Part shown: positions 1 through 33,873 of the stretch, piece by piece
How positions within the stretch are numbered: the first letter of the stretch is position 1
How the letters are laid out: every line of letters starts with the position of its first letter
Source: a virus
Strand: one strand, 5' to 3'
Virus record (IMG/VR): IMGVR_UViG_3300010167_000860
Coordinates: 71,964 to 105,836 of that record
Length of the DNA stretch: 33,873 nucleotides
Notes under the pieces: model-generated
The model's input: the letters and a program-made list of their open reading frames with translations, nothing else
Databases searched by the model: none
Told to the model about the DNA's origin: nothing
Position numbers and translations under genes: made by a program

Positions 1-1352
1 CCTGCTTTTCCTGTTCCTTTTAAAGCATACTGTCCTATTTCTCCTCCTATCCTGCCAGCCCCTTCTAAAGTCATATTTCCTGAACTTCCTTCTAAACCAT
101 CTCTTATAGCACTTAAAAAGCCTCTGTTACCTGTATAACTCTTCCTAAACAGGTTTTTAAACATAACCATATTAGATATAGCAAGAATAGGGGCATTAAG
201 AGAAAATGTTACAGCAGCTACTCTTTTAGCATTTTTATCAATACTATTCATAGCCTCAGACATTCTTTGGTTGTATATTTGGTTATAAGCATTCTGGTAT
301 TCCTCTTCTGTATCATATATAGTCATACTTAAATCTTTCATAATATCATTATGAATAGACTGTTGTACTTCCTCAGAATTTAACTCCTGCATCATATTTT
401 GTTTAAATTCATCAGAGGTATGAATACCTTCTATCCTGCTTTCCCCTGCTACAGCAACTGCATTAGATAATATATTAGTAGCAGCTCCTCTTCATTTTAA
501 ACTATTAGCGTGATTAGCAAGTTCTTTACCTCAATTAGTAGGATTATTTATTATAGCCTTTTCAGCCTGTTTTACATATTTAGCTACATCTTTACTTGCT
601 CTTTGGGCAGTAGTTAATGATTCCCTTGCAGCTGTTTGTATAGCATTTCTTGCAGCAGCTGCTCCTGTCATTTTAGCAAATGCTAATCCACTTACTGCTC
701 CTGCTCCTACTGCTCCTAATGTAAAACCTACAGAAGTTAATCCTTCAGCCCAAAAAGCTACATCTCCCATATTTTTATATCATTGTCCTAATTCTCTATT
801 AGCCCTATATTGGTCAGAAGTATGTATTTTAAAAGCATCAGCAACTGCATTTTGTAATCCAAAAGTAACATTCTTTGAATATCAGTTATTAACAAAGGCA
901 TCTCCTAAGCTTGCTGCTCAATTAATATCCTCTTCATCACTTGTTGCATTTAATAAAGATTGATAACCTAACTGTAATAACCCAGCAGCAGTACCTATAA
1001 AACTATCAGCAAAGGTAGTTCCTGCTATAGCAAGCATATTAACTGCTGAGTTACCTAATTTACCTGCTGCTGATTGTCTATTAGCTCTTATATCTTCTAA
1101 TGATTGGTCTCCTTCAGTCAATCTTCTTCAGGGAATATTTTGGTCAAATTTACTTTCTCCATAATCATCAGGTAGTAAATGCCCTATCCTACTATCCATA
1201 TTTCTTTGGTTAGCATAATTATGAAGAGTACCTTGCCCTAATCAAGGAGTTGCTGAAGATATTGTATTATCATTTCCTGGTTGTATTACATCCTCTTTTG
1301 TAAATAAATCATCAAATTGATTAGGTATTATTCCTTTTATATTGTATTTCAT
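1..1352 (-). CDS. N-terminal part of a very large virion cargo/ejection protein (crAss giant virion protein cluster); runs off the window
   Basis: ATG at 1352. Track ORFs 918..1121 and 531..770 share this frame and are separated only by TGA. Motif DYGESKFDQ...LEDIRANRQ followed by Gly/Ala-rich hydrophobic helices resembles N-termini of crAss giant virion proteins. Position follows the cargo genes. Confidence 0.7.
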
Positions 1353-1358
1353 ATTATA

Positions 1359-2063
1359 TTATAATTTTATAGGTATTTCTTTACTCTTTATTCTATTTTC
1401 TTCTATTTTTAAAAATTCTTGTTCAATTATTGGGTTTACATATATAACAACAGCTAAACTAAAAGAGCTGGGGTGTTTTAAAACATCATTATTAGCTAAT
1501 AAATTTTTAAAAAACCCTTCTTTAATTACAGATATTTTAAATCTTTCGGAATGATTATTATGTTCATTTATTCCAACTTTATATTCAACCTTCAAATTTT
1601 TATTGTAATCTCTAATAAAATGTTTTTCTTTTATAAATTTGCTATAATTGTCTATAATAACTTTAGTATCATTAAATTTACCAAATTTACTAACTATTAA
1701 ATCATATAGACTTTCTGCTTTTGTTATGCCTAATCCTTCATAATCAACTACAACCATACAAAGTTTATTATCATAAAAATAAAAATCTCTTCTTTTTATA
1801 TGGGTTTCATTAACATATTCAATATATAACATTAAATTTTCATTTCTCATATAATAATAAGGGACATTCTTGTAATTATTAGAACTTTTTAAAAAGAAAG
1901 GTTCTACAGCAGGATAATACTTCTTAACCTCCTCAACACTTGCGCCCCATTCTACTTTATCATATCCTATAATAGGAGATTGTGAATATAATACTTTAAT
2001 AAAAAATAATAATATTAAAGTAAACAAGTTTTTATTTTTTAAAATATTTTTTAATTTTTTCAT
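1359..2063 (-). CDS. Hypothetical exported protein (signal peptide-like N-terminus), third gene of host-like cassette
   Basis: 234-aa ORF intact in standard code. Basic N-terminus, hydrophobic stretch and VLYS-Q cleavage-like site. Confidence 0.65.
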   Translation of the reverse strand: MKKLKNILKNKNLFTLILLFFIKVLYSQSPIIGYDKVEWGASVEEVKKYYPAVEPFFLKSSNNYKNVPYYYMRNENLMLYIEYVNETHIKRRDFYFYDNKLCMVVVDYEGLGITKAESLYDLIVSKFGKFNDTKVIIDNYSKFIKEKHFIRDYNKNLKVEYKVGINEHNNHSERFKISVIKEGFFKNLLANNDVLKHPSSFSLAVVIYVNPIIEQEFLKIEENRIKSKEIPIKL

Positions 2064-2090
2064 TATAATAGTTTATATTGTATATTATTT

Positions 2091-3155
2091 TTAAATTTGA
2101 ATTTTTAAACGGTATTCTTTAGGAATATAAGAATGTCTAAACTTTTTATAAGCAAGATTATGAGCTTCAATTTTTGTCCATTTCTTAATTATAAATTGTT
2201 TTGGAGCTTTAATTTTTTTAAAATTAATAGAATTTATATCCTTTATTACAACTTTAATTAATTTAACACATAATTCAGGATGCTGAAAGATTTGTTGTTC
2301 TGCGAACCTTATTACAATCCATTTATTATCTGTGAAAAAATCATTTCTTTTCTCATCAATAGATTTATGGTTTTCAAAATAATGAATAGGTTCTCCTGTT
2401 TCAGCATTATATGGTTCATCTATTTCTAAATTGATAACTATTTTTTTACTGTTATTAACTAGTATAAAATCAGGAAAATACCCCTTATTGTTAGAGTTAG
2501 GTATATAAATTTTACAGTCTGTATATATTTTAAAATTTTTAAGAATGTTTAGGAACGAAATAAAAAAAGTTTCAGATACTCCCTTTTTTATGTAATTTTC
2601 TTCGTAAATTTTTGAAATATCTAATGGAGAGTATTCAAATAAAAATTCTTTTAGTCTTTCTTGTCTAAATTTATAAATATTTTTTTTAGATTGAATATCT
2701 TTTTTATCCTTCTCAAATAAAACCATTAATTTTTTATACTCAATTTTGTCTTCTTCATATTTTTTTACTTTATTGTGGTAATTTTGTAAATCTTTCCGAT
2801 ATTTATTTTCTTTATCTATGTTAGATTCCCTAGAGCCAAAGTAAAATATACTACAAAAAACAACTAATATTATTAATATAACTAAATAAGTTATCATTTC
2901 CCCTCCCCCCACTATCCCATTACTTATAAGAATTATAATAGTAATAATAAAAATAGCACAAATAATTAGAAGTACACCTGGAGAAGAATTATCTTTTTCT
3001 GGGGGTTTTGGATCTTCAGGAAATTTTGGTTCTTTAGGCTCTTCTGGTAAAGGGGGGAAATCTTTACTTATTTTAATAATTTCTCTTGGTATATATACTT
3101 CTGGATATGTTTTATAGTTTGTTGAAGTAATATTAATTATTTCTGATATTTTCAT
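2091..3155 (-). CDS. Membrane-anchored PD-(D/E)XK nuclease, DUF559/Vsr-like
   Basis: 354 aa: Pro-rich linker, two hydrophobic helices, coiled coil, then C-terminal YFPDF...LEIDEPY...H...DEKRNDFF..NKWIVIRFAE, typical of DUF559-like endonucleases. Confidence 0.7.
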   Translation of the reverse strand: MKISEIINITSTNYKTYPEVYIPREIIKISKDFPPLPEEPKEPKFPEDPKPPEKDNSSPGVLLIICAIFIITIIILISNGIVGGGEMITYLVILIILVVFCSIFYFGSRESNIDKENKYRKDLQNYHNKVKKYEEDKIEYKKLMVLFEKDKKDIQSKKNIYKFRQERLKEFLFEYSPLDISKIYEENYIKKGVSETFFISFLNILKNFKIYTDCKIYIPNSNNKGYFPDFILVNNSKKIVINLEIDEPYNAETGEPIHYFENHKSIDEKRNDFFTDNKWIVIRFAEQQIFQHPELCVKLIKVVIKDINSINFKKIKAPKQFIIKKWTKIEAHNLAYKKFRHSYIPKEYRLKIQI

Positions 3156-3925
3156 AATACTAATTTACTAGTTATTAATTTTTTCACCCACGTAATAAAA
3201 CTTTTCACACAATTAAACTTTATAGGTTTAATATTTTCAAATTCTTTCCACCCTTCAGAATTTTTATACTTTTCTATTGATTTATAAGGAACTTTAAGAA
3301 CGCATTTTGTTTTATCCATTCCTCTAAATACTTTTTCTCCAAGTTTTTGGGGTTCAGTAGCATAATTTATAATTTCATTCAAACTTTTACATAAATAAAA
3401 AGCAGAGTATTCTATATATTTTACAGATTCTGGAATTATTATATAAGTTAAATTCAAACATTTACAAAAAGCATAACTTTCAATTGTTTCTACTGAATTG
3501 CCAATAATAATAGACTGTAAATTATGACAATCTCTAAAAGAATGATTCCCAATATTAGTTACAGAATTTGGAATAATAACAGAAGTTGCAAATTTACTTT
3601 TATCAAAGGAATAGTCTCCTATTGAAGTTATTCCATTTTCTATAATAATATTATTATAACAGTCTCTGTAATAATACCAAGGGGAAGGATAAAACCACGC
3701 ATTTTCTTCTGGATTATCAAAAGACTGATAATCTGGAATTACCCCATTACCTTTAATAATAATTGTTTTATTATCATAAATAGTCCATTTAATATCACTT
3801 TCTGTATCCCACTTTCTTCTATAATATGTATTTTTATTATATTCATATATTTTACCATATTCAGAAGTACAGTGTTTTTTTTCTAATTTTATTTCACCTT
3901 CATATAATATATTTTTACCACTCAT
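3152..3925 (-). CDS. BspA-type leucine-rich repeat (LRR_5) protein
   Basis: Repeats such as IIPNSVTNIGNHSFRDCHNLQSI and IIPESVKYIEYSAFYLCKSL, with C-cap LKVPYKSIEKYKNSEGWKEFENI. Ends at TGA overlapping the next ATG (ATGA). Confidence 0.85.
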   Translation of the reverse strand: MSGKNILYEGEIKLEKKHCTSEYGKIYEYNKNTYYRRKWDTESDIKWTIYDNKTIIIKGNGVIPDYQSFDNPEENAWFYPSPWYYYRDCYNNIIIENGITSIGDYSFDKSKFATSVIIPNSVTNIGNHSFRDCHNLQSIIIGNSVETIESYAFCKCLNLTYIIIPESVKYIEYSAFYLCKSLNEIINYATEPQKLGEKVFRGMDKTKCVLKVPYKSIEKYKNSEGWKEFENIKPIKFNCVKSFITWVKKLITSKLVL

Positions 3926-3944
3926 TTTTATCAGTTTAAAAATA

Positions 3945-3952
3945 CAAAGATA
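3945..3952 (-). promoter_or_regulatory. Bacteroidota sigma-A -7 element (TATCTTTG) upstream of the 3-gene cassette
   Basis: Matches TAnnTTTG, about 20 nt upstream of the ATG at 3925, in an intergenic gap. Confidence 0.55.
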
Positions 3953-3986
3953 TATAGTATTTTTTAATTTCCTATCATTTTATTTG

Positions 3987-6422
3987 TTAATCATCAAAAG
4001 GATTAGTCTTTGAAGAGGATAATGATGATAACCATCTATCATTAAATATATCTTGAACATACATACCATATAACCTTTCTAAAGTTATTATATTCTCTTT
4101 TACTTCCTTTCCTTTTTTCCTCATTTCCTCCTTTACTTCATTACTTATAGTGTCTATATAATAAGTAGCAAACGGATTTTTACCTTGATAAACTCTTTGT
4201 ACATCATAAGTTTCTCCTCTATAATTAAACTCCCCGTTAAAGAAAAAAGGAGTATTCCTAAAATGAGAATAAGCAGCATCTACAAATTCAAAATTAGTTG
4301 CCATTAACCCGTCAACAACTGATACTGTATAATTATTGCCTTTTTTATCTTTTACTTCATAATCCATAGTTGTTCTACCTACTTTATCATTAGATGAAAA
4401 TCCTAAATATGAATTATCTTCCCTTGCTTTTTCCTTTATATAATCAGAAGTTAAACCTTTACTATTTAATTCTCTATCAGTAAGTCTTTTCCCCGAACTA
4501 TCAAAAACATAATAAAGATTATTAGGAATATTATTAGCTACTTTTTTTATTAATCTCTTATCTGCTATAGTTATTGAATTATCATCTGCTAAATATCTTT
4601 GTCCTCCTAATATTGATTGGCTTTCTATATCTGCTAATACTAAATTTCTTACATCATCATCATCTAATCCAGGATATTTTTCCTTCATAACATCTAAACT
4701 TTTCATTAAATTACCATTATGAGAAAGTAGATCAATATTATTATTTATACCTTCTGCTGTTCCAAATTTAGATGTAGGACTATCACCTTGTAATGTTAAT
4801 CCTGTGGAAATTAATCCAACAATATTCATAGTTCTTGCTGCTGTCCCTACTGCTGCTGCTTTTTTCCCTAATTTTGCAGCAGTATCAGCTGATGCTTGCA
4901 AAGCTTTTCTATTTAATCTTCCTGATACAAAATTAGTAGTCAATGCCCCTGTTAAAAACAATGAACTTCCACCTGCTAATAACCCTGTAAGTAAAGTATT
5001 AGCTCCTTCACTGTCTATTATTCCTAACTCACTCATTTGTTTTACTACATCTTGTAATATATCAGGATTATCTCTGGATTCCTTGTATAAAACAGAGGCT
5101 ATTGTAGCATCAACAACTTGTTGAGAACCTCTTTGATTAAGGGATAATAATTTTTCATAATCTATTTCTCCTTCTTCAAAAGGATTAATAGTACTATCTC
5201 TCAACATTCTTTCAAAAGGAGTTAGATTTTTATTAAATTCTATAACATCCCTTCTTGATTTACCTGGACCTTCTTTAGACATTTCTTTAATTCCATAATA
5301 TAATTTATCTTCATAAGACATATTATCTACATCATATTTAGATCCTTCTCATTTGTTTGTGTTATTATTCCAACTTCTCACATTTCTTAAAACATCCTCA
5401 TACTGTTTAATTTTTTCTCTATCAGTCTTATTTATCAATGTTTCATTATTATCAATCATTTTTTGCTTATCTAACTCTGTAAGTTCCTTATCATTTGTTG
5501 TTCATTTAGGAACTCCACTGCCTCCTCCACTCCCTTTTAACCTCCTATCATCCCCCACAACATTATACTTAGTATCTAATATCTGTGGTTTAGTTTCTCC
5601 TATAGCAAAAGGATTCATTGTTGCTAAGGCATTATCAGCTTCCATACTTTGTTCATAATTACCCCATCCTGAGCCTGTACCATCTTCATTAAAATATCTG
5701 GGAGAGCCTATTCCGTGAGCATTTAAAAACCCATCTCTTACATCAGTTAAAAATTCTTCCATAGCTTCCCCTGGTTGTAATCCATAATGTAAAAGAGCTA
5801 CAAACTTATCAGGCATACTGGCTAATCCTTCTAACTTTCCTTGTTCATTAATTTTTAAAAACTGTTCATTTGTTAAAGTTTGTCCTCTTGTTATACCATT
5901 ATATAATCTTTGATAGTTTGATATAACTTTAGCATACTCTTCCTTCATTTGTTGTTTATCAAATACCTGAGACATATCAGGAGGTTGTAATCCATTATCA
6001 TACATTTCTGATGCTGATGTTCTATTAAACCCTACTATCTTACCTGAGGCTATCATATTATCCCTTTGTAGATTTACTGCATTTGATGCTTCTGCTGCTG
6101 CTGTAAACATACCTACAGTACCTGAGTATTGTCTTTTTAAATCATTAAAATGCCTCATAGTACTACCTGTAATTCCATTCTCTGATAAGGATTCAGCACC
6201 TTCTCTAAGACTTGTATTATAAGCATCTCAATCCCTTCTCATTTTACTTCCCTCAGGGGCATTTTCAGCTAAAAACCCTGCTTTAGCAGATTCAGACATT
6301 AATTCTCCGTATCTTTCTTCAGCCTTATCATGTCTTTCCCTCATTATCATAGCAGGTTGTAATATCTCCTGCATAGTCATAGGGGTATATTGAGCTTGTG
6401 TATAGTGATTATATCTGTTCAT
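3987..6422 (-). CDS. Virion cargo protein, about 811 aa (TGA=Trp)
   Basis: Track ORFs 6228..6422, 5502..6158 and 3987..5321 are one frame joined by TGA codons. N-terminus MNRYNHYTQAQYTPMTMQEILQPAM resembles the crAss protein that follows cargo protein 1. Confidence 0.75.
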
Positions 6423-6433
6423 TTTATTATATT

Positions 6434-9400
6434 TTATCTTTTATTTTTCCTTACAGGAGGTAATATTAATTTTCCACCTTTTGCTGTTCAGTTTCCTTTT
6501 GGCCCATATCCCATTCCTAAATTCATTGCAACCTCTTCCCACCTTCTTTCCCTTCCTATTTGTCCTAAATTAGTTCCTATTCCTGATAAAAAGGCACTTC
6601 TTTGATTTTCTAATGCAGCTTTATTTTGGGCATTTATATCATTAGCTCTTTCCCTTGCTTGGTTATTAAACATTTGAGCCTGCATATCAGCCTGTGCATT
6701 TCTACTGTTAATATCAGCATTAAATGCTAATGCCTGATTTCTTCTATTCATATTTTCATTTTCCCCTTGTCTTAAAGCTTCATATTCTGCTGCCTGTCTA
6801 TCTCTATTAGATTGCATCATATAAAGATTGGATAAAGCAGAGCTTCCTAAAGCCCCTGACTGTAAAGCTTTATCCTGACCGGCAAATCTTTGTCTTATAT
6901 TATTTAAAGCATAAGAGCTGTCTGTAGGGTTATAATTCATTTTGTCATATAACATTTGAGGTTTTACAGTATAAGGATTTACAGTCTCAGGTTTTTTTCC
7001 TAAAGTACTTAAATATTGTCCTAAATTAGATAAAACAGGTGCATACTCTAATAAAGAGTTGCTATCAAATCCTGCCCCTTGTCTATCAGCTTTATTTCTT
7101 ATATTTTCTTGTTGTTTAGCATTTAATGCTTCAAATGCTTCCCTGCCTGCTTTAAGATTAGCTAATGATGCTTCACTTTCCCTTTTAGCTTTTTCAGCTA
7201 TATCTTTTGGAAAAGCTGGGAATGTAGGATTAGTAGAGTAGGGGGAGTTAAGTTTATTAACTACGTCCTTTTCATTAACTTGAGCTTTCTTTTCTTTAGG
7301 CTGTGTAGATACTCTTTGTTGCCCTGTAGAAGTTCCTGAAGGTTTAGTTTCAGTTGAGGGTTTAGACTTACCAGAATCTCTTAAAGCTCTTATATTTTCA
7401 ATAGCCTGTCTCTTTTTTTCTGCATCATCATACTCTTTAACAGTTTGTTGCTTAGGAGTGTTAGAATTATTAGAAGGTTGATGAGTAGATAAAGGATCTC
7501 AATCAGGAATATTATCTTGCATTCAGGGTATATTATCTCTTCAATCTCCATATTTACCAGTAAATTCTCTATTATTTGTAGGGACACTTTCTTGTACAGA
7601 TTTAGGATTTATACCTAAAACATCTCCTAATTTACCAAATCTTTCAGGAGAATTTCAAGCATCTTTCATTTTTTCTTTTGCCTCTTCAAGAGTAATTGCT
7701 TTTGGTCTGTTTTTTACTTCATTTATTTCTGCTACTTCATTATTATTAACAGATTGTCTTCCTTTATTTATTTTATCTAAATTAGACATCCATTGTTCCT
7801 TAACTTGTTTTTGTTTATCTGCCTCTTTATTTTTATTTAGTATTTGTTGTGTTTTTCTAATATTGTCTGTAATAGAACTTATCCTTTTATTCTCTTTATT
7901 ATAAGAATCATCAATTTTTTTAAACATAGTATTTTGTGAATCTTGAACATCTTGCACATAATCTTGTATTTTATTAAATTCACTTTCTATATGTTTCTGT
8001 ACAGTTTTTTCTTTAAGAACATTGTCTTTTATATTCTTTGTTTTATTACTAATCTCCTTAGATATTTTTAAAGCTTGTGTTTTTGCATCTTCCTTATTAA
8101 ACCCCGCTTTCTCTAATCTCCCAGTTAATTCAATATAATCATTGTAACTGACATTATATTTATTATTATTATATTGACGACTGTTTAAATATTCTTTTAT
8201 GCCTCCAGGCATATCTAAAGTATTTACATAATTTGCAACTTCTTCATTATACTTACCCTCTTTTGTTAAACTGTCCTTAATAAATTCTCTATATTTTGCA
8301 TCTCTATCCTCTTCTTTAAGATTTAATCAAGCCTGAAATATTTCTGGATTATTAAAAAATTTATTTGTTATATCTTGATGTCTAATATCTATATTTTTTA
8401 TTGTATCTGTTTTACCCCCTTTTTGAAATAAATTACCCCCCATAGCCATCTGTTGCTGCATACCTTGTCCTATAGCCCCAAATTTATTCATAAGTATATT
8501 AGTTAATTCTTTAGGCATACTTTCATCAGCTATACCTGTACCTACTAATTGAGTATAATAATCAGATTTTTCTTTTAAATGGTCTTGTGCTATCTTTTTA
8601 GCCTTTTTAGGACTGTTAGTATGCTCCATCTCTACCCTTATACCAGCATTAAGCTCAGGATTTCCCTCTGATAGTTTTCCTATCCTATGCAATTTACCTC
8701 CTTTACTAAAAAGGTTATTTGTATCTTCTTTCATTGTTTCCTGTGTTATCATTAATTTAGCTAAACTTGTATCCCTACCTCTTTGAGAAATTAAATCTAA
8801 CTCCCTTTCCTCACTTTCTTCATTTAATTTCTTTGAGGCTTCAGCAAATGTTTTATTCTTTAAATTTTTAGGTAATAGAAATTTCTCTAATTCCTCTTTC
8901 CCTGGTTTCATTCTATTTGAAAATATATAATCATTTCATTTAGTTTCTCCTTCCTCAACAAAATTAGGTTCTCCATTTTCACCTATACCTTGCATAATAC
9001 CTTGGTTAGGATTTTCCTCATGTGTGCCTCCTACATTAAAAGTAGTTAAAGCATTTGGCATATTTAAAAATCCATACCCATTAGATAAAGCTCCTCCCAT
9101 AGCTCTTGAATGATCCATAGGGTTATAGGGAATATGTGGTTTATAGTTTTCTAATAATTTTAATCTCTCTGCTGTCTGATTATCTCTTAAATCCTTCATA
9201 GTACTTTCTTTTCAATTTTGATACCTTTTAGTAGGTTTATCTCTAGAAGACATTAAAAGTGCATCTAAATAACTAAAAGGAATATCTGAAGAGGAAAGCA
9301 TTGGGGATACAGGTCTTGAGGTAGGAGGTTTATTAGTATTTATTTGCTGTGAAACAATACCCCCTTTGTTGTACAGGTTTTTATTTATTGAACTTCTATC

Positions 9401-10003
9401 CAATAAAAACTGATTATAACCTGTACCTCCCTGTGATACTATAGGAGGCATATATCCTCCATAAGCCCCATAATTTGGATAATAATTATCTTGATTTCTT
9501 AAAAAAGATGCTTGGTCTAATTCATTAAGTCTAGTATTTTCTGCCATTACATTTTGTGCAAATATATTATTTGCTTTCTTTGCAGCATTTCACTCTTTTC
9601 TCTGATTTTTAAATTTATTTATATGCCCTAATGTACCACTAACTGAGGCAAAAATGCCTCCTACTAAAGGATTACCTGTGGACATTCCTCCCTGAAATCC
9701 TCTGCCTGAATTTAATAATCCTGACATAAATACTTCACCCCTTGCTCTTCCTGACCTGGGATTTGTAAGATTATCTAATGGATTTTTATGTGAAAGAACT
9801 TGTGCTGCTAAATCTGATTTAGTTGAAGCATTTACTGAATTATCATATTTATTAGGATCAACTTTATTAAATCAAGTATCAACAGTTTCCATAACATCTG
9901 GTATTATAGCCCCTGCCATTCCCCCTACAGCATCCATATTAAATCCCCCTTCTCCAAGGTAATTTCCCCTTCTTTTAGGTAATATATATTTATTTGTATT
10001 CAT
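6434..10003 (-). CDS. crAss cargo protein 1-like virion protein, about 1189 aa (TGA=Trp)
   Basis: ATG at 10003; five track ORFs share the frame; TAA at 6434. Contains the conserved crAss motif GGTHEENPNQGIMQGIGENGEPNFVEEGETK(W)NDYIFSNR and LLEYAPV. Confidence 0.8.
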
Positions 10004-10387
10004 AATTTATTTATTTTTATTCATTTATGTTAAAGAAAATTTATTTGTTAAGAGATTTATAATTCATTCCTTATCTTTATTTTGTTATATATAACAATAG
10101 TAATAATAAATTATTTATTTTTAAACCCTTATGTTTATGAGAACAATGGTTTTTTTCAAAATCCTTATAAGGATTGAATGAGTAATCAACTGGTTGGTAA
10201 GGATAATACGTAAGATATGAGTTATCATATTTTTTGTATGATGCCTTTATCAGTTGATTACCACAATTAACTGGTAAAGTTAATTATTACAGAGGTTTAG
10301 GGAAATAACCACAAGTACCTAAACCTTGTTTTTTTATAAATCTCCATAACAAATAAATCTTCATATTTTAACATTTTATTTTTTTCA

Positions 10388-10395
10388 CAAAAGTA
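10388..10395 (-). promoter_or_regulatory. Bacteroidota -7 element (TACTTTTG) upstream of the structured intergenic region and cargo operon
   Basis: TAnnTTTG match just downstream of the muzzle gene stop. Confidence 0.5.
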
Positions 10396-10421
10396 TATAT
10401 TTTTTTATTTTTTACAAAATT

Positions 10422-13400
10422 TTATGTTGTATAACTCAAAAGTGTATCATGCAATTTAAACCTATTCCCCTTATCAGTAGGATTAAAAGTAAATTTAGTT
10501 TCTATTCAGGGATTTCTTATCCTGTTTAATGTTCTGGCACTTCTTGGTATAGGTATATTTCATACCCTGAATTTCTTTCTAACATTAGGATTTCTTCTAT
10601 CTTTTAAATTAGGTTCTATATAAGTTTGTTGAAATTCATTCTTAAATTCTATCTTTTCAAATGTTTCATTAGGGAGATATTCATTATTCCCTGTAAATAC
10701 ATCCATCCTATACTGTAAATTATCAAAGGTTTTATCATTAAAAGGCTCAGGGTTCATTAAATACTCTATATAAGACTTTTCCCATTCATTATAAAAATGC
10801 CCATAATCCCCCTTATTATTTACTCATAATTCAGTGTTTCCTATTTTTACATTATTCTCATCCCTACTTTCCCTTATAGATATAAATTCTCCCCATTGGT
10901 TAAGCATAAATGGCACATCTTTATGAGGAGTAAAACTTTCAAATTGCCCTAATCTTGTATTAAATAATAAAGACCGTTCTTTACTGTTAAAATATATACT
11001 ATCATTAGTTAAATCCTGATTAGCTATAAACTGATCATCACTGTCTAATTTATAAACCTCTTGAGGAGATAAATATTGATTACTTCATACCTTAAATCCT
11101 AATTCATTGGTTAAAGATTTAGGCGTATCATTAAGCATCATAATATCTCTTCCTATACTGTCAATATATAATAATCCTGTGTCATTTAATATTATACTTC
11201 ATTTATTTGATGACCCACTGAATTTACTTATATATTTTACCCCCTGTACAGTTCCTGTACTTCCTAACATTACTTCCTGACCTATAGAGGTATTTATCAT
11301 AGCCCTTTGGTTATAAAGAATATTAAATATACCCTTATCCTGAAAACCAAATAATTCATTCTTAAAATTAACTATCCTGTTAATATCTCCTAATTGCCCA
11401 TCAACAGTATAATTCCTTATCATATTTAATTTCAGAAAACTATCTATATGTTCTCCATAAGATTTAACATCACTTCATATAAAAGTAGTTTTAAACTCTT
11501 GATTACTAAATAAAAATTCATCAAAGGTTGAATATTGTCAGAAATTATCCTTTTGAGAATACGCTGTATTTACTCTTATATTCTCAGGGGTTCTATTGTG
11601 GAATATTGTTTGCCCCCTTAAACTATCATACCTTGCATCAATGTTAGTAAAAGTTTCTAATCATACAGACATTACTTCAGTATGTTGTTGTTTATTATCA
11701 ATATTTTTTGAATAAGTTCTAATATAATCATACCTCTGCATAAAGGTATCCCCTCTATCTATTATAATCTCATCTGTAGTTCCAATTCTTACAGGTTCAC
11801 TACAAGGTACAAATACATCATTATCTGAATATCTATTTTCAGGCAATATATTTTGTTTCAAATCAACTATTCATAGATAATTAATATCTCCTATGTAGGG
11901 GTATTTAACCTTTGCATTTCCATCTAAAACATTAGTTTGTTGTGCAACAAGACTATCATTCCAATATCATTTAACAATTCCTGAAATTCCAAGTGTTCCC
12001 TCTGTTATTGGCACTAAATCAGTGGCCATATCATAATAAAATCTAATATTTCTATACCTGCAAGGATTGTTATTCCCTGTTCTCAATCAAAAAGGGGTAT
12101 TCTTTTCAATTATACTTTGCCCATCATAATCACTAAACACTACATCTGGAATAGTTTCTGCTCATATAGGAGTACTTGAACTGTGGTATTTATTTCTATT
12201 AATTGCAAAGACAGCGTGTGTACAAGTATCATAAGTTACTCTTAAATCAGCAAGAACATTATCCATACTATTTCTATAATAAACACTTCTATTATTTTCA
12301 ATATTATTTATTATACCTAAGGTATCTATGCTTGTTATATTATTATTGCATATTTTGGGAGGACGGACAGTATAAGTTAAAATATTATTATTTACATTAT
12401 TAAGATCTGTTGCTGGAAATAAATCAGTAACTGATAAAAATCTTGAATATTCTTTTGATAAATCCTCTTCTTCTTTATTTCAAGCATAAATATCATTTGT
12501 TATTTGATTGTGCTTAAAATTAGTAAGTGCATTTCTTGTTGTTAATGAACCTCCTTCAATATATACATCTGTTTCTCAAACAGTATCATCAAAAGGACCT
12601 TGTCATATTTCTCCAGGTGAAGCTGATTCAGTATTAATTAAAGTTCCTGAAGAATCATAAGTTTCTTTTTTATTAGCTTGAACTCAAGGCTCTCCTTGTA
12701 CATTTACTCAAGTACTAACCCTATAACCAAAAATATCTCTTAAAACTCTGGGATTATTCTCTGTAAAAGATATTGTTCCTAACCTGTAATTCATATTATT
12801 ATGACTTGCTCTTACTATTCCTAAATAAGCAAGTTCCATTTCCTCTACCATACTTACATCAAGATAAGAGCTATATTCTACCTCTGGACTGAAAAAACTA
12901 ACTATATTTGTGTCTATAAAATATATATCTGCATGATTTTGCCCTGAGGGTAAATTACCAAATATTGTAGTTGGAGTATTAGAAGTTCTTTGGTTAGATA
13001 ATTCCATAAAATATCCTGAACCATTTATAGGTCTATTAATAAAAGCAGCACTTGTATCATTAACAGGAGCAATATTAGGAAGCTGGCTAACAATATTTCC
13101 ACTATTGTCATATCTATCCAACATTTTACTTAAAATAGGTTTAGTAAAAGTACTCATACTATCTCTATTTGTGGTAAGAGCTGTTGTAAAAGGTCTTGTC
13201 CTATAATCAGCATAAACTGTATTATCGGTAACTCTGTTTAAAGTACTTAAAGTTCCATTTATAACCCCTTGTGCAATTTTTATTCTCCTATTCTGTTCTA
13301 TAGGAACATATAATATTCTAAATTTTTTATAATCATCTTTAACCTCATTAATTATATCTGAAAATACTGTTGTTTTTAAATAGCTGTATGTTATTTCAAA

Positions 13401-14765
13401 TCTTGGAGTATTAATATCAACTAACTTTATTAATGTTTTATGATCATTATTTATCTGAATATATTTTGTTTCATTACTACCTATTTTATTAACTACAGGA
13501 ATAACCTCACTTCATAATCCATTTTTATATTGAAATTGTATTCCAAATTTATAATATTCTCCGCTTTTTCAAGTTCTTATTCTTTCTTCTCCAGTAGTAT
13601 CTAATAATGTATATGGTTTATAGGCATATATAAAGTCATTCCCCTCAACAGTAATAGTTTTTCTTACTGTTTCTATTTGCATTTGATCAGTTTTAATGTT
13701 TAATTTAGGTCTGTTAATCTTAACATTCCCTGCAAATAAAACATTATCTTTAGGAGATATAGTACCTAAAACTAATTCCTCCCCTCCTATATATAATAAA
13801 GCATTAGCATCAAAAGTACTACCCCCTATTCCTGTATCAGTAATCTCAATTTTTGAGGAACTGTTATTTCAAGTATCAGGGCATCTTATATCCTGTACTA
13901 TTCTTACTAGAGGTGTACCATCTAATGATGTTCTTTGTATAGCATATACTCTTATATAATCAAAAAAAGGAGTATCATTTGTTATTCCTAAATCTATATT
14001 TTTAATTTCAATATTAAAAGAACAGTTTATATTTTCCTCAGGGCTACCAACTCTATCTTGTGTTGATATATAATAAATATCTGAAGTATAAAATATATTA
14101 GTTTCCTGACCATTTTTATTTCAATAGGTAAAAGCATACTGTACAGTTCCTGCTCTAAAAGAACCTCCTGAAAACTGTTTAGTAATATTTATATCTTCTT
14201 TTAACTGTAACTCTGGTCAAAAATTAAATATATTAGGATTTTCATAAGGAAAAGTTATATTATCCCTATCTGCAATATTTATAAATCTAGGTTGATTTAT
14301 ATTATCTACTCAATATACTTTTATTGTCTGGTCATTTTCTTTAACCCCTAATGTTTCTATTAGATTATTTTTAGAGAAGTTTAAATCCTTACCTGTTTCA
14401 TTTCCATATAAAATAGTAGCGTATAAATTATAACCAGTACTTCTATCAGTCCATTCTAATCTTCAAATAGTATCTACTTTATTTGCACCTTCCCCTGTAG
14501 TAGTAAATAATATTAAATATTTATCTATAACACAATATCCCACACATTGCCCTAATATTTGTATTTCAGGATAACCAGGTTTCTTTTCCCTAATTGTAAA
14601 TTTTTCATTCCCCTTCTCATTAGTTATAGTCATTAAAGTATTATCCTCTATTGAATCAATTCTTACATTGTAACTATCATACAAAAATTGAGAACTAAAT
14701 TTAGAAATGGATAAATCTTTATTTAGTCCTTTAATGGCGTTATATGGTTGAACTTTTCTATTCAT
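10422..14765 (-). CDS. Tail muzzle/stabilisation protein (P22 gp10-like), about 1447 aa (TGA=Trp)
   Basis: N-terminus KGLNKDLSISKFS..FLYDSYNVRI...NTLMTITNEKGN and C-terminus KKFRV(W)...RIRNP(W) resemble crAss muzzle proteins. Five track fragments share one frame and each ends in TGA; TAA at 10422. Confidence 0.88.
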
Positions 14766-14784
14766 TTTTATTTTTTTAAAATTA

Positions 14785-14842
14785 TTAGTACCTAAATATA
14801 GGCACTAAACTGCTTATTTTAGTACCTAAATATAGGTACTAA
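14785..14842. repeat. Tandem pair of 24-bp palindromic units (TTAGTACCTAAATATAGG[C/T]ACTAA)
   Basis: Copies at 14785-14808 and 14819-14842 differ at one base; each can fold as a hairpin. Confidence 0.85.
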
Positions 14843-14948
14843 CTTTTTTCATATATAATTAATTATCATCATCTTAAATTCTTTTCCCCTATCTTTATCT
14901 ACCCTACCATTTTTCTAATAGCCCATTTTGAATTTTTAAACATCTGTT

Positions 14949-15647
14949 TTAATGTTTTTTTATTAACTCTTTTGCACCAAGATGGGCAAACCTAGTAGAA
15001 AAGTGGTTACTGTGAGTTAATAATGTTCTCCAACTATTAAATAATGCCTCTACCTTTGGTAAATCTAACATTCTCATAGCTGTTTCACATTGCCCTACTG
15101 CCCATACATATTCCTGCTGTGCTTCCATATAAATATTATCTTTTACCCTGCCATTTTGCCATAACATCCTTATGTGCTTATTTTCTGCATATTTCTCTAA
15201 AGCATTTATAAAAGCCCTGTTATCGGGTATCATAGGATAACCCTGGTCATCTGTTAATATTCCCTTATAACTAATCTGTACCTTACCACATTTTAAAGAA
15301 CTAAACAAATAACCATTTTCCATTGTTATAGTTAAATCCCTACTGGTAAATGTATAAGGTCTATTATCCACACACATACATTCATAATGATTATGAAAAG
15401 TATCTGTAGCCTGCCTAACAGGTATATCATTTATTAATACTTGATTTATATATACTATATCACAGGGCAACTCTACCCTGTAATCTTCAATTTCTCCTTT
15501 AAACAACCTGTCTGTAAAGAATACAGGCATCTTTACTATCTCAAGAAAATCTACTGTTCAATCTACTAAAGTTTCAAACTGTAGATTTCTCAGTAAAGGA
15601 TTTCTCAATAACCTGTCTAAAATAATTGAAATGTTAATGTAATTCAT
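14949..15647 (-). CDS. Tail ring/tubular protein (P22 gp4-like), 232 aa (TGA=Trp)
   Basis: MNYINISIILDRLLRNPLLRNLQFETLVD(W)TVDF...EIEDYRVELPCD...DDQGYPMIPDN...QQEYVWAVGQ; crAss ring protein motifs, directly upstream of the muzzle gene. Confidence 0.85.
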
Positions 15648-15658
15648 ATTTTTATTAT

Positions 15659-16183
15659 TTATTTATCCTGATTTTTTAAAACACTTTTACTTCTTATATA
15701 GTCTATACCCTCTATTTTGCATTTTAAGGCTATCTCCTTGAGCTTACCCCTCTGAATAGGTCTAAGTAGCCTAAAGGTATAAAACTTCATTTTACCCCCT
15801 AAAGAATGATTAGGAATGTATTTTACTTGATACACATCCCCAGGAGGAAATTTTATTAATTTCTTACTTTCCCTTGCTTCTTTATCCTCTTCTCATAATT
15901 TCTTAGTTTCATATCAATTAATGGGGGCAACATATCTTACCTTTCCATCAACTATCTTAGGTTTAGTTTCTATTCTTCTTAAAAATAATGTACCTATCTT
16001 TGATGGTAAATTTATACTTCCTTCCTTAACTATAACATCAAACAGCCCTTCAAACAAATCTTCAAGAATATCCACATATTTCTTATAAGAAAGATTATAT
16101 TCTTCCTGTACAGGCTTTATCATTTTATAATGTTTGTAATAATGCCCTTTGCTTATACCCCTTCCTACATAATTTTTATTCAT
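15659..16183 (-). CDS. IHF/HU-like conserved crAss protein, about 174 aa (TGA=Trp)
   Basis: INLPSKIGTLFLRR...APIN(W)YETKKL(W)EEDKEARESKKLI; both TGAs fall where Trp is expected in this family. TAA at 15659. An upstream start at 16231 is possible. Confidence 0.75.
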
Positions 16184-16205
16184 AATATTCCTGTTGTTGT
16201 CCTTG

Positions 16206-16988
16206 CTACCCTGTTCTTCCTGGCTGTCCATATTGATTTACTGCTACAGGATTTTGCTGATTATACCCTCTGTCTGGATTTCCCCCCTGTAAACCTGATA
16301 AATTATCCTTAGCATTATTTATTGTATCCTGTGGTCTGTATATATCTGGAGTTAAATCCCTGATTATACTTTCTAACAGGGCAGGTATCATAAAATCTTC
16401 AACTCCCACTTCCATATCTAAAGGATCTAAACAAGCATCTTTTTCATCTGTATCATTACATTGATACATATATTCTTCCCCATCCTTTTCAAATAAGTCC
16501 TGTGGATTTTCAAATAAACCTTTTATAGATACTTTCTTTAAGTTTTCATACCCTGTGCTAGCAGATTTAAGATAAAGATAGTTATTAAAGACTGTAAAGT
16601 ATATAATATTTTTTAGTCATTTGTTAGTACCAACAAAGGTAAATCTATCCCTGTTTATATAAGTTCATTCTTTAACACTGGAAAAATCATCAACAGGAAA
16701 TATCTTTATATCATATTCCCCAAAGAATGATACAAGTTTAGGAATAGGATATTTACTTTTTACTGTAGTTCCTTTTACACAATCATCAGTAGTTTCTAAG
16801 TCTAAACAAATAGTGTGGAGTAGGTAGTCAGGCAACTGTTTACCTGTTTCTACATAATATTTTCTGAGTAATAAAGCTTTATATTTGTCTATTAATCAAA
16901 CTATATGCTGGATTTCAAAGTATGTATCATCGGAAGATAATTTAAACTGATCTAATACTTGAAATGAAATTTCCCTATATGTTGCCAT
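16206..16988 (-). CDS. Tail ring protein, 260 aa (TGA=Trp)
   Basis: MATYREISFQVLDQFKLSSDDTYF...ICLDLE...YINRDRFTFVGTNK(W)LKNIIY...GLFENP...D..NNAKDNLS resembles crAss ring protein 2. Ends TAG. Confidence 0.85.
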
Positions 16989-17015
16989 ATCTATATCTTT
17001 TAAATTTATTATTTA

Positions 17016-17023
17016 CAAAAATA
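17016..17023 (-). promoter_or_regulatory. Bacteroidota -7 element (TATTTTTG) upstream of the tail operon
   Basis: TAnnTTTG match about 28 nt upstream of the ATG at 16988. Confidence 0.5.
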
Positions 17024-17107
17024 ATAATAATTTGGCAGATATGGTGATATATAATATATTTTTATGGGTGATATAATATTTTGTATTATCTTTTGGGCAG
17101 GGTTTTT

Positions 17108-17149
17108 AAAAAAAATAAAAAAAATGGAGGTTACTAACCCTGCACCTCC
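17108..17149 (-). terminator. Rho-independent terminator-like hairpin
   Basis: Minus strand GGAGGT..ACCTCC stem followed by a long T tract. Confidence 0.55.
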
Positions 17150-17435
17150 TAATTTAGGTCTCCTTACGATGAGATACCCCTTTGCACTTCTATATTTACA
17201 TACAACTTTTTAAGTGTGGTAATTTACGATGAGTGGCCAGCTCCAATTTTTCTTTAATAATATAAATAATTATCTAAGTCCAATTCCCCAAAGGCTCGAA
17301 TAGTACAAAATACCTGAAGGGGAAAGGTTTTATTAACAAACTTGTTTAATTAAACTTTGTTTTGTACGAAAAATTTTTGAATAAAGTTTCACTTTTTAAC
17401 ATAAATAATGTTAAAGATTGTTAAATAAAAAAATA

Positions 17436-17464
17436 AAACTGTGTACCCTAAAATACACAGTTTT
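17436..17464 (-). terminator. Terminator-like hairpin after the tail hub genes
   Basis: AAAACTGTGTA-ccctaaa-ATACACAGTTTT inverted repeat, T-rich downstream on the minus strand. Confidence 0.6.
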
Positions 17465-17500
17465 AAAAATGAAAAAGAGAATATATTGATTTTAATTATT

Positions 17501-17818
17501 TTATTGTGTTATATTTTTTATTCTCTGGTATTTCTCTATAAATTGTGCATCCCCCAGATTATTGTAATTATCTAAATTCTTCCTGCAATATTTTAATTGA
17601 GGATTTCTGTGTAAGATATGCCTGTAAAGCCTGTGTATATTGTCTAAAGATTTTACATCTATAAGGTCATAATGGCAATTATTTTCTAATATCTCATTTA
17701 TACAGGATAATAATAATAAGTCCTTTTTTGTGCCATACTTATCTATTCCATAATGAGACAAATAATTATAATAAAGGTATAACCCATTGTTTAATATTTC
17801 TTTCTTTAATTCTATCAT
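17501..17818 (-). CDS. Tail hub protein B-like, 105 aa
   Basis: Motif YYNYLSHYG and position immediately after the hub A-like gene. Confidence 0.6.
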   Translation of the reverse strand: MIELKKEILNNGLYLYYNYLSHYGIDKYGTKKDLLLLSCINEILENNCHYDLIDVKSLDNIHRLYRHILHRNPQLKYCRKNLDNYNNLGDAQFIEKYQRIKNITQ

Positions 17819-17819
17819 A

Positions 17820-18479
17820 TTAACAAGTTTTACAGCCTGAAGGACTACTAACCTTTGGGAAAGTATGATTACAGGTATTTAAACAATTTCCTTTATCAAG
17901 TTCCCTTTTATATAAATCATTGAATATTCTTACTGCTGTAGGATAATCACACAGTTCTACTGACTGAGTTATCATCTGTTTCTTTAAAAATAAGTCTAAT
18001 AATCTATCCTCAGAGTAATTACATTTATCTTCAAAACTATTGATAATCTTTAACATTTGATTATATACAGGATAATGGTTTATTGCACATGCTATAGTCA
18101 GTGCATTAAAACAACAACAAGGAACTTCATCAGCAGGAACTCCATCAGCAAGTACATATAAAAAGAACATCCCTGTATTTTCAATAAGCATACCTAATTC
18201 TGACATAGGTATTATTTTAGAAAATTCTTTACCAGCAGGAATACTTGGGTCTGTTCCTCCAACAGGAGGATCTCCTGGGTCTATTCCTCTGCCTGTAATA
18301 ATTTCAGAATTGTCTATAATATAAACATTTGGTTCTTTATCAGGAAATACACTGTGATAATTATTTGATATTGCTATCCTGTCTATTTTAACTTTTTTAT
18401 AATTTTCCCCTGCTGGAACTCTTACTCATAATTCCAAAGATTTACTGTCTGGGGACACCCTAAAGTTTAATATATCCAT
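17820..18479 (-). CDS. Tail hub protein A-like, 219 aa (TGA=Trp)
   Basis: MDILNFRVSPDSKSLEL(W)...MFFLYVLADGVPADEVPCC...Cys-rich C-terminus SGCKTC; follows the auxiliary capsid gene. Confidence 0.7.
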
Positions 18480-18506
18480 AATTTTGTTATTATTATTGTA
18501 AAGAAA

Positions 18507-18535
18507 AACTAGTCCAGGGACACCCCAGACTAGTT
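18507..18535 (-). terminator. Hairpin/terminator after the auxiliary capsid gene
   Basis: AACTAGTC...GACTAGTT stem with inner GGG/CCC pairing, then TTTCTTT on the minus strand. Confidence 0.6.
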
Positions 18536-18545
18536 AATCAATAAA

Positions 18546-19646
18546 CTATATTACCAATGAAGCTACTAATCCTTGTAAGAGACCATTATTGGCATTGCCA
18601 TAAGTACCTCCCACTTGAGCAGCTATAGTAATTTGTTTAGTACTTCTTTGTACATCCTCAGCAGGTCCTTTATAATGAAATTCTATTTCTAACATTCCAT
18701 ATTCTATATCATCACCTTTGCCAGGGATAGCTAAATACTCAGTATTAAAATCATGTGGATAAGCCCAAGATCTCATATTATCTCCTCTTTCCCCATAATA
18801 AAACCATTCCATATCAGCAGTTGTCCTACCATTCTTAAATATGCCTGAAGGGATAAATGTACCATCCTCAAGATATAATCCAGGAACTTTAGGAACTACT
18901 GATGTAGTACTGTCTGAATTAGCCCATAAAACTTCTAAGCCATTCCATTTAACAGGAACTACTGATACTTCAAATCTCAAAGGTTCTCCTTGTTTCTTGC
19001 CTCTTACATACTGTCTAACTATAGGAAATACTCCTATACTTACAGCAGCTACTGTAGGATTAGCAGGATTATAAGTTACACCTGAAGTATCTATGGCAGC
19101 ACCTAAAGCATCTAAAGGAACAACCTTAAACCATTGCTCTGGCTCTTTCTCTATACTCTTATTAAACAAATAGGCTAATCCGTGATAAAGTAAAGAAGGA
19201 CCATTTAATGCTCCTGTTCCAGAACTAATCTGAGCATCTGTTATAGGTGTATAAACCCCTGAAGCTCTGTTAAACTGTATATCATTACCTCCAACACCTA
19301 AACCATAAGTTCTTACTCTGAAAATATAGCCCTGCCCTCTGATAGGCGCTCCTCCATTAATATTTGCATCTAATGAAATTATTTGCCCATTAAATACCTT
19401 TTGAAGTTGAGCAGCTGTTTTATAAACTATATTGGTTATATTTTCCTTCTTAATTAAGTCTGTTCTTACTATCCCCTTAAAATTAGGAGAAGCATATTCA
19501 AACCAGACTTCCTTTTTACCTGCCTTGTTCTGAGGAGCTAAAGAACCCCTTACAGCATTTGCTGCTAATTTTGTATTAACAGCAGATACTTGAGCAGTGC
19601 TAGGTACAACATAAAACTGCCTTACGGCATTACTTGAAAAAATCAT
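18546..19646 (-). CDS. Auxiliary capsid protein, 366 aa
   Basis: MIFSSNAVRQFYV...VRTDLI...NGRTTADMEWFYYGERGD...EDVQRSTKQITI resembles crAss auxiliary capsid proteins. Intact in standard code. Confidence 0.85.
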   Translation of the reverse strand: MIFSSNAVRQFYVVPSTAQVSAVNTKLAANAVRGSLAPQNKAGKKEVWFEYASPNFKGIVRTDLIKKENITNIVYKTAAQLQKVFNGQIISLDANINGGAPIRGQGYIFRVRTYGLGVGGNDIQFNRASGVYTPITDAQISSGTGALNGPSLLYHGLAYLFNKSIEKEPEQWFKVVPLDALGAAIDTSGVTYNPANPTVAAVSIGVFPIVRQYVRGKKQGEPLRFEVSVVPVKWNGLEVLWANSDSTTSVVPKVPGLYLEDGTFIPSGIFKNGRTTADMEWFYYGERGDNMRSWAYPHDFNTEYLAIPGKGDDIEYGMLEIEFHYKGPAEDVQRSTKQITIAAQVGGTYGNANNGLLQGLVASLVI

Positions 19647-19669
19647 ACTATTATTTTTTTAAAAAATTG

Positions 19670-20461
19670 TTATTCTTTTCTTAAATTAGTTATTAACTGA
19701 GTTTGTAATGAATTTTCTTTATATCCTACAGTTGCTAATTCTACAGCCCTGTCTATAATAATATCCTCCATATATGAATCAAATACACAGATATTATTTA
19801 TATCTACAGGGGCAAACTTTCCTTCTATTCTTAAGGGATATTCTTCATCTTCAGGAAGACCATTGGCTATCCTAAATGCTGAATCTTTTAAATCTATAAG
19901 AATAATAGGGTAAGGAAATTCTATATATCTGTAATGATAGGTTCTTAGAGTTTCTTTTGAAATTAATTCATGTGAACCATCTATATCTAATCTTAATACA
20001 GTATATCTTGAAGGTTGTCTAAAAGGATTTTGTAATATTTTATTTAGCTCATTATGTCTCACGGGCTTAATATTTATTGCTGTGTCATACATACAATCTC
20101 CTTCTGGGACTTTTAAATAGGCATATTCATGTAATACCCTTCAAACTTTACCTTCTGACATTGTGTCTAAATTTATTTTCCATCTATTAAACTTTTGAAA
20201 CCTCAAAGATTCTGGTGTTCCTATATTAGGATTTGATTTATAATCTTCTTTTGTTATTACTGATAAATTCTTCCTTATCTTTTCTAACTGTTCAAATGTA
20301 TATCCCTTTGTAGTACCTGAATAAAAGTTCTCTATAACTTCTTTCTGAGCCTCTGTAAGGAATAAAGAAATTTCATAGTCATTTAGTCCAGGGGCTATCC
20401 CTGAATTGATGTTATTATATTTGAGATTAAATATCTCCCTAAACTCATCTCCTGACCTCAT
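19670..20461 (-). CDS. Tail ring protein, 263 aa (TGA=Trp)
   Basis: EFREIFNLKYNNINSGIAPGLNDYEISLFLTEAQKE...PYPIILIDL...IIDRAVELA; two track ORFs joined by TGA at 20141. Confidence 0.85.
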
Positions 20462-20472
20462 AACTAACTTTT

Positions 20473-21669
20473 TTAATTATTAACTTGCGCCTCCAATGAC
20501 AAAAAATATTCCTGATTTCTCGGCTGATTTAAAAACTCACAAGCAGTTTTTAAAGAAGGATTAAGCCCTAAAGGACATAATGTTAGATTATCTGATACTA
20601 ATATATACTCTGACCTTAGCTTCTTGACTATACCTCTATCCACAGCCTTCTTTAAAAGTATCTCTGTGTCTAAATATTTATTTTCAGCCTCTTGAATAAA
20701 CTTTTGTGTATTAGTTAATATCATTTTATTGACTGTATCTAATATCATCTCTTTGTTGTTTATATGAATAATTTTACCTGAAACTTTTTCACATAAATAA
20801 GCAAGTTTATCAAAATCTTTTTCCATATTAGCAAATATTCTATATGCCTTTGCTTTACCTTCTAAATCCTCTATAGAATTTTTCATCTGTGTTTCATCAG
20901 AAGTTATTACAAATTGGTATTCTGCCTTAGGATACCTTTTTAAAGTTTCTTCATCAGGACAAATCTGGCTTTTATTTAATAAAAGGATTTTATAATTAAT
21001 AAAATCATGTGGATTTGAAAGGATAAAATAATTATCCCCTTTTGTTAAAGTTACAAATCTATTTGTTCAATAATTATTTTCCTTTTTATAAACACTTAAA
21101 GCATTTTTCTCCATCATAAGAGCTTCTTCAAGATAATCCTTCTCAGCATCTGTTAAAGGGTTCTGTAATTGCCCATTCCTTAAAAAAGGAACAGTATATA
21201 CTTTCTTTGCCCTTTCATTCATACCTCCATAATTAACGTGCTTAGGGTCTGTAACTAAACCACTGGGCTTATTTATAAACTTAACATTTACAGTTTTGTT
21301 TATTAAACAGTTTACCAATTCTTTTGTTTCTGGAATTTCTTTGAAAGAAATAGCAGGTTTTTCATAAAGAACTTTCTTTTCTTCTAAAACCTCCTTTTTC
21401 ATTTCCTGAATATATTTCTTCTTAGCTTTAAGTATTTCCTCAAGATTTTCAGGGTTAATTATAACATTACCCTTATCATCTACTGGATATAACTTACCAT
21501 CTATAGTAACAAAATCTTGTTTTTTCACAGTTTCCTCTACCACTTTAACCTCTTCTTTAATCATTAAATCATCAGGAATACCCTTTGAAATATTTTCATT
21601 GATTTTAATCTCTCTATTCTTTGGACTATAACCCTTAGGTCTTCCCCTTTGCTTTACATTTTCTCCCAT
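20473..21669 (-). CDS. Conserved crAss virion protein downstream of MCP (portal-vertex auxiliary-like), 398 aa (TGA=Trp)
   Basis: NCL..KTVNVKF...DPKHVNYGGM...NALSVYKKENNY(W)...LTKGDNYFILSNP; two track ORFs joined by TGA at 21067. Confidence 0.8.
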
Positions 21670-21694
21670 AATTAAATCATTTAATTGTTATTAT

Positions 21695-24600
21695 CTATGC
21701 AGCTAAGATGCTTGGTATGAGAGCTATACTGCGGTTAGGGTCAAATACTATAACCCCTAAAGCAGCCATCCTATGAAATACTGCACTATCTTCGTCATAA
21801 GAAGCATTTTGGTTATTTACTCCTCCTGTAAAAGGATTTCTAAATGGACCTCATTGATAACCTCTATAATCTTCTTCTCCTCTAATCTTAGCTAATTGAA
21901 TATTAGGTTGTCCTGGACTACCTATATCATATATATCAAATCTATAGCTATTAGCTACCCCGCCAAGAGGGTGAATTATCTTATTCCTTACTGTATCATC
22001 TAAAGTAGGATCTATTTCAATCTTAACTTTAATGTTATTAGCAAATTGCCATTCTACAAACTGAAAGCCTCCTGTTAAAGCATTACTGTGTAATGGACTT
22101 GATGTATTCTGTATAATAGCAGGATTACCTCCCATTCTCATACCATTTACAAAAGGTATCCATCCTGAAGCATAATTTGTTACTGCTTTATGAAATAAAT
22201 TAGCTCCTCTTTGTCCAGTATACATTACAAAGGTTCTTTCACCAAAATCTAATACCCCTGTAGAAATTTCAAATAAAATATCTTCAATAAGTTTAAGATC
22301 AAATTCATTGTAATAATATGTATTACCATATTCTTGCTGTTCCCTAAGCAATTATGTTACCTTATAGGCTCTTTATCCTATAATTCTATACCTATGTGAT
22401 TTTGGTATAGTTCAGAGTACATTTTCACCCTCTTAAAATAAAGTTAGGGTGTGAACCTCTCTTGGGATTTTATTCTCATTAAATATGAGTTTATTATTCC
22501 TACTCGTTACATTGGTTAAAGGCTTTTAAACCCCTAACTTAACACGGTATTGCCTTTTCTTATCACTAGGTTTCACCGTTTTAGGTTCATTTTCTTATAG
22601 CAGCTTTCTTATGCTGCTATGCGGGCATTAAGGGAGAACAGCCTTATTACTTTACCCGCTCCCATCTGAATAACATTACCTGACTTACCTACATTAGCAT
22701 ATTCACCATTCTGAGACCTGTTACTTCTGCCATACACTAATAAAGTATTCTTTTGTTGTGAAAAAGTCTCTTCAAGTACATATTCTACATGATGCCTATT
22801 TTTATTTAAAGTGATTCGTTATTTCACTTTGAGTTAACTAACAACTCCTCATAGTCTCCTATGAGATTGGACTATATCTTCAACCTATTTTATAGGTGTC
22901 CCCCATTTCACACCACTTGGTGTTATGCCTGTATTACAGGACTTACTAGCCTCTGAACCTTCCATATTACTATGGCTTGGCTGCTGATAAACTCTATTTA
23001 TTAATTTGTTACTTTGTTTGTGTTTAGAATTTGGATTATTATTCCCTATATGGTTTTTATTCCCTTCTCTAAAAGAATGTCTAATATTATCAGCCCTTGT
23101 TAATCACTCAAGATTAGAAAAAACATTATTTAATCTATTACTATCTTTATGATTAACTTCTTCTGCATTGTCTATTTTATTTACAAATAATTCTGCCACA
23201 ATTACGTGTAGAAATTTATTTGCTTTTTTACCAGCAGGTCTATTATTAAAATACATTCTTCTATATCCTTTAAGAGTAGCCATACCAAAAATTTCTTTTC
23301 CAGTTTCAGTATTATAAATTCTACCTAAATTTGAAACTTTATAGATTCTATCTACTATCTTATATTTTTTAAATTTTTCTATCACAATCATTAGTATTAA
23401 TAACTTTACAAGTCTTCCCAGCAATTAAAGGGATTTATTTTTTGCAACTTACGCTGCAAGTGAACACATCTTTTTTATCCACAAATTAACTGTAACTTCC
23501 TTACCTGTGTTATTTACAAAAGGAATAGGCATCAACAATTTCTTGTTAAGCATATTACCACCTACTTTATGCTGTATTCTTATTCTACTAAATTCATTTC
23601 TCATAGAGATAGGTGTTGCAAATCTTACCATTTTGTTATCTTAGAGGCTCTTTATCCTCTAATTCTATACATCGCTGTATAGTTCGGAGTACATTTTAAC
23701 CCTTAGCCTAACTATTAGGGTCTGGACACTCTTGGGGAAATTATACCGTCTTTAATATATTGTTTCTTACAAGGATACTTTTAATTGTAGCATAATCAAC
23801 TAAATATTTTTTAGATATTTCTTTTATGCCTATTCCACTATTATACATATTTATAATATTAATACTTTCATTACTATCTATTTTGTAATGTCTTTTCTTA
23901 AATTCAATATTATTAATAGCAAGAATTTTTTTAAAAGTATTATAACTAATATGAAATTTTCTTAATAGTTTTTGCAAAGTAATATTAGTTTCTGTTCATT
24001 CTTTTATAATAGATGCGCACAAATCTATATCTTCTAAGATATTAATTTTATCTTTAAATTGAAACCCTTTGGAAATTAAAAACTCCTTCATTGTTGTAGG
24101 AGCTACCCCAAATAATGGACCTAATTTTTTAAGTGAACATCCTTTTTTAAATGATTCTATAATTTCTGTAGTATCTATATCATCTGGAGTAAATCTTTTT
24201 GGTTCTCTAACCTCTATTCCACAACTTTTTAAAAGTTTTTTAATAGAGGCTTTATCCACTTTATACTCTTTAGATATTTTATAACAACTGTGTTTTTCTA
24301 CAGTATATAGATAAACAATATTTTCTAATATGTTATCATCCAAATACAATTCTAATCTTTTACCTTCTCCTCCTATTGTTGAATTGTATCCATTTTTAAA
24401 ACTATTATATTCAGAGATATAATATATTTCTCTTTCACTAAGTTTACTTATTGGACATACTTCTAATTCCTCAACTATAAAGTTATCTTTCCCATATTTG
24501 CTTATAGCATTATGAAAATGACAATTATCTTTCTTTACACAGTGTTGTCTTCATCTAAATTCTAAAGGCATTACTGTTTGTCCTATATAAACTTTATTGT

Positions 24601-25630
24601 TTACTTTATTTGTTATTTTATATATCCGACCTTCCATTCAATTTTATATATTAAATATTCTCATTCCCTACTCTCTACGGTGCTTAAAACTGTTAATTTT
24701 AAGTTACCTCGGTATTATCTACTTGAGATTTCCACCGATTTTGCCCAATTTTTTACTATGCTGCTAAGCATAGGGAGACATAAGATTCCACTTTATCTCC
24801 CGCTTTTCTTGAAAATTCCTTCTCTATGGGATTATATTCCCAGCTAAATCTTTTCCCAGGTTGTAATTCTTCAGCAGGCATACCTCCATATACTGCGCCT
24901 AGTAATTCAACCTTATAACAGTAGTTATTACCTTCCATTGTAGCATCACCTAATATTCTCAAAGGATATATTTCATTCTTTTCACCGGCTAATACCTCAC
25001 CATCCGCAAAATAATCCTCAGCAAATACTAAATAAAATGGTTCTGTATTTACACCTACATTAGCAGTTGTTCCTGTTACAGTATTACCATCATAATCTCT
25101 TGCCTCAATCAAAGGAACATTCTTCCTTGCACTTCCTATCAACTTCCACATAATATCACTATCTTCTTCAAAATATTTTGTTGGAAATCTTGATAAAAAG
25201 CTTTCTAAGTTCTTTCCGTGATTCTGCTCCATCAATCTTAAATAGACATTAGAAGCCATTTGAGGTTTATCACCAAAAGCTGCACTAAGGTGATTATTCT
25301 TAGTTACCAATTTTGTTATCCTACAGGCTTTTTATCCCATAGTTCTTACAGTTTACCATCCTGTAAGTTCGGCATATATTTTTAACCTGTTGGCTAATCA
25401 GGTTATTGGAGGCTCTTGGGGGTTTTTATTCTCTTTATAGTTTCAACCCCTATGCTCTACATTGTTTAAATCTCTTTAATTACTTAACTTAACACGGTAT
25501 TTTCCTAATCCTTGGGGGAATTTACCGTTTTCCTCCAATGTTTACCTCTATGTTACCATAGAGGGGGGCATAACTACTGTCCACCCTTTCACGTGCTAAA
25601 TTCCCTCATTACAAATTTACCTAAAGCCAT
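21695..25630 (-). CDS. Major capsid protein, 502 aa, five exons: 25583-25630, 24795-25307, 23477-23628, 22654-22795, 21695-22348
   Basis: Exons total 1509 nt in frame. Junctions give (W)KG|VTKNNHL, SRKAGD|VRFATP, NLWM-HHVEY (split codon AT|G) and QMGAG|LREQ, colinear with the crAss MCP as recalled (WKGLT.DNHL, SRKVGDVRF, MWMHYV, TGAGIFEQ). TGA lies at conserved Trp positions (codon 14 and RGYQ(W)G). Confidence 0.93.
22349..22653 (-). mobile_element. Group I intron 4 of MCP (305 nt, ORF-less)
   Basis: 5' exon ends in U (GCGGGU) and pairs with IGS GCCCGC; P7 GAGUA/UACUC; terminal G. 3' motif GAUAAAGAGCCU..GGUAACAUAAUUG is shared with introns 1 and 2. Confidence 0.88.
22796..23476 (-). mobile_element. 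Group I intron 3 of MCP (681 nt) carrying an HNH endonuclease
   Basis: Canonical elements: P AAUUGCUGGGAA, Q AUCAGCAGCCAAG, R GUUCAGAGGCUA, S AAGAUAUAGUCC. Exon GUGGAU pairs with IGS GUUCAC; terminal G. Confidence 0.92.
22885..23391 (-). CDS. Intron-encoded NUMOD4/HNH homing endonuclease (I-HmuI-like), about 168 aa (TGA=Trp)
   Basis: YKVSNLGRI...GY...LHVIVAELF...VNHKDSNRLNNVFSNLE(W)LTRADNIRH; TAG at 22885. An alternative TTG start at 23424 is possible. Confidence 0.88.
23629..24794 (-). mobile_element. Group I intron 2 of MCP (1166 nt) carrying a GIY-YIG endonuclease
   Basis: Exon GGGAGAU pairs with IGS GUCUCCC; P10 AAUCUUA pairs with 3' exon UAAGAUU; P7 GAGUA/UACUC; ends GAUAACAAAAUG. Confidence 0.9.
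23741..24637 (-). CDS. Intron-encoded GIY-YIG homing endonuclease with C-terminal HTH repeats, 298 aa (TGA=Trp)
   Basis: MEGRIYKITNKVNNKVYIGQT...R(W)RQH...AISKYGKDNF...EREIYYI...GYNSTIGG. In frame with track ORFs 23996..24349 and 23741..23977. Confidence 0.9.
25308..25582 (-). mobile_element. Group I intron 1 of MCP (275 nt, ORF-less)
   Basis: Exon GGGU pairs with IGS GCCC; P10 UAGUUA pairs with 3' exon UAACUA; P7 GCAUA/UAUGC; ends GAUAACAAAAUUG. Confidence 0.88.
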
Positions 25631-25650
25631 AATTCTAACTTTTTAATTAT

Positions 25651-26796
25651 TTAAAAATTTAATTTCAAACCTAAACTGCTGAAACTTTCAGGGTCTGTAC
25701 TATTACCAAATTCAAGCCCACTGTCCACAGTATTACCTTGACTTTTTATAGTTCTTTCTAAATGTTTCATAGCAATTTTCTTTTGTTCTTTTACTTCTTT
25801 ACTCACAACACTGGATAAATCTTTAAACCCATTTGTCTGGTAAAAAAGCATATTAATATAATATTGATAATCTATTGGATTATCTATAGAGTATTTCATT
25901 AATTCAGTAAGAGGTCTATTATAATTGTCTTTTGCTATAAAGGATGTTGCCTTAGCATACATCTTTTCCCTTTCTGCTTTACTTAATTTCATTCCTTTTA
26001 TTGGCTCTTCATTATCAAGAAATTTACTCTTTAGTTTTACCAATTGCTCTTTTTCTGCTTTTATCCTCTCAGATTCCTTTTCTTTAGCTTCCTTGAGTAT
26101 ATCCTTATATTCCTTATCATAGGTATCTATAAGGCTATTTAAAGCATCCTGAGCATCCTCAATATCATTACCCCCATCAAAGGATTTTTTAACTTCCTTT
26201 TCTGCTCTTTCTTTACTGAAACCTTTATTAATATAATCACTGTATATTAATTGTTTCCTCATTTCCTCACCCTCTACACTCTCATCACTAATCTGGTCAT
26301 TAGTTATAGCTTTTAAACTATTTATTGTACCCTCATACTGCTTAACAGTGTCAGGAGGTATCTGATTATTTAATGCCTCATTTATTCTTTGTTGAGTTTC
26401 ATCTAATAAACTATCTACCTGTTGTTTAAAAACCTCTGCTAAATCACCTGGGGAAGTTATCCCCTCAATCAACTTTTCATCAAGTGTGAGAACCCCTGCT
26501 TCTAACAAGTCCCTAGCAATGGAAGAATAGAGATTATTGGGAGAACTAGCACCTGTATTTTCTTCAGGGTTCTCTACTTGATTTTCTCCCTTATCTACTT
26601 CCTCCGATAAATTAGCGTCTAAATTAAGACCCAAATTTACCTCAATAGGGTTTTCTTGTTCTTCTTCTTTTTCCTTTTCTTCATTATCTATGACAGTATC
26701 ATCTAATCCTTCAATACTTTTAACATCTCCTTGATACATTAAATTCTCAATGTTATCATCATTTACTGTCATATTGTCTAAACTTAATCCATCCAT
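25651..26796 (-). CDS. Acidic coiled-coil protein upstream of MCP (putative scaffold), 381 aa
   Basis: Very acidic N-terminus, SSPNNLYSSIA..L...G and KQLIYSDYINKGFSKERA motifs; conserved position in crAss-like phages. Confidence 0.75.
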   Translation of the reverse strand: MDGLSLDNMTVNDDNIENLMYQGDVKSIEGLDDTVIDNEEKEKEEEQENPIEVNLGLNLDANLSEEVDKGENQVENPEENTGASSPNNLYSSIARDLLEAGVLTLDEKLIEGITSPGDLAEVFKQQVDSLLDETQQRINEALNNQIPPDTVKQYEGTINSLKAITNDQISDESVEGEEMRKQLIYSDYINKGFSKERAEKEVKKSFDGGNDIEDAQDALNSLIDTYDKEYKDILKEAKEKESERIKAEKEQLVKLKSKFLDNEEPIKGMKLSKAEREKMYAKATSFIAKDNYNRPLTELMKYSIDNPIDYQYYINMLFYQTNGFKDLSSVVSKEVKEQKKIAMKHLERTIKSQGNTVDSGLEFGNSTDPESFSSLGLKLNF

Positions 26797-26827
26797 TTTA
26801 TTCCCGTTTAGTTAATATCTATTTATA

Positions 26828-26877
26828 CAAAAATAAGGAAAATTTTACATTTCCTTTGAAATCTAATTTTCCTTATT
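26828..26877 (-). promoter_or_regulatory. -7 element (TATTTTTG, 26828-26835) overlapped by a 13-bp inverted repeat, upstream of the capsid operon
   Basis: AATAAGGAAAATT (26832-26844) and AATTTTCCTTATT (26865-26877). Confidence 0.5.
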
Positions 26878-26928
26878 ATATGTTTATTGCTATATGTTAT
26901 AGCAGTTATTTTATTTCTTTTTTTAGCC

Positions 26929-27339
26929 CTATGATAAATGTAATACCTGTTTCCTATTTTTCCCTATTCTTTTATAACTTATGTGGATTCACTGATAATC
27001 CTTTTCGTCTATTAATTGGTCATATTTACCATTCTCTTTTAAGGCTTTAAATAATGTAATATTTAATGCCCTACTTCCTAATGTAATATCAGCAGCTTCC
27101 CCTTTTAAATGCTGACTATTTACAGCCCCTTTTATAGCTTTATTTAAAGCAGGGCATCTATACCCACTATTTACTATAACAGGTCTTCTAAGTAATTCCC
27201 TCATAGGTTGTAATATCTCAACACAAAGGTATTTAAGATTATCTATCTGTTCTTTATTTGGAGTATTATCAATCTTTTTTTCCTTTGCTGTCTGAGACCT
27301 TACCATCTCTTCAAGTGTGAAATTTTTTGTTAAGTTCAT
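26929..27339 (-). CDS. Peptidase M15 (M15_3) endolysin, 136 aa (TGA=Trp)
   Basis: NFTLEEM..S.TA....IDNTP...NSGYRCPALN...SQHLKGEAADI...DQLIDE...(W)IHISY; TAG at 26929. Confidence 0.9.
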
Positions 27340-27341
27340 AA

Positions 27342-27653
27342 TTAGTCTTTCTTTATTTTACTTATTAATTCATCCTTCATTTTATTAACCTCATCATTTA
27401 ACTTTTGCTTATAGTTAAAAGGTACTCCATCTTCATCTATTTTGTATTGATTTCTAGACATTTTTAATTTTGCTTGATACAGGAAGTAGGATACACAACT
27501 TCCCAGTATAGTAGTAATTAATGCTACAGTTACTGTATCATTAGTTTCTAACCCCATAAAGGCTAAAACAAATGAAGCTATTATACCTAATCAACAAAGG
27601 ATAACTATTCAAACAATTATTCCTTTACTAAACTCCGTTTTCTCCTTGTGCAT
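27342..27653 (-). CDS. Holin-like membrane protein, 103 aa (TGA=Trp)
   Basis: ATG at 27653, two hydrophobic helices (the first contains two TGA), charged C-terminus, directly upstream of the endolysin. Confidence 0.6.
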
Positions 27654-28368
27654 TTTCTACATTTTTTGCTGCTATTCTCTTTAGCACTTCTTCCTCTAAA
27701 AATTCTTTGTGTGTTATTAATTCATTATTCAATGAGAATAATTTCCTGTTAATATACACAATATGAAATAATACTACGATAGTTATAAAAACTAATATAA
27801 ATATTTTCCAAGTGTCTAAAGGAGCTAATCCTTTATCATAAGGAATAGCAATAACTGTTATTACAAAATCTTTACTAAAGTGAATTTTATGAAAATATAA
27901 AGAGGCTGTCTGATGTGTAGTTTTACCATTATCAAAGATAACTGTAAACTTACAATTATTTAACATCCCATTCTCTTCATTTAAAAGTCTTTCTCTTACA
28001 GTTACATCCCTTATAGGGTCTAAAGCTTCAGTTCTACTAAGTGTAAGATTAGGATACCTGTTTGTTAATATCCTTAGATTTTCATCATAGATAGCAGCAA
28101 ATACATTATATATTAAATCCAACTGCTCAAAATAAATTATTAATCTTTCTAACACTTCTTCAGGGTCTGTAAGTGGATCTTTAAGTTGCATATTTGCAGC
28201 ATCACATTTAACTGCCACTGACTGGGCTAAAGTTCTAAACTTCTCTTCTATCAGGGAATTTCTTGAAAACTTCATTTCTATTCCCATAAGTAAAGTAAAA
28301 AAGATAAGAATAGACACTAAGCTCTTATCTACACTAAACCATCTTAATTTATTTAATTTTCTTCTCAT
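27628..28368 (-). CDS. Two-TM membrane protein with a large extracytoplasmic domain, 246 aa
   Basis: Hydrophobic helices near both ends, about 150-aa loop, short C-terminal coiled coil. Confidence 0.65.
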   Translation of the reverse strand: MRRKLNKLRWFSVDKSLVSILIFFTLLMGIEMKFSRNSLIEEKFRTLAQSVAVKCDAANMQLKDPLTDPEEVLERLIIYFEQLDLIYNVFAAIYDENLRILTNRYPNLTLSRTEALDPIRDVTVRERLLNEENGMLNNCKFTVIFDNGKTTHQTASLYFHKIHFSKDFVITVIAIPYDKGLAPLDTWKIFILVFITIVVLFHIVYINRKLFSLNNELITHKEFLEEEVLKRIAAKNVENAQGENGV

Positions 28369-28979
28369 TATTCTATTATTTTAATTATTTTAACATCACT
28401 GATTTCATTTAATTCATTCTCATTCTCTAATCTAAATTCATCTAAGGTATATCTCTTTCAGTTGAAAGTAATTAACCTTTTCATAAATTTAGGCTGCTTC
28501 CATTCTTTTGTTTGTATATGGTATAAATAAAAACTATCCTCAATATTAATATCAGCTGTAAACATACCATCTTCTAAATCTATGGTCATACAGGTAAGAT
28601 CATTAAAACAGTATCTTCTGTTAAAATTACACACTTCTTTTTGAATACTGTCCCTAAAGATAATTTCTGTTACAGTATCTCTTAGTACTGTTTTTATACC
28701 TGACATACTTCTCAGTTGTTTATCTTTTATGCCTAATTCTTCTTTTACTTCTAATAAGGCTATAATCATACTGTCATTTGACATTTTAAGCTGATCTATG
28801 GTGAGCAAATATATTCCCCCTATCTTTTTATTCTCTGCTAATAATTCCTGCTCATAAGCCTTAGTATTGTTATATAAGGTTTCTATCTGTTTATTCTTAT
28901 TTTTAATAATAAGGAGGCAGGAAGTAGCCATTATAACAATTACTAATAAAGCAATTATATTTAATATGATATTTTTCAT
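28368..28979 (-). CDS. Spanin-like (Rz-like) protein, 203 aa (TGA=Trp)
   Basis: N-terminal TM then coiled coil, NNTKAY...LTIDQLK..NDS...ELGIKDKQL. Read-through of TGA at 28458 ends in a TAATG overlap with the next gene. Confidence 0.65.
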
Positions 28980-29416
28980 TATGGCGTTATTTTTTTAATT
29001 CCAATAGTACTGTTAGGTTTTACAGGGGCTACAGGTTCAACAGTATTATGAGGTAAAGATTTATTATATTCTAATATATCCTTTTGCATTCTTTCAAGCA
29101 AAGGTGTATTAACATCTTTATTATACTTAATAAGTTCATTAAGAATATTCATAAATTCTGTATTACCCTTTTCTATATTTTTGGATATATCAATAATAGA
29201 ACCTACTAACATATTTTGATTTTCAATAAGTACATAAATTTGTTCCTGAACTTTTTCTACTACTTCAAAAGTCTGTTTATTTCTATCTATATCTCCTAAT
29301 ATAGTATCTTTAACCCCACTAAAAGATATTCCTAAAGGTATAGCTACACTGGCTATAGTAATTATCATTACCAGATTTGAAGGTAAATGATCTTTAATTA
29401 AACCTCATAATCCCAT
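28979..29416 (-). CDS. Single-TM membrane protein, 145 aa (TGA=Trp at codon 4)
   Basis: ATG at 29416 lies just after the previous stop and is in frame with track ORF 28979..29368. Confidence 0.6.
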
Positions 29417-29417
29417 A

Positions 29418-29789
29418 TTAATTCTTTTTACTGTTAGTTCTACAATGTTCTAACTGTCTGGTTAAAGAAGTATTTATTACATTCATCTCATCTTTAACAA
29501 AAGATATTTCATCTTTTATCCCTTCTAATCTCCCTATAACCTTCATAACTTCTTCCCTGACACCTCTGTTAGCTGTGAAGTTATCTTCAGAATGTTTTAC
29601 AAATAAATTTGATAATTCTAAGACTACATCATTATTTTCTTTACCATACTTTTCTATAAGTTCATCTTGTCTTTTAGAACTTTTTTCTGTATGTTTTTTC
29701 ATAGCATATATAGCATAAAAGCTAAATAAAATAACTCCTGCTATTGCCATCTTTAGGACAAACCCTCCTAATGTTATTAGTATTTCCAT
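29418..29789 (-). CDS. Single-TM coiled-coil membrane protein (holin-like candidate), 123 aa
   Basis: Hydrophobic N-terminus and helical C-terminus; first gene of the lysis block. Confidence 0.55.
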   Translation of the reverse strand: MEILITLGGFVLKMAIAGVILFSFYAIYAMKKHTEKSSKRQDELIEKYGKENNDVVLELSNLFVKHSEDNFTANRGVREEVMKVIGRLEGIKDEISFVKDEMNVINTSLTRQLEHCRTNSKKN

Positions 29790-29817
29790 AGTTTTAAATT
29801 TTTAAGTTTATAATATA

Positions 29818-31128
29818 TTATGGTACAGCAATATTAGGTAATTGATAATTCCAGTTATCATTAGTATTTGGCTTAATAGCTGAAAATAAATTGGGAGAAG
29901 CTGGAATCCTTCAGCCTCTATGCCAATTACCTGTTATTGTTTTAAATATTTGGATAACAGTGTTTGATGTTGTAGTAACATATAAATCAGATAAAAAATC
30001 ATTTGTACCACTCAATGCTTGGGCAGGATTTCCTGTTATATAACTCCCTTTTATCAAATAATGCCCATCTTCAACTATAGTGTCTAAATTTACAGGAGAA
30101 GTAGTAGTTCCAATAAATACATCATCAAAAATAACTGTTGGGCTTAATTCAACTAAAATACTTTGACTGCCATCATATACCCATGTTTTATCCCCCTGCA
30201 TAATATTAATACCTCCTAATACAGGCAAAGGATGCCTGTGGTCAGACCTTGCAGCAGTTGTTGTTAAGGGTGAACCAGAATTAACAGGTTGTCCAAAATA
30301 AGGATTATTTTGATTAGTTAGATTAGCAACTGTTGCACCTCCTCCTAAATCACTTATAACATCTGCTTCTATATACCTATCCTTACCATCATCATAAAAT
30401 TTCCATTCTATAGTTTTTGTATCTTTAAAATCTAAATCTCCTCTAAATTCTTTTTCTCCACTATTAAGATCAATATTTGCAAATGAAAACCTTTTCACCT
30501 CACCAAGAGGAGCTTTATCCTCATCATCCTTTTCTGCTCCAAACATTCCTGTATATAAATTTATTGATGGTTTACCAAGTAAATCCTTTCAACTACCTGT
30601 TACAGCTATATTATGTAACTCAATAGTTTCAACTGCTCCTAATAAAGAGCCAAAGGGTTTAGGAGATGTTATAGGAAGTTGTGCATTTGATTTTGTTATT
30701 AAACTGCCAAAATAAATTTCAGGTAGTTCACCTCCTCCTGTTCCTCCTCCTGATTCCATTCAATAACTTACTCTTCCTATTCAATTTGTTAAATCTTCAC
30801 CAGTTCCTCAAACTTTAAAATCATTTGTATTTAAAACAGGGCTTAAATGTAAAGGTTGATTATTTACAGTTGCTCAACCAGGTACAAAATTAAAATGTAT
30901 ATCATAATTATCTTTTTGATTTACAGTGAAAGATATTTTTTGACTAATAGGGCTGGGAGGAGAAGGGAAATTATTAAAAGTAATTTCACCATTTCCTATA
31001 CTTGTTTCAACAGCATTAATTTTATCCTGAAACTCTTCTATATAATCCAATAAATATTTAAAGTCTGATGCCTTTAAACCTTTACCACAGTTTTGTAATT
31101 TTTGTCTTAATTCAATTATATTTATCAT
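29818..31128 (-). CDS. Tail fibre-like structural protein, 436 aa (TGA=Trp)
   Basis: Track ORFs 30874..31128 and 29911..30546 joined through several TGA. Fibre motifs AVTGS(W)KDLLGKP, AARSDHRHPLP and YDGSQ. Confidence 0.65.
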
Positions 31129-31145
31129 AATTAATTATTTTAAGT

Positions 31146-31171
31146 GTGTATAAAGATTACACCTTATACAC
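31146..31171. terminator. Intergenic hairpin
   Basis: GTGTATAA...TTATACAC inverted repeat between two genes. Confidence 0.45.
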
Positions 31172-32274
31172 TATATATTTATACTCATTAATATGTTTAC
31201 TACAGGATTTTTACTGTATAAAGACTCTTTTTTCATCTCTCACCATAATCTGGGATAATCATTATCTTCATCTATATATCATGTAGAAGGACTGTTAAAG
31301 TCAAAATTATCTTTAGATACTATTTTTCAGTCTGTGAAAGTTCCTGATTCTTTCATTTGTCTAGTAGTTCTTGCACTTCCTCCTGTTGCACTATTTACTC
31401 CAGTTGTTGTACTGTCATAGAAATTATCTATAAAAATAAATTTTTGTTGAGGATCTTCTATTATAGGATAAACACCGGAAGTTTTATTAGTTCAACATCT
31501 TGTTAAATAGAAAGTTCCTTTACTTCCTGAAGATGCTCCCCCACATAAACCCCCTGTTGTTAATGTATTAGGAACTGACATTTCACTGTAACAATCCTCT
31601 ATTACAACATCTAAAGCTGAACTTATTCACCCTGTTATTCCTCCTATAGCCCCATCAGCTGGATTTCCTGTTATACTTCCTTTAGCAGCACATTTCACAA
31701 TAAAATTATTGCCTGTTATACAGGCTACTATACCTCCTATAGTACTTTCTTCAGCATTTTTAGATGTCATGTTCCCTTCAAAACTACTATTTTTAATAGC
31801 AGCATTTTCAGCTGTTGAATAAGATATACCTCCTAAGTAATTTCCAGAGCTTGTTCCATTTTTAATATGGACATTATTAATAACAGAATTTCCACTTGCA
31901 TGACCACATAAGAACCCCATCTTATTATCAGTAAGATTAATATTTGGATTCTCTATAACCAGATTACTTATTTCTGCTGAATCTAAACCATCAGTTCCAA
32001 TAGTTTTAAAAAGACCTCTAAATTCTTTAGGATCTGGTCCACTATCCCCACTGATATATAAATTCTTTATTTTATACCCCTTACCATCTAATTTCCCAAA
32101 GAAATTTAATGCCATTGCTGCACCAGGTCATCCTAAACCTGTAGTTCATAAAGTCTTATTAGGTAAAGATCTGTAACAACTGTTATCATTAAAATCTAAA
32201 TCCCTTGTAAGTTCATAACTCCCTCTTTGGTCTATTGAGACTAAATCCTCTAAATAACTAACTAATACTGCCAT
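31171..32274 (-). CDS. GLUG-motif beta-helical protein (adhesin/receptor-binding candidate), 367 aa (TGA=Trp)
   Basis: YELTRDLDF...FFGKLDGKGYKIKNLYI...GLF...IGGIVA, IGGITG repeats, C-terminal (W)YIDEDNDYPRL; ATG 32274, TAG 31171. Confidence 0.8.
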
Positions 32275-32275
32275 A

Positions 32276-33499
32276 TTATAATTCCTCTAAATCTCCAAAT
32301 ATACTTCATTCATTATTCCCTAAACTTAATAAACAGATTATACCTTTATTACGAATAGTAAGACTTAACCCATCCATGTAATTAACAGTAACATTTAAAG
32401 CAGGGGTTACAGTAACAGGAACATTAGTTATTCTACTGTAAAACATCATAGTTCCTACAGGAAATAATATGCCTGTACTGTCATAGGGTATAATTAAGGG
32501 TACAACAGCAGTATGACGTAATATAACTAATACACCTTTATCAGCCATACTAACTGTATGAGGAGGTACTTTATTAATAATACCTATCTCACCTTTTGAT
32601 GTTAATAAATCAGGTATTTTACCTTGACTGTCAGTTAAAACTATTTTACCTAAGCCTATATTAGGATATAAAGCCCCTAAATTACTTTGAGTTGTGCCTG
32701 TACCACTAAAGGATTTGTTATTTGTCAAAGCATAAGTTGGAGTAGATGGTGTAAAAGTAATTTGATGACCCTGAATATGTGTTTCAGAACTATTAAGTAG
32801 GGATTTTAGTGTAATAGAATTTGGGTAAATAGTTGTTTGAGCAGTATTTGTTTGAATTACTTCAACATTTTGATAACCTATTGTCGTAATAAGACTGCCA
32901 TTAGTCCAAGTTTTTTTACCTGTAATATTTTGAGGTGTATCTAAAGTAACATAATTATCTAATGCTGAAGAACCAGACCCTATCTTTTTTCAATTAGACG
33001 TAAATCCATTAACCTTCTTTGATATTATATATAAATCACCAACATTAGAATCATCAGTAACACTTATACCTAATGCTACTGCTGAAAATCCTTCATCATT
33101 TGGCATATCTTGAGCAAAAGTCATAGTAAATAATTCACTTACATTTGGAGGACCTCCTATCATAGGTCCGCTAGGAGTATCCATAAAATATTCCCAACTC
33201 ATAACACCATGTGTTCAAGGGAGAGGTTTAGTTTTATCATCAATGTCCCGAAACACTTGGCTACCTGCATTTTGAGCATAACCTCTTGATAATAACCCTG
33301 TAGATTTTCTTTTATCTAATTCACTTTGCAAAGTTGTAACACTGCTTATAGGAATACTACCTCCCACACTACTACTACTGTGATTATGAACTGAAGGAGG
33401 AAATGTTGGGGGTTTATTTAAAATACTATCTCATTCTAAATCAATATTACCTCCTATATCATCTATATCTAACTGATCTTTTCTTAATTTTGTATTCAT
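32276..33499 (-). CDS. Tail fibre protein, 407 aa (TGA=Trp)
   Basis: (W)DSILNKPPTFPPSVHNH, ISSVTTLQSELD and YVTLDTPQNITGKKTW fibre motifs; C-terminal ...NE(W)SIFGDL. Two track ORFs share the frame. Confidence 0.75.
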
Positions 33500-33512
33500 T
33501 TTATTTATTTTA

Positions 33513-33873
33513 TTATATTTGTAAATGTAAAGGCATATCTACTGTATTACCAAATAATCCTGGTAGTTTGCCTGGTACAAGTGTTCAACCATTCTCTTCA
33601 AGAAACCTACCTCCTATTGAAGGATCAGCATTTATTTCTTCCTTAGTAATGTCTGCTCCATTGTTAGTATCCAGACCTTTGGGAGACCATTCTGGCAAAC
33701 CTTGTGGGTTGAGCATATCTTTGAAAGCAGCATTATTTATACTTTTCCCTCCTTGTGCAAACACAACTCTATAAAAGTAAGTTGCATGAGGTGTAGAGAG
33801 GTTTTCATTTAAAGCAACACAATTTGTAGTTAAACTATTAGCTAGACCTGTTGAACTCAATCCTACTACACCA
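33513..33873 (-). CDS. C-terminal part of an upstream structural/adhesin-like protein (partial)
   Basis: Frame open from the window end, TGA at 33585 read through, TAA at 33513. Confidence 0.6.

Follow-up and report, generated by a model that had tools for sequence, protein, structure and literature searches.

The Escherichia coli tmRNA (ssrA) tag, AANDENYALAA, is degraded via ClpXP in a logic of quality control of truncated products, and in Bacillus subtilis the C-terminal Ala tails that RqcH places on incomplete nascent chains are likewise a ClpXP degron. In yeast, the HAC1 intron encodes a C-terminal tail that condemns the product of unspliced mRNA, as a fail-safe (Di Santo et al. 2016, PMC5114014). 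In group I introns of phages and bacteria, T4 td among them, an in-frame stop lies just inside the intron (PMC3073962): the exon frame enters the intron for a few codons and stops in P1/P2, ribosomes are kept off the ribozyme core, and an upstream ribosome aids folding. Such introns are usually deemed neutral since they splice, and the protein made by ribosomes that outrun splicing has been ignored, barring the remark on the early stop. To our knowledge nothing has been described on the coding content of the extra codons before this stop, and we found no published description of intron-encoded Ala-Ala tails in the literature. The stop alone is the feature known so far, whereas in the capsid-gene introns described here the exon frame also runs on for a few codons into P1/P2, and the last two or three residues appear to be selected as hydrophobic-Ala-Ala.

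The window (the whole stretch of viral DNA analysed, 33,873 nucleotides) comes from a crAss-like termite-gut phage that reads TGA as Trp; among public sequencing runs it is listed in DNA sets, which are termite-gut metagenomes, and in no RNA set, and we infer a Bacteroidota host from the crAss-like classification (PMC7886860). On the minus strand, the gene at 21695-25630 encodes a crAss-like major capsid protein (MCP), and four introns that we assign to group I interrupt it. Splice sites were set by alignment of the exons to intronless homologues, with the borders of exon 1 and exon 3 refined, resulting in the following arrangement:

25583..25630, minus strand: MCP exon 1 (MALGKFVMREFSTWKG), aligning to the N-termini of intronless homologues
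25308..25582, minus strand: intron 1, 275 nt, family A, without an ORF; preceding U, terminal G
24795..25307, minus strand: MCP exon 2; Pfam PF23898 (Crass_capsid), profile positions 19-190, E = 4e-50
23629..24794, minus strand: intron 2, 1166 nt, family A; P1 with U.G at the splice site, 3' core homologous to introns 1 and 4
24637-23741, minus strand: GIY-YIG homing-endonuclease ORF in intron 2 (Pfam PF01541 match)
23477..23628, minus strand: MCP exon 3; PF23898 profile positions 191-237
22796..23476, minus strand: intron 3, 681 nt, family B, phase 2 (codon at|g = Met), carrying the motif AGATATAGTCC
23424-22885, minus strand: HNH/NUMOD4 endonuclease ORF in intron 3 (HNH_3 and NUMOD4 matches)
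22654..22795, minus strand: MCP exon 4; PF23898 profile positions 239-284
22349..22653, minus strand: intron 4, 305 nt, family A, without an ORF; core covarying with relatives
21695..22348, minus strand: MCP exon 5; PF23898 profile positions 286-495

Together the five exons tile PF23898 profile positions 19-495. The spliced MCP has 502 aa and is matched by an HMM of 100 intronless MCPs at positions 4-499 of 500, the exon 3/exon 4 junction reads NLW-M-HHVEY (in agreement with the WMH motif of homologues), and exon 5 shares homology with crAss001 gp32, whose structure is solved (7QOF, E = 1e-71); by these profile matches, the product of the split gene is the Crassvirales major capsid protein. 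A megablast search of GenBank phages with the locus gave no match, and neither did viral contigs scanned for a peptide pattern of exon 5 alone.

The Rfam model Intron_gpI (RF00028), which misses many AT-rich phage introns, gave no hits under either the gathering threshold or a cut-off of E ≤ 10, and intron identity is therefore argued from splice-site rules, exon tiling and covariation. A U precedes all four introns and the last nucleotide of each is G (omega G), the 3' ends being ...AAAATTG, ...AAAATG, ...AAATAG and ...TAATTG; excision restores a 502-aa MCP that is colinear with intronless homologues. On folding, P2 lies directly after P1 in all four introns, and the P1 helices, each with a U.G pair, vary with the exon sequence at each insertion site (intron 1: P1 GGGU/GCCC, P2 CCUCUAUG-GUAA-CAUAGAGG; intron 2: P1 GGGAGAU/GUCUCCC, P2 UAUGCU-UAGC-AGCAUA; intron 3: P1 GUGGAU/GUUCAC, P2 UUGCAGC-GUAA-GUUGCAA; intron 4: P1 GCGGGU/GCCCGC, P2 AUAGCAGC-AUAAGAAA-GCUGCUAU). 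The family-A core has 29 consensus pairs, derived from 13 relatives without ORFs, and 20 of the 29 show compensatory changes; this covariation with relatives holds for introns 1 and 4. Relatives of intron 3 occupy the identical insertion site in two other loci (L146 and L202), and the homing-endonuclease ORFs (GIY-YIG in intron 2, HNH plus NUMOD4 in intron 3) are common in group I introns, although not defining for them. The best explanation of these features is that the MCP gene is split by four group I introns, predicted to be self-splicing, which we take to resemble the T4 td intron.

Continuing the exon frame into each intron gives the following read-through tails:

25576-25574, minus strand: TAG that ends the intron 1 tail, GQ, with the exon frame continued into the intron
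24753..24794, minus strand: intron 2 tail KVESYVSLCLAA, ending ...LCLAA, then TAG (24758-24756) and TAA (24755-24753)
24764-24759, minus strand: Ala codons GCA GCA of intron 2, in the P2 loop and 3' strand
23449..23478, minus strand: intron 3 tail (I)KKMCSLAA, then TAA (23451-23449); the first codon, at+a, is I
23457-23452, minus strand: Ala codons GCA GCG of intron 3, in the P2 5' strand, with the stop inside the GUAA tetraloop
22609..22653, minus strand: intron 4 tail KVIRLFSLNARIAA, ending ...ARIAA, then TAA (22611-22609)
22617-22612, minus strand: Ala codons GCA GCA of intron 4, in the P2 5' strand, with the stop in the P2 loop

The coordinates and peptides of a first-pass annotation of this DNA, including the GQ end of intron 1, all check out, and folding agrees with its placement of the Ala-Ala-stop on the 3' side of P2 in intron 2 and on the 5' side in introns 3 and 4. 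It overstated the independence of the three tails: introns 2 and 4 have the 10-mer TAGCAGCATA in common in the same frame, so that their tails are probably not independent. Intron 3 belongs to the other family. Ala-Ala ends 3 of 112 ORFs of at least 80 aa in this genome (one of the three being exon 2 read into intron 2) and 8 of 798 ORFs in related crAss loci. With only three tails in the window, two of them related, one might suspect a coincidence confined to the present gene; the same ending in dozens of related genes, at many sites, refutes that suspicion, and we give it practically no weight.

At the DNA level, the wider sample took in 17 split MCP genes that together contain 33 introns, which belong to two families and occupy at least 13 insertion sites. 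A 14-base motif scan of viral contigs gave 118 loci, only about half of which contain real family-A introns, as sorted by BLAST and motif checks; an alignment-based scan returned intronless MCP genes only. Families A and B were separated by motif signatures, because single-linkage BLAST of whole introns lumped all of them through shared endonuclease ORFs and exon flanks. The read-through tails of the 33 introns end in AA (24), VA (5), IA (1) or otherwise (3), and range from about 4 to 27 residues in length across MCP introns; one further intron, beyond the 33, has the tail KLLAA. When those intron regions are read in frames +1 and +2, Ala-Ala precedes 1 of 245 stops (Fisher p about 4e-26 for 24/33 against 1/245, not corrected for relatedness; most of the introns are one family that spread within the MCP gene, and the counts are thus not phylogenetically independent). 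The test proposed in the first-pass annotation, enrichment of AA-stop in the exon frame, is borne out by these 24 of 33 tails, in homologous and non-homologous MCP introns alike. Truncated crAss MCP fragments in the protein database gave 70 unique combinations of a tail with its insertion site, 48 of which end in AA; a protein database search with exon 5 at near lengths yielded no new intron tails, because all matches extend to the native C-terminus. Exceptions to the ending are the tails ...LVIVY, ...CRLLQ and ...VIIIL, and intron 1 of the present gene.

Could the ending be a by-product of RNA structure and descent, in which an ancestral GC-rich P2 or internal guide sequence (IGS) of the form GCNGC beside a GUAA tetraloop was simply inherited? 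Most MCP introns are one family, introns 2 and 4 have a 10-mer in common, in 9 of the 33 introns a GUAA tetraloop supplies the UAA stop and the adjoining stem the Ala (or Val) codons, and some sites have Ala codons that coincide with the IGS, where pairing with the exon partly fixes them (exon GCAGU with IGS GCUGC). Inheritance of this kind should nevertheless leave the frame random, with about one-third of cases in the exon frame, against the 24 of 33 observed (binomial p = 4e-6) and the near absence of Ala-Ala from the other frames. Ala-Ala-stop occurs, moreover, in four RNA contexts (the IGS, the P2 5' strand with a GUAA loop, the P2 loop and the P2 3' strand), with varied tail lengths, in two families, at many sites and with variable third codon positions: all four Ala codons are used, GCA 22, GCT 16, GCG 11 and GCC 5 times, and where the Ala codons sit in a stem there are compensatory changes such as GCAGC/GUUGC versus GCUGC/GUAGC. 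P2 stems of the same family also vary freely elsewhere, in intron 1 of the present gene as well as in 28 family-A introns with non-AA tails, all of them outside crAss MCP genes. The first-pass annotation had considered that GCAGC might lie in P2 regardless of frame; among these 28 introns GCNGCN-TAR was found out of frame in none (0/28), and all four of its occurrences in the non-MCP intron set are in frame (4/4). We consider structure and descent an improbable source of the pattern. The ending is independent of RNA context, its enrichment is confined to the exon frame, and the variety of synonymous Ala codons indicates that selection acts on the peptide; that the Ala-Ala ending is maintained by selection at the peptide level is well supported by these sequence comparisons.

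Selection on the peptide need not involve proteolysis. Ala-Ala-stop might instead be favored for clean, fast termination that allows P1/P2 refolding and splicing, or for a reader other than a protease, and frame specificity with synonymous codons would suit any selection at the peptide or codon level. That group I introns carry an in-frame stop shortly after their start, and that the ribosome has a part in splicing, is established (PMC3073962); the strong stop TAA ends 28 of 33 tails, and tandem stops (TAG TAA, TAG TAG) are present. If termination were the target, however, Ala-Ala-TAA should be common at the ends of highly expressed phage genes, and it is found in about 1% of ORFs; AA should also appear in introns of the same family in polymerase and reductase genes, where it is rare. 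In a comparison that included PolA, RNR, NrdD, PolB-exo, TMP and TerL, 2 of 15 introns of other host genes had AA tails against 24 of 33 crAss MCP introns (p = 1.6e-4); the intron-bearing gene upstream of the MCP gene in one locus (L045) had no Pfam match. Finally, 31 of the 36 unique AA tails in relatives have L, I, M, V or Y at position -3, and this fits the ssrA end and matches no termination rule known to us. A role apart from proteolysis is, by this evidence, unlikely, although less so than structure and descent.

We favor, at a probability of roughly 0.65, the reading that the intron-encoded hydrophobic-Ala-Ala tail works as a degron against truncated MCP from unspliced mRNA. With coupled transcription and translation, some ribosomes would enter the intron before splicing and halt at the in-frame stop in P1/P2, releasing an N-terminal capsid fragment whose last residues would be hydrophobic-Ala-Ala for introns 2, 3 and 4 and for most introns of related capsid genes. 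The tail would then be a template-encoded C-terminal degron, like the end of the tmRNA (ssrA) tag, and fragments that could otherwise disturb capsid assembly would be degraded by host ClpXP or by a different protease able to read ssrA-type ends; degradation would make introns less costly to carry in the virion gene with the highest expression. Translation of the tail in vivo, its recognition by a protease and a benefit to the phage are presumed from the sequence pattern. The broader proposition is that a hard-coded imitation of the ssrA tag has arisen again and again in capsid-gene introns, spanning at least two intron families and four RNA contexts, and that host proteases clear the unspliced products; we hold it to be slightly better than an even bet. 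In Bacteroidota, the candidate hosts, tmRNAs encode GENNYALAA-TAA, and ClpX was found above the cut-off in four of five Bacteroidota genomes that were retrieved by searching for that motif. We know of no study of ClpX recognition of ...LAA in Bacteroidota.

Compared with the systems described above, the tails are like the tmRNA tag in placing ...[L/I/V]AA-COOH on an incomplete protein, usually with UAA as the stop; the resemblance is confined to the last two or three residues, with no SspB-type upstream part. A genuine trans-translation tag was ruled out, the tail being encoded by intron DNA in the mRNA rather than added by trans-translation, and no tmRNA gene having been found in the phage record. 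RqcH alanines differ in being untemplated and added on stalled 50S subunits, whereas the alanines here are encoded. As in yeast HAC1, a C-terminal tail encoded by an intron would condemn the product of unspliced mRNA; that system is eukaryotic and involves an Ire1/tRNA-ligase intron, a ubiquitin-proteasome degron and a single regulatory gene (PMC5114014), in contrast to a mobile, presumably self-splicing family here, for which degradation is a prediction.

If the degron reading is true, these introns hold a previously unrecognized protein-coding adaptation to their host gene, constituting a bacterial and phage counterpart of the HAC1 fail-safe, and C-terminal Ala-Ala is a working degron in Bacteroidota. 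It would also follow that truncated capsid subunits are harmful enough to drive convergent evolution, and that the tail is rare in enzyme-gene introns because the driving force is poisoning of capsid assembly by truncated subunits. Intron carriage would be nearly cost-free, which could explain the four or five introns in crAss-like capsid genes. For annotation, an exon frame followed by ...[LIMV]AA-stop within about 90 nt would be a simple signature for locating the 5' splice regions of introns in crAss-like genes that are fragmented.

Native proteins can have the same ending. The full-length MCP of this phage ends ...IPSILAA, then TAG (21706-21695), which the first-pass annotation had overlooked; a second native protein here, of 228 aa, ends ...SLAA, and a native LAA-type end is also found in 18 of 120 intronless MCP homologues. 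Some native proteins, at least, therefore tolerate an LAA end. Burial of the native C-terminus might account for this tolerance (an AlphaFold2 model of a full-length MCP homologue is of low confidence, with a mean pLDDT of 47). The idea that the tails are copies of the native MCP C-terminus was rejected: the genomes with AA tails mostly end the native protein in ILQG or ILVG.

The IMG/VR virus record from which the window derives (105.8 kb, 29% G+C, estimated completeness 92%) yields long open reading frames (ORFs) only if TGA is taken to encode Trp, and the public runs that contain this DNA are termite-gut metagenomes. Splice sites in its major capsid protein (MCP) gene were set by aligning the exons to intronless homologues. 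The spliced product has 502 amino acids and gives one match, over positions 4-499 of 500, to a profile (HMM) of 100 intronless MCPs; the pieces tile the PF23898 profile without gap or overlap (19-190, 191-237, 239-284 and 286-495), and exon 5 matches the crAss001 capsid protein gp32 (solved structure 7QOF) at E = 1e-71. Yutin et al. (2021, PMC7886860) have already described TGA recoding as well as group I introns in the MCP genes of crAss-like phages. The gene, and the peptides obtained by continuing each upstream exon frame into introns 1-4 (I1-I4) up to the first stop, which we call read-through tails, are as follows.

Split MCP gene and read-through tails of its introns (all on the minus strand)
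Window 25630-21695: split MCP gene, five pieces matching the Crassvirus major capsid protein family PF23898
I1 tail, exon frame read onward: GQ-TAG
I2 tail, exon frame read onward: KVESYVSLCLAA-TAG-TAA, stops within window 24753-24758
I3 tail, exon frame read onward: (I)KKMCSLAA-TAA, intron phase 2
I4 tail, exon frame read onward: KVIRLFSLNARIAA-TAA

Every intron is preceded by U and ends in G, and folding places at the start of each a P1 helix, in which the exon end pairs with the internal guide sequence (IGS) via U.G, with a P2 hairpin directly after it. By sequence comparison I1, I2 and I4 form one family (family A; 20 of its 29 consensus base pairs have compensatory changes among 13 ORF-less members), and I3, which bears a AGATATAGTCC motif, belongs to a distinct family B. 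A GIY-YIG endonuclease ORF lies in I2 and an HNH/NUMOD4 ORF in I3. Neither Intron_gpI nor any other Rfam 15 model matches I1-I4 (window 22349-25582, minus strand), even at E <= 10; the family A core covaries, yet these AT-rich phage introns are invisible to standard RNA annotation.

The first-pass annotation had proposed that I2, I3 and I4, and not I1, each encode an ssrA-like degradation tag. Translation of the exon frame and folding bear out its tails and their P2 locations (Ala-Ala-stop occupies the P2 loop and 3' strand in I2, and the P2 5' strand and loop in I3 and I4), the untagged GQ end of I1, and the phase and different core of I3. The stop of I1 precedes P2, whose stem is CCUCUAUG. 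The same annotation had counted three separate tails, which is right for I3, from the other family, and probably wrong for I2 and I4: both contain the 10-mer TAGCAGCATA, read in the same frame, and the two tails are probably of common ancestry. I4 also retains TTCTCCCT, a near-copy of the I2 guide GTCTCCCT (window 22620-22653 versus 24765-24794, minus strand), despite having GCCCGC as its working guide, and the exon sites of I4 and I2 resemble each other (GCGGGAGAT and GGGAGCGGGT, each up to the splice junction). The retained guide and alike exon sites suggest that one of the two introns derives from the other by transposition within the MCP gene to a similar site.

Similar tails recur in other split MCP genes. 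A search with the exon-2 ORF among proteins of similar length gave about 110 truncated crAss MCP fragments (gene-caller products where an intron interrupts the gene), which we mapped on the MCP HMM, examining their non-homologous C-terminal tails: of 70 unique site-tail pairs, 48 end in AA, the ending of 8 of 798 ordinary ORFs of crAss-like loci and of 3 of 112 ORFs of the phage genome (one of the three being exon 2 read into I2). At the DNA level we assembled 17 split MCP genes (the window gene, eight found in viral contigs by motif scanning and eight retrieved by protein identity), with exons placed by the HMM in all six frames. These contain 33 introns at 13 or more insertion sites, a further site near HMM 292 being seen in protein fragments only.

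MCP intron insertion sites
Near HMM 124-127, 148, 153, 189-192, 242, 272-277, 283, 288, 333, 400, 405 and 453-456

The tails of these introns end in AA in 24 cases, VA in five, IA in one and otherwise in three (...KS, ...VY and ...LQ), counts that are phylogenetically non-independent because family A spread within the MCP gene. The stop is TAA in 28 and TAG in five; one more MCP intron, outside the 33, gives KLLAA ahead of a TGA. Intronic TAG stops are backed by a second stop, as TAG TAA or TAG TAG (window 24753-24758, minus strand, and two other viral loci, L200 at ~9000 and L201 at ~8394). A 29-kb ENA scaffold (L199, locus 325-5252) has its MCP gene in at least five pieces, with GIY-YIG, LAGLIDADG and two HNH ORFs in the introns and four tails, DLYAA, ...YSNVA, LHRAA and ...YELAA.

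If GCNGCN-stop were an RNA element that is read by accident, Ala-Ala-stop would be expected in the exon frame in about one-third of the introns (binomial p = 4e-6 for the observed count). Comparison of the exon frame with the other two, which the first-pass annotation had put forward, shows clear enrichment: two Ala codons precede the stop in 24 of 33 introns, versus 1 of 245 TAA or TAG stops when these regions are read in frames +1 and +2 (0 of 65 for first stops only). That annotation had also considered that GCAGC might sit in P2 regardless of frame. GCNGCN-TAR is in the exon frame in all four non-MCP family-A introns that have it, and is absent from 28 family-A introns with non-AA tails from other viral contigs, in which P2 is usually an AT-rich stem, arbitrary in sequence, with a GNRA loop.

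Codon use at the two Ala positions is mixed (GCA 22, GCT 16, GCG 11, GCC 5), with P1 pairing partly fixing the GCN codons at some sites; where the first Ala codon lies in a stem, its third base covaries with its partner (GCAGC-GUAA-GUUGC versus GCUGC-GUAA-GUAGC). Ala-Ala-stop falls within the IGS at sites 148, 400 and 405, and otherwise on the P2 5' strand by a GUAA tetraloop that supplies the UAA stop, within a larger loop of P2, or on the P2 3' strand, and tails run from about 4 to 27 residues. Both intron families have the ending. Tails copied from the native C-terminus are ruled out, as that terminus is mostly ...ILQG or ...ILVG in genomes with AA tails. The frame restriction, synonymous codons, varied RNA contexts, free variation of P2 elsewhere, presence in two families and difference from the native C-terminus together point to selection on the peptide rather than on the RNA; at the level of sequence, we regard this selection and the intron anatomy as demonstrated.

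The ending is concentrated in the capsid gene. Among 15 family-A introns in other genes with a reliable upstream host-gene ORF of at least 100 amino acids, two have AA tails (an ORF matching a Mu-gpT-like major head protein, and a terminase large subunit) versus 24 of 33 in MCP genes (Fisher p = 1.6e-4), and one more has VA; tails ending otherwise occur in DNA polymerase A (two cases), ribonucleotide reductase, NrdD, a PolB-type exonuclease, a tape-measure protein and a terminase. GenBank introns in a crAss-like ATPase and a Staphylococcus phage tape-measure gene give ...NSVIR and ...YIAQ. Two crAss-like contigs with intronless MCP genes (L045 and L052, ~300-1300) have a family-A core about 6.6 kb upstream of MCP, in a gene with no Pfam match and a tail ending ...GSDVLI, not AA. 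In Clostridium perfringens phage phiCP13O (NC_019506.1; L327, locus 847-1524), a family-A-like intron splits the tape-measure gene, whose upstream part as annotated closes with ...GAKLLVA-TAG, an LVA-type ending from a Firmicute phage.

In E. coli, ClpX recognises the ssrA tag by its C-terminal LAA, and LVA variants are degraded too; we know of no demonstration of either in Bacteroidota. Of the 36 unique AA endings, 31 have L, I, M, V or Y at position -3, giving a nonpolar-Ala-Ala-COOH signature. ARAGORN predicts tmRNA tags GENNYALAA, GETNYALAA and GEENYALAA, all with a stop codon directly after them, in Prevotella, Odoribacter, several Bacteroidales MAGs, Flavobacterium and Sphingobacterium, which establishes existence, not prevalence, because the motif itself served to select the genomes; ClpX scores above the curated cut-off in four of five tmRNA-bearing Bacteroidota genomes. 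We infer a Bacteroidota host from the crAss-like nature of the phage (PMC7886860).

Early in-frame stops in group I introns are known to halt ribosomes that follow RNA polymerase within P1/P2 (PMC3073962). A ribosome reaching the 5' splice site before splicing would translate a few intronic codons and stop there, releasing an N-terminal capsid fragment that ends in ...[L/I]AA and would be degraded like an ssrA-tagged protein, so that fragments able to co-assemble with full-length subunits would not accumulate. The comparative test that the first-pass annotation put forward supports this proposed degron role; we infer that the tails are translated, that a protease recognises them and that the phage benefits. 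Full-text literature searches found no account of a bacterial or phage intron that encodes a degradation tag. The nearest published analogue is in yeast, where the intron of unspliced HAC1 mRNA encodes a degron (PMC5114014).

An LAA end is not always fatal, because the full-length MCP of this phage itself ends ...IPSILAA-TAG (window 21695-21706, minus strand), and one other native protein of this genome, a 228-aa ORF just upstream of a radical-SAM gene (L330 848-1534; G000:C1 54847-55533, plus strand), ends ...RNKSLAA; nothing suggests an intron there, since the next gene begins 4 nt on. Native MCPs end in a conserved IP[AS][IV]L motif with two variable last residues (QG, AA, VG or SA); in a set of 120 intronless homologues, AA closes 18 and QG 65 (mostly ...ILQG). 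Burial of the MCP C-terminus in the fold would reconcile a native LAA with a degron role. A minority of MCP tails have strongly hydrophobic non-AA ends (...LVIVY, ...VIIIL, ...VVIL and ...CSLLQ, in loci L176 and L206 and in fragments at HMM 148 and 186-189), which might be a second class of degron or C-terminal signal, or merely AT-rich sequence.
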